The translations under genes were made by a program, and so were the position numbers. The notes beneath the pieces were generated by a model. It did no database searches. It was not told where the DNA came from and saw only the letters and a program-made list of their open reading frames with translations. Source: a virus (Duplodnaviria; Caudoviricetes). Taken from it: 58,104 bases of DNA. The stretch is taken from positions 1-58,104 of the IMG/VR virus record IMGVR_UViG_3300045993_000204; one strand, 5' to 3'. The first letter of the stretch is position 1. Each line of letters starts with the position of its first letter. Positions 1-58,104 of the stretch are shown one piece after another.

Positions 1-127
1 ACAATGGGATGCCTCCCACGCATCTACAGAACCAGGGGTGGTATGCACGCGGTGGTCCTGTCAAGTTTGAAGACGGGGGATTTGTGGAAGAAGACGGGTT
101 AGACAACCTAGCTAGCAGGTATCCTGA
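1..127. repeat. Exact terminal direct repeat, copy of 57978-58104 (circular assembly overlap)
   Basis: acaatgggatgcc...agcaggtatcctga is identical at both ends; 127 nt is a common assembler k-mer; the repeat lies inside a continuous ORF. Confidence 0.95.
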
Positions 128-1283
128 GACTGCGCCTGTGGCTAAGAAAGCTACCATTCAAGACCTGTTTGCTAAGTACCAGCAAGAAGATTCAGGCGGA
201 TACCGTGAGCAGCTCAAGCAAGCACGGGAGGCGTCTAATGCATCGCAACAAGCCTTCAGGGATACGCTCAAGAAAGCAATGGAAGGCGGGGAAGAAAGCA
301 AGCCCTCAAATGCCGAGATGTACTTCCGCCTAGCTGCGGCAATCGGCGCCCCCACTCCAACAGGGCATATAAGTGAACGGCTGAGCAACGCCTCTCGCGC
401 CATGGCGGACTACCAGAAAGAGACTCGAGAAACCGAGTCAGCCCGTAGGTCTAAGAACCTAGCGTTAACCTTGGAAGAGCAGAAGCTGGGTATGCAGAGC
501 GCAAAAGATGAACTAAACACCCTACGAGGCATGGCAGGGGAAGATAGTAAAGACAAGCGGGCTGTGACTGCCGAGCTGCTCAAAGACTACATCAAGTCCG
601 GTCAGCCCCAGTCTGAGGCCGGTAAAGTTGCACAGGATGCAGGGCTCAAACCAGGCACCCCAGAATTTAGCAAGTTTGTTAACAAGTACGTCACAGACAA
701 GCTAGAGTCGGGCGCCATGTTCAAGCAAATTATGGCTAGCGTAGCTCAAGGTAATTTGGCCAATGCGCAAGCTAACACAGAGCTGAAAGGCATGGCAATT
801 GAGAATAATATTGCGCAAGGTAAGAAGCTGTCCCCGCAAGAAGCTAATATGAAGCTTGCTGCGCAGGATGCACTTGCTGGCATAGATACTAGCTTGGCTT
901 ACCTCGACAAAGCATTCAAACTGAACCCCAATACTTTTGACAATACAGAGTACGACAAAGTCCAACGGAAAATTCTTGAGCAAACCAAGTCAACAGATAC
1001 ACGTGTTATTGCCACGCGCTTACAAAGTAATCTACTTGGTAAGAAAGCTGCGACCAGCTTGAAAGATATCTTTGGAGGTAACCCAACAGAAGGCGAGCGC
1101 AAAGTTAATATGGCGCTTGAAGGTATTGACGCGATGAGTAGGGCAGAACGGGCCGCTATTATGCAAGAAGCTGGTAAGTTTGTAATGGCAAGGCGCAATA
1201 TACAAGTGCAACGACTCAAAGAAATTGAGTCAGGGCAGTGGCGAATTGTCACCCCACAAATTCCTGCAATAGGAGATGAGTAA
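9..1283 (+). CDS. 3' part of the same putative ejection/internal protein (true start 57482)
   Basis: Long helical A/Q/K-rich ORF in the block of large genes after the tail genes; contains YARGGPV. Confidence 0.7.
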   Translation: MPPTHLQNQGWYARGGPVKFEDGGFVEEDGLDNLASRYPETAPVAKKATIQDLFAKYQQEDSGGYREQLKQAREASNASQQAFRDTLKKAMEGGEESKPSNAEMYFRLAAAIGAPTPTGHISERLSNASRAMADYQKETRETESARRSKNLALTLEEQKLGMQSAKDELNTLRGMAGEDSKDKRAVTAELLKDYIKSGQPQSEAGKVAQDAGLKPGTPEFSKFVNKYVTDKLESGAMFKQIMASVAQGNLANAQANTELKGMAIENNIAQGKKLSPQEANMKLAAQDALAGIDTSLAYLDKAFKLNPNTFDNTEYDKVQRKILEQTKSTDTRVIATRLQSNLLGKKAATSLKDIFGGNPTEGERKVNMALEGIDAMSRAERAAIMQEAGKFVMARRNIQVQRLKEIESGQWRIVTPQIPAIGDE

Positions 1284-3214
1284 TGGCTGACTATAAAAAT
1301 GCAGCACGGGCTGCTCTTGGCCAAGGTCTTGGTATGGGCTGGGGCGACGAAGGTGAAGCGTGGTTACGTTCCAAGCTTGGTGATGAGGACTACGAAGATG
1401 CGCTCAAGCGTATTAGGAGTGAATACGGGCACTACGCGCAGTCTAACCCAGGCAAGGCCGCAGCACTTGAATTTGCAGGCGGGGCACTTCCTGGCTTAGC
1501 CGCAATGCTAATTCCAGGTGGCCAGGGTGCTGGTGCCGCTCAGTTAGGCCGTGCTAGCTTAGGTGCAGCAGCTCGTATGGCTGGCACAGGCGCTGCAACA
1601 GGCGCAATTGCAGGAGCTGGGTCCGCAGAAGAAGGTAATAGGGACTCAGGTGCTATTACTGGCGGTGTAATAGGCGGTACACTTGGTCTTGCAGTACCAG
1701 CAGCTATGCGCGGTGCTGGGGGTGCTGGTAGATGGTTAAAGGAACGTATGGCAGCGTACGGAGACGAAATACCTAACGCAGCAGGTGCCTCGTTTGCGCA
1801 AGTGCTAAATAATAGCCCAACAACTATTAAGGACGCAGCTGCGCGTAAGATGTCTGAGGCAATGCAGCAGAAACCGATTTCTTTAGCTCAAATTAGTCAA
1901 AGCGTAGCAGACGATGCTACTCGGGGTATTCCTTCAGTTATAGCTAATGCTGACACAGGTTTGGCTGATCTAGCCCAAGCTGTAGCGCAACGCACCGGCA
2001 AAGGTGCGCATAAAGTAGAAGATGTGCTAGCTGCACAGCGTTTAGGCACCAAGGAGCGCTCTGTTAGTCAAACCAACAAAGCGCTAAACCCAAAAGACTA
2101 TGACGATGCACTGGACCAACTTACGCAAGATATGAAGACCCGGTCAGACCCGGCCTATCAACAAGCTTACGCTTATGGCGAGGTCAAAGACCCAGACGTA
2201 CTAGCGTTCCTCTCCCGCCCACAGTTCCAGCAGGGTCTTAAGGAAGCCCAGCGTAGCGCCGATGTGCTAGGCGAAACAATAGACCTTTCTAAACCTACCG
2301 TTGAAATGCTAGACCGCGCTAAGAAAGGTATAGACTCACTAATTGAGGCAGAAAAGAACGCAGTGACAGGCAAGCTAACTCCGCATGGACGCGACTTGAC
2401 TATTGCAAAGAATGACTTCTTGAAGGAGCTTGACCGTGTTGTCCCCGACTACGAACTTGCTCGAGGTATTTGGAGTGGAGGTGCAGAACTTACTGACGCT
2501 ATGCGTAAAGGCTTGAGCGACTTTGGACAGATGCGGCATCAACAAGTTGTTAAGCTTGTTGGTGGTATGACTACTGCTGAGAAAGAAGCTTTCCGTACGG
2601 GCGTTGCACAGAAGCTTTACCAGGATACAACGAACTCATCAGGTAACCGGAATGCCGCCCAGAATATCATTGGCGCACCTGAGATGCAAGCTAAGCTCCA
2701 ACCGCTATTTGATAATCCTGGTGAGTTCAAGCTGTTCAAAGCAGCTATGGAGCGTGAATCCCAGCTATTTCAGCAGTCTAGCAAAATACTGGGCGGGTCA
2801 TCTACAGGCAAAAATATACAGATGCAAGGGTTACTCAAGGATGACGAGGCAATTACTCAGGCAATAGGGAGCTCTGTTACAGGGGGCCTTAAGACAGGCC
2901 TGGTAGGAATGGCTATGGGGGCCTTGCGCAAAGGCCAGATGACCGAGAAGACAGCCGACAAGCTAGCTACCATGCTGATGGCTAAGGACCCGCATGAGGT
3001 TGCGTCTGTAGTCAAGTTGTTAGAAGACTACCAAGCTAAGACTGCTCCCAAAGCAGCTAGGTTTTCTGCTGCGCAGATGGGGGCAACAACAGGATCAGCC
3101 ATTGCAACTGCCCCAGCCCCATCAACATACCAGCAGCCTAGCAATCTAGATGACGATGAAGAGTTGCAAAAGCTAATGACTGGCCCAAGCATCTTTGGTA
3201 CTATCGATGAGTAA
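1283..3214 (+). CDS. Putative ejection (DNA transfer) protein, 643 aa
   Basis: Gly/Ala-rich hydrophobic N-terminus (GQGLGMGWGDE...GGALPG); last gene of the virion arm; TAATG coupling. Confidence 0.65.
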   Translation: MADYKNAARAALGQGLGMGWGDEGEAWLRSKLGDEDYEDALKRIRSEYGHYAQSNPGKAAALEFAGGALPGLAAMLIPGGQGAGAAQLGRASLGAAARMAGTGAATGAIAGAGSAEEGNRDSGAITGGVIGGTLGLAVPAAMRGAGGAGRWLKERMAAYGDEIPNAAGASFAQVLNNSPTTIKDAAARKMSEAMQQKPISLAQISQSVADDATRGIPSVIANADTGLADLAQAVAQRTGKGAHKVEDVLAAQRLGTKERSVSQTNKALNPKDYDDALDQLTQDMKTRSDPAYQQAYAYGEVKDPDVLAFLSRPQFQQGLKEAQRSADVLGETIDLSKPTVEMLDRAKKGIDSLIEAEKNAVTGKLTPHGRDLTIAKNDFLKELDRVVPDYELARGIWSGGAELTDAMRKGLSDFGQMRHQQVVKLVGGMTTAEKEAFRTGVAQKLYQDTTNSSGNRNAAQNIIGAPEMQAKLQPLFDNPGEFKLFKAAMERESQLFQQSSKILGGSSTGKNIQMQGLLKDDEAITQAIGSSVTGGLKTGLVGMAMGALRKGQMTEKTADKLATMLMAKDPHEVASVVKLLEDYQAKTAPKAARFSAAQMGATTGSAIATAPAPSTYQQPSNLDDDEELQKLMTGPSIFGTIDE

Positions 3215-3395
3215 GCTTGTCCATGTAGACAAGATTACGGCGGGCTAAAATGATACGTAGGTGCTCTGCTGCATCCTTTTGTCCCTCGTCTTCTGCTTTG
3301 TTAATCATGCTTAGGAGCTCTTGCTGAGTTTTGTCCCACTGTAGACCAGGCCCAAGGATTTCGCGCAAGTACTGCCAAGTTTTATTGCTTGTCAT
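3201..3395 (-). CDS. Hypothetical protein, 64 aa, last gene of the early arm
   Basis: ATGA-coupled to the upstream gene; overlaps the convergent gene end. Confidence 0.6.
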   Translation of the reverse strand: MTSNKTWQYLREILGPGLQWDKTQQELLSMINKAEDEGQKDAAEHLRIILARRNLVYMDKLTHR

Positions 3396-3934
3396 ACATT
3401 AGCCCGTGCAGCAGGGTAGTAAAAAATCTCCCACGGTCGGTAGTCTGTTTTATAGTCCGTATGCTTTGATACGCCGTACTTATCCCCAGCGCAGCATTCC
3501 CGGCACGTCACGCAGCGCCCGTTGCCCCGATTGAGGTCAGTGCTGTACGCAGTCAGGGGCTTGTCAACGCCGCACTTTGCGCAAGCTTGTGACGGGGTGG
3601 GCTTCCTGGCCTCGCACACCTTGCATGTGTTGTGGAATACATATTCGGGCTTGGCAAGCCTCTCGGGATTCCTGATCCTCCGGTACCCCTCTCGCAACGG
3701 TTTCTTTATTCCGCAGCAGACGCAGGGTTTGCCGTAATCTCCATTAAGGCGCATCTCGCTCTCAACAGGTTGTCCGGCTTTGATAACGGCGTCGCACGTC
3801 TTGCAAACGCTCCGGTACAGCATATCTTCGCCAGTTCGTCTTACTCGTGCAAAGCCTTTAGCTTTGGGCTTGCGTACTCCGCACACGGTGCACACTTGCC
3901 CGAGCATGTGGTAGCGGGTCATCTCGCTTGTCAT
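3392..3934 (-). CDS. Triple zinc-ribbon protein
   Basis: Three CxxCGxxKP...CxxC units; ATG 3934 coupled to the upstream stop. Confidence 0.65.
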   Translation of the reverse strand: MTSEMTRYHMLGQVCTVCGVRKPKAKGFARVRRTGEDMLYRSVCKTCDAVIKAGQPVESEMRLNGDYGKPCVCCGIKKPLREGYRRIRNPERLAKPEYVFHNTCKVCEARKPTPSQACAKCGVDKPLTAYSTDLNRGNGRCVTCRECCAGDKYGVSKHTDYKTDYRPWEIFYYPAARANV

Positions 3935-4311
3935 GTCTTGCTCCCTGCTTCTACGCAGCACAATTGCACTGCTATAACGTGACCAATGTGGACGTGTTTT
4001 CCGGTTAATGTTTCAGATGTGGGTAGTCCAGCAGCAACTGCTTTTTCTTCGCATCTAGCGCACAGGTATTTGCCCTCTGGTGGGGCGTCTAAGAAGGTGA
4101 ATTTCTTAGTCCCGGTAAAGTTTGTCCCGCACCAGTTGAGTATCGAAATATGAGTCTTGTACTTTTGGCTAACTCTTAGTGTCGTAACACTTCGTGGCCG
4201 ATGGATAAGCACTGCCCTGCTGTTCTCGACAAACGGGCTACACGATGCCCAAGGCAATGCCCCTGGTGCCCATCGCTGCAAGTCTTTCAATGTTTGGAGT
4301 GGAAGCTTCAT
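3931..4311 (-). CDS. Hypothetical protein with Cys/His ligands
   Basis: H...WCG...CARC; ATGA coupling at both ends. Confidence 0.6.
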   Translation of the reverse strand: MKLPLQTLKDLQRWAPGALPWASCSPFVENSRAVLIHRPRSVTTLRVSQKYKTHISILNWCGTNFTGTKKFTFLDAPPEGKYLCARCEEKAVAAGLPTSETLTGKHVHIGHVIAVQLCCVEAGSKT

Positions 4312-4550
4312 GTCTTGCTCCCTGCTGCTTCACGGTACGCCGCGACTTTGTCCATAACGCCGTGTTTCTCACACAGATATTCACCCGCATACTGTGCGTG
4401 ATACTCCAGGTCGTCCGCAGCATCGGACAGCATTGCTTTCAGCGCAGCACGCTCTGCTTCGAGTTCATCGATCCTGTATGCAGCTTCATTCTTCAGTCGG
4501 CTTACACCAATGCGCAGTCTCTCGACGAGAGTCATTTCATCTTGTGTCAT
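4308..4550 (-). CDS. Small coiled-coil protein (TLVERLR family)
   Basis: MTLVERLR...EAAYRIDELE; ATGA coupling. Confidence 0.6.
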   Translation of the reverse strand: MTQDEMTLVERLRIGVSRLKNEAAYRIDELEAERAALKAMLSDAADDLEYHAQYAGEYLCEKHGVMDKVAAYREAAGSKT

Positions 4551-4846
4551 GTGGCCTCCCTCATTGCTGTGATGGAAGCAATTGGCCTGTGTTTATTCAA
4601 GAAGTCAGCAATGGCGTGGAAGTCATCGTTATCAATGCTTACCGCATTACCAATTTCTCCAGATAATTCTTCCGGGTCTTCGTAGCAAGTGACTCCGTTC
4701 TCGTACTTGTCGAACATCATCGCAAGCATGCCGATTGCAAATGCAGCGTCAGCCTTCAGTGCATCCCTCTCCCTAGCAATGCGCTTGAGTTCTGACAGCG
4801 ACCACTCCTTAGACCCCTCAAGATCAGCTTCAAGTTCTTCTATCAT
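4547..4846 (-). CDS. Hypothetical protein
   Basis: ATG 4846 (MIEELEA) overlaps the upstream stop as ATGA. Confidence 0.55.
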   Translation of the reverse strand: MIEELEADLEGSKEWSLSELKRIARERDALKADAAFAIGMLAMMFDKYENGVTCYEDPEELSGEIGNAVSIDNDDFHAIADFLNKHRPIASITAMREAT

Positions 4847-5160
4847 CTTCCACGCTCCTGTGATGCGGCAACGTGGGCCTTGGTGCGCCAGCCCCTCTCC
4901 ATTTCTTCGATCCTTACTGCTAGCTCTTTTGTTTCCGCGTCGCACTTCATTCGGTATGAAATTTGGAAATCATTTTTCTGCTTTTGAAGCTCGTTAATCT
5001 CTCGCGTCTGTCGCTCGATGATGATTTGAAAACCATTGATCTCATTACTAAGACCTTGCGCTTGACTCTCAAGCTCTGCGATCCTGTCAGCAGCTTCCTG
5101 CTGAAGCACCCATGTATCGCCTTCAAATGAGTAGTCGCGCAGTCGTTCAACGAGTGTCAT
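4843..5160 (-). CDS. Coiled-coil protein (TLVERLR family)
   Basis: MTLVERLRD...EAADRIAELE; ATGA coupling. Confidence 0.6.
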   Translation of the reverse strand: MTLVERLRDYSFEGDTWVLQQEAADRIAELESQAQGLSNEINGFQIIIERQTREINELQKQKNDFQISYRMKCDAETKELAVRIEEMERGWRTKAHVAASQERGR

Positions 5161-5336
5161 ACACCCTCCCCACAAGTTACGGTCCACGGTGGCTGAGGCG
5201 GCATAAAAGGAACGTGCTGGACCGGGTGTGGCAACGGATGTCCGTCGCGCACAGGAAAAGTCAAACGCGTCTCAAGCACGGCCACGCGCTCTCGAAGGTC
5301 ATTTACTTCCTTGCGTAGTTGTTCAAGCTCAGTCAT
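5157..5336 (-). CDS. Hypothetical protein (coiled coil plus Pro-rich tail)
   Basis: ggaga RBS before ATG 5336. Confidence 0.55.
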   Translation of the reverse strand: MTELEQLRKEVNDLRERVAVLETRLTFPVRDGHPLPHPVQHVPFMPPQPPWTVTCGEGV

Positions 5337-5370
5337 GTTGTTCTCCCAGTCGTTCAACAAGTGTGCTCAC
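5329..5370 (-). pseudogene. 13-codon remnant of a deleted TLVERL-family gene
   Basis: GTG-STLVERL is joined directly to the LGEQHD junction sequence that also occurs at 5937-5954. Confidence 0.45.
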
Positions 5371-5708
5371 ATGAAACTCCCATCAAGTAGGCCACCGGGT
5401 TTGCGCCACTCGACCCTAAGTGCATCCTTAAGTGCTTGTGGCAGTTCGTCTTTCGACTGTTGTCTTTGGACGATTGCTTCAAGCTCTGCGATCTTGTCGT
5501 TCAGCCCGTCGATTACTTTTTGCAGATTCATCGGCCTTGCTTCTAGGGCTTCGATCCTGTCAGCCGCTTCTGTCGCCACCTTCGCAAAGTCAAGGCTGCT
5601 GTTCCTGGCGTGGCAGATGTCAGCGCCATCGCGCAGTCGTTCAACGAGTGTGGTCGAACATCCAACATAAATGACGCTGCCTATGTCATCAAAGTTTTCG
5701 TTAGTCAT
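5367..5708 (-). CDS. Coiled-coil protein (TLVERLR family)
   Basis: TTLVERLRD...EAADRIEALE. Confidence 0.6.
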   Translation of the reverse strand: MTNENFDDIGSVIYVGCSTTLVERLRDGADICHARNSSLDFAKVATEAADRIEALEARPMNLQKVIDGLNDKIAELEAIVQRQQSKDELPQALKDALRVEWRKPGGLLDGSFM

Positions 5709-5941
5709 ACACTCTCCGGTAGATGGTGTTTAATCAGTCGATAGGTTGCTAGTATTTTTCTGGCCGTCTTGTCAGTTAAAAATCTCTCATCTAACAGTTT
5801 CCTGAATGTCGAAGGAGATATGCCTAGTGCCTTTGCCGCAGCACGTTCGCTGCCATAGATACCAAGCACACGTCTTAGGATCGTTACAAACGGCGTGGCC
5901 TTCTCGGGCAGAAGAATCTCAATTCGCTTTTGGTAGGTCAT
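5705..5941 (-). CDS. Small helix-turn-helix (Cro-like) DNA-binding protein
   Basis: GSERAAAKALGISPSTFRKL HTH pattern; RBS before ATG 5941. Confidence 0.6.
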   Translation of the reverse strand: MTYQKRIEILLPEKATPFVTILRRVLGIYGSERAAAKALGISPSTFRKLLDERFLTDKTARKILATYRLIKHHLPESV

Positions 5942-6734
5942 GTTGTTCTCCCAGCGCCGCACGCAGCGCGTTGATTGCTGATTCAAAAGAGACTATTGCT
6001 TTGCCGTCCCACTCCGTGTTATCTATGCCTGAGTACATTGCCCCCATAGCCTCAAGCGCCAGCGCCATTACTTCGCGGTACTTGATATTTGCCAATGTCA
6101 GCTTTACGCTTCCGTCCATCAACTTCTCGTTAAGACTTCGCTCAAAGTCATAGTTAGCAATAGCTTCTTGCCAGCGCTTGAAGTCGTGCTCTATGCGTGC
6201 GTTCAGTGCTTCAATCTCGCGGGTCTTGGTGTCGGGTTGCGGTGCTGCGTAGAGAGGGACTGTGTACCTGCCTTCATGCCTAGCATGTTCTTCTGGGCAG
6301 ATCGTGTCGTAAACACCATCGTGTATTAGCCATCCCCACCCCACTGGCTTTGCAGGGGTGTCCACTAACTGGACACCCTTTAGACTTCTAATAATTAGTG
6401 CTGGATCTTCAGGGTCGTAAAATCCACCAGCACCTTTATTCCGCTTGTCAAATTCAACGGCAGCTTCTTCGAGCACTGCTTCGCGGGTCTTGGTGTCGGG
6501 TTGCGGTGCTACGTATAGCGGCCTGAATAGATGCATCCTGCGGTCTATTGGCTTCCAAGTAGTGACGTCACTTTTTGGACCCGCGCTGATAAGCTGCCAC
6601 GCCACCGGCTCCGCAGTGACTGCGAACAAATCATCAAGCGCAGCCTCAATGTGATCGCGCCCTGCCCAGTGTTCTTCTGATGAGTGTGCCATGCGGTACG
6701 CTTCGATGGCTTTCCAGAGGTCTTCCTTTGTCAT
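5919..6734 (-). CDS. Mosaic accessory protein with an internal duplication
   Basis: Two EPVAW/KPVGW...PLY.APQPDTKTRE modules typical of phage accessory proteins. Confidence 0.65.
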   Translation of the reverse strand: MTKEDLWKAIEAYRMAHSSEEHWAGRDHIEAALDDLFAVTAEPVAWQLISAGPKSDVTTWKPIDRRMHLFRPLYVAPQPDTKTREAVLEEAAVEFDKRNKGAGGFYDPEDPALIIRSLKGVQLVDTPAKPVGWGWLIHDGVYDTICPEEHARHEGRYTVPLYAAPQPDTKTREIEALNARIEHDFKRWQEAIANYDFERSLNEKLMDGSVKLTLANIKYREVMALALEAMGAMYSGIDNTEWDGKAIVSFESAINALRAALGEQHDLPKAN

Positions 6735-6958
6735 TTCAAATACTTCCTTATGTAGTTACCAACTCCGTAGGTGGCGCCATAGGTATTGCGTGTGTATTCA
6801 TCTGCTTCTGTCGCAGCTTCTCGAAGCGCAGCCTTGCGGCACGCTTCGCCGTACTTGCGCATCTGGTCGGCGGTGTAGGTGGTGCTTGTTACATGCGTAT
6901 CCGCGTCAAGCCAATCTGATACCGAATACTGGGAGGAAGGCAGTGGTGGCAGGTTCAT
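6731..6958 (-). CDS. Hypothetical protein
   Basis: LPPLP...YTADQMRKYGEAC, a common small phage protein pattern. Confidence 0.6.
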   Translation of the reverse strand: MNLPPLPSSQYSVSDWLDADTHVTSTTYTADQMRKYGEACRKAALREAATEADEYTRNTYGATYGVGNYIRKYLK

Positions 6959-7584
6959 AGCACCCCTTCGAAGCACTCGTGAACAAGCGCGTCAAACTCT
7001 GCGTTTGCAGCGGACTCTGCGGCGTACCATGCGGCGGACTTTTCGGCGTACTTTGCGGCGTACTCTGCGGCGTACCATGCGGCGGACCATGCGGCGGACC
7101 ATGCGGCGGACTCTGCGGCGGACCATGCAGCGGACTCTGCGTTTGCAGCGGACTCTGCGGCGTACCATGCGGCGGACTCTGCGGCGGACCATGCAGCGGA
7201 CTCTGCGGCGGACCTAATAGACTCGTCCCCAGTCATCAGCCAGTCCAGCACAATGTCAGGCAGCTCCCCGTATTCAGTAGTTTTCAGCGCCTGCATCCGT
7301 GCATGAAAACGTAGCATGACTGTCGCGTCCATCCTAGCTATGATGGTGCGCTCAGTGCAGACGATCTTGTCATCGCCTTTGATGATCTTGCCACCGCATT
7401 CAACGAGACACAGTATTGGGCCGGGTGCATGCTTAAGCGCTTGATGTGGCTTCAGGCTTGCATGTAGCCCTTGTTCGCACAGGAGCGGTTCTCCAGTGAA
7501 GATCAAAGGTACTCCGTCATCAGGCGCAGTTTTTCCGTCGCGCATTTTGTTGTTCTCGTAGAGAAAATGCCATGCTCTTGTCAT
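6955..7584 (-). CDS. Protein with a CxxGLHAS N-terminal domain and AA(W/E)(S/Y) tetrapeptide repeats
   Basis: LCEQGLHAS...K.VC..R; 12-bp repeat array encoding AAWSAAES. Confidence 0.7.
   Translation of the reverse strand: MTRAWHFLYENNKMRDGKTAPDDGVPLIFTGEPLLCEQGLHASLKPHQALKHAPGPILCLVECGGKIIKGDDKIVCTERTIIARMDATVMLRFHARMQALKTTEYGELPDIVLDWLMTGDESIRSAAESAAWSAAESAAWYAAESAANAESAAWSAAESAAWSAAWSAAWYAAEYAAKYAEKSAAWYAAESAANAEFDALVHECFEGVL
6995..7213. repeat. Coding tandem array of 12-bp units (gcggcggactct / gcggcggaccat / gcggcgtaccat)
   Basis: Directly visible; about 18 units including a few 9-bp variants. Confidence 0.9.
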
Positions 7585-7739
7585 GTCAAGTACCCCCAAG
7601 CGAAGCACAGCGCAACAAACGCGCAGAACATGCCAACTACTGCGAGGCCGTTCAGGATGCGGCCAAACAGCGCGTCGATCTCGCTCCAAGGAGCATTCCA
7701 GTCGTCATCGGGGATTTTGTAAGATTTCCAGTCAGTCAT
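7581..7739 (-). CDS. Small membrane protein
   Basis: aaagga RBS; C-terminal hydrophobic helix; an alternative start exists at 7826. Confidence 0.55.
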   Translation of the reverse strand: MTDWKSYKIPDDDWNAPWSEIDALFGRILNGLAVVGMFCAFVALCFAWGYLT

Positions 7740-7815
7740 GATATTTCCTTTAACTTGTGCTGCCCACCACGTGCGGTTACGCTGTAACAGTGCTAGCTTA
7801 TCAAGAAGCAAGTTT

Positions 7816-7983
7816 TCATTGTCCATTCTTGTGCTCCCTGCATACCCACTGGCGTAGGCCCTGCACGCGTTGTAGGCATCCCCCGCCTATTGCCCTGTGC
7901 ATCTTGCAGAGAGCACAGTAACGCATAATCCCGTAGCCTGCATACTGCTGGTTACCATTAGTTGGAAATAGTGGATGTGGCAT
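7816..7983 (-). CDS. Small zinc-finger protein
   Basis: aggag RBS; CALC...WVCREH. Confidence 0.5.
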   Translation of the reverse strand: MPHPLFPTNGNQQYAGYGIMRYCALCKMHRAIGGGCLQRVQGLRQWVCREHKNGQ

Positions 7984-8164
7984 TTGAGCACTCCTGAATG
8001 TAAGCCCGCAAGCGCGCAATGCGTGAGGTGTTGTACTTGACCGAGGAGTCAGCCCACTCGCGGCCTGTGAAGGCTTTGAGCAGGGACATCTCAGCTTCAT
8101 AGAGTTCCTGGGTTGCCGCCTCTAGGGGAGTCATGCGGCGAAAGAGTTTAGAGAGCCAGTTCAT
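7958..8164 (-). CDS. Hypothetical protein
   Basis: aagga RBS; TPLEAATQELYEAE...RIARLRA. Confidence 0.6.
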   Translation of the reverse strand: MNWLSKLFRRMTPLEAATQELYEAEMSLLKAFTGREWADSSVKYNTSRIARLRAYIQECSNATSTISN

Positions 8165-8269
8165 ATGTTCTTTCCTTAATATAGGCTTAATTACTAGTTG
8201 TTTATACCGAATGTTCGTGTATGTATGCACGCGAACTTTTAAACCGTCGACCGTGGCGCTCCAGCGTAT

Positions 8270-8689
8270 TTATGCTTGCTGCCACACACGACCTGTAGAC
8301 TCCCAAAGAGCTTTTGCAGGAGCTTCATATTCAGTATTTTGGTAAATAATGAACTGGCAGCTAGTGTTTAGCAGAGTTTTTGTGCACCTAAGGCAGGGGG
8401 CATGTGTGGTGTAGCATGCATAAATCTGCTCAGGATCTCGGCATGTTAACAGTGCGTTCTGCTCTGCGTGGATTCCAATACACGTGTCAGATCCTTTGGG
8501 CAATGCAGCCCCTGCGCACGCTACGTCTATGCAGTGCTGAAGGCCTCTAGGCACGCCATTAAAGCCAGTGCCTGTAATCCTGTAGCGCACGTCAACTAAA
8601 ACGCAGCCTACTTGTAGTTTCCTGCACGTGCCAAGCGAGGCTAGCACTTTAGCAATTTGGAGCATTACGGTATCTTTACATGGGCGCAT
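8270..8689 (-). CDS. dCMP deaminase (cytidine/deoxycytidylate deaminase family)
   Basis: HAEQNAL and PCLRC zinc motifs, VGCVLV, TGFNG. Confidence 0.9.
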   Translation of the reverse strand: MRPCKDTVMLQIAKVLASLGTCRKLQVGCVLVDVRYRITGTGFNGVPRGLQHCIDVACAGAALPKGSDTCIGIHAEQNALLTCRDPEQIYACYTTHAPCLRCTKTLLNTSCQFIIYQNTEYEAPAKALWESTGRVWQQA

Positions 8690-9134
8690 AGCTTGCCCGC
8701 CTGTACAGCTTAAACGCCTTAATATTACAATTTGCGCAAAGTAATCTAAACTCTTTTGGGAATGCCATAGTGATAAGCCACTCATAAAACTGGCTGCCGC
8801 CTGTAAAACCTACTTCCCGCCGATGCGCAGCGCCATTTTGGGCAGTATGGTCAACAGTAAGCACATCTGGGTCTGCTTCGCCACAAAGTACGCAGCTGCC
8901 GCCATACACAGCAAGTACCTGGGACTTTCGCTGCAGGTTTTTAGCCCGGCTTTTTTGGTTAACTAATTCTCTATTTTCAGTACGCCACGTTTTGTAGCGT
9001 GTGCTTGCTGAACCTGTAAAACAAGCCCAGCAAAGCACCCCATAAAATCCAGAAGCTTTTCTGCGGCGAAGCTCTGGCGAAGCATCATAGTGTCTTGCGC
9101 ATTTGCATTGTGCGCATACCCGTGTTGCAGGCAT
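8676..9134 (-). CDS. HNH endonuclease with an N-terminal KASGF zinc finger
   Basis: YGGSCVLCGE...LTVDH...LLCANCN. Confidence 0.8.
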   Translation of the reverse strand: MPATRVCAQCKCARHYDASPELRRRKASGFYGVLCWACFTGSASTRYKTWRTENRELVNQKSRAKNLQRKSQVLAVYGGSCVLCGEADPDVLTVDHTAQNGAAHRREVGFTGGSQFYEWLITMAFPKEFRLLCANCNIKAFKLYRRASYAPM

Positions 9135-9135
9135 G

Positions 9136-9537
9136 CTACGCTCCAAGCTTCCGCTCTATTGCCCGTGCAATCTCTGCCTCAGGTCCGACCCAGCCTACAG
9201 GCTTGCAAGCATCAACTTTATTACCACGCTTTGTTTGCCCAGAAACCTTGCGCATATTGGCTGCTTGCACAGCATTCCAGATTTCATTGAAGGGGAGACC
9301 CATGCGGTACGCAGTGCCTAGCGCTACGTACACAAGATCGGCAAGGGCGTCTGCTACCCCCACAAGATCGCCTACATTGCTAGCACTGCAAAACTCATCG
9401 AGCTCTTCATGCAAGAAGCGCGCGCGTTCAATGCAGTACTCAGGCGATACCAGGTTAGGGGCTGCTTCTGCAAAGTCGGTTAAGATCTTCTCATGGAAGT
9501 CAGCCACGTCTTGCAGCATATTAGGTGTTGAAGGCAT
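9136..9537 (-). CDS. MazG-like all-alpha NTP pyrophosphatase
   Basis: EELDEF...ADALADLVYVALG...VQAANM.K...KP.GW..P. Confidence 0.85.
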   Translation of the reverse strand: MPSTPNMLQDVADFHEKILTDFAEAAPNLVSPEYCIERARFLHEELDEFCSASNVGDLVGVADALADLVYVALGTAYRMGLPFNEIWNAVQAANMRKVSGQTKRGNKVDACKPVGWVGPEAEIARAIERKLGA

Positions 9538-10345
9538 AGTTAAGTACTCCAAAGTGTTGGTAATTGTTTAGCTTTAAGTCGCTTGGCATAAAGTTGTCTA
9601 TTGTGCACGCCCGCAAGCTATACGTCGGCAGCTTGTGCATAAGCCTTACGCGATGCTCTTCAAATGTGTCTATGTGGTTTTGGTAAACATGTGAATCGCC
9701 CATCATAAAGATAAGCTTGCCAGGGGTGTAGCCTGCCTCAGAACAAAGGATTAGCATCAGTACTGCGTAAAGAATAATGTCACTTGGCAACCCGAGACAA
9801 AGGTCTACGGACCGCATAGTAACAATACAGTCCAAGTGCTTATCATTACGCACATTGAACTGGGCAAGCAAGTGACAAGGTGGCAGGCACATTTCGTCAA
9901 GCTCTGCAGGATTGTAGGTAGCCAGCAAATGTCTACGGCTACTTGGATTAGTCCGGAGTCCTTGAACTAGATCAGCCATCTGGTCCAAGCAACTTTCCCA
10001 AGTGCGCCACTGTGCACCATAGACTCGCCCAACGTACTGCTTTTCAACTGGCACGTCTTTATTAGGGGCCCAGGCCGCAGCGTTGGCGTCCCAGTAGTTA
10101 CAGCCAAAATCTTTGAATGTTTTAAGGTCTGTTGCTCCCCGCAAGAACGCAGCTTCTTCCCCAAGGATGCCACCTGTAAAGATCTTCCGCTGGGTGAGAA
10201 TGGGAAAGCGCCCTTTTTCTAGGCAGTCAATTACTAGCATTGTGCCAAAGAGACTGACTGTAGGCCCTGCGCGGCTGGCACGCACTTCCCCAGTAGCGAG
10301 TACTCTGGACACAAGTGCTACGTAGTCTTTCTCAAACTTGCTCAT
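9521..10345 (-). CDS. thyA: Thymidylate synthase-family enzyme with Asp at the Asn177-equivalent position (possible dCMP methylase)
   Basis: GRVYGAQWR, SSRR, LPPCH, RSVDLCLGLPSD, GDSHVY motifs. Confidence 0.9.
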   Translation of the reverse strand: MSKFEKDYVALVSRVLATGEVRASRAGPTVSLFGTMLVIDCLEKGRFPILTQRKIFTGGILGEEAAFLRGATDLKTFKDFGCNYWDANAAAWAPNKDVPVEKQYVGRVYGAQWRTWESCLDQMADLVQGLRTNPSSRRHLLATYNPAELDEMCLPPCHLLAQFNVRNDKHLDCIVTMRSVDLCLGLPSDIILYAVLMLILCSEAGYTPGKLIFMMGDSHVYQNHIDTFEEHRVRLMHKLPTYSLRACTIDNFMPSDLKLNNYQHFGVLNYAFNT

Positions 10346-10632
10346 AGGTCCCCGCGCTGCTGGTCAAGATAGTCCAGGTAGAACACAGCGTAGTTCACAA
10401 GATCATACACGCTGTCCAGCATGCTATCAAAATTTGGGGTCGAACCTTTGTCGAGCAAAGACCGCATACGCAGCACTTTCATGTGAAGCATTTGCTGGTA
10501 ACTAATATCTCTGAATGGGAAATACTCGTGAAGCCCGATCGTGTTGTTATAGTCTTGCCCTTTGCGGTCTATAAGCTTGATTGCAGGCTCAATTAGACTT
10601 AGAAACTTTTGTCTATCCATTTGATTCTCCAT
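10342..10632 (-). CDS. Nucleotide-modification-associated (Nmad1/DUF1599-like) all-alpha protein
   Basis: KGQDYN...KVLR...DSVYDLVNY pattern; ATGA-coupled to the thyA-like gene. Confidence 0.6.
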   Translation of the reverse strand: MENQMDRQKFLSLIEPAIKLIDRKGQDYNNTIGLHEYFPFRDISYQQMLHMKVLRMRSLLDKGSTPNFDSMLDSVYDLVNYAVFYLDYLDQQRGDL

Positions 10633-10634
10633 GT

Positions 10635-10664
10635 GACGAGGGGCACAATTAAGTGCCCCTCTGG
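10635..10664. terminator. Hairpin after the 10682-11125 gene (weak terminator or processing site)
   Basis: gaggggcac-aattaa-gtgcccctc inverted repeat; no U-tract. Confidence 0.4.
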
Positions 10665-10681
10665 TTTAACAACAAAGCGCT

Positions 10682-11125
10682 TTAGGCAGCGACTTCTTCT
10701 TCTTCTGCGATTTCTTCTGTGGCTTCCGCCGTAGCCACGACAGTCTTCAGTTTTGCCCGGTAGTAGGCCACGCAGTTCCGTGTGGTTTTGGCTGTAGGGA
10801 AAGCTACAGCGACAAGCTCCAGGATTTCGTCGTTGGTCTTGCCTTCAGTAATCAGGCCCTTGCAGAAAGCGCCGATGCCTTGAGTCGGGCCACGCTTACC
10901 AGCTGTATTGTACTTGGGACCTGAGTTAGCACCATCGTCAGCAGGAATAATTTCGCGGTTAGGATCAAGCTCTTCTTCAGCTTGCTCGTCTGTAGGTGCT
11001 TGCAGTTGTGCAAGAGCAGCTTGCGCGGCTTTCAAGTTTTTGAACGAGTCAACAGGATCTTTGCCTTGCTCAATTGCAAGTGCGTTGTAGGTTTCGATGA
11101 TTTCTGACATTGTTTGTTTGGCCAT
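10682..11125 (-). CDS. Acidic protein with a C-terminal HTH-like domain, paralog of 24064-24522
   Basis: GIGAFCKGLITEGKTNDEIL...KTTRNCVAYY matches GVGARILELIAEG.LSNKEIV...KTTYACVAWY. Confidence 0.7.
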   Translation of the reverse strand: MAKQTMSEIIETYNALAIEQGKDPVDSFKNLKAAQAALAQLQAPTDEQAEEELDPNREIIPADDGANSGPKYNTAGKRGPTQGIGAFCKGLITEGKTNDEILELVAVAFPTAKTTRNCVAYYRAKLKTVVATAEATEEIAEEEEVAA

Positions 11126-11164
11126 GTGGCATTCTCCGGGTTGTGCAGCAAAACCATTTTGCTG

Positions 11165-11204
11165 TTAAGTAATTATACCGCAAAGCTGCAGTAATTACAA
11201 TAAA
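11165..11204 (-). promoter_or_regulatory. Sigma70-like promoter
   Basis: Minus strand TTGTAA-N17-TATAAT, followed by a cagcaaaa/ttttgctg hairpin. Confidence 0.7.
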
Positions 11205-11209
11205 CTTCT

Positions 11210-12775
11210 CTATTGTGTGGCAAATAATTTGAGCGCAGCAAATACACTTTCTTGGGTTGCGGTCTTATCACTTAGGACCTTAACTAGGACTTCGTCAATA
11301 GTTCCTTGGGCTACAAGTAAGTAGTTCCTAACAACAGATTTCTGGCCTTGCCTATAGATGCGCGCAACTAGCTGCATGTAGTTTTCTAGGTTGTAGGTAA
11401 GGCTAAACCAGCACATTGCACTACCCCCATCCTGGAGGTTAATGCCATGCGCGCCTGCTTGGGGTTGAATAAGCAAGATAGGCGCAGCACCTGCATTCCA
11501 GGCAGCTACCACACTTTGAGTTTCTTTAGTGCTCATGCCCCCACGAATTGCTAGTGCATCTGGGAATACGCCTAGCAAGCGCTCACACTCGTGGTTGTAC
11601 TCATACGCAACAATTAAGGGCTCACCGTTCAGCTCTTCTACCAACTCTTGCAATGCCATAATCTTGTCATTATGTAGCACTTCCCAGCTACGGTCTTCTA
11701 CGTACAAAGCACCACCTGCAAACTGCCTAAGCTTGCTAGTAAGCACGCCAGCATTAGCTGCTGTAATTGTGGTATCCTTAAGCTTGAGAATGTACTCATC
11801 TTGTAGAAGCTTGTACCTAGAAAGGTCTTTGAGCTTGACAGGACGCACAACATCAAATAACCCTGGTAGTACAAGGTGGTCTTTTGGATCCATGTACATA
11901 GCAAGGTCTTTGAGCGTGTCTGTCAACGCAGTAGACTTCTCAGGCGTGATGTAGTATTTGTATTGGTCCCAAGGTTCTTGAAAAAAGTACTTAGCACGGA
12001 AATGCGTAATGTACCTCCCCAAGCGCATACCGCAGTCTAACACAAAAACTTGCCCAAACAAGTCTATAAGCCCATTAGCAGTAGGGCTAGCAGTTAAGCC
12101 CCACTTGAACTTGAAGGTCGGGAGCAGCGGTTTCAAGACTTTGAACCGCTTAGACGATGCATGCTTTAGCTTGGTTAGCTCATCAGCAACAAGTACATCA
12201 AACTTATGGCCTTTGGCAAGAATAGGCGTAGCCCAAGCAAGCCCGTCGTAGTTCATAACTACAATATCGTAGCTAGGATCTTTGAGTACCTGCTGCTTAT
12301 CTGGTCCATGCGCAAGACCCACTTTCAAGCCTTGAAACTGGGCCCACTTTTTTGGCTCCGAGATCCACGTCGTCACACAGACGGTGAGTGGCGCTAAAAT
12401 AAGGATGCGCTTGGCAAGCCCTTCTTGCTGCAACTTCAAAATTGCTGCAAGCGTGATGCTTGTTTTCCCCATACCAGGTGCTAAGAAGAGCGCCCCACTT
12501 ATACGGTGCGTAAGCCATTCTATCCCCCGCTCTTGGTATCCATGCGGCTTCCATGTAGGGCTAGCAAACCCGTCAAGAACTGCTTGAACTGCTCTTTGCT
12601 TGTCACCATCACACTGGTGAAGTTCATCTTCTGCAGCTCCGATTGCGTGTACTCCTGTAGGGGCCGAAGAGATTCCCCCGACCGCTTCAGCTCCACAAAT
12701 GCTACTGTCCCATACGGGGTCAATAGCATTCTGTCTGGGAATCCCCGTACTGCTCTGATCTTGACTAGTTTGCAT
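11210..12775 (-). CDS. SNF2-family helicase (start uncertain)
   Basis: WKPHGYQ, GMGKT, DELT, LTASP, HGINLQ, ARIYRQGQ motifs. Confidence 0.9.
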   Translation of the reverse strand: MQTSQDQSSTGIPRQNAIDPVWDSSICGAEAVGGISSAPTGVHAIGAAEDELHQCDGDKQRAVQAVLDGFASPTWKPHGYQERGIEWLTHRISGALFLAPGMGKTSITLAAILKLQQEGLAKRILILAPLTVCVTTWISEPKKWAQFQGLKVGLAHGPDKQQVLKDPSYDIVVMNYDGLAWATPILAKGHKFDVLVADELTKLKHASSKRFKVLKPLLPTFKFKWGLTASPTANGLIDLFGQVFVLDCGMRLGRYITHFRAKYFFQEPWDQYKYYITPEKSTALTDTLKDLAMYMDPKDHLVLPGLFDVVRPVKLKDLSRYKLLQDEYILKLKDTTITAANAGVLTSKLRQFAGGALYVEDRSWEVLHNDKIMALQELVEELNGEPLIVAYEYNHECERLLGVFPDALAIRGGMSTKETQSVVAAWNAGAAPILLIQPQAGAHGINLQDGGSAMCWFSLTYNLENYMQLVARIYRQGQKSVVRNYLLVAQGTIDEVLVKVLSDKTATQESVFAALKLFATQ

Positions 12776-12840
12776 TTAAGGTCATGGGCGACTAGCACGC
12801 ATGCTCGTTCAATTGTTGATTCTAACTGTTTTGGTTCCAT
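12520..12840 (-). CDS. VRR-NUC domain nuclease
   Basis: LESTIE...GFPDRMLL...FVELKR...LRPLQ; ATG 12840 follows the upstream stop. Confidence 0.85.
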   Translation of the reverse strand: MEPKQLESTIERACVLVAHDLKCKLVKIRAVRGFPDRMLLTPYGTVAFVELKRSGESLRPLQEYTQSELQKMNFTSVMVTSKEQFKQFLTGLLALHGSRMDTKSGG

Positions 12841-12841
12841 G

Positions 12842-13495
12842 CTAGTACTTGCACTTTCCGCCTTTAGTTTTGGAATACGGGCACCACCGACAGCTTTGAC
12901 CTGGTGTTGGATTCCAAAGTTCCTCAGCAAAGATTGGCGCAAAATACTGCTCGTATACTTTACGCAGGGCTAGAAGTTCCTCACGAGTGTACGTCTTACT
13001 ATACGTTTGGTCTTGGTCTATAAACCACATTTCAACTGTGGTACTTACAGCTTCAGGATAAACTGCACCGCCACATACTGCATACATTTCAACCTGCTCA
13101 GTACTTGGTACCTTATACTTGCCAGTTTTCCAATCAATAACAGTAAGCTTCCCGTCTTTGAGGTAATGCCCATCAGACTTAGCACGTAGCCAGCAGTCTT
13201 TGCCAAACCAATCTGGTAGCTTTGCCCAGTTTTTATCAAAGCCCCATGCTTGCTCAGCCTTGAAGTCTTCAAGCTTAAGCGCATCAAAAGCTTCTTTCCA
13301 GTTAACAGCTTCTGGCGGTGGTTCAGCTTGCCACCCATTCATGTACGCTTCAATACCTTCATGAATTCGGCTACCCCGTTCCATCGCGCTGGATCCAGGT
13401 TGTGGAATTTTGTCTATAAACTGGTAGGCAAATTTAGCAGGGCACTCACGGTAGCAATCAAGCTTGCTAAAACCTACTGCGTCATTGAATTTCAT
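12842..13495 (-). CDS. PD-(D/E)XK (Cas4/RecB-like) exonuclease
   Basis: S.LDCYRECP, RGSRIH, D...IDWKTGK, Q..MY, C..CPY...C. Confidence 0.85.
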   Translation of the reverse strand: MKFNDAVGFSKLDCYRECPAKFAYQFIDKIPQPGSSAMERGSRIHEGIEAYMNGWQAEPPPEAVNWKEAFDALKLEDFKAEQAWGFDKNWAKLPDWFGKDCWLRAKSDGHYLKDGKLTVIDWKTGKYKVPSTEQVEMYAVCGGAVYPEAVSTTVEMWFIDQDQTYSKTYTREELLALRKVYEQYFAPIFAEELWNPTPGQSCRWCPYSKTKGGKCKY

Positions 13496-13889
13496 ACTGT
13501 GCTCCTTTACGTGAATTTTCAGATCGTGTTAAAAACTGTAAGTTATTTTCAACGTGTAAACCGCTAACAAGTTTGCCTTGCAGCGGAGTTATATGATCTA
13601 CGGTTAACCCAAGCGTACTTGCTTGGGTATAAATAGCCTTGATTTTAGCCACATCGGCCCATAGTGGTACACGTTGAACTTTAAGCAAGTCTCTGCGCAC
13701 AGATTTTGCTACAGCCTTGCCCGGGTTGTTCTTGTACCAAGCTAGCGAAAGCTTATTGACCTTTTCACGTTCGCCGGGGATAGCTAGACGCTTAGCCCGG
13801 CTGCGCTGTCCTATGAACCTACTCATCAGCCGACTCTCTTCTTGGTGCTGCTCAAATGGCGTTAACTTGTCAAACGCTACTAAGATCAT
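13482..13889 (-). CDS. HNH homing endonuclease
   Basis: VDHITPLQGKLVSGLHVENNLQFLTRSENSRK. Confidence 0.85.
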   Translation of the reverse strand: MILVAFDKLTPFEQHQEESRLMSRFIGQRSRAKRLAIPGEREKVNKLSLAWYKNNPGKAVAKSVRRDLLKVQRVPLWADVAKIKAIYTQASTLGLTVDHITPLQGKLVSGLHVENNLQFLTRSENSRKGAQYEIQ

Positions 13890-15660
13890 AGCCAGTACTC
13901 CCTGTAGAAATAACCTTGAATAAAAGCGTGCTTTGAAAGCTGCTATTCATTGCCTGCTCAAGCATACATTGCTCAGTTTCAAGATGCACTTTATCAACTT
14001 GAATAACTAACTCGTCATGAATTGTAAGCACTAGCTCACCGTAACTTGTTTTTAGGCAGTACGCAAGCATGGCTTCTTTTGTCATATCTGCTGCAGAACC
14101 CTGTATGAGATAGTTGGTAAGCTTGTACTCGAAGCTCTTCCAAACCCCTTTCACAACTGCTGGTTTTTGTGCGTAGTAGTTTCGACCGCCAAGCGTCGTA
14201 ATAAAACTGCGGTTCTTACCTGCATCTTGCACACGTTTTGTGAGTTCCCTAATCTCAGGTAGCGCTTTAAGGTACTGCTCCTTAACTCGCGTAGCCTCAA
14301 CTACTGTCATGTGAAGACTCTCAGCTATCTTCCCAACGCCGGCCCCATATAGTACCGCAAAGCCAAGTGTCTTGGCTTCTTTCCGTGTGATTCCTGCGAT
14401 TTTGGCTGCGATCTGATGTATATCAGCTACAGGATCTACCTCGAGTTCTTTGAGCAGTTTGCCGGGGGCGAAGTGCGTAAGCAGTCGAAGCTCTTGTGCA
14501 GAGTAGTCTCGATCGATAAAGACTTTGCCCTCATCAGGGATGATGTACTTACGTACCTGTGGTAAAGGAAACGGAAGCGCGTACCCAATTTTATCAAGTT
14601 GCGCGCGCAACCCTTCCCATAAAACGGGGATGTTCTGAAGGTTAGGCGAGCAACTGATCCGGCCCGTCCTAGCACCTGTATCAGAATAATTCCGCACGAG
14701 ATTCCATTTCACGAACAAACGGCCATGCTTCTTGTATTGCTCTAGCCAGTTCGTCATGAACGTCCGAAGACACGTAGCCACGCTCCCACGCACCAACAAA
14801 TGGCCAAGCAAAGTAGGATTATTGATAGCATTTATAAGACTTTCTTTGGCTGTGCTGCGTTGACCTGTTGGGGTAGTGGCAAACCCTTTCGACATGCCCG
14901 CTGCCTCAATAGCATCTGCAAGCTGCGCGTTACTGTCTACGTCGACCTCAGTGCCAAGGATCTCACAGATAGCTGTGTCAAGATCGTCAAGGCATTGGAA
15001 GTAGTAGTCTGTGTCTTTCTTGAGTGCTTCCCCATCAAGGTTTAGACCTCGCTGCTCCATCTTAAGGACATGGGGCATCAAAGCAATCTCACGTTTGTAA
15101 GCACCCTCCATGCCCGTAGCTACTACGTACTCATGCAATAACTTGAACAGCTGCAAGGTACGCACTACGTCGCCTATAGCATAAGGCCCCACGAGTGTGC
15201 CTGGAGCTTTGCAGATGAAGGCGCCCCAACCTTTAACATCGCGGCAAACACTATGCGTGATAAGCCAGTCTTTGACAGCATCGCGCTCGTCAGGGGGCAT
15301 TTGTAACCACTGTGCCGCGAGAGGCTTCAGGGCCAGCTCCCCGAAAGGATCTTGGAGGAAGGCAAGGATCATGGTGTCATGTATGCGATCCCATGGAACT
15401 GATATGCCCCATTGCTCCGCTATAATGGCGCAATCGAAGGGCGCATTATGTGCTATAAACTCATAATCGAAGTCATCAAACAGCTCTTGGAGCTTTCGCT
15501 TGGCCGTAGCCTCTGTGCAGTTGTTGCCGATAGTGTGCCCAAAGGCGTAATACGTAGGTTCTTGACCATCAATATAGATTGCAAGTCCCACGGGTTTGGG
15601 GGGATACTTTGGTCGATCCTCGATACCCTCGGACTCGAAGTCAAATGCTGCATACTTCAT
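13870..15660 (-). CDS. polA: Family A DNA polymerase with a 3'-5' exonuclease domain
   Basis: FDFE, HNAPFD, YAIGD exonuclease motifs; DYSAQELR, KTLGFAVLYG and HDE polymerase motifs. Confidence 0.93.
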   Translation of the reverse strand: MKYAAFDFESEGIEDRPKYPPKPVGLAIYIDGQEPTYYAFGHTIGNNCTEATAKRKLQELFDDFDYEFIAHNAPFDCAIIAEQWGISVPWDRIHDTMILAFLQDPFGELALKPLAAQWLQMPPDERDAVKDWLITHSVCRDVKGWGAFICKAPGTLVGPYAIGDVVRTLQLFKLLHEYVVATGMEGAYKREIALMPHVLKMEQRGLNLDGEALKKDTDYYFQCLDDLDTAICEILGTEVDVDSNAQLADAIEAAGMSKGFATTPTGQRSTAKESLINAINNPTLLGHLLVRGSVATCLRTFMTNWLEQYKKHGRLFVKWNLVRNYSDTGARTGRISCSPNLQNIPVLWEGLRAQLDKIGYALPFPLPQVRKYIIPDEGKVFIDRDYSAQELRLLTHFAPGKLLKELEVDPVADIHQIAAKIAGITRKEAKTLGFAVLYGAGVGKIAESLHMTVVEATRVKEQYLKALPEIRELTKRVQDAGKNRSFITTLGGRNYYAQKPAVVKGVWKSFEYKLTNYLIQGSAADMTKEAMLAYCLKTSYGELVLTIHDELVIQVDKVHLETEQCMLEQAMNSSFQSTLLFKVISTGSTGYDLSSV

Positions 15661-15673
15661 ACATGCTTTCAAG

Positions 15674-15706
15674 AATAAAAAGGCCCAGGGCTTTTATACC
15701 TAGGGC
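15674..15706 (-). terminator. Intrinsic terminator-like hairpin just upstream of the polymerase gene
   Basis: Minus strand gccctagg-tataaaag-ccctgggc followed by ctttttatt. Confidence 0.5.
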
Positions 15707-15752
15707 TAAACCCGTGCTGGCAAACTGCTAAGCTATGCACGGGAAGGGAGGC

Positions 15753-16258
15753 TCACGCAGGTACCCAAGTATTAGACTTGGCCGAATTTGCTTGCGCAGT
15801 AATAACTTGCAAATTATTATGCACGTGTAGCCCCGATACAAATTTTCCGCGTAACGGAATTATATGGTCCACTACAACATTTTCGCCTAAGCTGCGCCGG
15901 TAAGCCGCTTCCGCATACACCGCATTAATTTGCTGTGTATTCCTCCATGAAGGTGCTCTTTGAAGTTCAGCGCACCAACGTTCCATTGCGTAAGCTACTG
16001 TTTTTCCAGGATGCGCCAAATGCCATGCTTTTGTAAGTTCACGTTGGCGCGTGGGGTTTGCAGTTCGCCAAGCAGTACCATGCAATTTAATACGTTCTGG
16101 ATTTGCTTGGCGATACTGAGCTATCCGAGCTTTGTGCAGCTCAGTATTTTCTGCGTAGTGCTTTGCTTTAGCTGCCAATGCGCGCTCTTTGTTAGCCGCG
16201 TACCATTTTTTGCAGTCGCTAGCCTTCGCAAACGGTCTTCTTCAAGCGTTTTAGTCAT
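15753..16258 (-). pseudogene. HNH endonuclease that needs a -1 frameshift at an A6 run (16206-16211)
   Basis: ATG 16258 reads MTKTLEEDRLRRLATAK; the -1 frame continues KWYAANKE...VDHIIPLRGKFVSGLHV. Confidence 0.65.
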
Positions 16259-16973
16259 GGCTCAGTGCAGGGTACGGTGTCATAGCTAGCTCGTACGCCT
16301 TATTTTGGACGCTAAGTAATACAGCCATGTCCATATCCGCAGTAACCTCAACTGGTGTAAGATGTACCTTGAAGAACGTTTTGCGATCTTCAACAACGCT
16401 GAGCTTAGTCACGAACTCGCCCATGAGCTTGTTTGCTTGCCCGCAGCGGCTTGCGAAACTTGTCACCGTTGACAGGCTTGTGACAGGAACTTTGGCAGTG
16501 TACATCTGTGCAGATGCAAGAGGCACGTTTGCAGGGATGACAATCACACGAGCAGACTCCCGGCAGGCCTTGCCTTTGCCGCGTAAAGCGCTACCCCATT
16601 TGTTGTGGGGGCATTCAGCACAAGTGGCTGCTTGCGCATTGCTTGCCTGGTCATGCGGTGTGTCGTCGTCCAGGGCATAACAATCTGGCACTTGAATAGC
16701 ATCAGCATCAAACTCCTTAGAGTACCAGGCACGCTCGCTGATAGTAGCGAGTACACGCACATCCAGCTGGTTTGTAGGGATGGCGATTCCGTCGACTTTG
16801 AGCTGCGCGTTCTTGAAGCCGATGTAGCTTCCAGATGAGCGCAAGCTTTGAGCTGCCTCGTTTTGGCGTGTCAATTGCTGAGCAATTTGCTCTTGAATCG
16901 ACATCACGGCCGTGGTCTTGGGAACTTCGGGCACAGCTGGTGCTTGAACTTCAGATTCTTTTTTCGTTGCCAT
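16251..16973 (-). CDS. Putative ssDNA-binding/recombination protein
   Basis: PDCY...CAECPHNKWGS...GKACRE motif; located next to the polymerase. Confidence 0.6.
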   Translation of the reverse strand: MATKKESEVQAPAVPEVPKTTAVMSIQEQIAQQLTRQNEAAQSLRSSGSYIGFKNAQLKVDGIAIPTNQLDVRVLATISERAWYSKEFDADAIQVPDCYALDDDTPHDQASNAQAATCAECPHNKWGSALRGKGKACRESARVIVIPANVPLASAQMYTAKVPVTSLSTVTSFASRCGQANKLMGEFVTKLSVVEDRKTFFKVHLTPVEVTADMDMAVLLSVQNKAYELAMTPYPALSHD

Positions 16974-16975
16974 AA

Positions 16976-17362
16976 TTAACTCCGTTTTGACTTAGTTAGT
17001 GAAATGTCGGTATCGACAGCTGCCTCGGTTCCCGGCACGAGGATGCCATCTTTGTACAAGTCGCGCCAAGCTACAACGCCAATGCGTTTTTGTAGCAAGT
17101 CGAACCTGTCATTAGCTTTTATATATGCGTAGACTTTGTCCCAATCTTCTAAATAGGGGACATCATCAGTAGTAATTGATGCCGTTGCAGTCATCCCAGA
17201 TGCTTTAGCAAGACCGGTCTCATTGAGCAACTTGAGCACTGCGCCCTTAGCTACTACTTCTGCGGCTTTGAGGATCTTGACTTCTGCATCCTTGGCAAGA
17301 CGCGCAGCACGAGCTTCGTATAGGGCATCAATCGCTTGCCCGAGCGTCGTTGTTTCAGACAT
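16976..17362 (-). CDS. Conserved replication-module protein
   Basis: DWDKVYAYI...FDLLQKR...VPG pattern. Confidence 0.6.
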   Translation of the reverse strand: MSETTTLGQAIDALYEARAARLAKDAEVKILKAAEVVAKGAVLKLLNETGLAKASGMTATASITTDDVPYLEDWDKVYAYIKANDRFDLLQKRIGVVAWRDLYKDGILVPGTEAAVDTDISLTKSKRS

Positions 17363-17528
17363 TTTTTGAAACAATAAGAAGGTCTTGTACAGGTGCAACG
17401 TAACTGACAGTTACTTCGTCTATGTAGCGCTCAAAGTCAACAGTGTTAACTTTTGCTTGAGGAAACTCGTGAAGAACATGCTGGAGCACAATGTCCAGGA
17501 TTTCTTCTTTGGAGAAGACTAATTTCAT
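17355..17528 (-). CDS. Hypothetical protein
   Basis: gaaag before ATG 17528; promoter-like TATAAT upstream. Confidence 0.55.
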   Translation of the reverse strand: MKLVFSKEEILDIVLQHVLHEFPQAKVNTVDFERYIDEVTVSYVAPVQDLLIVSKNV

Positions 17529-17582
17529 AGGATCTTTCAAGTTACGCAGCAAGTAAGTTTGCTGCTGAATGTATTATACTAC

Positions 17583-18038
17583 TTAAAATGCCCAAGGTGG
17601 CACACTATTTGCCCCACTTGTGGCAACTTTACTCCAGCGGTACCAAGTAGGTTTCATGGCAATTTTCTCAGCAATGCGACTACGAATGATTGCCAAGGCT
17701 TCAGGCGTAGGGGTGTAATCCTGGTTTAGAATATCCAAGGCATGCCACACGCGGTCGGGGTCAAGCGGCGAATGGATGTCGAAGTCAATGTCTCGTTTGA
17801 GTAGCTCCCGCTGTAGCTGGTTGTAACGCTTGCGAAGGTAGAAACCTTTGTCATAGAAGAACATGACATGACCCGTATTGAGCGTGAAGGCAGGCGGTAT
17901 AGCTTTGAGCACGCCTGCGAGACCTCGCGCTTTGAGGCTACGGCTTAGTGCTTTGGGGACCATCTTGATTTCGCGAAACTCAGCAAACAAATGCTGGTCG
18001 GCAAGCTCAGATGGTGGGACGAGGTTAATACGTGTCAT
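17583..18038 (-). CDS. denV: Pyrimidine-dimer DNA glycosylase (T4 endonuclease V-like)
   Basis: MTRINLV...LADQHLFAEFRE, FTLNTGHVMFFYDK, KPTWYR. Confidence 0.9.
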   Translation of the reverse strand: MTRINLVPPSELADQHLFAEFREIKMVPKALSRSLKARGLAGVLKAIPPAFTLNTGHVMFFYDKGFYLRKRYNQLQRELLKRDIDFDIHSPLDPDRVWHALDILNQDYTPTPEALAIIRSRIAEKIAMKPTWYRWSKVATSGANSVPPWAF

Positions 18039-18069
18039 AGGTTCTTTCAGTAGTGCAACTTGTATTATA

Positions 18070-18237
18070 CTACAAACTTGCATGTACAGGTAAACAAATG
18101 CGCGCTTCTTTGCCATTTGCCGAAAGGACTACGAACTGGCGCTCGAGGGTCATAGTTGCCAAGTCTTTCTCACCCTAACTGAGCTTTAAGAACATAAGTG
18201 CGTTCTTGAACTCTAGGTAGAACTCGTCTGCGTCCAT
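18070..18237 (-). pseudogene. Small gene with an internal TAG at codon 21
   Basis: MDADEFYLEFKNALMFLKLS*GEKDL...; TAATG-coupled with ggagg upstream. Confidence 0.45.
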
Positions 18238-18689
18238 TACATGTCCTCCGGCATATGGTTGTGCTTGCGCCCATTTTCAAAGGCAGTTAGCAATTGTAAA
18301 TTTTCATGTACGTGCAAGCCGCTAACAAGTTTACCTTGTAAGGGGTAAATATGATCCACGACAAGCCCAAATTTGTTTGCTTGGGCATAAAACTTTTGAA
18401 TTGCTTCTAGATTGGCCCAACTTGGTGTTCGCTTAAGCCTAGCTGCCCGCTTCCTAGCGCATTAGCGCATTAGCGCGCTCTGGGTACTTTTTACACCAAG
18501 CAAGACTAGCTTGGCTATAATACGCACGCCCTTCAGCTGTACGCATTGCTTTAGTCTTAGCTTTGCATCTGCGCAAAAACATGCCCAGCAAGTGTATCCA
18601 ATAAAGCCCGAAGCTTTACAGTCAGTCCGGGCTAGACCCTCCGGTGTATACGCTTTTTGCTGCTTACAAATTTTGCATTGTCTAAGCAT
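18237..18689 (-). pseudogene. Broken zinc-finger-HNH endonuclease, paralog of 21942-22511
   Basis: Zinc finger and HNH (VDHIYPLQGKLVSGLHVHENLQ) share a frame but the linker is in the -1 frame, leaving an in-frame TAA at 18462. Confidence 0.8.
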
Positions 18690-18757
18690 GATACGCCTTC
18701 CAGATGCCATCAAAAATAGCACTAATAATTTGGGCGAGCAATACACCTAGGGCAATT

Positions 18758-19015
18758 TCAATAATCGTCACGAGCATACTCCTTTGCGTTTTCAAGTGCT
18801 TCTTCTTCAATGCGCTCGCGGTCACGGTCTGTCAATTTCTTCTCGAGCCAGGGAGCATAACGGCCGTTCCGATCACAGACTGTGAACTCTATCTCTGTGA
18901 AGCCGTAGCAGTCCCAATCGCTGTCGCAACGAGGACCCAAGGGCTCTTGCACGAAGAGCCGATCTACTTCTATTACGCAGGGTATACCTGCAACTTTGGA
19001 TGTAAAACTTTTCAT
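18758..19015 (-). CDS. Hypothetical protein
   Basis: VAGIPC...SDWDCYG..E.EF.V.DR.GR.APWLE, a conserved-looking phage pattern. Confidence 0.65.
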   Translation of the reverse strand: MKSFTSKVAGIPCVIEVDRLFVQEPLGPRCDSDWDCYGFTEIEFTVCDRNGRYAPWLEKKLTDRDRERIEEEALENAKEYARDDY

Positions 19016-19019
19016 GAGC

Positions 19020-19343
19020 TTACCGGAAACGCCGATTGCGCATAATTATTGTGCTCTCAACGTCAATGCTGTCAAGCGCATCTTCAAGCTGCGACGCAAT
19101 CTCTTTCTCAAAGCTCGAGTCAAGTTGTGCAAGCTGCGCAGTAAGCACCTCGATCATGGTGCACTGCTCTTTGGTAACAAGCTCAAGGGCTGCAATACGA
19201 GCTTCGAAGATTTTAGAAACTGCTGCGATCAAAGCGGCACCAACAGATGCCTCGAGCCATGAAATGTGCTGCGCAGGAATAGCCAATACAGCAGGCGTAG
19301 TCACTTCAAGTGTGCTTATTGTGGGGGCGAATGTGTCGTTCAT
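19020..19343 (-). CDS. Hypothetical coiled-coil protein
   Basis: ggag RBS before ATG 19343. Confidence 0.55.
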   Translation of the reverse strand: MNDTFAPTISTLEVTTPAVLAIPAQHISWLEASVGAALIAAVSKIFEARIAALELVTKEQCTMIEVLTAQLAQLDSSFEKEIASQLEDALDSIDVESTIIMRNRRFR

Positions 19344-19426
19344 TTCGATAACTCCAGTACAAGTAAGATTGCGAAACCCAGGCCGATTGCTATGGCCAAG
19401 GTAATGTCTTTCCAGGATTCTTTCAC
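19340..19426 (-). CDS. 28-aa single-pass membrane peptide
   Basis: GTGA and ATGA overlaps at both ends; MKESWKDITLAIAIGLGFAILLVLELSK. Confidence 0.5.
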   Translation of the reverse strand: MKESWKDITLAIAIGLGFAILLVLELSK

Positions 19427-19632
19427 AGCTGCTTTTCCCAAACGCCTGAGGCGTTCTTGTAGTGCTGACCGAAGCCAACACCAAGCTTGCCGATAGTGTG
19501 CTCTTTGAAGCAAGCTTTGCAGAAGTTGCCCCAGCGTCCGCCGTCAGCGCGGGCATCGAAGAACTCTGTTGTGATGGGTGCTTGACAGATGTCGCACTTT
19601 GTAGGTGGCGTACCTAACCATTTCTTTGTCAT
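19423..19632 (-). CDS. Small zinc-finger protein
   Basis: CDIC...FFDA...WGNFCKAC...LGVGFGQ.Y. Confidence 0.65.
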   Translation of the reverse strand: MTKKWLGTPPTKCDICQAPITTEFFDARADGGRWGNFCKACFKEHTIGKLGVGFGQHYKNASGVWEKQL

Positions 19633-19700
19633 AAGGATCTTTCTATAAGAACAACAAGTAAGTTTGTTGTTAAAGTAATTATAGCAGCAATTTTGCCAAT
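19633..19700 (-). promoter_or_regulatory. Extended -10 promoter and hairpin leader, paralogous to 17529-17582
   Basis: TGcTATAAT followed by aacaacaaacttacttgttgtt...gaaagatcct-ATG. Confidence 0.6.
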
Positions 19701-19802
19701 TTTGCAGTTTATTTACCACAAATGTGGCGCACCACGGCCGTTCGGTGCTGATGTACGCACACGAACTTTTAATCGGCCGGCCGTGGCGTTCCAATATTCT
19801 GC

Positions 19803-21806
19803 CTATGTCGGTGCTTTTGAAATGGCAATGTATCCAGGGAGCGCAGAGTCGTGGTTCCCGATCCCACCTGATAGTGCTTTGTGCTGCCACTCGTCTATGC
19901 TTAGCTGTGCAAGCCGCTTCCTAGCAGGGGTAAGGTTAAACGGGAATGTCGGCGATGTCGCAAGGCTTCTCAACACCTTCGCCACCAAGTTCACAGCAGT
20001 AACCTCTTTGTTGTCTTGGTTAATTCTATCTGTGATAAACTTGGCAGTGATGAACTGGTGTGGTAAGTCTTTCAGTTTGGGGAAGATATTGCCTGCAATC
20101 ATTTGCTCAATGCTGCTTGTGAGCTCATCATGCTTGGCGTACTTGAGGTTGAGCAGTTCTTGTGGGGAGCTGATGTGAGGATTCTCTGCTCTGAGCTCTT
20201 GGTCTACATCGTCCATAGTCAGCCTGGACTTCCACCACACTTGCGGGTCATTCTCGTCTACTACCACAGTTTCAAGCGCTTCTGCAAGGAGCTGCAACTT
20301 GACTTCGTAGGGTATTACTACGCACCAGTTCACTGTAACGGCAATGAACCGGCGGGAGCCAGACTTGTCTGAGGTGATGTCCGATCTGTTAGTCGCCCCA
20401 CAGATGATGTACCCTCTAGGCTCTACTTTAGGGTCAGTCTGGTACAGTACCTGGATTGTGTCCTCTGTTTGGGAGATGTACTGCTTGATATTTTCGTGAG
20501 ATGCACCTCGTGAGTCCAAGATAATACCTTCTGCCATATCCACAATGACAGACTTTGCGCACTTCACCATGCTATGCCGCTGCTGGCTAGACGTTCCTGT
20601 AGGGAGCGCCTCGATTGCGTGGTAGAGCTTGTGCCCTTCGAACGTTGCCAAGGCTTCTAGGAACGTGGTCTTACGAATGCCTTGTGGGCCTACTAGCATG
20701 AAGGCAAAGTCTGCTTTAGTTCCTGGTTTGACAAGACGCAGGGCAAAGGCAGTCATGAGCATGCGCCCAAAGTCTTCGCAGATGTGCTGGTCTTCTGGTG
20801 CTACTTGTAAGTACTTTGGGCCCCAAGTATCAAGGCGAGGTACTTTGTCCCAGGTCACTGCCTTGATTGCATCCCGTACTAGGTCTGTAGACGTGGTGTT
20901 GAGGTACCCACCTACTGCAGTGGCAATCACTGGTTTTGTGAACTTGCCATCTATGTGTTCTTGTAGGTTAACCAGGATGTCAAACTTCACATTGTCTACG
21001 CTAGTACAAAGACTGCCATCAAAGATAATGCCAAGTCGCTTATCCTCGTAGAGGCGCTTGGCATACAGTGTTTTGATTATTTGGTAGGCATTAAACTCGT
21101 TGCGCTCAAACTTGCCTTTGTCATCCACAATCACCTTGGCTTCAGACAGGACTTGCTTACGGGAAGCCTGGAGTGACTCTACTGGGATGACCATCAGTTC
21201 TTCAAGCTGGCCTTCAGGATCCTCAACTAACCAGTCATCCACACCTTTGTTGAACGGTGGCTTATAGACTGTGAGGGTAACACTTAGCGCTTTGAGGAGG
21301 GAAGCGAAGGTAGTGACTGCGTACTGGATTTGTACATTTGTTTCTATGTCCCCATCAAAGACTGCCTTGACCTCTGTGCAACCATGCAGGAGACCAACTA
21401 AGGTGGGGTGCAGTACCTGACCCTGCGAGAACCCGCGACAGCCTCTTAGCCCTACGGACGCAATGTTGAAATGCTTGGAGAACTTGACTGACTTCTTCTC
21501 CCCTTCTATTAGCCATAGTGTCTTGGACTTGGGGTACTCGCCTAGCGGGACGTACACCTCTGTTTGTCCCTTGGGTCCCTTATATTTAGGGACCGAATCC
21601 GCACGACAAACCCACATTTGTGGGACTTGATATGGTATAATATAACGCCCAACACCAAATAGATTTGCTATGGGATAGGCACCAAGGTCTGATGGTTCTA
21701 GCCCAGAACGTGCAAGATCCGAGCGCATAAACTGCTCGGAGATGCTGTCTGATATATATGCAGGAGCTGGTTCATAAAGTAGCGAAGCTTGCGCATGAGC
21801 TGACAT
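19803..21806 (-). CDS. Primase-helicase (Toprim/DUF3854-like domain plus VirE/VapE-type ATPase)
   Basis: IEGEKK, VFDGD, KGVDDW; PGTKAD, GPQGIRKTT, GATN, GSRRF. Confidence 0.85.
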   Translation of the reverse strand: MSAHAQASLLYEPAPAYISDSISEQFMRSDLARSGLEPSDLGAYPIANLFGVGRYIIPYQVPQMWVCRADSVPKYKGPKGQTEVYVPLGEYPKSKTLWLIEGEKKSVKFSKHFNIASVGLRGCRGFSQGQVLHPTLVGLLHGCTEVKAVFDGDIETNVQIQYAVTTFASLLKALSVTLTVYKPPFNKGVDDWLVEDPEGQLEELMVIPVESLQASRKQVLSEAKVIVDDKGKFERNEFNAYQIIKTLYAKRLYEDKRLGIIFDGSLCTSVDNVKFDILVNLQEHIDGKFTKPVIATAVGGYLNTTSTDLVRDAIKAVTWDKVPRLDTWGPKYLQVAPEDQHICEDFGRMLMTAFALRLVKPGTKADFAFMLVGPQGIRKTTFLEALATFEGHKLYHAIEALPTGTSSQQRHSMVKCAKSVIVDMAEGIILDSRGASHENIKQYISQTEDTIQVLYQTDPKVEPRGYIICGATNRSDITSDKSGSRRFIAVTVNWCVVIPYEVKLQLLAEALETVVVDENDPQVWWKSRLTMDDVDQELRAENPHISSPQELLNLKYAKHDELTSSIEQMIAGNIFPKLKDLPHQFITAKFITDRINQDNKEVTAVNLVAKVLRSLATSPTFPFNLTPARKRLAQLSIDEWQHKALSGGIGNHDSALPGYIAISKAPT

Positions 21807-21925
21807 GTTGATTGTGGTTGGTTGATGCAGGGATGTGGTTGGTGTTTAGAAAGAAAGACCCGAGGACTTTCGCCCTCGGGTTTTCACCTGCATCTAGGCC
21901 CACCAACCACAGCAGCTCCTAGACT
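21807..21925 (-). promoter_or_regulatory. Structured 5' leader of the primase gene containing a terminator-like hairpin
   Basis: acccgagggc-gaaa-gtcctcgggt-ctttcttt plus competing complementary segments. Confidence 0.6.
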
Positions 21926-21941
21926 TTACAAATAGGGTAGC

Positions 21942-22511
21942 CTACGTCTCCAAAAGTCTATTGCCTTTACTACTATTTTCTGTTTGAGTAAGCAGCTGTA
22001 AGTTGTTTGCAACATGAAGCCCAGATACTAAAGCTCCGCGCAAAGGATAAATGTGATCTACAGTAAGCCCCTTACTTGCAGCTTTTGTGTATACTTGCTT
22101 AATTGCTGCCAAGTCTGCCCATGGTGGCACACGCTGGATTTTAGCTATAGCGTACCTCGTACAATTAGCATTAGACTTTCCGCGATTCGCTTTTTGCCAA
22201 GCCCTTACTGCCGCGTTAAGCTTTTCACGCCCTTCAGGCGTTGCTCGGGTTTTTGCCTTTGCAGCTCGTTGCACAGCCCGTATTTTGTCTAAGCCTTCTG
22301 GAGTGGTTCTATTTTTTGCTTGGGTCGCTCTATTTGCCGCATTTGCTTTTGCGCGACCTTCTGGAGTTGCTTTACGAGCAGCATTGCGCTTGGCATCACT
22401 AAGCAAGTAACAGTCCCAGCAGACTGCCCCTAAAAAACCAGACGCTTTCGAGCAAGACTTAGCTGTAAGCTCATAGAACTTTTCTTGGTTACAAATTTTA
22501 CAATATCGCAT
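21942..22511 (-). CDS. HNH homing endonuclease with an N-terminal KASGF zinc finger
   Basis: CKIC...KASGFLGAVCWDC; TPEGR repeats; VDHIYPLRGALVSGLHV. Confidence 0.88.
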   Translation of the reverse strand: MRYCKICNQEKFYELTAKSCSKASGFLGAVCWDCYLLSDAKRNAARKATPEGRAKANAANRATQAKNRTTPEGLDKIRAVQRAAKAKTRATPEGREKLNAAVRAWQKANRGKSNANCTRYAIAKIQRVPPWADLAAIKQVYTKAASKGLTVDHIYPLRGALVSGLHVANNLQLLTQTENSSKGNRLLET

Positions 22512-22817
22512 AACTTATTGTAACACTATACTGTCGTTTAGGACACATATATTTTTCACAGTTGTGGTATAAGCTTAGTCCTAGGTCCCGTACCTAGAAC
22601 CCCACTCGCCACCAGTTCTTCGTGTTTGTGTGTCGTGCGTGCGCATCGTGTTTTATATTTTAATCATATTTAATTTTGAGCCCTGGTAACATCCAGCAAG
22701 TAGAAGTTGCATTAAACGCATTATTTCGAAAACGTATACGTACGCATCAGCAGCGAAAAATAATGCGACGGTGGCAATCGTGGTGCGTTTTAAGCACCTC
22801 GTGGATCAGTCGGACTG

Positions 22818-23336
22818 TCAATAATCGTCATCGTCACGACCTTTTTGCTTCTTTGGTATGTAGTCAAATGCGTCTGGCCCAAACTTCTCAATCTTATGCT
22901 TGACTACTCGTATTTCGTCTTCCAGTACAAACTTACGCATACTAAGCGTTGGGTCAGTAGTATCAGGGTATGCTCTTTCAAACAAGCCCAACAAACTTTG
23001 CGCTTGGCTTAGTCGCTCTGCATATGGTACACCTAGTGTACTTCTTTGACTTTGGCCTACCACAGTTCGTTTAGCTTTGGCAGTAACCTGCGCATCAAAC
23101 TTTGTATTGGACATTTGGTGCTTGATTCCTTGGAGTTGCGCCTCCAGCGATTCTTTCTTAGCCTTAAGTTCTAGGTACTCTGGATTAGTACTTTGGGATA
23201 TACTTTGTGCACGTGCTCGCTGGCGCTTGACGTAACATGCCCAGCATATGTTACCCATAAATCCTGCTGCTTTACTATTACGTGGTACGTCTGGATTGAA
23301 CGGGGCATCTTGCTCACAAGTTTTACAAACCTTCAT
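22818..23336 (-). CDS. KAAGF zinc-finger plus coiled-coil protein without a nuclease domain
   Basis: CKTC...KAAGFMGNICWAC; aggag RBS; TATAAT upstream. Confidence 0.7.
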   Translation of the reverse strand: MKVCKTCEQDAPFNPDVPRNSKAAGFMGNICWACYVKRQRARAQSISQSTNPEYLELKAKKESLEAQLQGIKHQMSNTKFDAQVTAKAKRTVVGQSQRSTLGVPYAERLSQAQSLLGLFERAYPDTTDPTLSMRKFVLEDEIRVVKHKIEKFGPDAFDYIPKKQKGRDDDDY

Positions 23337-23415
23337 ATCAAACTCCTATATAAAATATTATTATATCGTAAATATTACGACGTTTAATGTATTTAGTGCT
23401 TTGAAGATTGCGTCT

Positions 23416-23465
23416 AGGTTCTTAGTACCTCGTGCTTTGGACTACGAGGTAGGTACTAAGAACCT
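23416..23465. repeat. 15-bp perfect inverted repeat next to GT-rich and AT-rich tracts
   Basis: aggttcttagtacct ... aggtactaagaacct. Confidence 0.85.
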
Positions 23466-23922
23466 CGTGCATGTTGTGTTGTGTGTGTTCGTCGTGTAAT
23501 ATAACTTTAATAATAATAATAATATATATATACAAGTAAATACTATGTTTTTTTCATGGCCATTTTTAAGCTGCCTTTTCAGACGCCTTTCCGACGACAC
23601 GGCCGCGCACGTTACACGAAACCAGCTGTTTTCGGCCCAAAAAGGCCGAAAACCCCGTCAAAATCAGCTGTTTTCGGCCCAAAAACGTCATTTTAGCCTT
23701 CCAGGCTCCGAACGCACGTGTTTTCGTCGTACACGGAACCAGCGAGTACTACCCCAGGCCCCGAACAGTGCTTTCCACCCCAAAACGGATTCCAGCAACA
23801 GGGCAAATCTCCCGGATTTCGGGCTAGCCCGCTAAAACGCAATCTACCACGTTTTTGGGCAAGTGACCTTCCGTCCGACACTGGGTAGGAAGGAGGGTAG
23901 CACTTCGTAATGCGGAGTTTGT

Positions 23923-23971
23923 CCATGCATATATGAGTTTTGGGCAAAGTCCAAAACTCATATATGCATGG
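23923..23971. repeat. 21-bp perfect inverted repeat with a 7-nt spacer
   Basis: ccatgcatatatgagttttgg-gcaaagt-ccaaaactcatatatgcatgg. Confidence 0.9.
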
Positions 23972-24014
23972 CCCGAAGTCAGTTCGACCCCATCATATAT
24001 GAGTTTGATGGGGC

Positions 24015-24046
24015 AATAAAAAAGCCCTGAGAATCTCAGGGCTTTG
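24015..24046 (-). terminator. Intrinsic terminator of the 24064-24522 gene
   Basis: Minus strand aaagccctgaga-t-tctcagggcttt followed by ttatt. Confidence 0.75.
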
Positions 24047-24063
24047 CGCTTAGCAGCTGTCTA

Positions 24064-24522
24064 TTACTCTTGGGTTACTTCTTCAACTTTGGGCAGGTCG
24101 ATTTTATTTGCCCGCACTTGAGACTTGTACCATGCAACACACGCATAGGTTGTCTTGCGAGCGGGATTCTCTTCAAGGACCTTTGCAACGATTTCTTTGT
24201 TAGAGAGCGCGCCTTCGGCAATCAATTCAAGGATCCTTGCACCAACGCCAGTCTTCACAGTCTTGGGCGCTTTAAACGCATTATTTTCGATCGGTGTATG
24301 TTCGGCTTCGTCGTTCGTTTTGGGAGCCTCCGTGACGATCGTAGTCGATGTATCGTCGCTTACGATCGTTAACGTTTCGGCATCGACGACGACCGGTGGC
24401 ACGTACTCTTCGCCTTTTTCCGCAGCGATCTGAGATTCAATGGCTTGAGTTTCGAGCTCGATCATGGCAAGCTTTTGAGCCTTAGTTAAACGTGGGGCCT
24501 TGGGTGCAGTAGTCTTAGTCAT
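24064..24522 (-). CDS. First early gene, with a C-terminal HTH-like domain; paralog of 10682-11125
   Basis: Has its own promoter and terminator; shared C-terminal motif. Confidence 0.75.
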   Translation of the reverse strand: MTKTTAPKAPRLTKAQKLAMIELETQAIESQIAAEKGEEYVPPVVVDAETLTIVSDDTSTTIVTEAPKTNDEAEHTPIENNAFKAPKTVKTGVGARILELIAEGALSNKEIVAKVLEENPARKTTYACVAWYKSQVRANKIDLPKVEEVTQE

Positions 24523-24564
24523 AAGTTCTTTCTAGTTTGTCAACCAGCGTGATTGCTTGTTGAT

Positions 24565-24600
24565 GAGTTAATTATGTCACGGCAAATTAAGAAGTACAAG
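24565..24600 (-). promoter_or_regulatory. Sigma70-like early promoter
   Basis: Minus strand TTGTAC-N17-(TGa)CATAAT. Confidence 0.65.
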
Positions 24601-24770
24601 CAATCGTTCTAATTGGTTAGCTCTAGTTGATTAGTAAAACCTATTGGGGCTTTGTACTAATTATATACGCGATGCGGGTGCGTGTGCGCACATGCGTATA
24701 ACGTACTTTGATCCAAATGTAAACAAATAAAGTGTAACACTTTGTAACGGAGATACTGATTGGTAATACT

Positions 24771-24990
24771 ATGTGCTACGTGGTATGTACTCGTACTACG
24801 TGGTATGTACTCGTACTACGTGGTATGTACTCGTACTACGCGGTATGCACTCGTACTAAGTGGTATGTACTTGTACTAAGTGGTATGCACTAGCACTGAG
24901 TAGTATGTACTCGTACTACTTAGTATGCGCTTGCACTGAGTAGTATGTACTTGTACTAAGCAGTGTGTACTCATACTGAGTGGTATGTAC
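24771..24990. repeat. Tandem array of about 11 x 20-bp units (tcgtactacgtggtatgtac consensus)
   Basis: Directly visible; the units diverge toward the right. Confidence 0.92.
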
Positions 24991-25009
24991 TATGCAGCAT
25001 GAGCCACGG

Positions 25010-25130
25010 AGTTACCAACGAGTTGCCCTAGTTACTAACCAGGTTGCTAAGTTACTAACGAGTTACCATAGTTACTAACAGGGCTAGTACGTTGCCAACG
25101 GGTTCATAAAGTTACCAACCAGTTACTAAG
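25010..25130. repeat. Second degenerate array (agttac(t/c)aac units, about 10/20-bp period)
   Basis: Repeated agttactaac, agttaccaac and gttgccaac. Confidence 0.8.
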
Positions 25131-25449
25131 TCCTATATGGGGCTTGCCTTGTGCGGGGCACTTTGCACCCCCTATATGGGGCGAATCCCGACGGGCAGGT
25201 GCAGCCTTATGTTGATCTACATACGCAGCAGAAAACCCAAACTAAACTACCAGCGAGTACTTTATACAAATTCCCGGAAAAAACCCAAACTAAACTACCA
25301 GTGAGTAAAGTGCACCGCCACAAAGAACCCCCGGGCATACCCGCCTCTTCACCCCCACCAAGCTCTTCACCAAGAAAAATTTCCCGGAAAAATTTCGAAA
25401 TTTAAACTACCAGTGCACACAACACTAAAATTCACGACATAATACTGAA

Positions 25450-25812
25450 ATGAGTCTAATCCCTGAAGTCCTCCCCCAACAGATCCGCTCAACAGCTCTC
25501 ACCCAGCCCGTTGGCCCCAACGTAGCGATCAAGCAACTCCGTGAAGTATTCAGGGATGCATTTGACCAGCTAGGTGGCGCGCACTGGCTTATCGAGTTTG
25601 TACAAAAAGATCCAGCTAACGCAAGGGTCTTTGTGGGTGCTATCAGCAAGCTGCTCCCCGCGCAAGTCCAGTCAGTAGTAATCAAGGGTGATGCAGACAA
25701 TCCCCTTCGCATGGCTGTTACCTCCCTCAAGGGGCTTAGCGATGCGGACTTACTACAAATGGAAGCTATTGTGTCCAAAGTCAGCACACTGCCAGATCCC
25801 CAAGTAGAGTAG
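25450..25812 (+). CDS. Probable terminase small subunit
   Basis: Directly precedes terL; F..LGG..WL.......P..F......LLP pattern. Confidence 0.7.
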   Translation: MSLIPEVLPQQIRSTALTQPVGPNVAIKQLREVFRDAFDQLGGAHWLIEFVQKDPANARVFVGAISKLLPAQVQSVVIKGDADNPLRMAVTSLKGLSDADLLQMEAIVSKVSTLPDPQVE

Positions 25813-25816
25813 CTAA

Positions 25817-27388
25817 ATGGGCGCCAGTCTCTCCCCGCGAGTGCTGAAGGAGCTCATCCAGGAAGAGCAGTCACGTCGTAGGGCTGAGAACTCTCTCTAC
25901 GAGTTTGTTAAACAGGCTTGGTCCGTAGTTGAGCCCGGCGTGCCATTCATCCCCAGCTGGCACATAGAGGTTATTTGTGAGCACCTTGAGGCTATCACCC
26001 ATGGCACGCTGCGCAAGCTGCTAATCAACATTCCCCCACGCCATACCAAGTCGCTCATAGTGTCAGTGCTATGGCCTATGTGGGAGTGGCTGTCTGCCCC
26101 AAACCAGAAGTTCTTGTGTGCATCGTACTCTAGTACACTGTCCATACGAGACAACCTCAAAGCCCGCAGATTAATACAGTCGCCATGGTACCAAAAGCGC
26201 TGGGGCCACCTCTTTGCGTTTGCTGGCGATCAAAACGCCAAGCAACGGTTTGAGAACGACAAGACAGGGTACCGGATCGCAACTAGCGTGGGTGGCACGG
26301 CAACTGGTGAAGGCGGGTCTCGACTTATTCTTGACGACCCCCACGGTGCCCAAGATGCGCAGTCCGAAGCCCTGCGCGAAAGTGCCTTGGAGTGGTTTGA
26401 CGGTGTGTGGTCCACCCGTCTAAACAACCCCAAGACTAATGCTATGGTCGTGGTTATGCAGAGGCTCCACGACAAGGATGTGAGCGGCCACATCCTACAT
26501 GACATCGGCGGTTGGGAACATATCTGTGTCCCCGCCGAGTGGGATGGCATCCACCGTAAAACTTCTTTGGGCCCATACGACCCCCGCACAAAGAAGGGCG
26601 AGCTGATTTGCCCTGAGCGCTTTGGGCCCAAGGAACTAGCATCTTTAAAGCAACTGCTAGGCGAGTACGGTTCAAGCGGCCAGCTCCAGCAAGATCCTGT
26701 CCCCGTCGGTGGAGGTCTAATCAAGACAGAGTATTTCCGCATATGGCCCGTTGCAGAAGGCCTACCTGCTTTTGAGTATATCCTCCAGTCCTATGACTGT
26801 GCGTTTACCGAGAAGACAACTGGCGACCCAACAGCCTGTTCTGTCTGGGCCGTGTTCACCTATAAAGGCGAGCGCATGGTCATGCTAATAGACGCATGGG
26901 ACGCGCACCTGTCGTACCCAGACCTAAGAGCCCGGGCAGTTAGGGACTGGTCCATAGAGTACGGCACTGCAAGCAAGGCATCTCCACACATTCGCCCCAA
27001 GCGTCCAGATCGTATTCTAGTTGAAGCAAAAGCCTCAGGACAGTCCCTTCTCCAAGATCTACGCCTTGCGCGCGTGCCTGCTGTTGCCTACAACCCAGGG
27101 AATGCGGACAAGGTCAGCCGTGCACACCAGGCTGCCCCCACCCTGGAGCTGGGCAAGCTATGGATACCAGAGTCTGCTAAGAACCCCGGGCAGAAAGTTA
27201 GTTGGTCACAGGAATTTGTCAAGCAGTTGACTAAGTTTCCCGTAGCAACGCATGACGATTATGTCGACACGTGGTCCCAGGCAATTATCTTCCTCAAAAA
27301 CGACGGCTGGTTTGAGCTCCCACGTGCTAAAGAGCACGACGAGGTCAAGAAGCCCTACAAAGACAGAGTTAACCCCTACGGAGTATAA
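25817..27388 (+). CDS. terL: Terminase large subunit
   Basis: INIPPRHTKS, TGEGG..LILDDPH, MQRLH, QSYD, VEAKASG, HDDYVD. Confidence 0.95.
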   Translation: MGASLSPRVLKELIQEEQSRRRAENSLYEFVKQAWSVVEPGVPFIPSWHIEVICEHLEAITHGTLRKLLINIPPRHTKSLIVSVLWPMWEWLSAPNQKFLCASYSSTLSIRDNLKARRLIQSPWYQKRWGHLFAFAGDQNAKQRFENDKTGYRIATSVGGTATGEGGSRLILDDPHGAQDAQSEALRESALEWFDGVWSTRLNNPKTNAMVVVMQRLHDKDVSGHILHDIGGWEHICVPAEWDGIHRKTSLGPYDPRTKKGELICPERFGPKELASLKQLLGEYGSSGQLQQDPVPVGGGLIKTEYFRIWPVAEGLPAFEYILQSYDCAFTEKTTGDPTACSVWAVFTYKGERMVMLIDAWDAHLSYPDLRARAVRDWSIEYGTASKASPHIRPKRPDRILVEAKASGQSLLQDLRLARVPAVAYNPGNADKVSRAHQAAPTLELGKLWIPESAKNPGQKVSWSQEFVKQLTKFPVATHDDYVDTWSQAIIFLKNDGWFELPRAKEHDEVKKPYKDRVNPYGV

Positions 27389-27389
27389 C

Positions 27390-29384
27390 ATGGCAGACCG
27401 TATTAGTGCAACAGAACCAGAATCCCCGTGGGCTGCAAGCATGGCTGGCTGGCTAAAGCAAGCTGATGACTGGGCAAGAGAGAATAACCCACCAGTGCAG
27501 ATGCTGAGTGACCTTGCTGGCATCCCCGCCATTACAAAGACCTTAGAACGCAAAGGATACGGTGAGCCCCTAACAAGCGGCAAGGGTATGACCAGGAAGA
27601 TGAAGCCTGATACCGAGGAGGCAATACTAGGTGCACTGAACTTTGCACCTGCTGTTGGTCCAGCAGCTAAGCTAACAGAGAAGTACGGTGTACCTGCTGC
27701 TCAGGCTATGGCTCGTAACGCTATGATACCTAGCACGCTGAGCAAGGAAGCTGGCGTTATTAAAGTGCCTGGTGGCAACTGGCTCAGTGGGTCAGTGGAG
27801 GATTCGCTGAAGGGGCTGAAGACTTCTGGACCTATTCCCAGAATTGCGCCAGGTCGTTACGAGCGACCTATGCCAGATAAGGCTATTGATGACTGGATCG
27901 ACAAGAAGCTCGCCAGCTACGTCAAGAACGACATGGCCACTGAGCGCGACCCAATTCGTCTGGCAGCAGATGCTTGGCCTAAGAAGAAGGGCGAGCAGAC
28001 GTCAGTGATAGAAGCTCGGTTGGACAAAGCAAAGGCTGACATGGAGACCGCCAGACAAGCTCGTGGTTTTACCCCAGAGATGATGACCAGCTCGCAGGCA
28101 CGGATCCGCGCGATTGAGAAAGACAAGGACTTACTGAACTTACAAGAAGGGCTGCATGGTGTGCCTGACAGGTACGCCATGTCTAGAGGCCAGGAACAGC
28201 GTGTAGCTGCAGGGTTCCCAGTCGAAGGTTCCGGGGTAGGTCCAGAAGCTAAGCGCTGGGAAAATCAGTCAGACATATCGATAGGAACACTCCCAGCTGA
28301 GCAGTACCAAAAGACGGTAGGGCCAAGCTGGGAAGCAAACAAGTGGCTTGACAAAGTTGATCCAAGTACACCAGTACATCGAGCCTCGGGCACTGCTCGT
28401 GGGTTTAATTCAGATACTGGCTTCGACCACCTCATCGACGAACTCCGTAATGCTACTAACGCTGAGTCAGGTCTCCCCAAGCATCTGTTGCTTGATCCCA
28501 AAGACTTAGGCAAGGTGGCAGTGCCACAGGCTGTGGAGCGAGTAGCTCAGATCAACGCCTGGAGGCAAGCGCAGAAGATTGAAGCCAACCAGATGCTCGC
28601 TAACAACGCCGCTACTGTCCTCCACAAAGAGTACCCAGAGAAGGGCATGAAGTGGGTGGAGTTGAAGAAAAATGACCAGATTCCTGAGGGCGCAGTAACT
28701 TTTGACCGTCGTGGGTACTACGGCGGAGACGTTGGGCCTGTGTCAAAAGCCGACGCAGAGCGCCATGCAAAGATGGCAACTCTCAAAGACGCCCTCAAGT
28801 ACGAAGGCGACACTATGAAGCACTGCGTGGGTGGGTACTGCGATAAAGTCGCCGACGGATCTACTCGTATCTTCTCCCTGCGTGACACCAAGACAGGTCA
28901 GCCCCATGTGACAATTGAAACTGTGCCGCTAACTGAGAACAAAGCTATACAGAACTTGAAAGCTGAGTTTGGAGATAACTGGGAAGACTACGCAGATCCA
29001 AGGCTACTTGCTGCAAACGAAAAGTCGGGGGCGCGCATCCTCCAAATCAAAGGTAAAGGCAACAAGAAGCCCAATGACGAGTACCTGCCCTTCGTACAGG
29101 ACTTCGTAAAGTCACAGAAGTGGAGCGATGTGGGGGACTTACAGAATACTGGGTTGCTGCACCGCAAGACGCTCACCTCAGCAGAGCAGGCGGGGCTTGC
29201 CCCAGAGCAGAACTACTTGACAATGGAAGAGATCCAAGAACTACGTAAAGGCAAACCCTGGGTACCCATCGATACGGATCCCGAGTTTGCCAAAGGAGGC
29301 CTAGTTTCTACGCATGACTACAACCCAGAGCACGTGGCAACATTAGCTTCAGCGCTTGCAAAAGATTTAGCGTTGTCGTATTAA
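27390..29384 (+). CDS. 664-aa protein with a C-terminal PcfJ-like domain; probable internal virion protein
   Basis: ATG 27390 after the terL stop; EGDTMKHCVGGY...IFSLRD...HVTIE...QIKGKGN; FAKGGLV near the C-terminus. Confidence 0.65.
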   Translation: MADRISATEPESPWAASMAGWLKQADDWARENNPPVQMLSDLAGIPAITKTLERKGYGEPLTSGKGMTRKMKPDTEEAILGALNFAPAVGPAAKLTEKYGVPAAQAMARNAMIPSTLSKEAGVIKVPGGNWLSGSVEDSLKGLKTSGPIPRIAPGRYERPMPDKAIDDWIDKKLASYVKNDMATERDPIRLAADAWPKKKGEQTSVIEARLDKAKADMETARQARGFTPEMMTSSQARIRAIEKDKDLLNLQEGLHGVPDRYAMSRGQEQRVAAGFPVEGSGVGPEAKRWENQSDISIGTLPAEQYQKTVGPSWEANKWLDKVDPSTPVHRASGTARGFNSDTGFDHLIDELRNATNAESGLPKHLLLDPKDLGKVAVPQAVERVAQINAWRQAQKIEANQMLANNAATVLHKEYPEKGMKWVELKKNDQIPEGAVTFDRRGYYGGDVGPVSKADAERHAKMATLKDALKYEGDTMKHCVGGYCDKVADGSTRIFSLRDTKTGQPHVTIETVPLTENKAIQNLKAEFGDNWEDYADPRLLAANEKSGARILQIKGKGNKKPNDEYLPFVQDFVKSQKWSDVGDLQNTGLLHRKTLTSAEQAGLAPEQNYLTMEEIQELRKGKPWVPIDTDPEFAKGGLVSTHDYNPEHVATLASALAKDLALSY

Positions 29385-29547
29385 ACTGCGCTATAATTTT
29401 AAATGTAAAGCTTCAACTGACTGTTACGGAGTCGCGTTATGCTGGCCGCTAGAATCCATCTCATTATTCAACTTCTGTGCATAGAGCTGCTGACCTCTGA
29501 CGGCTGCATCTTCTTTGTACTGATGCAGGTCACAGTAGGAGTACTTT

Positions 29548-29781
29548 ATGGCATCGCCCAAAGACAAGTTCGAAACAGACGCAGAGCGCATGAAGTCTCG
29601 CGGATTCGCTGGGTACCTCAAAGACCGTATTACCGGTTCAGCTGACTTCTCCAAAGCTGCCTCCTTGTCCAAGCCCGCCAGGGCTAAGTTAACAGGCGAA
29701 GATTCAGATCTAGACCCTGAAGTCCGAGCCAATCTCAAAAAAGGCGGACGCGTGTCTGTCCCCAAGAAGTCTACTTGGTAA
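29548..29781 (+). CDS. Small basic protein with an LKKGGRV motif
   Basis: aggag RBS; lies just before the portal gene. Confidence 0.65.
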   Translation: MASPKDKFETDAERMKSRGFAGYLKDRITGSADFSKAASLSKPARAKLTGEDSDLDPEVRANLKKGGRVSVPKKSTW

Positions 29782-29785
29782 GCCC

Positions 29786-32323
29786 ATGGCTACAAAGCAG
29801 CTCCCGCCTGAAGAGGACGAAGAGGAAGGTTTGCCTGAGGAAAAAGGCGAGCCGATTAGTCTAGAAGACGTTGACAATGACGTTGAAGACACCGAGGATG
29901 GCGGTGCAATTGTTAGTCTTGTGGCTAACCGCAAAGACGAGAAAGCTAAGGCTGCGCACTTTGCCAATATTGTAGACGAAGTTGACCAAACTGATCTAGA
30001 CGATTACGTCTCTGAGCTCCTAGACAAAATTGGTAAAGACAAAGACGCCCGCGAAAAACGAGACAAGCAGTACGAAGAAGGTCTCCGTCGTACAGGCCTA
30101 GGTGACGACGCACCAGGCGGCGCGCAATTTTCAGGTAGCACCAAAGTAGTTCACCCCATGCTAGTAGAAGCATGCGTGGACTTCAGTGCCAGAGTCTTGA
30201 AAGAGATCTTCCCGCCAAGCGGACCTGTTAAATCTAAAATCCAAGGCAAGCAAAATAATGTCAAGCTAGCAAAAGCCCAGCGTAAAGCTGACTTCATGAA
30301 CTGGCAGACCACAGAGCAAATGCCTGAGTTCAGAGGTGAGCTGGAGCAGCTTAGCACGCAGCTCCCACTAGGCGGTGGGCAATACTTGAAGCTTTTATGG
30401 AATGCAGAGCAACAAAGACCTGCAGCTGAGTTCATTGGAATTGATGACATTCTCATTCCCTTTGCTGCTACTAACTTCTACACAGCTGAACGCAAGACGC
30501 ATGTCCAGTACTTGACTGCTGCAACCTTTGAGCGCAGGGTTTCATCTGGAATGTACATTGACATTTCACTTGGAGCTCCAAGTGATCCTGAGCGTTCCCG
30601 TACAAGCAAAGCCAATGACAAGATCGAGGGCCGTGTAGATACTGCGTACAACGAGGACGGTCTTCGCACAGTACTAGAAGTCTACACCCACCTGGATTTT
30701 GGTGATGGGCTTGCGCCGTACATTATTACTATTGACAAGAGCAGCCAGCAAGCGGTTAGTCTCTATCGTAACTGGGAACCTAAAGACGAGCTGCGCCGTG
30801 AGCTAGAATGGATCGTTGAGTTTGCGTTCATACCCTGGCGCGGCGCGTACCCTATTGGCCTGACTCACATGATAGGTGGGCTGTCCGGAGCTGCCACAGG
30901 GGCATTGCGCGCATTACTTGATTCTGCGCATATCCAAAATATCCCCACCATGTTGAAGCTCAAGGGCGGACCTGGAGGGCAAACACTCAACCTCCAGCCT
31001 ACAGAAGTCCTTGAGATTGAGGGTGGGGCAATGATAGACGACATTCGCAAGATTGCAATGCCTGTCCCCTTCAATCAGCCGAGCCCAGTACTTTTCCAGT
31101 TACTTGGCTTCTTAGTAGACGCAGGCAAAGGCGTAGTCCAAACTAGCTTTGAGAAGCTGTCAGACCAGAATCCTAATGCCCCTGTAGGCACAACGCTTGC
31201 GCTAATTGAGCAAGGCATGGTAGTGTTCAGTAGCATCCATAGTAGGATGCACAATTCGATGAGCCGGGTATTCAAGGTGCTCCATCGTATTAACAGTGCT
31301 TACTTGACAGTAGAAGACGCTAAAGCCAATGCTGCAGGGCTGCCAATCAATCCTGCGGACTTTGATGGCCCAATGGACGTAGTTCCGGTTTCGGATCCAG
31401 CTATCTTCAGTGACACCCAGCGTTTTGCGCAAGTGACTGCCCTGCAGCAACGCGCGGCCTTACTACCTGGTATGTATGACCAGCGCAAGGTCGAAGAGCT
31501 CTTCTTGCGTAATATGAAGATTGACGCAGAGGGCGTGCTCCAGTTGAAACCAGGTTCTGAGGACATGGACCCTGTGTCTGAGAATGTTGCTGCAACTATG
31601 GGCCGACCTGTGTATGTCTTGCCTAAGCAAGACCATGTGGCGCACTTGAAAACACACATGGCGTTCTTGCAGTCTCCGTTGTTTGGCAAGAACCCTGCCA
31701 TCATAAAGACTTTCCTGTACCCAATATCGGTACACTTGCGTGATCACCTGCTCAACTACTATATGGTTGAGGCGCATGAGGCGCTGGAGCAAGCGGAGAA
31801 GCAAGAGCTCATCCAGGCTGAGTCTATTGAGCAAGTGCCTGTCATATTGCAAGTGCAGCAGTTCATTGAGAAGCAGCTTGGTGGACTTGCCCAAGAGCTT
31901 GCTAAAATTGACCAAGCAGCTCAGCAGTTCAAACCACAACCGCAGACACCACCTGATTCAAGCATGCAGGTTGCACAGCTTGCAGCAAAAGTCCAGTCTG
32001 AGACTAGTGCCCAGCGTACGCAGCTTGAACAAGCTAAACTCCAGTCCGGCCAGCAGCACAATGCTGAGAAGCTTAAGCTTGAGGCTGCTAAGCTTCAAAT
32101 ACAACAGCAGAAGCTCCAGGCTGACCCGCAGGCACGTCTTGCTGAAGTGCAGTTGCGCGAGCAGGGCCAGGACCAGCGCAGCCAGCTTGAGACACAGGCT
32201 CGGTTGGACATGAACGAGGCCGACAATCAAACTGCCATGCATATTGCAGCGGCTGAGATTGCCACAGGCGACAAGATCGGTCTAAGCACCGGTACAGGTA
32301 TCAATCCCAACCCTAACCAGTAA
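29786..32323 (+). CDS. Portal protein (P22 gp1-like, long C-terminal coiled coil)
   Basis: 845 aa after terL; VVHPML.EA...F, NAPVGTTLALIEQG, Q-rich tail. Confidence 0.85.
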   Translation: MATKQLPPEEDEEEGLPEEKGEPISLEDVDNDVEDTEDGGAIVSLVANRKDEKAKAAHFANIVDEVDQTDLDDYVSELLDKIGKDKDAREKRDKQYEEGLRRTGLGDDAPGGAQFSGSTKVVHPMLVEACVDFSARVLKEIFPPSGPVKSKIQGKQNNVKLAKAQRKADFMNWQTTEQMPEFRGELEQLSTQLPLGGGQYLKLLWNAEQQRPAAEFIGIDDILIPFAATNFYTAERKTHVQYLTAATFERRVSSGMYIDISLGAPSDPERSRTSKANDKIEGRVDTAYNEDGLRTVLEVYTHLDFGDGLAPYIITIDKSSQQAVSLYRNWEPKDELRRELEWIVEFAFIPWRGAYPIGLTHMIGGLSGAATGALRALLDSAHIQNIPTMLKLKGGPGGQTLNLQPTEVLEIEGGAMIDDIRKIAMPVPFNQPSPVLFQLLGFLVDAGKGVVQTSFEKLSDQNPNAPVGTTLALIEQGMVVFSSIHSRMHNSMSRVFKVLHRINSAYLTVEDAKANAAGLPINPADFDGPMDVVPVSDPAIFSDTQRFAQVTALQQRAALLPGMYDQRKVEELFLRNMKIDAEGVLQLKPGSEDMDPVSENVAATMGRPVYVLPKQDHVAHLKTHMAFLQSPLFGKNPAIIKTFLYPISVHLRDHLLNYYMVEAHEALEQAEKQELIQAESIEQVPVILQVQQFIEKQLGGLAQELAKIDQAAQQFKPQPQTPPDSSMQVAQLAAKVQSETSAQRTQLEQAKLQSGQQHNAEKLKLEAAKLQIQQQKLQADPQARLAEVQLREQGQDQRSQLETQARLDMNEADNQTAMHIAAAEIATGDKIGLSTGTGINPNPNQ

Positions 32324-32333
32324 GGAGCTTCTC

Positions 32334-32444
32334 ATGGCTACAACCACTCCCCCCGCAGGCCCCATCAATCAGCACAAAGCAATGGCTATGGGCAAGACCC
32401 CCAACCAGCCCATTCCTAATCCAGGACCAAAGACACCCGCATGA
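32334..32444 (+). CDS. 36-aa peptide (QHKAMAMG)
   Basis: taaggag RBS; ATGA coupling to the next gene. Confidence 0.55.
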   Translation: MATTTPPAGPINQHKAMAMGKTPNQPIPNPGPKTPA

Positions 32445-32653
32445 GTGGGGGCTTTGAGCAGCTGCTCAACCGTCTAAAGGCTGAGCAAGCAAGCTACGCG
32501 CTAGAAGCACTACGTAAGCCCGGTACAAAGACCGAATTTGAGTTTGGTCACCGCTGTGGCTACTTAGTAGGGCTGGACAAAGCAATTGACATCTTGCTAA
32601 AGGCGCTTGACGAAGAGCGCCATGGCGAAAGAGATCTAGACGCAAGACTGTAA
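32441..32653 (+). CDS. Small conserved head-region protein
   Basis: FEFG...G...GL..AI pattern between portal and groES. Confidence 0.65.
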   Translation: MSGGFEQLLNRLKAEQASYALEALRKPGTKTEFEFGHRCGYLVGLDKAIDILLKALDEERHGERDLDARL

Positions 32654-32703
32654 CGAGTCTGCGTGGACAAGTTCCACAACCCACCTGCTGAAAGGAGCAG
32701 TAA

Positions 32704-33099
32704 ATGAGCGACGCCCTAACCGAGGCATTCCCACAGGCCAACCCAGGCATCGAGCCTTATGGTAGCCGAGTCCTAGTCCAAATCCGAACCCCCAAGTCTC
32801 GCACCGCTTCAGGCATCATCCTGGACAGTGGTACCAAAGACACCGAACGCTGGAATACGCAAGTGGGTAAGGTCATCTCAGTTGGCCCGCTGGCCTTCAA
32901 GAACCGTAACACGCAGGCGTCCTGGCCTGAAGGCTCATGGGCAGCGCCCGGCGACTACGTCCGTGTGGCCAAGTATGGTGGAGACAGATGGAACGTCCAG
33001 CTACCCAATGGCGAGGACGCGCTCTTTGTCATCTTCAATGATCTTGACCTCATTGGCAAGGTCACCGGGGATCCATTAGCTATCCGTGCTTTTATCTAA
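32704..33099 (+). CDS. groES: Co-chaperonin GroES-like protein
   Basis: PYGSRVLV, TASGIIL, GKVISVGP, GDYV...KYGG, IFNDLDLIG. Confidence 0.88.
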   Translation: MSDALTEAFPQANPGIEPYGSRVLVQIRTPKSRTASGIILDSGTKDTERWNTQVGKVISVGPLAFKNRNTQASWPEGSWAAPGDYVRVAKYGGDRWNVQLPNGEDALFVIFNDLDLIGKVTGDPLAIRAFI

Positions 33100-33111
33100 A
33101 GGAGCTGAATC

Positions 33112-34098
33112 ATGGCTGATACCTTGAAAGAAGATGACGAGAAGTTGTCACGGGACGAGTATGTTGTTGTTGAAGACCCAAAGAAACTGAGCGCGGTAGA
33201 CGATGACGACGACGACATCGACCCAGATAATCCAGATGGGGAGACTGGTGATGCCCGTATTGCGCATACTTCAGATGAAGATCGTGATGCCATCCGTGAG
33301 CGCCGCAGAGCTGAGAAGCTTGAGCGTAAGCAGCGTCGCGATGTTGCCATTGTACGTGATAAGACTGAGCTTGCTTTTTTAACCAAGCGTAATGATGAGC
33401 TTGAGCGCAGGCTGCTAGCGCAAGAACAACGGGCGCATCAGAGCGACGTCAACAGCCTAGCTTATCAAGCTCAGCAAGCACAGGCACAAGCTGAGCAGGC
33501 CGAGCGTGTCATTGCTAAGGCAGTTGAGGCGGGCAATGGCGATGACGTAGCCCAGGCACTCCGGTACCGTGACCAGGCAATGCAGCGGGCTCAGCAATTG
33601 CTTACTGCCCAGCAACAAACAGCTGCAAGTCCGCCTGTCCAGCAAGTGCCTGCTACAGCTGCTAAAGTGGTTGAGCTTGCCAACAAGTTCATTGATGATA
33701 ATAAAGATTGGTACGATAGGCAAGGTCGGAACGAAGACTCAGCTATTGTATTAGCAATTGACGCAGCACTTGTGCGTGATGGGTACGCCCCACATACAGA
33801 GGAATACTGGGCAGAGCTTAATAAACGTGTGGCGCGGCGCCTGCCTGAGCACTTCACAAAAACAACGCGGCGTGATGACCATGGCGAAGAACCACCTGAG
33901 CGTGTGTCGCGCGGCGGTCCAAATATGGGATCAGGTAAAGAGCATGCACCAGTAAGCACTCGCAAGGAAGTTTATATTAGCCCAGAGCGCAAATCCGCTT
34001 TGATGGAGGCAGGCGTTTGGGACGATCCGGTGCTGAGAAACAAGTACGTAAAAAGGTATATACAGTACGATAAAGATGCTAGGGAGAACCGGTCGTGA
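33112..34098 (+). CDS. Probable capsid scaffolding protein
   Basis: Acidic N-terminus and coiled coils; lies between portal and capsid genes. Confidence 0.7.
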   Translation: MADTLKEDDEKLSRDEYVVVEDPKKLSAVDDDDDDIDPDNPDGETGDARIAHTSDEDRDAIRERRRAEKLERKQRRDVAIVRDKTELAFLTKRNDELERRLLAQEQRAHQSDVNSLAYQAQQAQAQAEQAERVIAKAVEAGNGDDVAQALRYRDQAMQRAQQLLTAQQQTAASPPVQQVPATAAKVVELANKFIDDNKDWYDRQGRNEDSAIVLAIDAALVRDGYAPHTEEYWAELNKRVARRLPEHFTKTTRRDDHGEEPPERVSRGGPNMGSGKEHAPVSTRKEVYISPERKSALMEAGVWDDPVLRNKYVKRYIQYDKDARENRS

Positions 34099-34829
34099 CT
34101 TTTTACACCTATATCCACACACGTGCGTCCGACAATAAGCCTTTCTATGTCGGAAAAGGCCGTGGTAAACGGGCGTACTCGGCAGCTGGTCGAAACACGC
34201 ATTGGCACCGCGTAGTAGCTAAGCATGGGTTAAAGGTCGACATTGCTTCGCGCTGGCCAACCGAAGTTGAAGCTTTTGAGCATGAAAAGTTTTTGATATT
34301 ATGCTTAAAAGATATGAAGATGCTGCTAGTTAACCAAACTAACGGCGGCGAAGGCCGCGCAGGGTGGGTGCCTGACGAGTTGTTTAGAAACATGGTTTCG
34401 CGTGTTCATGCTGGTAAGGCCATATCTGATGAGACCAAAGCCAAAATGAGCGCGTCTGGCCTACTTGCTAATGCAGCCATAGAGGTCCGAGCGCGCAAAC
34501 GCGCAAGCTGGACACCAGAACGGCGCGCACTTAACGCTGCTAGGGGCAGAGAGCTTATTCACCATGCCATTCAAGCCAATGTTGGTGCGCCCAGCCACAT
34601 GCTTGGTAAAAAACAATCTGAAGAGGCTAAAGCCAAAATCAGCGCTGCGGTTTCCGGTGAAAACAATCCCATGTTTGGTAAAACTTTTTCGCACACCGAC
34701 GAGGCAAAAGCAAAGATAGCTAAGGCCAGCAAAAACAGAATCATCACTGACAAGGCTAGAGCCAGTATCAGTGCATCGGCCAAAGCCGCTTGGGCCCGGC
34801 GTAAAGCTGCACAAATAAATCGCGCGTGA
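34095..34829 (+). CDS. Free-standing GIY-YIG-like homing endonuclease with NUMOD3 repeats
   Basis: FYTYIH...FYVGKG...RA; NQTNGGEG; GKKQSEEAKAKIS and GENNPMFGK. Confidence 0.8.
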   Translation: MTFYTYIHTRASDNKPFYVGKGRGKRAYSAAGRNTHWHRVVAKHGLKVDIASRWPTEVEAFEHEKFLILCLKDMKMLLVNQTNGGEGRAGWVPDELFRNMVSRVHAGKAISDETKAKMSASGLLANAAIEVRARKRASWTPERRALNAARGRELIHHAIQANVGAPSHMLGKKQSEEAKAKISAAVSGENNPMFGKTFSHTDEAKAKIAKASKNRIITDKARASISASAKAAWARRKAAQINRA

Positions 34830-34878
34830 CGGACTTTTTGTGACATAATCAATTTAATTGCTGAAGGAGCAAATTAGT

Positions 34879-35409
34879 ATGACTGACGAACGAGTTAAGA
34901 AATCTGCTGGTGACGCCCGTGAAAGCCGTGCTGTGGAAGACCGCACGAAAACCGAGTCGCGTGAGTTGTCCGATGATGAGCGGGTTGAAATGTTTCGCCA
35001 CCAGTTTTTCCAGTCCTCTTTACCGGACTTGCCTATGATCCCGGGCTGGCACATGTGCTGGCTCACGACTACTAACCCCCGTGACTCTATCCAAACACGC
35101 ATTCGCCTCGGGTACCAGCCAGTTAAGGCTGAAGATGTACCTGGTTGGGAGTATGCAACCTTGAAAACAGGTGATTGGCAAGGTTTCATTGGGGTTAACG
35201 AGATGCTTGCGTTTAAGCTACCCATGTCCCTCTATCTCAAGTTCATGCAGGAGGCTCATCATGATGCCCCATTGCGTGAAGAGGAGAAGCTGACTGACAC
35301 AGCAGAGTTTATGGCGCAGCAAGCTTCAGCATCTAAGTCTCGGTTGATCCAAGGTGACGGTACGCAGGAACTGGTTCAGAAGCGGGAAGCTCGTTTTGAG
35401 CTGACCTGA
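34879..35409 (+). CDS. Conserved head-region protein
   Basis: aaggag RBS; PGWHMCWL...R...GYQPV. Confidence 0.7.
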   Translation: MTDERVKKSAGDARESRAVEDRTKTESRELSDDERVEMFRHQFFQSSLPDLPMIPGWHMCWLTTTNPRDSIQTRIRLGYQPVKAEDVPGWEYATLKTGDWQGFIGVNEMLAFKLPMSLYLKFMQEAHHDAPLREEEKLTDTAEFMAQQASASKSRLIQGDGTQELVQKREARFELT

Positions 35410-35439
35410 TGACCCATTCAATCCTACTAGGAGTTCCAA

Positions 35440-36033
35440 ATGTCCGCTACTAGCGCACCCTTTGGCTTCCGTCCGTCCTTCCACAACAGTGGCCAGATTC
35501 GGTCTAAAGCCTACACGATCGCCAGTACTTATGCTGCCAATATTTTCATGGGTGACCCTGTGAAACTGGTGGATGCAGGTACTATCCAGCTCGGCACCTC
35601 TGACGGTTCACGTACAGGTACAGTTGATGGCATCTTGCTGCTTGGTATTTTCCAAGGCTGTGAGTACAACGACGCCCAAGGCAAACCCACTGTGAGCAAC
35701 TTCTGGCCCACTGGCACAACCGCTACTAATATTGTAGCTTACGTGCTTGACGACCCAGAAACGCTGTTTGATGTTGAGTACCCAAACCCCTCATCTGGAA
35801 CTACTGTGCAAACAGCAGTGGGTGAAGAGTGCGACTGGACTGCAACTGCCGCTGGCGGAAGCACTTCCACTGGCCTGAGCGCCACCTATCTGACCGTAAT
35901 TCAGGCTACCTCCGGGCAGTTCCAGATCACCGGTTTCCATTCTTTCCCCAACGACAGCCTGACCGATGCTTATGTGACCGCCACCGTGCGTATCAATGAG
36001 CATCAATTTAAGGCAGCTGTCAACTCTATCTAA
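35440..36033 (+). CDS. Probable capsid decoration/minor capsid protein
   Basis: APFGFRP...IFMGDPV...GIFQGCEY...DDP; lies just before the major capsid gene. Confidence 0.65.
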   Translation: MSATSAPFGFRPSFHNSGQIRSKAYTIASTYAANIFMGDPVKLVDAGTIQLGTSDGSRTGTVDGILLLGIFQGCEYNDAQGKPTVSNFWPTGTTATNIVAYVLDDPETLFDVEYPNPSSGTTVQTAVGEECDWTATAAGGSTSTGLSATYLTVIQATSGQFQITGFHSFPNDSLTDAYVTATVRINEHQFKAAVNSI

Positions 36034-36046
36034 GGAGCACTAGACC

Positions 36047-36961
36047 ATGGCTACTCCAATGCGTAGTACGGACTTCCGCTCCGTAGTTGAGCCCATCATG
36101 AACGAAGTGTTCGATGGCGTGTATGATCAGCGTGCTGACGAATGGAAGATGATCTTCAAGGAGCAGAAGGGTATTCCCCGGAACTACCATGAAGAGCCTG
36201 TCCTTTATGGCTTTGGCGCGGCGCCTGAGCTGCCTGACGGCATGGCTGTCACGTACCAATCCGGTGGTGTGCTGTTCATTCAGCGTTACCTGTACAAGGT
36301 ATATGGCTTGGCCTTCGCCCTGACGAAAGTCTTGGTAGAAGACGGCGACCACATCCGTATCGGCCAGACCTATGCCCGTCACTTGGCCCAGTCGCTGATT
36401 GAGACAAAGGAGACTCTTGCTGCCAACATCATGAACCGTGCTTTCAACAGCTCGTATCTTGGTGGTGATGGTGTGTCGCTGGTGTCTACAGCACACCCGA
36501 TTGTTACTGGCACGTTCAGTAACCAACTGACTACTGCTGCTGCCTTGTCGCAGACCTCACTTGAGCAGTTGCTCATCCAGATCCGCAATGCTGTGGACAA
36601 CAACGGTAAGCGCATCCGCTTGACACCTAAGAAGATTGTTGCCGGTCCTTCTAATGTGTTCCAAGCTGAGACGCTGCTCAAGTCTGTCTTGCGTAGTGGT
36701 ACTGCTGACAATGACATCAACCCGGTGAAGAGCATGGGTCTGTTGTCTGAAGGTCAAGCCAATCTGTCGCGTATCACGTCGACCACCGCCTGGTGGATCC
36801 AGACTGATGCGCAAGACGGCCTGAAGCTGTTGATGCGTCGCGCCTTGGAGAAATCCATGGAAGGCGACTTCGAGACCGACTCTATGCGCTACAAGGCCAC
36901 AGAGCGTTACACTATGGGATGGACCGATCCCCGTGGTGTCTACGGTACAGCAGGCGTTTAA
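36047..36961 (+). CDS. Major capsid protein (Mu gpT-like, HK97 fold)
   Basis: Strong RBS; YGLAFALT, GGDGVSL.STAHP, DFETDSMRYKATERY..GW.DPR; terminator follows. Confidence 0.85.
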   Translation: MATPMRSTDFRSVVEPIMNEVFDGVYDQRADEWKMIFKEQKGIPRNYHEEPVLYGFGAAPELPDGMAVTYQSGGVLFIQRYLYKVYGLAFALTKVLVEDGDHIRIGQTYARHLAQSLIETKETLAANIMNRAFNSSYLGGDGVSLVSTAHPIVTGTFSNQLTTAAALSQTSLEQLLIQIRNAVDNNGKRIRLTPKKIVAGPSNVFQAETLLKSVLRSGTADNDINPVKSMGLLSEGQANLSRITSTTAWWIQTDAQDGLKLLMRRALEKSMEGDFETDSMRYKATERYTMGWTDPRGVYGTAGV

Positions 36962-36973
36962 TCTCTCCCTGGT

Positions 36974-37024
36974 GAAGTCCCGCAAGGGCTTAGCCCCCAC
37001 TCCTCAAAAGGGTGGGGGCCTTTT
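36974..37024 (+). terminator. Tandem hairpins / intrinsic terminator after the capsid gene
   Basis: aagtccc-gcaa-gggctt, then gcccccac...gtgggggc-ctttt. Confidence 0.7.
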
Positions 37025-37041
37025 AGGTGAAGGGGTATAGT

Positions 37042-37112
37042 GATGCGTCAGACAGCGAATCCCCACGCTGACAGCATGCAGACGGGCGCATCTTAATTCT
37101 CGCATGTGAGGA
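37042..37112 (+). ncRNA. Candidate cis-regulatory pseudoknot RNA
   Basis: gatgcgtc/gggcgcatc stem, cagcg/cgctg hairpin, loop gcatgc complementary to gcatgt beside the RBS. Confidence 0.45.
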
Positions 37113-37119
37113 ATCAATC

Positions 37120-37608
37120 ATGAGTTCTACTACTTTCTCTGGCCCGGTCACATCGACCAATGGCTTTGTTGGCGGCGTAGTTGCTGCCCCGGTTGCTGCA
37201 ACTGCCTCTACCTTGACTGTGACAGCTGCTACCCACGCAGGGCGCACCGTTGCTCTGAACCGTGCTGCAGGCATTGCTGTTACGTTGCCCGCAGCTACTG
37301 GCACGGGGGCAATCTACCGCTTTGTTATTGTTGCCGCACTGACCAGCAATACCACCACGATCAAAGTTGCAAACGCTTCTGATATCATGACGGGCAACGC
37401 CTATGTGGTCTCAGACGGGGCTGCAGCAGTGCTAGGCTACACAACGGGCGCATCTGACGACACCATCACCCTCAACGGCAGTACAACTGGCGGGCTGAAA
37501 GGCGATTTGATAACGGTGACAGACGTGGCCACAAACGTGTACCATGTCCTGGCCAATACTGCCGCTACAGGCACTGAAGCCACCCCGTTTAGCGCAACGG
37601 TAGCCTAA
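37120..37608 (+). CDS. Virion structural protein (capsid-associated)
   Basis: TTFSGPV.S.NGF...TLPAATG.G...TEATPF; Thr/Ala-rich. Confidence 0.65.
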   Translation: MSSTTFSGPVTSTNGFVGGVVAAPVAATASTLTVTAATHAGRTVALNRAAGIAVTLPAATGTGAIYRFVIVAALTSNTTTIKVANASDIMTGNAYVVSDGAAAVLGYTTGASDDTITLNGSTTGGLKGDLITVTDVATNVYHVLANTAATGTEATPFSATVA

Positions 37609-37611
37609 GCA

Positions 37612-37878
37612 ATGATCGCAAACAAACTCGGTTACCAACAGGTAGCTAATACAACTGCGGTGATAAAGGCTAGCCCTGCCGGGTTATTCTCAATCACCTG
37701 CATTGTGGGCGGCGCAGTAGTAGTGTACGACAACGCTACTGCTGGCAGCGGAACAGTGCTGTACACCAAGACCCTTGTAGCAGGGGATGTAGTTCACTGG
37801 GGCAGTCATGGTATTGCTGCCAACAACGGTCTCACAGTTGTGGTCACAACGGGAACTGCCAACATTGCTTTTACTTGA
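37612..37878 (+). CDS. Small virion protein
   Basis: Beta-rich ORF in the structural operon. Confidence 0.6.
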   Translation: MIANKLGYQQVANTTAVIKASPAGLFSITCIVGGAVVVYDNATAGSGTVLYTKTLVAGDVVHWGSHGIAANNGLTVVVTTGTANIAFT

Positions 37879-37886
37879 GGTGAACC

Positions 37887-38357
37887 ATGGGTGCTACTCT
37901 TAAATACGGTGACTGGGACTTCGGTCCCCAAAAGACACAAGTGAAAGCATACGCCCGGGGTGGCCCGGTCAAGAAGGAGCCCGGCTGTGGCTGCGGTGGT
38001 CCAGTTAATAAGGCTAAAGGTGGCACTGTAACAAAGTTGCCAGCAACCCCGGACTTAAACGCGAGGGCCTTAGAGCGAGTACAACAGATGCAAGCTACTA
38101 AGAGCGCAAAGCGTACAATGCCTGCATCCAATGCAAAAGACGGTATTCCGCTCAAGAAAGGGGGCGAAGTCGTTGAAAAAGAAACAGGCGAACGGTACCC
38201 TAGTAAAGCTGCTATGGACAAGCATGAAGCCTCTGAAGATCCCGTAGAGCACCAGGCTGAGATGCGGGTACCTGGCAAGCGCAAAGGTGTCCCTGTGATG
38301 CCTAGAGGACCTTTAATTGTAATTGCAATGGAACATAGTAAGCCTCCAAAAAAGTAG
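37887..38357 (+). CDS. Basic protein with four xxGGxV motifs
   Basis: YARGGPV, CGCGGPV, KAKGGTV, LKKGGEV; gaggt RBS. Confidence 0.7.
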   Translation: MGATLKYGDWDFGPQKTQVKAYARGGPVKKEPGCGCGGPVNKAKGGTVTKLPATPDLNARALERVQQMQATKSAKRTMPASNAKDGIPLKKGGEVVEKETGERYPSKAAMDKHEASEDPVEHQAEMRVPGKRKGVPVMPRGPLIVIAMEHSKPPKK

Positions 38358-38438
38358 CTTACACGTATCGATTTTACGATATAATCAACGTAAGGCCGCT
38401 GCACAAGCTGCCATTCTAGCTATCTTAGTGGAGTGGAC

Positions 38439-39419
38439 ATGGCCTTTTCTGGCAACGTTAGTACAACAACCTTTAACGCCAATAGCGTGATTGATCATGC
38501 TTTTCGGCGTTGTAGGTTGTCTGCTCAGCAAATCACCTCAGAGATGCAGGCCTACGCGCTTGACAACCTCTACTTGCTGACCTCCGAGATAGCCAACATC
38601 AAGACCCCGTCTTGGTGTATCGAGAAGCTAGTACTCCCATTCTACGAGAATCAGCCCGTCATCACCCTGCCTTTGGGGACTGTTGGGGTGCTAAACGCAA
38701 ACTATAGGACTACACAGACAGTAACGGGTACAGAGCTTACGGCCGCCCAGTCCTGGACCTGCATACTTGACAGTGCTACCATTGTCAACACTGTAGGTAT
38801 CAAATGGGCGGCGGCAGCGGTACCTGTTACTTTCCAAGTGAGTTCTGACTACGCAACCTGGACCACTGTAGGCACCTCTTCAGCCAGCGCCCGCGCTGGG
38901 GAAATTACTTGGACTGACATCTCTGGGGCAATGGAGTACCAGTACTTCAGATTTACCGCTACCAGCGCGTTTTCGCTCACTTCAGTTACCTTAGGCAATA
39001 GCCCACAGGAAATACCTTTCGGGGTGCTGAACCGGGATACTTACACCAACCAGAGCAACAAAGTGTTTCCAGGTCGTCCAAACAGCTTCTGGTTTCAAAG
39101 AGATCTAGTTCAACCGGTACTAAATCTGTGGCCTGCCCCCAACTTAGCCGCAGAAGCAGCCCAGTTGGTGGTATGGCGGCATAGGCACATTATGGATACT
39201 TCTACGCTTATACAAGACGTAGAGGTTCCGCAGCGTTGGCTAGAAGCTATTGTAGCTGGTCTTGCGGCTAAAGTGGCGCAAGAATCGCCCCAAGTTGCTG
39301 TAGAGCTTATCCCGTTGCTTGAGCAAAAATACGTAGTTGCTCGTCAGATAGCGTTTGACGGGGACAATGACGGTAGCCCAACATTCATTCAGCCTGCAAT
39401 AGGCTGCTACACAAGATGA
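38439..39419 (+). CDS. Probable head-tail adaptor / tail tubular protein
   Basis: I..AFRRC...LWPAP...VPQRWLEA...LA pattern; position in the operon. Confidence 0.6.
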   Translation: MAFSGNVSTTTFNANSVIDHAFRRCRLSAQQITSEMQAYALDNLYLLTSEIANIKTPSWCIEKLVLPFYENQPVITLPLGTVGVLNANYRTTQTVTGTELTAAQSWTCILDSATIVNTVGIKWAAAAVPVTFQVSSDYATWTTVGTSSASARAGEITWTDISGAMEYQYFRFTATSAFSLTSVTLGNSPQEIPFGVLNRDTYTNQSNKVFPGRPNSFWFQRDLVQPVLNLWPAPNLAAEAAQLVVWRHRHIMDTSTLIQDVEVPQRWLEAIVAGLAAKVAQESPQVAVELIPLLEQKYVVARQIAFDGDNDGSPTFIQPAIGCYTR

Positions 39420-39721
39420 GCAGCCGTTATATTGACCCAACGGGCCAGCCTACCTATGGCATTGGCATCTGTGGGAGGTGCTCCCGCAAGATGGTCTTGT
39501 CTGAGCTGATGAGTGACCCCAACAGCCCAGGCTTGAAGGTGTGCGCCGATGACTTGGACGACTATGATCCGTACCGTCTGGCCCCGCGCAAGGCTGACCA
39601 GATAGCGCTGCCCTTTGCCCGCCCGGACACCTCTGTTGCCACTCGCCCGTCAGGTCTCATTCAAGAGGCTGGCGATGAATTCATGACCACCGAAGACGGT
39701 GAAGGTTACTTGGTGATCTGA
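39416..39721 (+). CDS. Small Cys-containing structural-region protein
   Basis: ICGRC...GLKVC...D.YDP...RPD. Confidence 0.65.
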   Translation: MSSRYIDPTGQPTYGIGICGRCSRKMVLSELMSDPNSPGLKVCADDLDDYDPYRLAPRKADQIALPFARPDTSVATRPSGLIQEAGDEFMTTEDGEGYLVI

Positions 39722-41724
39722 TGACTGTACCCTCCAATCTGATACCCACACGGATAACCCAGCTGCCGGACGCGCCGAGTGCTGATCCAGCAGGCTTGCT
39801 AATCTATGTGCTGAACGGCGTAACGTACAAGATTGCTGCGGGTGACCTGCTGCAAGTGTCAGGGGTGCCTACCAGCACGCAGGTGATTGCAGGTACAGGG
39901 ATGACCGGGGGCGGCGCGCTGACAGGCGACGTCACTCTGAGCATTGTCCCGGGCGGGGTAGGCACAACACAGTTAGCCGCCTCTGGAGTTACTGCAGGCA
40001 GCTATGGCTCAGCCACTTCGGTCCCTGTATTCACTGTTGATGCTACTGGCCGGGTAATGGCGGTATCAGAAGCCACTATTGCACTGTCCGGCTTTGTACC
40101 CACCACAAGGCAAGTGATTGCAGGAACGGGGCTCTCAGGCGGGGGTGAGCTTACAGCTAACGTCACACTTGATGCCAACCTGTCAGATGTGCTACCGCGA
40201 GTGGGGAGCAATACAGGGGTTGCAGGAGTTTCGGACGGCATTTCCCGGGATGACCATCAGCACCCTGCTGTTGAATTGGCTGATGACACGCAAGTTAACG
40301 GACTGCTAGGGCTGGACAATGGGGGTACTGCCAAGAGTATTGTGCCCGCAGCAGGTGCACCTGTTTGGTCTGGTGCTGACGGTCTCTACGTTGGTACTGC
40401 AGGGATCGCAGGGCAAGTCTACGTCTCAGGAGGGCCTGATATGCCTTCCTGGGGATCAGCCCTGCTTATCAGTGACCAAGTTGCTAACATTGTGTACGCC
40501 GGTCCTGCGTCCGGCCCTGCTGCGCCTACAGGATTCAGGGCATTGGTAGATGCAGACATGCCTGTGATAAGCGCTGCGCACGGAGGGACCGGGCAAGTCA
40601 CACTCCAGGCGTCAATGAATACGCTGGCGGCTGGGGTAACTTCCGGCCAGTATCTTCGAGGCGACGGGCTGAATGTAACAATGAGTGCTCTTCAACTAGG
40701 TGACTTGCCTGTGGTTGACATTGTACATGGAGGCACCGGCGCGTCTGATGCCCCTACAGCGCTGACTAACTTGGGCGCCTACCCGGCAAGCAACCCTTCT
40801 GGGTACGCCCCAGGCACTGTGACCTCAGTCTCTGTTGTTACAGCTAATGGCTTTGCTGGGACTGTGGCAACAGACACGCTAACCCCTGCAATCACCCTTA
40901 CAACCGACCTAACGGGATTGCTCAAGGGGAATGGCACGGCAATGTCCGCTGCCGTCGCAAACACCGATTACGTGCCTGCAGTGATGACCACAGCGGGCGA
41001 CGTCATGTATGGCGGGGTTGCAGGCGCTGCTACGCGCTTGGGCATCGGGTCAGCCAATACAGTCCTACACGGAGGAGCAGCTGCCCCGTCTTACTCAGCT
41101 GTGGTTGAGGCTGACATCAGCTTGTCGGCCAACAGCACTAATGACGTTGACATCACAAGGCATGGCTTCTGCCCGGTGCTGCCCAACAACGCCAGCTTGT
41201 TCTTGAACGGCCAAGGCAACTACACCCTGCCGTCAGGGGTAACGCTTGCTGCTTCCTATGCTGAGGTGGCCTTCAGCGGCCAGACTTCAGTCAACGTGGT
41301 GCACAACTTTGGTGCCTACCCGGTGGTGCAGGTTGTGGACAATACAGGGGCTGTGTTTGTACCCCTGTCCATAGTAAACAACACAGTAAACGACTTCACT
41401 GCTACCTTTGCTATTAGCACTACGGGCACCATAATTGCATCTGTTGGAAGCCCCCAACCCCAGGCGCTAACAATCACCGCTGCCAACTATACAGTGCTCC
41501 CTACAGACCGAATTGTACAGGAGACCTCTGGCGGCAAGACCATCACGCTCTACACCGCTGTTGGCAATACTGGGCGGGAAGTGGTAATTAACAACGCAAG
41601 TTCAGGTGGCTTGACAGTCAATACTACAAGCTCCCAGACAATCAGTGCCCAGCTCACGCAAACCCTGCCTTCTTTGTCGAGTATGACTGTGTACTCGGAT
41701 GGCGCTTCATGGTGGATCATCTAA
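39721..41724 (+). CDS. Tail fibre protein
   Basis: AGTG(M/L).GGG.L and GGTG repeats; 667 aa. Confidence 0.75.
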   Translation: MTVPSNLIPTRITQLPDAPSADPAGLLIYVLNGVTYKIAAGDLLQVSGVPTSTQVIAGTGMTGGGALTGDVTLSIVPGGVGTTQLAASGVTAGSYGSATSVPVFTVDATGRVMAVSEATIALSGFVPTTRQVIAGTGLSGGGELTANVTLDANLSDVLPRVGSNTGVAGVSDGISRDDHQHPAVELADDTQVNGLLGLDNGGTAKSIVPAAGAPVWSGADGLYVGTAGIAGQVYVSGGPDMPSWGSALLISDQVANIVYAGPASGPAAPTGFRALVDADMPVISAAHGGTGQVTLQASMNTLAAGVTSGQYLRGDGLNVTMSALQLGDLPVVDIVHGGTGASDAPTALTNLGAYPASNPSGYAPGTVTSVSVVTANGFAGTVATDTLTPAITLTTDLTGLLKGNGTAMSAAVANTDYVPAVMTTAGDVMYGGVAGAATRLGIGSANTVLHGGAAAPSYSAVVEADISLSANSTNDVDITRHGFCPVLPNNASLFLNGQGNYTLPSGVTLAASYAEVAFSGQTSVNVVHNFGAYPVVQVVDNTGAVFVPLSIVNNTVNDFTATFAISTTGTIIASVGSPQPQALTITAANYTVLPTDRIVQETSGGKTITLYTAVGNTGREVVINNASSGGLTVNTTSSQTISAQLTQTLPSLSSMTVYSDGASWWII

Positions 41725-42969
41725 ATGTCCTACTTCACGCAAGTTTCTTACGCTGACTCAGGGAGCCTGGACGCCTTCAGCAGGCTCCGTGTGTCCACCC
41801 CTGACGTGCTATTTTCTACCCAGAATCAGTACGATGCGGACCCTCTTCAAATGGAGGCTTTTGTTTCAGGCACGGGGGGTGCCCCCGCGCACAACGCCAA
41901 CACAAGAATGGTGGCGCTGAGTTGCACGGCGGGCACGGGGGTTTGTGCTTTTCAAAGCTACCAATATTCACCTTACGCGCCAGGCAAGAGCCACTTCATT
42001 GCTGTGACCGGGGTGCTTGGCACTGGGGTAGCAGGCACCACTGTAGACACTGGGTACTTTGACGACGCCAATGGCGTTATTTTCCGCCAGAATGGGGTAA
42101 CTAACCTGCAGTTAATCCTACGAACGAGCACTAGCGGGGCCGTGTCCGACGCTAATATTTTTGCTCAGAGCGCCTGGAACATAGACAAGATGGACGGCAC
42201 TGGGGCTTCTGGTCTTACACTAGACGTGACTAAAGCCTTCATCTTGCTCATAGACCTCCAGTTCTTGGGCATGGGCCGTGTGCGTGTTGGGTTTGACATC
42301 AACGGGGTGGTGTACTATGTCCATCAGTTTGAGAACGCCAACAACTTGGCTTTACCCTACATGCAGTCAGCCACGCTGCCTGTACAGATGCTGCTTACAG
42401 CTACGGCTTCTGCCGCTACTAAAACCTGCTACTTCAAGTGCGCTTCTGTTATCAGTGAAGGCGGGGACATTGGGGACTACGGGTTTGCTATGTCTACCCC
42501 TAATGCAACCGCAACTGCTGGGAACAATACTCGGGTGCATCTGTTATCTATCCGGCCTAAGACCACTTTCAATGCGCTACCTAGTAGGGGGCTGTTCATC
42601 CTAGACGACTTCAACTTGGTGGTAACGGGTGCCCGGGAAGTTTATTATGAAATAGTTACGGGGGCTGCTTTTACAGTCGCCCCTACTTATGCTAACGTAA
42701 ACACTACTTACTCAGCTTATGAGTATGGCACAGCGGGCACCTTTAGCAACTTGACAACAGGCATAATTCTGTATTCAGGGTACGTTGGTTCGGCTGTAAA
42801 CACCAATGTGGTTAATCGTACCTTTGACCGTAAGCTCTCCCTGCATAACCCCATCAGTCTTAATAGAGCAGGGGCAGCTAGACCGATGGGCACTTTGTCT
42901 GTGCTTGTAACAGGGCTAGGGGCCACCTCTGCTGTCCAAGGCAATATCAACTTCACAGAGGTGCGGTAA
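41725..42969 (+). CDS. Tail-associated beta-rich protein
   Basis: DAFSRLRVSTP, Y.PGKS, D.QFLG.GRVR.GF. Confidence 0.6.
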   Translation: MSYFTQVSYADSGSLDAFSRLRVSTPDVLFSTQNQYDADPLQMEAFVSGTGGAPAHNANTRMVALSCTAGTGVCAFQSYQYSPYAPGKSHFIAVTGVLGTGVAGTTVDTGYFDDANGVIFRQNGVTNLQLILRTSTSGAVSDANIFAQSAWNIDKMDGTGASGLTLDVTKAFILLIDLQFLGMGRVRVGFDINGVVYYVHQFENANNLALPYMQSATLPVQMLLTATASAATKTCYFKCASVISEGGDIGDYGFAMSTPNATATAGNNTRVHLLSIRPKTTFNALPSRGLFILDDFNLVVTGAREVYYEIVTGAAFTVAPTYANVNTTYSAYEYGTAGTFSNLTTGIILYSGYVGSAVNTNVVNRTFDRKLSLHNPISLNRAGAARPMGTLSVLVTGLGATSAVQGNINFTEVR

Positions 42970-43214
42970 TGAGAATTGACAACCCCACGCTGACCACCCC
43001 GGCTAGTGGGGTATTGACTAACTGTACTGGTACCGCAGTAGGGCTGACTGCTGGGTTAGCTACTGCGCTGGCAGGCGGAGCAGCTAGCCAAGTCCCTTAT
43101 CAAACTGGGGCGGGCACTACAGCATTCATTGCAAACGGAACCGCCGGGCAGATCTTTACTTCAGCTGGGGCACTTGCCCCAACTTGGACCGGTATTTCCG
43201 GAGGAACATTCTAA
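42969..43214 (+). CDS. Short tail-fibre-like protein ending in GGTF
   Basis: TPASGVLTNCTG...LAGGAASQVPYQ...ISGGTF. Confidence 0.6.
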   Translation: MRIDNPTLTTPASGVLTNCTGTAVGLTAGLATALAGGAASQVPYQTGAGTTAFIANGTAGQIFTSAGALAPTWTGISGGTF

Positions 43215-43223
43215 GGACCAATC

Positions 43224-43535
43224 ATGGCAGCAACAAATTACACCCCCATCCAGTTGTACTACAGTACAACAAACACCACTGTCCCTACGGCGGGCAACCT
43301 GCTGCCTGGTGAGCTAGGCTTCAATATTAACAGTGCTGACTTCAGCCTTTACGCTGAAAATTCCCTCGGCACAGTGACCCGCTTGATGAACAACCCGGCA
43401 GGGCTTAAGTACCCGACTGCTGACGGGACTAGCGGGCAAGCGGTAGTCACTAACGGGTCAGGTACTCTGTCTTTCGGGACTGCCGGTATCACAACGGGTA
43501 AGAGTATCGCAATGGCAATTGTTTTTGGATTCTAG
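43224..43535 (+). CDS. Tail fibre adaptor-like protein
   Basis: TPIQLY.S...P.AGNL..GELG.N; GKSIAMAIVFG C-terminus. Confidence 0.6.
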   Translation: MAATNYTPIQLYYSTTNTTVPTAGNLLPGELGFNINSADFSLYAENSLGTVTRLMNNPAGLKYPTADGTSGQAVVTNGSGTLSFGTAGITTGKSIAMAIVFGF

Positions 43536-43544
43536 GAGCTAAAC

Positions 43545-43940
43545 ATGGCAAACCCCAACATCGTCAACGTCACGACTATTAACGGCGTAACTACCTACTA
43601 CACACCTAGCGGTACCACTGCCGTGGTGCTCCTCACCAACGCCGCTTCCAGCGGCAAGGTGTATAAGATCAACCAGATTGTGGCAGCTAATGTGGACGGT
43701 ACTAACGCCATCAACACCACAGTCAGCCTGTACACCAACGGGGCGGTAGCTCAAGGTTCAGCGCCTTCTGGCGGTACAGCATACCCTATTGCCTCTACTA
43801 TCTCAGTCCCGGCCAATGCATCACTGATTGTTGTAGGTAAGACTACAGCAATTTACCTGCAAGAAGGCACTTGCATCAGTGTCACCTCAGGCACAGCAAG
43901 CAAGATTACATACTCAATCTCCTACGAGGATATTTCCTAA
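43545..43940 (+). CDS. Tail-associated protein
   Basis: MANPNIVNVTTI...SYEDIS; aggag RBS. Confidence 0.65.
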   Translation: MANPNIVNVTTINGVTTYYTPSGTTAVVLLTNAASSGKVYKINQIVAANVDGTNAINTTVSLYTNGAVAQGSAPSGGTAYPIASTISVPANASLIVVGKTTAIYLQEGTCISVTSGTASKITYSISYEDIS

Positions 43941-44804
43941 ATGTCGCGCCGCTATAAAGGTGGCGTAATTTCGGCCACCGCTATTACCACCTCGTCCACT
44001 ACTGCAACAGGAGTATTTACACTTCAGCAGCAGATGCAGGCTAAGGCGGCTAGCTTGTGGCCTACACCAATACCCCCGGGACAGCAGGATTTTATTCAGG
44101 CAACATACTCAGTTGGGGAAGTGCTGTCATGGACGGCCCCTACTGGGGTTACTAGCATAAGCGTGCTGGTAGTGTGCGGTGGGACATTCAATTCTGGCGG
44201 CGGTTTGTCTTACAGGAATAATTACGCAGTTACCCCCGGGAATACTTACAAACTAACTCTTGGTGGAAATGGCAGTCGGTCTATTTTTTATAACAATGCT
44301 GCAGGAGATGTACAAGCCTGTGCAGCTAGTTCAGATGGAGCGATAGGCGTAGGTACTGCGACATATTACGCAGGTACTGGCTGGGGCGCAGCTTCCGCTG
44401 GATATTCTTCAAATGGGCCTGTTCAATACGGAGCGCCTGATGATACTGCGGCGACTGGTGCTAGCGGGTTAGGCGGTTCAGGAGGAAATGGGGGAAGTTG
44501 GACAAGCACTGATCCTCCGGGCGCTGCCTTTGCAGCAGGAGGGGGCATCGGGTTGCTTGGGCAAGGAAGTAACGGTGCAGGGGGCACAGCTACTTTCGGG
44601 GGTGCAGTTAACGGCGGAGCGGGCGGCTCAGGAGGGGCGGACGGTCAGGGGGCCGCAGGCAAGAGTATTGCAGCTAACGGGGGCACCTATGGCGGTGGAG
44701 GCAATAACGGTAACGGAACCCCACAAGGCGGTAAAACAGCCATTCGTGTCATCTGGCCAGGAACCGCACGCCAATTCCCGTCAACACGTACTACAAACGA
44801 ATAG
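43941..44804 (+). CDS. Glycine-rich putative receptor-binding protein
   Basis: WTAPTGVTSISV, GGYGGGG-like tracts, IRVIWPG..RQFPST. Confidence 0.65.
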   Translation: MSRRYKGGVISATAITTSSTTATGVFTLQQQMQAKAASLWPTPIPPGQQDFIQATYSVGEVLSWTAPTGVTSISVLVVCGGTFNSGGGLSYRNNYAVTPGNTYKLTLGGNGSRSIFYNNAAGDVQACAASSDGAIGVGTATYYAGTGWGAASAGYSSNGPVQYGAPDDTAATGASGLGGSGGNGGSWTSTDPPGAAFAAGGGIGLLGQGSNGAGGTATFGGAVNGGAGGSGGADGQGAAGKSIAANGGTYGGGGNNGNGTPQGGKTAIRVIWPGTARQFPSTRTTNE

Positions 44805-44813
44805 GAACAAACC

Positions 44814-45227
44814 ATGTGGATCAATACAAACACGCTCGGAGTTTTCAACTTGCATTCAGACATTCGCTATGAGTGCTGGAAAGAGAAAGTCGAGTTGCCT
44901 GGGGTGCTGACTGATGAAGTACTGGCCCAATACGGGTATGCCGTTGTAGAGCGTACGCAACCTGTTTACGACGATATTACGCAAGGCATACGGGCGCTTA
45001 CTCCTGTGCTTGCAGATGGGGTCTGGGCACAGCAGTGGGAGGTCTATGCGCTCGACCCCGCTATTGTACTTAATAACCAGAATGCGCTAGCCGCGCGTGA
45101 GCGCAGTGGCAAGATGCAGCAGCTAATGCTGCTAGACAGCAAGACTATTCGGGCGCTGCGCGAAGGTAATACGGAACGCATAGCTGCACTAGAAATCGAA
45201 GCCATCGCCATCCGAGCAACACTGTAG
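44814..45227 (+). CDS. Tail fibre assembly/chaperone-like protein
   Basis: L..YGY..V....P.YD..TQ.....P....G.W.Q.W pattern. Confidence 0.55.
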   Translation: MWINTNTLGVFNLHSDIRYECWKEKVELPGVLTDEVLAQYGYAVVERTQPVYDDITQGIRALTPVLADGVWAQQWEVYALDPAIVLNNQNALAARERSGKMQQLMLLDSKTIRALREGNTERIAALEIEAIAIRATL

Positions 45228-45234
45228 GTTAAGC

Positions 45235-46326
45235 ATGTCATCCAAATACCCCGGTGGATTTATCACAAAGAGCCCTGTTGCGCCTACCACTTCTGCTGCC
45301 AGCGGTGTGTGGACTTTGGATCAGGCCATGCAGTACACCAAAGCAGGCACGTGGCCGACACCGGTTGTATACATTCAGGATATATTTGCAGCAACAACCT
45401 ATACAGGTAATGGCTCCACGCAGACTATTACCAATAGTATTGATCTGGTAAGTAATGCCGGGCTGGTTTGGGTGAAGAACAGAACAACTGCTGACGGACA
45501 CGCTTTGTATGACACCACAAGAGGGGTAAACAATAAGTTGGCGACAGACGCTACTACAGCGCAAACTGCTTCTGGTGGCATCACGGCATTTTCATCAACA
45601 GGGTTCAGTTTGGATTCTTTAGCCAATGTAAACAGAAACGCAAACTCCCTTGTAGCTTGGACCTTCCGCAAAGCCCCCAAGTTTTTCGATGTGGTGACTT
45701 ATACGGGGAATGGCGCAACCGGTAGAACCATCAGTCATTCACTAGGCATCACTCCAGGTTTTATTATCATAAAACGCACAGATTCCACCAGCGATTGGGC
45801 AGTATGCCATTGTCACGATGGTACAGTCGGGCATTACGGATTTTCGCTAAACACTGCAAATTCCTCTCGTGCTTCAGGCCCCGTATACCACACATCAACA
45901 CTGATAAATCTTGACACGGTAACGACGTACACTAATTTCAATGTAGCGATGAATGTTAATGGTGCTACTTACGTTGCTTATGTGTTTGCAAGTAATACAG
46001 CAGCCAACGGACTTATTCAATGCGGCACGTTACTCAGCGATGCAAATGGGCGCGCTAATGTAACCCTAGGGTGGCAACCCCAATTTGTGTTGTATAAAAA
46101 TATAGACTTTAACGGTCCTTGGCTTATGGATGATACAGCTAGGGGGTGGACATCGACAGGATGGTCTGACTTGGTACCAAATACTTCTAATGCAGAAGTT
46201 GTTAATGCTCTCCCTTACTGGTTTCCGACAGCAACGGGTATGTCTTCTGGCGTATCATTTGGTCCTTTTATGGTGTCTAGTACCTACATTTACGTTGCCA
46301 TCCGTAACTATCCGTACCCTGTATGA
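45235..46326 (+). CDS. Putative receptor-binding/tail protein
   Basis: YTGNG repeats, LVWVKNR, FFDVVTYTGNG; shares its N-terminus with 43941. Confidence 0.65.
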   Translation: MSSKYPGGFITKSPVAPTTSAASGVWTLDQAMQYTKAGTWPTPVVYIQDIFAATTYTGNGSTQTITNSIDLVSNAGLVWVKNRTTADGHALYDTTRGVNNKLATDATTAQTASGGITAFSSTGFSLDSLANVNRNANSLVAWTFRKAPKFFDVVTYTGNGATGRTISHSLGITPGFIIIKRTDSTSDWAVCHCHDGTVGHYGFSLNTANSSRASGPVYHTSTLINLDTVTTYTNFNVAMNVNGATYVAYVFASNTAANGLIQCGTLLSDANGRANVTLGWQPQFVLYKNIDFNGPWLMDDTARGWTSTGWSDLVPNTSNAEVVNALPYWFPTATGMSSGVSFGPFMVSSTYIYVAIRNYPYPV

Positions 46327-47228
46327 AACCCGAATCCTTCCCTGCTGTAGTTGACTTCCAGAGCGCGAACATGCGGCCAGAGTACCAAGGCGGCTTACTG
46401 TCTTGCACGACTTTCGGTGCAACGTCCGCGCTGGAAGCGATGGCAGATAGGGCAGGATTTCCACAGCAACTATCGCCCAGGTTTCTATGGTTTTACTCTG
46501 ACAAATCCCGTCTGAGTGTAGAGTCAGTTGTCGCCACGATCAACCGCGTCGGAATTTGCCGTGACGAACTCTGCCCTTACGTTGCAAGCACGACGCCCCC
46601 CTACACAGTCAAAGACTCTGAAGAACTACCCGATCTCGCTGCGCTGCTGGATGCACAGGCGACGAAGATCAAAATCACTGTCGAGCGCATTGCAGGCAAA
46701 GACGAAGTGATGAGAGCGCTGGCAACCGGTCACTCCCTGATCTCTGTGCGCGTCAACCCAAGCGGCTCTGAACATGTTGAAGCAATCATTGGCTACGACG
46801 ACAAAGGCGTCAAGGTGCACGGCAGCGGTTACAGCATCTACCATGAGCCTTGGGAAAGCCTTGGCCTAGTCATCACGCAGCTTTGGAAGATCACATCATG
46901 CCCGTGGGCACCAGTGCCGCATCCTGATTACTACGAGGGCGACCAGCCAGTGTTTGACGGCACCACACTGACGATACCGCAGATTGATCTCATTGGCCCG
47001 GACTTCAAGTCCAGCCGGTTCAACAGCGTAAAAGTCACGTTCGACAACTTCGGCAGGATAGACACCAATAGCGGCTCAATTGCGTGGCGCAACGTGCCTA
47101 CATTCAACATCAGAAGCGATGTCCTTGCCCTTCCTGTACTGACCTATCAAGGTCAGCGCTATACCCGCATCAGTCTCACAAACCCCATGCTAAAGGTAGT
47201 CGGCTATGAAACGCCAGCAGCACCGTAG
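46323..47228 (+). CDS. Papain-like (C1) cysteine peptidase
   Basis: P..VD....QG..SC..F...ALE, LSPRFL, G.C....PY, H...IIGYD. Confidence 0.7.
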   Translation: MKPESFPAVVDFQSANMRPEYQGGLLSCTTFGATSALEAMADRAGFPQQLSPRFLWFYSDKSRLSVESVVATINRVGICRDELCPYVASTTPPYTVKDSEELPDLAALLDAQATKIKITVERIAGKDEVMRALATGHSLISVRVNPSGSEHVEAIIGYDDKGVKVHGSGYSIYHEPWESLGLVITQLWKITSCPWAPVPHPDYYEGDQPVFDGTTLTIPQIDLIGPDFKSSRFNSVKVTFDNFGRIDTNSGSIAWRNVPTFNIRSDVLALPVLTYQGQRYTRISLTNPMLKVVGYETPAAP

Positions 47229-47315
47229 CAAGCAGGAACAGCAGGACGCACGCGATAGGCGTCTTATGCGAAAGCGTAAAAAAGAGTCGCAAGAATTAAA
47301 ACTTGAAAGACGCAA

Positions 47316-47726
47316 ATGAACGAAGTTATCCCCATCGTCGAGCAATGCGAAGCTACAACTACCACCTACTGTGGAGTGGAACGCCGTGCTGACTGGCACA
47401 CACCGGAGGACTGCCACAAGCTACTTGGCGTACAAGGCGCGATGGACGGGGTTAACAAGCGCCTGGATGCAGGCAGCGCAAGGATGGAAAGCATTGAGAA
47501 AACTATCAAAACCAACAACGACGCAGCGTTGATACACAGGCACAAGTTTGAATCAACACTTGAGACAAACACCGAAGCGACGGGGGAGATTCTAGAGATC
47601 GTCACCGCGCTAAAAGGCTTTATCAAGATCACCGCAGCTATTGGCAAAGTAGTTGGATGGGCTGCGGCAATCATCGCACCGCTGCTTGCTATCTGGTACA
47701 CGATAAGCCAAGGGCCATCTAAATGA
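47316..47726 (+). CDS. Putative holin/antiholin-like membrane protein
   Basis: C-terminal TM helix; upstream of the endolysin. Confidence 0.5.
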   Translation: MNEVIPIVEQCEATTTTYCGVERRADWHTPEDCHKLLGVQGAMDGVNKRLDAGSARMESIEKTIKTNNDAALIHRHKFESTLETNTEATGEILEIVTALKGFIKITAAIGKVVGWAAAIIAPLLAIWYTISQGPSK

Positions 47727-47818
47727 GCGAGGGCATCGGTTGGGGGTTAGTCGGGATGCTGGTCTTTGTGATCATCGTTCTTATCGGAATCATTGCGGAG
47801 CATGAACAAGATGATTGA
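47723..47818 (+). CDS. 31-aa single-pass membrane peptide in the lysis cassette
   Basis: ATGA-coupled; MSEGIGWGLVGMLVFVIIVLIGIIAEHEQDD. Confidence 0.5.
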   Translation: MSEGIGWGLVGMLVFVIIVLIGIIAEHEQDD

Positions 47819-47854
47819 TTTATTTTGGGATCTTTTGCAGGAATGGATTGACCT

Positions 47855-48334
47855 ATGGATGCCAAGCAGAAAGCGATAGCACTCGCGCTGGCTACAGCCA
47901 TTGCAGTACCGGCAGAGGGGCTACGCCAGTACGCCTATCGGGATGTCACGGGCTTGCCTACTGTGTGCTTCGGTAGCACAACTGGCGTAAAGATGGGTGA
48001 CTTCAGAACCATCCCCGAATGCAAAGCATTACTTACAAAGGAAATGAGCGATGTCATATCAACCGTGGACTCATGCCGCCCAGGGCTACCGACAACGGTA
48101 CTGGCCGCGTTCGCTGATGCAGCCTATAACCTCGGAGAACGAATCGCCTGTGACACCACCAGAAGCACCGCAGCCCGATACCTCGCCCGAGGAGACTATG
48201 CACGAGCTTGCCGGGAGCTTCCCCGATGGAATCGCGCTCGCGTTGCAGGAGTTTCGGTTGAGTTGCCCGGACTGACAAAGCGCAGGAACATGGAAATGGA
48301 ACTGTGCTTAAGTGGGTTGGAGACTACGCCATGA
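47855..48334 (+). CDS. SAR endolysin (GH24 lysozyme)
   Basis: Weakly hydrophobic N-terminus, E-x8-D-x5-T triad, LPGLTKRR..E..LC. Confidence 0.88.
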   Translation: MDAKQKAIALALATAIAVPAEGLRQYAYRDVTGLPTVCFGSTTGVKMGDFRTIPECKALLTKEMSDVISTVDSCRPGLPTTVLAAFADAAYNLGERIACDTTRSTAARYLARGDYARACRELPRWNRARVAGVSVELPGLTKRRNMEMELCLSGLETTP

Positions 48335-48768
48335 ACCTACAACTCACAATCATCTCATCCATCATCAGCGTAGCACTGAGTTTCAGCGCCGCTTGGAGAC
48401 TTCAAGATTGGCGCTACAAATCACAGGAGAAAGATCGTGTTGAACAGCAATTGGAGGATCAGCGACTGGCAACAAAGGCGATTACGCGCCGCGACACGGC
48501 AGTCATCGAAGCCCAAAATCAGTCCGCTATTCGTGAGCGGGGTTTGCGCCTGGACGCTGCTGGGAGTCGTGATGCTCTTGTTGGGCTGTCAGACGCGATT
48601 GACTCAGCCCTGCGAGACGCAGCCGCTTCCCAAGCAGCCTGCTCTCAGCGAGCCGCTTCCCTCGGAGACGTACTCAAAGCAAGCTCAAACAGCTATCAAG
48701 GGCTGGCAGAAATCTGTGACCGACACGCCAGTGACGTCAAAACCTTGAGTGATGCTTGGCCAAAGTGA
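48331..48768 (+). CDS. Rz-like inner-membrane spanin
   Basis: N-terminal TM helix and coiled coil; follows the endolysin. Confidence 0.75.
   Translation: MNLQLTIISSIISVALSFSAAWRLQDWRYKSQEKDRVEQQLEDQRLATKAITRRDTAVIEAQNQSAIRERGLRLDAAGSRDALVGLSDAIDSALRDAAASQAACSQRAASLGDVLKASSNSYQGLAEICDRHASDVKTLSDAWPK
48533..48748 (+). CDS. Rz1-like outer-membrane lipoprotein spanin embedded in Rz
   Basis: +1 frame; lipobox LLGC; Pro-rich mature part. Confidence 0.7.
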   Translation: MSGVCAWTLLGVVMLLLGCQTRLTQPCETQPLPKQPALSEPLPSETYSKQAQTAIKGWQKSVTDTPVTSKP

Positions 48769-48839
48769 TTTCATTTTATTCAATTTCAGCGTATAATTTA
48801 GTCTGATGTAAGCTGCACCAGCTTTGAAACACTATAGGA

Positions 48840-49478
48840 GTGCCAATGGCTTACACAATGACCTACAGCAGCCTGCTGGACGACGCCCGCCGGTACCTGG
48901 AGCGCGGGTTTACTGCTGAATCCGACCCTATCGTCTACGAGCAACTGCCCCGCCTCATCACACTAGCTGAGCGCAGGATAGCCCGCGAGCTGAAGATCCA
49001 AGGCTTCATTCGGGCTGTGTCTACCACACTTGCGGTAGGAGTGGCTACATATCTCAAGCCTGACCGGTGGCGGGACACCATCAGCATGCGTATTGCCGAT
49101 ACGTCGTTATTTGCCCGCAGCTATGAGTACTGCAGGTTCTATTGGCCCACTGAGTCCAATACAGGCACGCCCAAGTTCTACTCTGACTATGACTATAACC
49201 ACTGGCTCATCTGCCCCACCCCGGCGGTAGACACCCCTGTGGAAATCATGTACTATGAGCAGCCCGCGCTCCTCGGCGAAGACAGTACAACTAACTGGAT
49301 GACTGAGTATGCGCCTGACGTGCTGTTGTATGCTGTACTGCTGGAGGCTTCCCCGTTCTTGAAGAAAGATGAACGCATAGCCACCTGGCAAGCAATGTAC
49401 GACAGAGCTGCCCAGGCGCTGAACGGCGAAGACCTGAAGAAGATCATGGACCGTGCGTCCAACAGGAGTGAAGCATGA
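48840..49478 (+). CDS. Tail adaptor / tubular protein A-like
   Basis: TYSSL...I.LAE.RI.R.L...P.FY...PTP...APDVLLYA.L.EA. Confidence 0.7.
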   Translation: MPMAYTMTYSSLLDDARRYLERGFTAESDPIVYEQLPRLITLAERRIARELKIQGFIRAVSTTLAVGVATYLKPDRWRDTISMRIADTSLFARSYEYCRFYWPTESNTGTPKFYSDYDYNHWLICPTPAVDTPVEIMYYEQPALLGEDSTTNWMTEYAPDVLLYAVLLEASPFLKKDERIATWQAMYDRAAQALNGEDLKKIMDRASNRSEA

Positions 49479-50665
49479 GTTACACCGACGTCTTCGGAGG
49501 GGCCAACATTTACCCCTCCGAGATCAATTACAGCGCTCTGACGGTAACTGCTGACGTAGTGCTCAGTTGGCCGGAAGAGACTTCCGCCGCTACATACTTT
49601 GCCACCAGGATAATGGACCTGTCGTCTTCAGTAGACGGGTGGGTTGTTAGGATGCCTGACGGGTCAAAAGCGGGTACAGGCGCGACAGTGCTGTTCAACA
49701 ACGTTGGTTCAGCTTCCATCATAGTTAGCAAATCTACCGGGGTTCAGATCGTCAGCCTTGCTGCTGGGGAGCAGTGGCAGGTCTACTTGACTGACAACAC
49801 CACAGCTGCAGGCACATGGCGTGCGCTCCAGTACGGGGCAGCAGTGTCTAACGCCAACGCATCTGCCCTAGCCGGAACCGGCATAGTTGCTGTGGGCACG
49901 CAGCTTTCGCAGTCTGTGCCCGTTACCACTTTCAACTCTGACTATGCAGCAGCCGCAACCGACCGCGCCAAGATGTTTGTGTGGACCGGGGCAGCTGGTA
50001 ACTTCACCATTGCTGCAGCAAGTGTGCTAGGCGATAACTGGTTTACCTATCTTCGGAATAGCGGAACCGGCGCGGTTACTGTGGCCCCTGACGGCTCCCC
50101 AATAATTGACGGGGCAGCTACGCTTCTAGTTGAGCCTGGCGAGTCGGCAATCATTGCCACAGATGGGTCTAACTTCTATACCATTGGGTACGGACAGTCT
50201 GCTACTTTTGCCTTTGACTACACCGTCATTGATGTGGCTGGTACCGGCAGCTATACACTGGCAGGTACGGAGCTTAACCGAATAGCATACAACTTTACAG
50301 GTATTCTGACGGGCAGCCGTAATGTCATAGTTCCAAACACTGTTCAGCAGTACTGGATAAGCAACGTCACTACTGGGGCATTTGACTTTACTGTTAAGAC
50401 GCTGGCAGGGACAGGCATAACGCTAGCTAGCGGACAGCGCGCTATTTTCTACTGTGATGGAACAGATGTAGTGGACGCAGACTCCTCCACTGTGTCTACC
50501 CCTATTGCTGTTGCGCAAGGGGGCACAGGGTCTACTACAGCTTCAGGCGCTAGGATTAACTTGGGCGGGACTTCAGTTGGTATTGCACTATTTACAGCTG
50601 CTGATGTTACTGCAGCATGGACAGCCCTAGGCAACAGCCCGCTAATTACCGGGGGAACATTCTAA
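49475..50665 (+). CDS. Tail protein
   Basis: Beta-rich repeats, GGTG, C-terminal GGTF. Confidence 0.6.
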   Translation: MSYTDVFGGANIYPSEINYSALTVTADVVLSWPEETSAATYFATRIMDLSSSVDGWVVRMPDGSKAGTGATVLFNNVGSASIIVSKSTGVQIVSLAAGEQWQVYLTDNTTAAGTWRALQYGAAVSNANASALAGTGIVAVGTQLSQSVPVTTFNSDYAAAATDRAKMFVWTGAAGNFTIAAASVLGDNWFTYLRNSGTGAVTVAPDGSPIIDGAATLLVEPGESAIIATDGSNFYTIGYGQSATFAFDYTVIDVAGTGSYTLAGTELNRIAYNFTGILTGSRNVIVPNTVQQYWISNVTTGAFDFTVKTLAGTGITLASGQRAIFYCDGTDVVDADSSTVSTPIAVAQGGTGSTTASGARINLGGTSVGIALFTAADVTAAWTALGNSPLITGGTF

Positions 50666-52191
50666 TGGCTGAAGGTACTTCCGTTCTGCGCTCCCAGCCC
50701 GGGATTAAGCGGGACGGGACTAAGTACGACGGCGACTTCTACACTGATGGCCAGTGGATGCGCTTCCAGCGAGGGCTACCCCGTAAGATTGCAGGATACC
50801 GGTCAGTCAGCAAGTTCTTTACTGAGGTCTCTAGAGGGTTCACAAGCTACACCCAAATGCTGACGCAGTATTGCCACACAGGTTCAGCCAGTCTGCTGGA
50901 GCGAATAACACTGGATTCTACGTACAATAGTTCGATAGTTAGCGACCGCACCCCAACAACACTGACAGCTTCGGATAACAACAAATGGATGTTCGACTAT
51001 GAGTATGATTCGTCCACCACAGACAATTTGATACTGGCTCATGTTGCCCCAAACGGTGCATGTGTTTGCAATGATGTGGGAGGCCAGATATTCACAGGTT
51101 CTCTTATTGGGACTACAGCGCTAACTGAAGTCGTTATTCCAGCCGGGCGAAATGCCACAGGCGGGGTTATTGCCCTGCACCCTTACCTATTCTATTATGG
51201 GTCATCTGGCATTATTGGATGGTCAGTGCCTGGGACTTTAACAGACCTTGCGGGCGCCGGGTCAGGGGTTGCCCGCGTATGGGGCCAGAAGATCGTCAAA
51301 GGCTACCCGCTACGCGCAGGGGCTGGGTCTGCCCCTGCCGGGATCTTCTGGGCGTACGATGCGGTAATCAGGTCCTCATTCACAGGCGGATCTACTGTAT
51401 TCCAATTTGACGTGCTGGCTACAGGCACTTCCATCATGTCAGCTGACAGCGTGATTGACTACGACGGTGTCTTCTACTGGGCAGGGGTTGACCGGTTCAT
51501 GATGTTTAATGGCGTGGTGCGCGACGTGCCTAACGCAATGAACCACAACTGGTTTTTCCAGGGCATAAACAAGGCTCAGTCCTCCAAAGTATTTGCTTTC
51601 AAAGTGCCGTACTACGGGGAGATTTGGTGGTGCTATCCTAGAGGTTCGGCCGCTGAGTGCTCACATGCTATCATCTACAACGTCAGAGAAAATATATGGT
51701 ACGACACAGCCTTGCCTAGCTCTATGCGCACCGCAGGCTACTACAACAACGGCTACGCAGCTCCCCTGCTCACGGACGCAACTGAGAGCGCTGACGGGTT
51801 TAAGCTATGGGTGCATGAGCAAGGAATGGATAAAATTGACGGAACAAGTGTGCAGCCTATCCAGTCTTACTTTGAAACTGCGGACCTTAGCTCACTGGTT
51901 CAAGGGGTTAACTCCGCACTGCGCATATCTAAAATGGAGCCTGACTTTGTCCAATCAGGCAGTATGACTACGCAGATCAGGGGGCGAGCTAATGCTAGAG
52001 CGCCTGAAGTGGTTAGCCGGTCTTTCACTTTCCCGGACGTGGCGACGCTGCCGCAGGAGCAGCTGGTATTGCTTAAAGAACAGAGGCGTGAGCTTCGCAT
52101 TCGATTTGAGAGTAATGAAGTTGGCGGGGACTATCAAATGGGGCAGATCATCGGCCACCTGGACGCAGCTGACGGGACTACTCTCGGATGA
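50665..52191 (+). CDS. Tail nozzle / tubular protein B-like (P22 gp10-like)
   Basis: PGIKRDGT...RF..G.P.K..G; EIWWCYP...YN..EN.WY; TAATG start. Confidence 0.65.
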   Translation: MAEGTSVLRSQPGIKRDGTKYDGDFYTDGQWMRFQRGLPRKIAGYRSVSKFFTEVSRGFTSYTQMLTQYCHTGSASLLERITLDSTYNSSIVSDRTPTTLTASDNNKWMFDYEYDSSTTDNLILAHVAPNGACVCNDVGGQIFTGSLIGTTALTEVVIPAGRNATGGVIALHPYLFYYGSSGIIGWSVPGTLTDLAGAGSGVARVWGQKIVKGYPLRAGAGSAPAGIFWAYDAVIRSSFTGGSTVFQFDVLATGTSIMSADSVIDYDGVFYWAGVDRFMMFNGVVRDVPNAMNHNWFFQGINKAQSSKVFAFKVPYYGEIWWCYPRGSAAECSHAIIYNVRENIWYDTALPSSMRTAGYYNNGYAAPLLTDATESADGFKLWVHEQGMDKIDGTSVQPIQSYFETADLSSLVQGVNSALRISKMEPDFVQSGSMTTQIRGRANARAPEVVSRSFTFPDVATLPQEQLVLLKEQRRELRIRFESNEVGGDYQMGQIIGHLDAADGTTLG

Positions 52192-52421
52192 GCCAATTCC
52201 TTACGCTCCCGGGTATCCTGGCTTTGCAAGACTGGGCTGATCAAGTGTGTCTAGACTTAGATGCCAATGGTCCTCTGTCCAGGCTAACTAATCCTGACCT
52301 GTGGCAAGATTGGGCTGTGCAGTTTCTAAGCTTGAATTCAATAGGGCGCAACCTGCCTAACCCATACGGGTTCAAAGAATGGCGTGACTGGGCAGAGCGG
52401 TTTTGTGGGGCGCTGTCATGA
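52188..52421 (+). CDS. Small Trp-rich protein
   Basis: Three (Q/R)DWA repeats; coupled at both ends. Confidence 0.65.
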   Translation: MSQFLTLPGILALQDWADQVCLDLDANGPLSRLTNPDLWQDWAVQFLSLNSIGRNLPNPYGFKEWRDWAERFCGALS

Positions 52422-52864
52422 GGCTCATCGGCCATGACAGAGAAGCTGAGGCAGTTGAGTGGGTCAAGTCCAAGATCGGGATTGAGCACGGGGTTGGCTA
52501 TACCCAAGCGTTCAGTGCTGTGGACAAGGATAACGGTTTTGCTTTAGTGGTTGTGCTGAGTAACTTCAGCCCCGGCAACATTGACATTCACATAGCGGGT
52601 GAGCCTGACAAGATCCGTCCCCGGGTTTTTGCGCAGATGTTCAATCAGGTGTTTAGCTACGCCTTTCAGAAGCTCGGTGCCCGTAGGGTTACCGGCTTGA
52701 TAGCAAGCAAGAATCAGCAAGCCATGAGGTTTGCAGAGCTTGCCGGGTTTACAAAAGAAGGGGTATTGCGTAACGCTTTACCTGACGATAGCGTCTGTAT
52801 ATATTGCCTGCTAGCGGGCGAGTATTTGAACCACAAATGGTACGAGGTCCCCAATGTTCAATAA
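52418..52864 (+). CDS. GNAT-fold acetyltransferase-like virion assembly protein
   Basis: F.YAF..L..RRVTGLI...N..A..F....GF..EG.LR. Confidence 0.75.
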   Translation: MRLIGHDREAEAVEWVKSKIGIEHGVGYTQAFSAVDKDNGFALVVVLSNFSPGNIDIHIAGEPDKIRPRVFAQMFNQVFSYAFQKLGARRVTGLIASKNQQAMRFAELAGFTKEGVLRNALPDDSVCIYCLLAGEYLNHKWYEVPNVQ

Positions 52865-54749
52865 GAAGATTTTGCTTGATCAAGCCCGCAACAACCCGCA
52901 GATGCAGCAGGCGATTGACGTTATTGAATCGCGGATTGGGAATGTCTCCCTCACCCCTGAGATCATTCAGGAAATCATAGACTTCCTAGAGCTAGTACTG
53001 AGTCAGCCTGACAAGTACCCGCAGATGCGCCAGATGGTCATCAGCGAGAAGTATGCCACAGCAGCGGAGCTACCTGAGAAGTTTGACCCCATGTACCTAG
53101 GGGCAATGCTTATTGCTTTCTACGGACTGCATGACAGGTACAGCCAGCCTGCTAAGTTTGCCCGGGGCGGGCTGGCACAGGCGGTCCAGCACGTTGCGGC
53201 TCAAGGGCGTGGGGGTGACTCCATGCTTGCGCATATCAACCCACGAGAGGCAGAAGCTCTCCGTCGCATGGGCGGTTCAGGCGCTATTAACCCCAACACA
53301 GGCATAGTGGAATTCAAAGGAGGCATCGGTAAGTTACTAGGCGCTATTGCCCCCATTGTTCTGAATTTTATTGTGCCCGGGGCGGGGGCTGCTTTGGGTA
53401 CCGCGCTTGGCGCAACCGGCGTAGGCGCTTCGATTCTTGGAGGTGCGCTAATCGGGGGGGCCTCTTCTGCGCTTACTGGTGGCAATGCCTTGCAAGGGGC
53501 CGTGCTAGGCGGCATGGGCGGGGGAGCAGGCGAATGGCTAGGCGGTGCCACCTCCAACGCGCTCGGGCTGGATCTAGGCGCAACTGCTAGCAAAGCGCTA
53601 GGCAGCGGGTTGATTGGCGGAGTAATGGGCGCAGCCACTGGCAAGGGAGCTCTACAGGGGGCAGCGTCAGGCGCGGCAGGCTCATACCTGGGCGACACAG
53701 TTGGCGGATTGGGCTCGGGTGCTATAGGGGCAGGAGCGCAGGGCGCAGGGTCAATGTTCGGCAACATGATGGCAGCTGGGTATGATGCGGAAGACGCACT
53801 GTCCGGGGCTGCGCTGTCAGGCTTAGCGGCAGGCATGGGGTACAAAGGGACTGATGACCCTTCCTGGACTAAGCCGTCAGAAGCTGTGGTTGACAGTCTA
53901 AAGAACCCTGCTCCTGTGTCTGATCCGTATTCTGCATCAAATACGTTTGACACAGGTACCCCACAATCCAAGGCGCTCTTCACCCCAGCAGTTGCAGAAG
54001 CTGCTGTCCCGACTCCTGGAGTACCTGCAGGATTAGGGGGAGCAGCTACAGACACCAATGGAAACATCATCGGCATGGGCAAGGCTGCAAGTGCTTCCCC
54101 ATTGGCCGCAGCTGGAGCAGCAACGCAAGGGGAAAGCGGGAACTGGCTCAAAGACATGACTGTAGACAAGATGGCTAAACTGACAGCTATTGCTTCTACC
54201 GTCACCAGCCTGATGAAAGCTCCCCCTGCGATTCAATCGGCAGTTAGCGCGCTGAACCCACAACAGCAAGCCTATCTGAACCAGCCTGCAGTTGCATGGG
54301 ACTGGAGCAAGATGCAGAATGACGCCAATCAGCAAGGTATGAGCTTGAAAGAGTACATGGCTAACAACTGGAATAAGATCAGCGCCTACGGGCAGTCTAA
54401 CCCAGCTACAGCAGGCCAATACAACATGCCTAAAGGACCGGCAATTGCCCCAATAGCGCCTATAGGTTCTGCTCCAAAACAATTCGCAAGGGGCGGGCCA
54501 CTCACTGCTTTTGCGCAAGGCGCAGGGTCCGGGCGGGACGACACCATAGACGCCCGACTGTCGGATGGTGAGTACGTCATGGATGCAGAAACTGTGGCTT
54601 TACTAGGCGATGGGTCAAACAAGGCCGGGGCAGCAAGGCTAGATCAGATGCGTGAAGCTATTCGGGAGCATAAAGGCAAATCACTTGCAAGAGGCAAAAT
54701 TAGCGCAGACGCTAAGATGCCTCTGGCGTACCTCAAAGGAGCAAAATAA
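52854..54749 (+). CDS. Putative ejection/internal protein
   Basis: GRGGDSMLAHINP.E...GGSG.INP.TG..EF, a Gly-rich membrane-like region, LSDGEYV; two FARGG motifs. Confidence 0.7.
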   Translation: MFNKKILLDQARNNPQMQQAIDVIESRIGNVSLTPEIIQEIIDFLELVLSQPDKYPQMRQMVISEKYATAAELPEKFDPMYLGAMLIAFYGLHDRYSQPAKFARGGLAQAVQHVAAQGRGGDSMLAHINPREAEALRRMGGSGAINPNTGIVEFKGGIGKLLGAIAPIVLNFIVPGAGAALGTALGATGVGASILGGALIGGASSALTGGNALQGAVLGGMGGGAGEWLGGATSNALGLDLGATASKALGSGLIGGVMGAATGKGALQGAASGAAGSYLGDTVGGLGSGAIGAGAQGAGSMFGNMMAAGYDAEDALSGAALSGLAAGMGYKGTDDPSWTKPSEAVVDSLKNPAPVSDPYSASNTFDTGTPQSKALFTPAVAEAAVPTPGVPAGLGGAATDTNGNIIGMGKAASASPLAAAGAATQGESGNWLKDMTVDKMAKLTAIASTVTSLMKAPPAIQSAVSALNPQQQAYLNQPAVAWDWSKMQNDANQQGMSLKEYMANNWNKISAYGQSNPATAGQYNMPKGPAIAPIAPIGSAPKQFARGGPLTAFAQGAGSGRDDTIDARLSDGEYVMDAETVALLGDGSNKAGAARLDQMREAIREHKGKSLARGKISADAKMPLAYLKGAK

Positions 54750-57469
54750 TGCCAAGCGTTACAGGCGACACCTCGGCAACCACCACAGTCAGTGGGGTTC
54801 CTGCTGCTAACTGGCAGCAAGATGCTATCCAGTCCCATGTCATCAACTCAGGCAACCTGGCTGCTACCCCATATCAAGCCTACCAGTTGCCCACAGTAGC
54901 AGGGCTGTCTCCTTTACAGGAGCAGGGCATCAACATGACTGCTACTGGGGTCGGTAGGTATCAAGGGGCTGTTGATCAGGCAATCGGTTCGCTTAGCGGG
55001 TCACTTGGTACAGGCAACGGGGGCTACTCAGGCGGAGGTGGGGGCGGAGGCGCTTCTTATATGGGTGCTGTTGGGGCTGTTGACCCAATGGGCGCAGCAA
55101 AGCCGGCTCTGGATGCCCAGACCAATGCGCTGAATACCACCGGGCAATATCTGGCCGCTCCTACTAACACCATGCAGACCTATGTGGACGCAGGGTTGGG
55201 CTTGAACGGTATGCAAGCTGCAGACCAGCATCTGACCCAAGCTACAAACGGCATAGCTGGGATGAACTACGCAGCAGGCTCTGATATTGTAAATGCAGGC
55301 CTAAGTTTAGCGGGGAAGCTTGACCCTTTAACAGGTGCTCAGACAGCTACTGCGGAAGGTGCAGGCATGGCAAGAGCCGCAGGGTCTGCAAACACAGTTG
55401 GGGCTTTGCAACAGGCGCAACAGCAAGCGCTAGCACAGAGCGGGCTAGGTACTGCCCAGCCATATTACAACTCGGCAATGCAGGGCATGACCGGGGCAGG
55501 AAATGTGAACACATCAAATGAGCTTGCCTCAGCCAATCAAGCTGCAATGGCGCAGAATGGGATGACCGCAGCCTCGCCCTACCTCAACACAGCAATGCAA
55601 GGGGCAACTGCAGCAGGTAATTTGAATACAGCTGCCGGGCTACAAGACGCTCAGCAGGCGTACCTAAACCCGGATATGCAGCGCAAGATGCTTGAAGCAG
55701 GCCAAGCCTACTACGGGCAAGCCGGTAAACTGGATGCTGTGGGAGCTGCTCAGCCTTACATGGATAAGGCTAATACATTGAGCGCCACTGCTGCGGCTAA
55801 CCCGCTGCTGGACAGAGCTGCAAGTATGAGCGGCTCAGCAGCTGCACAGCCGTACTTAGACCAAGCATCAGCTACCACAGCCCAATCCCTGCAAGAGCGG
55901 GCGCTGTCAGCCGCTGACCCTTATGCACAAGCTGCTGCGCAATCTTCTGCTGCAGGCGTGCAGCAGTACATGAACCCCTACAACGATGCTGTGGTAAACA
56001 GCATCGGGGAGCTAGGCGGGCGTAACTTGTCTGAAAACCTGCTGCCGAATGTCTCAGATGCGTTCATCAAAGCGGGCCAGTTCGGTGGATCCAGGATGGG
56101 CGAATTCGGCTCGCGTGCTGTTAGGGATACGCAAGAAGCAGTCCTGGCTCAACAAGCACAAGCTCTACAGCAAGGCTACGGCCAAGCACTTGGAGCATCA
56201 CAGGCCGACCTCTCTAGACAGGCGACTCTGGCAGGGACTATGGGGGGTGTAGCAGGAGCTGACTTGTCTCGCGTCATGCAGGGCGGAGCACAGTACGGCA
56301 ATCTTGCCCAGACTGCTGGGGGTTTGACCGCGCAGGAGCAAGCACAGCTAACTAACATTGGGCAGACCAAAGGCACCCTGACAAACCAAGAGCAGTCTAA
56401 TGTGGCTGGAATGGGCCAGTCAATGGGGGCACTGACCGGACAGCAGATGCAGAATCTTACCGCTTTGGGTAACGCACAAACGTCTGCGGGCCAGGCACAA
56501 CAGCAGTTCGGGCTCAATGCTGCCCAGCAAGTTCAACAAGCGCAGACTAGTGATGCAGCTCGTCAATTAGCCGCATCCCAGGCACAAGGTGCTCTGGGCG
56601 CTACAGCTGGGCAGCTCACGGCAGCACAGCAGACAGCAATGCTCAGAAGTAACGAAGCTAACCAAGCAGCTCAGTCGGGAGACGCAGCAAGACAACTAGC
56701 CGCTGCGCAAGCGCAGGCTGCACTAGGTACGTCAGCAGGCGGGCTGCAAACCCAACAGCAAGCTGCCATGCTAACTGCCGCCCAACAAGCCCAGGCAGCG
56801 CAGTCACAGGACTTGACCCGTCAGCTGGCCGCAGGGCAGCAGATTACTTCAGGCGGACAGTCGCTAGGCCAGCTGACACAAGCTCAGCAGGCGTTGCTAG
56901 CGCAGACCTCAATATCAGCAGGGCAGCTTGCTAATGCAGAAGTAGGACAGCGCGCAGACGCTATGGGCCAGATTGCAGGTATTGGTATGAATCGGGCTGC
57001 TTTGACCCAGGCTCAGCAGCAGGCAGTTCTAGCTTCTGGTCAAGCGCTTTCAGGCGCCCAGCAAGGGGCCATCACCAGCGGATTACAGCTGGCCAGCGGA
57101 TACGGAAGTCAGGCCAATACAATTGGCAACATTGCATCTAACCAGCAAAGCGCCTTAGCGTCAGCTGCGGCTTCTGGTGCATCTGCATCTAACGCGGCCG
57201 CGTCACAAGCTAATGCTGCGGCCCAGCTTGAAATATCTAGAGCCAACGCACTGGGTAGCCTAGCCAACACCGGGCAGGGCATGTACTACCGTGATGTTAG
57301 TGGGTTAAGTACTGCCGGCGGGTTACAGCAAACTCAGACACAAGCACAGCTTGATGCAGCTAAAGCGCAGTGGGCTGAGGGTAACAATTATGCGCAGTCA
57401 CAAGCAACCTGGTATGCGAACCAGCTCAAAGGCACCCAACTGCCAACCACTACCGTCACAGGCGGTTAA
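54749..57469 (+). CDS. 906-aa Gln/Ala-rich repetitive ejection protein
   Basis: QYMNPY and AGQFGGSR core flanked by helical repeats. Confidence 0.7.
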   Translation: MPSVTGDTSATTTVSGVPAANWQQDAIQSHVINSGNLAATPYQAYQLPTVAGLSPLQEQGINMTATGVGRYQGAVDQAIGSLSGSLGTGNGGYSGGGGGGGASYMGAVGAVDPMGAAKPALDAQTNALNTTGQYLAAPTNTMQTYVDAGLGLNGMQAADQHLTQATNGIAGMNYAAGSDIVNAGLSLAGKLDPLTGAQTATAEGAGMARAAGSANTVGALQQAQQQALAQSGLGTAQPYYNSAMQGMTGAGNVNTSNELASANQAAMAQNGMTAASPYLNTAMQGATAAGNLNTAAGLQDAQQAYLNPDMQRKMLEAGQAYYGQAGKLDAVGAAQPYMDKANTLSATAAANPLLDRAASMSGSAAAQPYLDQASATTAQSLQERALSAADPYAQAAAQSSAAGVQQYMNPYNDAVVNSIGELGGRNLSENLLPNVSDAFIKAGQFGGSRMGEFGSRAVRDTQEAVLAQQAQALQQGYGQALGASQADLSRQATLAGTMGGVAGADLSRVMQGGAQYGNLAQTAGGLTAQEQAQLTNIGQTKGTLTNQEQSNVAGMGQSMGALTGQQMQNLTALGNAQTSAGQAQQQFGLNAAQQVQQAQTSDAARQLAASQAQGALGATAGQLTAAQQTAMLRSNEANQAAQSGDAARQLAAAQAQAALGTSAGGLQTQQQAAMLTAAQQAQAAQSQDLTRQLAAGQQITSGGQSLGQLTQAQQALLAQTSISAGQLANAEVGQRADAMGQIAGIGMNRAALTQAQQQAVLASGQALSGAQQGAITSGLQLASGYGSQANTIGNIASNQQSALASAAASGASASNAAASQANAAAQLEISRANALGSLANTGQGMYYRDVSGLSTAGGLQQTQTQAQLDAAKAQWAEGNNYAQSQATWYANQLKGTQLPTTTVTGG

Positions 57470-57481
57470 CTAGGAGTAGAC

Positions 57482-58104
57482 ATGGGATACGAACTCAACA
57501 AACTGATGGCCCAGTACGGGGTAAGCTCTGCCACCCTGCCTGTGGAAAGCCTGGTGGCCCCGGCGGACAAGCCTGCCTATGACGCCTACAAGCAGGAGTA
57601 CATGAACAGGATGCAAGACACCCCGATGTATGCAAATCCTAATGACAGGATGATTCAGCCCGGCCCGCAGACCCCGCAAACCCCCAATGCTAGGCAAGAG
57701 GTAATGCAGCCCGGGGGCATGGGCATAGACGCCTACAACAAGAAACTGCTAGACTGGACGCGCGAAAACCCAAATGCTACTAATGAGCAGGTGGTGTCGG
57801 GCCAGGCAAAGTACGGCATAACAGGCAGGGACTTGTACGGTGCTACAGGTAACTACTGGGGTAATACGCTGCATGCGCCCGGCCCGCAAGGTCCGCAAGT
57901 ACCCCAAGTTGTACCTCCAAAAGTAGCTGAGCCTGTAGTTGCAGAACCTGGGGCACAACCAGTTACAGACGGCCCCTACAATGGGATGCCTCCCACGCAT
58001 CTACAGAACCAGGGGTGGTATGCACGCGGTGGTCCTGTCAAGTTTGAAGACGGGGGATTTGTGGAAGAAGACGGGTTAGACAACCTAGCTAGCAGGTATC
58101 CTGA
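57482..58104 (+). CDS. 5' part of a putative ejection/internal virion protein that continues across the join to 1283 (about 592 aa in total)
   Basis: ATG at 57482 after taggag; MGYELNKLMAQYG... is open and in frame with MPPTHL at 57986, which equals position 9. Confidence 0.8.
   Translation, partial: MGYELNKLMAQYGVSSATLPVESLVAPADKPAYDAYKQEYMNRMQDTPMYANPNDRMIQPGPQTPQTPNARQEVMQPGGMGIDAYNKKLLDWTRENPNATNEQVVSGQAKYGITGRDLYGATGNYWGNTLHAPGPQGPQVPQVVPPKVAEPVVAEPGAQPVTDGPYNGMPPTHLQNQGWYARGGPVKFEDGGFVEEDGLDNLASRYP

Follow-up and report, generated by a model that had tools for sequence, protein, structure and literature searches.

The DNA of Xp12 contains 5-methylcytosine (5mC; PMC7653180), which takes the place of all its cytosines. 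The Xp12 module (MT664984) comprises a ThyA homolog (QNN97214), a dCMP deaminase (QNN97213), a 257-aa protein labelled 'HAD hydrolase' (QNN97215) and a DHFR (QNN97212). Clusters of this type were described in a preprint by Yang et al. (bioRxiv 2024, 10.1101/2024.12.05.627091). For Xp12-type phages it proposes both a substitution of 5mC for C in the DNA and the deamination of a portion of the 5m-dC pool as a source of T. According to the preprint, 149 deaminase genes were located on contigs with modified cytosine; 104 of them are at most 3 kb away from a ThyA homolog, and PRA-PH and DNA_pol_A are among their top neighbours. Moreover, 5mdC was the product of five of the seven tested ThyA homologs and of the Xp12 enzyme, and the other two of the seven gave no 5mdC (10.1101/2024.12.05.627091). 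Both the use of 5mC for C as an anti-restriction measure and the formation of thymidine nucleotides by deamination of 5-methyl-dC nucleotides are established biology. An overall logic shared with the locus described here is also found in T4 with gp42, the dCTPase/dUTPase gp56 and the Cd deaminase: dCTP is destroyed, dCMP is modified by a ThyA homolog bearing the Asp, and the DNA is modified. The product of T4 gp42 carries a hydroxymethyl group, and T4 encodes its own dNMP kinase as well as a separate true thymidylate synthase.

The window analyzed in our study (58,104 nucleotides) is the DNA of a 58-kb phage that is uncultivated and carries terminal repeats. It contains a cluster of genes, all on the minus strand and with overlapping ends, that has four domains in common with the Xp12 module, namely MazG/PRA-PH, a DUF1599-like domain, ThyA with Asp177 and a dCMP-family deaminase. 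We consider it likely, with a probability of roughly 70%, that this cluster is an Xp12-type module making DNA with 5mC in place of C, as judged by residue rules and gene context. The locus seems to be one more case of a strategy that is already in print. The initial annotation had suggested a pyrimidine-rewiring cluster, and the alignment of the Asp with N177 as well as the gene block support this view.

The gene order in Xp12 is [MazG+DUF1599 fusion]-ThyA(D)-deaminase-DHFR, whereas in the window MazG and DUF1599 are encoded by two separate genes flanking ThyA, an HNH gene is inserted in the block and a phage DHFR is absent. The N-terminal half of the Xp12 257-aa protein is MazG-like, and its residues 175-251 are 48% identical to the DUF1599 protein of the window (E 6e-22); the fusion protein showed 41% identity to the MazG-like protein of the window (E 4e-21). 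The two ThyA homologs share 26% identity (E 7e-19), which falls short of close kinship, and they differ at position 143 (L in the window vs N in Xp12), 147 (H vs P) and 176 (S vs Y). Identity between the two deaminases is 24% (E 1e-6). Because of the low identity and the residue differences to the Xp12 methylase, we assigned the function from residue rules and gene context and not from orthology. The phages are of 58 kb and 64 kb, respectively, with a PolA-type replication module common to both. The MetaGPA clusters (10.1101/2024.12.05.627091; eLife 2021, PMC8670742), which combine ThyA(N177D), a deaminase of the dCMP family (mSCD-B5 and relatives), PRA-PH and DNA_pol_A, resemble the window in their domain set, neighbourhood and N177 residue logic. 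The MetaGPA work mined IMG/VR contigs by deaminase and ThyA(D), a criterion that is shared with our analysis.

Diagnostic residues of the ThyA homolog

The ThyA homolog is encoded at 9521..10345 (minus strand) and comprises 274 aa. Its match to Pfam Thymidylat_synt (PF00303) is full-length, covering profile positions 1-259 of 266 with an E value of 2.6e-68 and 230.5 bits (cut-off 24.3). The translation contains VYGAQWR, SSRRH, LPPCH, RSVDLCLGLPSD and GDSHVY, in agreement with the ThyA length and the motifs that had been quoted for this gene. In HMMER alignments against solved thymidylate synthases 'lglpsdiily' of the homolog falls on 'lgvpfniasy'. When the homolog was aligned by MAFFT with E. 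coli ThyA, T4 gp42 and the Xp12 and PW916 enzymes, its Asp fell on E. coli N177, as had been claimed, and likewise on D179 of T4 gp42 and on the Asp in Xp12, and the preceding Ser fell on E. coli F176. In E. coli numbering, the homolog retains Cys146 as the catalytic residue and, for nucleotide and folate, the residues E58, Y94, R126/R127, R166, S167, D169, H207 and Y209, together with L143, H147, S176 and D177. The tail after Y209 has 54 residues in the homolog; its length is 56 residues in E. coli ThyA and 29 in T4 gp42.

By profile, the homolog still looks like an ordinary ThyA, since it passes the curated cut-off of the NCBIfam equivalog TIGR03284 (180.2 vs 108.35 bits); its identity to canonical thymidylate synthases amounts to 35-40%. 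An ordinary thymidylate module, in which the Asp enzyme would still convert dUMP to dTMP and the deaminase dCMP to dUMP as in T4 cd and td, would agree with these values and with the retained H147, L143 and C-terminal tail, and dCMP deaminase and ThyA are a common phage pair. Nevertheless, we regard such a module as very unlikely. Canonical thymidylate synthases select dUMP by Asn177, and the homolog carries Asp at this position. According to mutant studies cited in section 11 of PMC8670742, dUMP specificity depends mainly on Asn177, and N177D shifts ThyA to dCMP and makes it a dCMP methylase, as the initial annotation had stated for the N-to-D change. Since its Asp corresponds to N177, the homolog is expected to act on dCMP.

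Further residues separate the possible products. PMC6400193 and PMC13326640 describe that Leu143 as opposed to Asp/Glu tells methyl from hydroxymethyl products, and 5-hydroxy-dCMP synthases are marked by D169N according to PMC13326640. [quoted passage not shown] It is highly improbable that the enzyme acts as a hydroxymethylase of dCMP or as a 5-hydroxy-dCMP synthase and that the DNA contains 5hmC, 5hoC or a derivative. Asp177 is indeed common to T4 gp42 and RB69-type enzymes, the closest deaminase homologs include those of Xp15, PW916 and MW202621, whose ThyA has the hydroxymethylase signature, and Xp15 also carries a carbamoyltransferase. However, the homolog has Leu143 in an L-P-P-C context instead of the Asp/Glu of T4 gp42-type hydroxymethylases, its tail is complete, and it retains D169 instead of the Asn of the RB69 gp48 / DLP3 gp80 type. 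Moreover, the early-region proteins scanned included no tailoring enzyme such as a glycosyltransferase or a carbamoyltransferase. Asp177, the absence of an acidic residue at position 143, by which water would be excluded, and the retained Asp169 are the features of a dCMP 5-methyltransferase. The diagnostic residues thus point to a predicted dCMP methylase (5m-dCMP synthase). The initial annotation had left open whether dCMP is methylated or hydroxymethylated; L143, D169 and the complete tail favour methylation.

Asp177 was found in all 120 best metagenome homologs of the ThyA homolog, which are 51-100% identical to it. An alignment of 118 rows was built from the window protein and 117 homologs of 240-320 aa, with three of the 120 homologs left out for length. 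Asp177, Leu143, Asp169 and His147 each occur in 118 of 118 rows, and the other catalytic, nucleotide and folate residues of the E58 to Y209 set in 117-118 of 118. The fixation of Asp177 throughout this alignment argues for selection for Asp and, like the Asp in 22 of 22 ThyA genes beside DUF1599, against an enzyme that still uses dUMP. At position 176 the rows contained 111 Ser, five Ala, one Asn and one Thr (F176S/A change). Position 147 differs between modified and unmodified contigs in the MetaGPA study (eLife 2021, PMC8670742), and the clade of the window retains His147. In phylogenetic trees the homolog was located in a clade separate from Xp12, among proteins nearer to canonical ThyA. 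The searched phage collection contained no record more than about 40% identical to the clade. A pattern-based scan of 185,579 species genomes found no relative of it and therefore gave no host clue.

Similar enzymes have been obtained by engineering. The N177D mutant of E. coli and the N229D mutant of L. casei are otherwise canonical (L143, H147, D169, full tail), as is the window enzyme. In the HMMER search the L. casei entries 1njc/1njd, which presumably represent the N229D thymidylate synthase, scored slightly above the wild-type entry 1lca (3.3e-40 vs 1.6e-39). Unlike the engineered mutants, the window enzyme occurs naturally, its Asp is fixed throughout a large viral clade, and F176S/A is present as a second change. 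Our analysis adds a large uncultivated viral clade whose predicted methylase is nearly a natural N177D ThyA and would be labelled as an ordinary thymidylate synthase by profiles.

Pyrophosphatase, DUF1599 protein and gene order

DUF1599, ThyA(D), the MazG/PRA-PH pyrophosphatase and the deaminase form a conserved block in related viral contigs. The order DUF1599-ThyA(D)-MazG-deaminase was present in five of the six first-scan contigs, one of which is cut after ThyA, and in the sixth DUF6378 replaces DUF1599. We compared 24 IMG/VR loci that encode a relative of DUF1599. In 22 of them ThyA is the directly following gene, and all 22 encode Asp177; MazG follows in 20 and then the deaminase in 19, the remainder being cut by the locus ends. 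The tight coupling to a DUF1599-like gene, a MazG-like gene and a dCMP deaminase that had been noted for the window was confirmed by matches to PF07659, PF01503 and PF00383 and by the overlapping ends.

The gene at 9136..9552 (minus strand) encodes a MazG/PRA-PH-type all-alpha NTP pyrophosphohydrolase, which matched PF01503 (E 3.9e-16) and phrog_671 'nucleotide pyrophosphohydrolase' (E 7.8e-23). The closest solved sequences were 3nl9, a putative NTP pyrophosphohydrolase, and the MazG-like DR2231. The acidic residues E49, E50, E53, D68 and D72, which we take to be metal ligands, are invariant in eight of eight aligned relatives. The gene context suggests dCTP (or dUTP) as the substrate, and the protein is accordingly predicted to be a pyrophosphatase for dCTP (and dUTP).

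The pyrophosphatase gene is separated from that of the deaminase by an HNH endonuclease gene at 8676..9146 (minus strand; phrog_2255 'HNH endonuclease', E 1.4e-10), which had not been reported in the initial annotation. This gene is absent here in five of the six first-scan contigs, those reaching past MazG, where the deaminase directly follows MazG, and tblastn with the HNH protein gave no match in any of the 24 DUF1599 loci. It is likely a homing endonuclease and a selfish insertion outside the pathway.

The DUF1599 protein ('nucleotide modification associated domain 1') is encoded at 10342..10632 (minus strand), comprises 96 aa and matched PF07659 with 28.1 bits at a cut-off of 25; its stop overlaps the start of the ThyA homolog. 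The name Nmad1 reportedly goes back to Iyer et al. in 2013. Since DUF1599 and MazG form one polypeptide in Xp12, the DUF1599 protein is probably an accessory part of the pyrophosphatase, a candidate role with which phrog_18404, spanning both domains, is compatible. A profile comparison of DUF1599 with MazG aligned a 7-residue D-x-x-x-D-L-V stretch at a probability of 0.3%, which shows no kinship. A PDB sequence search with the DUF1599 protein yielded nothing up to E 10, and a protein atlas search retrieved DUF1599 clusters only. Our search for longer fused forms found none, which is weak evidence; the Xp12 fusion itself came from direct comparison. The term DUF1599 has 0 occurrences in the main texts of the two MetaGPA publications (10.1101/2024.12.05.627091; PMC8670742). 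The present comparison adds DUF1599 as a part of the module that is fused to the pyrophosphatase in Xp12.

Taken together, these features allow a more far-reaching, speculative proposal, which we consider doubtful. The L143/H147/S176/D177 clade with its 118 aligned members might be a second dCMP methylase lineage that arose directly from canonical ThyA and separately from the Xp12 lineage. The small DUF1599 protein might be an obligate subunit, itself without catalytic function, through which the dCTP pyrophosphatase is coupled with the methylase in a minimal 5m-dC nucleotide channelling complex, and Ser/Ala176 an undescribed second specificity determinant beside Asp177.

Deaminase and nucleotide route

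A zinc deaminase of the dCMP deaminase family, predicted to act on 5-methyl-dC nucleotides, is encoded at 8270..8683 on the minus strand, 1.3 kb from ThyA(D). Its open frame extends up to 8785. The start is most likely the ATG at 8683, giving 137 aa, because the matches of relatives begin at residues 4-7 of this form. This ATG is likewise absent from the initial annotation. The 8270-8785 frame matched PF00383 (E 6.2e-14), and the deaminase matched phrog_174 'dCMP deaminase' (E 1.2e-26). Its zinc and catalytic motifs HAEQNAL and PCLRC align with the solved dCMP deaminases of S. mutans and cyanophage S-TIM5. The nearest four inspected homologs in the phage database are from MedDCM-S28-C10, Xp15, MW202621 and PW916, and each of them is encoded immediately downstream of a ThyA homolog that carries Asp177.

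According to the preprint, 5mC preference among deaminases is polyphyletic and follows no published sequence rule, and 34 of 194 soluble candidates in its screen were clearly 5mC-selective on ssDNA (10.1101/2024.12.05.627091). The single deaminase characterized there in detail, mSCD-B5, whose cluster is shown next to Xp12 and PaMx74 according to a figure legend, deaminated 99% of 5mdCTP vs 4% of dCTP in 30 min; it turns 5m-dCTP into dTTP, and the text describes its activity on 5m-dCMP as undetectable. The initial annotation had proposed that 5m-dCMP is converted to dTMP. Deamination of a 5-methyl-dC nucleotide still appears plausible, but in view of mSCD-B5 the phosphorylation level may have been wrong. 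The deaminases of the clade, which are distant from that of Xp12, offer a further set of candidates in screens for 5mC-selective enzymes that methylome sequencing could use.

In the proposed mechanism, the MazG/PRA-PH enzyme would hydrolyse dCTP, and probably also dUTP, to the monophosphate, which would keep C out of the DNA and feed the methylase. The ThyA homolog would bind dCMP via Asp177, take the one-carbon unit from methylene-tetrahydrofolate and, by hydride reduction, release 5-methyl-dCMP and dihydrofolate. Host kinases would convert 5m-dCMP to 5m-dCTP and host FolA would recycle the dihydrofolate; the phage is without a recognizable kinase or DHFR. The phage PolA would then insert 5m-dCTP. 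The deaminase is predicted to draw on a portion of the 5m-dC nucleotides to make thymidine nucleotides, most likely by converting 5m-dCTP to dTTP in analogy to mSCD-B5. With this supply a dUMP-dependent thymidylate synthase would therefore be dispensable. The DUF1599 protein would act as a partner of the pyrophosphatase, with the HNH gene as a selfish insertion.

The same genes could in principle provide thymidylate only. In this case 5m-dCMP would be a mere intermediate to dTMP via the deaminase, the virion DNA would contain ordinary cytosine, and the block would serve a dUMP-free thymidylate supply instead of anti-restriction. The genome encodes one PF00303 gene and thus no second thymidylate synthase; ThyX, DHFR and C5 DNA methylases were not matched. 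Searches of the genome with Thymidylate_kin, AAA_18 and the MedDCM phage kinase gave no match to a dNMP kinase, and no open frame has an N-terminal P-loop. We consider this supply route unlikely all the same. The absence of a dNMP kinase had been taken to favour the dTMP route, but this argument does not hold: the Thymidylate_kin and AAA_18 models found no kinase in Xp12 either, whose DNA contains 5mC, so that the missing kinase is uninformative. Moreover, a dedicated NTP pyrophosphatase in the block suits the exclusion of dCTP better than dTMP supply alone, mSCD-B5 is without detectable 5m-dCMP activity, and such clusters are enriched on modified-cytosine contigs (10.1101/2024.12.05.627091). 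An Xp12-type module remains our preferred reading. The initial annotation had set 5mC DNA against a dUMP-free route to dTMP. In the light of the preprint (10.1101/2024.12.05.627091) the either/or was probably a false choice, and the two routes are most likely two branches of one pathway.

Genome-wide observations

The DNA of this phage was found in two wetland metagenomes as assembled contigs only, with no RNA dataset listed. A DNA-level search of the phage collection gave no match, and the genome contains no tRNA genes. We also considered the dinucleotide bias (CpG 0.79, TpG 1.19, CpA 1.24) as a footprint of 5mC deamination; it was rejected because full replacement would affect more than CpG. 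The scan for terminator-like sites found none. A promoter scan placed a minus-strand site at 11200-11172 upstream of the block; the count of sites was not above that in shuffled sequences (5 vs 3.5 +/- 1.8).

Upstream of DUF1599, a conserved 147-aa protein is encoded at 10682..11125 (minus strand), which matched PHROGs of unknown function only. Its position is the same in six of six first-scan contigs and also in 22 of the 24 loci with a DUF1599 relative. Its P-loop-like GLITEGKT was rejected as a sign of a kinase, as it is located near the C-terminus in a family without a kinase match. A paralog of this protein is present at 24064-24522.

Composition of the block and selection on Asp177

Five genes with overlapping ends occupy 8270-10632 on the minus strand. 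We assign the block to the known Xp12/MetaGPA type of 5-methylcytosine (5mC) DNA module, and consider the pathway set out below, all of whose biochemical steps we infer here, likely (probability about 0.7). In transcription order they encode a DUF1599 protein (10632-10342), a ThyA homolog (10345-9521), a PRA-PH/MazG-like pyrophosphohydrolase (9552-9136), an HNH endonuclease that the initial annotation had not mentioned (9146-8676) and a dCMP-deaminase-family protein (8683-8270, open frame up to 8785). The block has Pfam and PHROG matches, among which that of the ThyA homolog to PF00303 runs end to end (2.6e-68). The closest solved relatives of the MazG-like protein are DR2231 and 3nl9; DUF1599 had no PDB sequence match and no similarity to MazG in a profile comparison.

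The proposal of a ThyA homolog with a dCMP-type Asp in a pyrimidine cluster was borne out. With HMMER against solved thymidylate synthases, and with MAFFT against E. coli ThyA, the Xp12 and PW916 enzymes and the dCMP hydroxymethylase T4 gp42, this Asp falls on E. coli N177 and T4 D179, and a Ser on F176 (E. coli numbering hereafter). E58, Y94, C146, H147, R166, D169, H207 and Y209 are kept. Asp177 is under selection: the motif R-S-x-D-x-x-x-G-L-P-x-D ends in Asp in 120 of the 120 best metagenome homologs (51-100% identical). Length led us to drop three of these from the alignment: a 239-aa form of the window protein itself and two ~460-aa proteins with an insert. All 118 remaining rows (window plus 117 homologs) carry D177, L143, H147 and D169; at 176 there is Ser in 111 rows, with 5 Ala, 1 Asn and 1 Thr making up the others. 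When the homologs were clustered at 50%, the 150 best representatives split at position 177 into 68 with Asp and 82 with Asn; residue 143 is Leu or Ile, and residue 169 Asp, in every one of them. The trees, from which one short row was left out, place the window in a clade of 18 sequences that all have Asp (0.87 support in FastTree, aLRT 84 in IQ-TREE), nested in a group of 46 Asp and one Asn (aLRT 87). None of the 4029 matching records of the phage collection reaches 60% identity to the window ThyA, and the 40 matches listed range from 34.9 to 40.1%. Two metagenome members of the clade, P0045 (467 aa) and P0069 (458 aa), have ~190 extra in-frame residues directly behind the Y-G-x-x-W-R-N-W motif; a mobile element that is read through, or an endonuclease domain inserted there, could account for them.

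Predicted reaction and relation to Xp12

Asn177 selects dUMP and Asp177 dCMP (PMC8670742). A hydrophobic Leu143 keeps water out and so yields the methyl product, Asp or Glu143 is a hydroxymethylase mark, and T4 gp42 lacks the ThyA C-terminal tail (PMC6400193, PMC13326640); 5-hydroxy-dCMP synthases are recognised by Asn at position 169, where other members have Asp (PMC13326640). On the strength of D177, L143, D169 and a tail as long as in E. coli, the window enzyme is expected to produce 5-methyl-dCMP. The initial annotation had allowed methylation or hydroxymethylation of dCMP; the former is favoured by these residues, and the hydroxymethylase signature (D143, T147), which PW916, Xp15 and MW202621 show in the same residue table, is absent from the window enzyme. 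The Xp12 enzyme has N143, P147 and Y176. Despite its Asp, the window protein scores 180.2 bits against the NCBIfam equivalog TIGR03284 'thymidylate synthase' (curated cut-off 108.35). Automatic annotation would probably give this name to the whole clade, and the best metagenome homologs, where named in their source, are called thymidylate synthase.

Xp12 is a Xanthomonas phage with 5mC in its DNA, as detected by LC-MS (PMC7653180). In its genome, the gene labelled 'hydrolase (HAD superfamily)' immediately precedes those for the ThyA homolog, the deaminase and a DHFR, and its product is a fusion: residues 21-136 match the window MazG-like protein (41%, E 4e-21) and residues 175-251 the DUF1599 protein (48%, E 6e-22), and phrog_18404 spans both parts. 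The ThyA homologs of the two phages, however, are just 26% identical and the deaminases just 24%; the window methylase lineage is nearer to canonical ThyA than that of Xp12.

The pathway has been described in a preprint (10.1101/2024.12.05.627091). Of 149 dCMP-deaminase-family genes on modified-cytosine contigs, 104 adjoin ThyA homologs, and PRA-PH and DNA_pol_A are among their top neighbours. The ThyA homologs studied there have Asp177; 5mdC was made by five of the seven tested and also by the Xp12 enzyme. Within 30 min, 99% of 5mdCTP and 4% of dCTP were deaminated by mSCD-B5, a deaminase whose activity on dCMP and on 5mdCMP was undetectable; 5mC preference is polyphyletic among these deaminases. 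Citing Xp12 labelling work from 1982, the authors propose that such phages swap C for 5mC and obtain dTTP from 5mdCTP. Therefore, modified cytosine in the DNA and a dUMP-free route to dTMP, which the initial annotation had set against each other, appear as two branches of one published pathway, and its interpretation is supported in part. DUF1599 is not named in the main texts of this preprint or of PMC8670742.

The lack of a dNMP kinase had been taken to favour the dTMP route somewhat. None is recognisable in the window: neither the Thymidylate_kin and AAA_18 models nor the kinase of the MedDCM phage found a match, and there was no N-terminal P-loop. This absence carries no weight and is no argument against 5mC in the DNA, because the same two models also find no match in Xp12. 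The simplest assumption is that host kinases serve the pathway. The genome likewise gave no ThyX, DHFR or C5 DNA methylase. Weak matches to a thymidylate kinase P-loop start (E ~0.002, below cut-off) lie at 45344-45406 in PW916 and 17149-17193 in MW202621, in stretches that have no annotated gene and are flanked by the genes for the NTP pyrophosphatase and for the ThyA of hydroxymethylase type; they may represent unannotated kinase genes.

Conservation of the module and genomic setting

The record is complete at 58,104 bp, with an exact terminal repeat of 127 bp. Its minus-strand early region also encodes a PolA-type DNA polymerase (13870-15672), a PD-(D/E)XK nuclease (12842-13495), an SNF2 helicase (11210-12775), a VapE-like primase/helicase (19803-21806), a DenV-like glycosylase (17583-18116) and, counting that of the block, four HNH or endonuclease-VII-like proteins (8676-9146; 13482-13889, recognised as HNH by eye only; 15753-16178; 21942-22511). 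By polymerase comparison the closest named phages are Pseudoxanthomonas phage PW916 and Stenotrophomonas phage AXL3 (~37% identity); a DNA-level search of the phage collection with the window gave no match.

Related viral contigs maintain the order PolA, PD-(D/E)XK, SNF2, a 147-aa protein (10682-11125 in the window), DUF1599, ThyA with Asp177, MazG and deaminase. The HNH genes at 8676-9146 and 13482-13889 were not found at these places in the related contigs and look like recent homing-endonuclease insertions; the latter has one tblastn match elsewhere, in the viral-contig locus L028. Among 24 loci of a DUF1599-seeded scan, ThyA lies directly downstream in 22, with Asp in all 22, followed by MazG in 20 and then deaminase in 19, the remainder being cut by locus ends; one distant locus has no ThyA. 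In one relative, L007, DUF6378 (PF19905, E 4.3e-07; ~3630-3905, plus strand) replaces DUF1599 upstream of the Asp177 ThyA, so that both of these small families may serve the same function.

The 147-aa protein, kept directly upstream of DUF1599 in relatives and with relatives in Xp12 too, has a paralog at 24064-24522 (minus strand); both are of ~150 aa and belong to common PHROGs of unknown function. One IMG/VR contig, covered by L025 and L043, apparently has two copies of the Asp177 ThyA ~4 kb apart, the second after a DUF1599 fragment only; either a duplication or an error of assembly could explain this. A 12/24-nt tandem repeat at 7006-7214 (~17 copies of the 12-nt unit, 76-81% matches) lies within the open frame 6955-7689 (minus strand), where it encodes a SAAESAAW-like repeat; the protein of this frame matches DUF7666.
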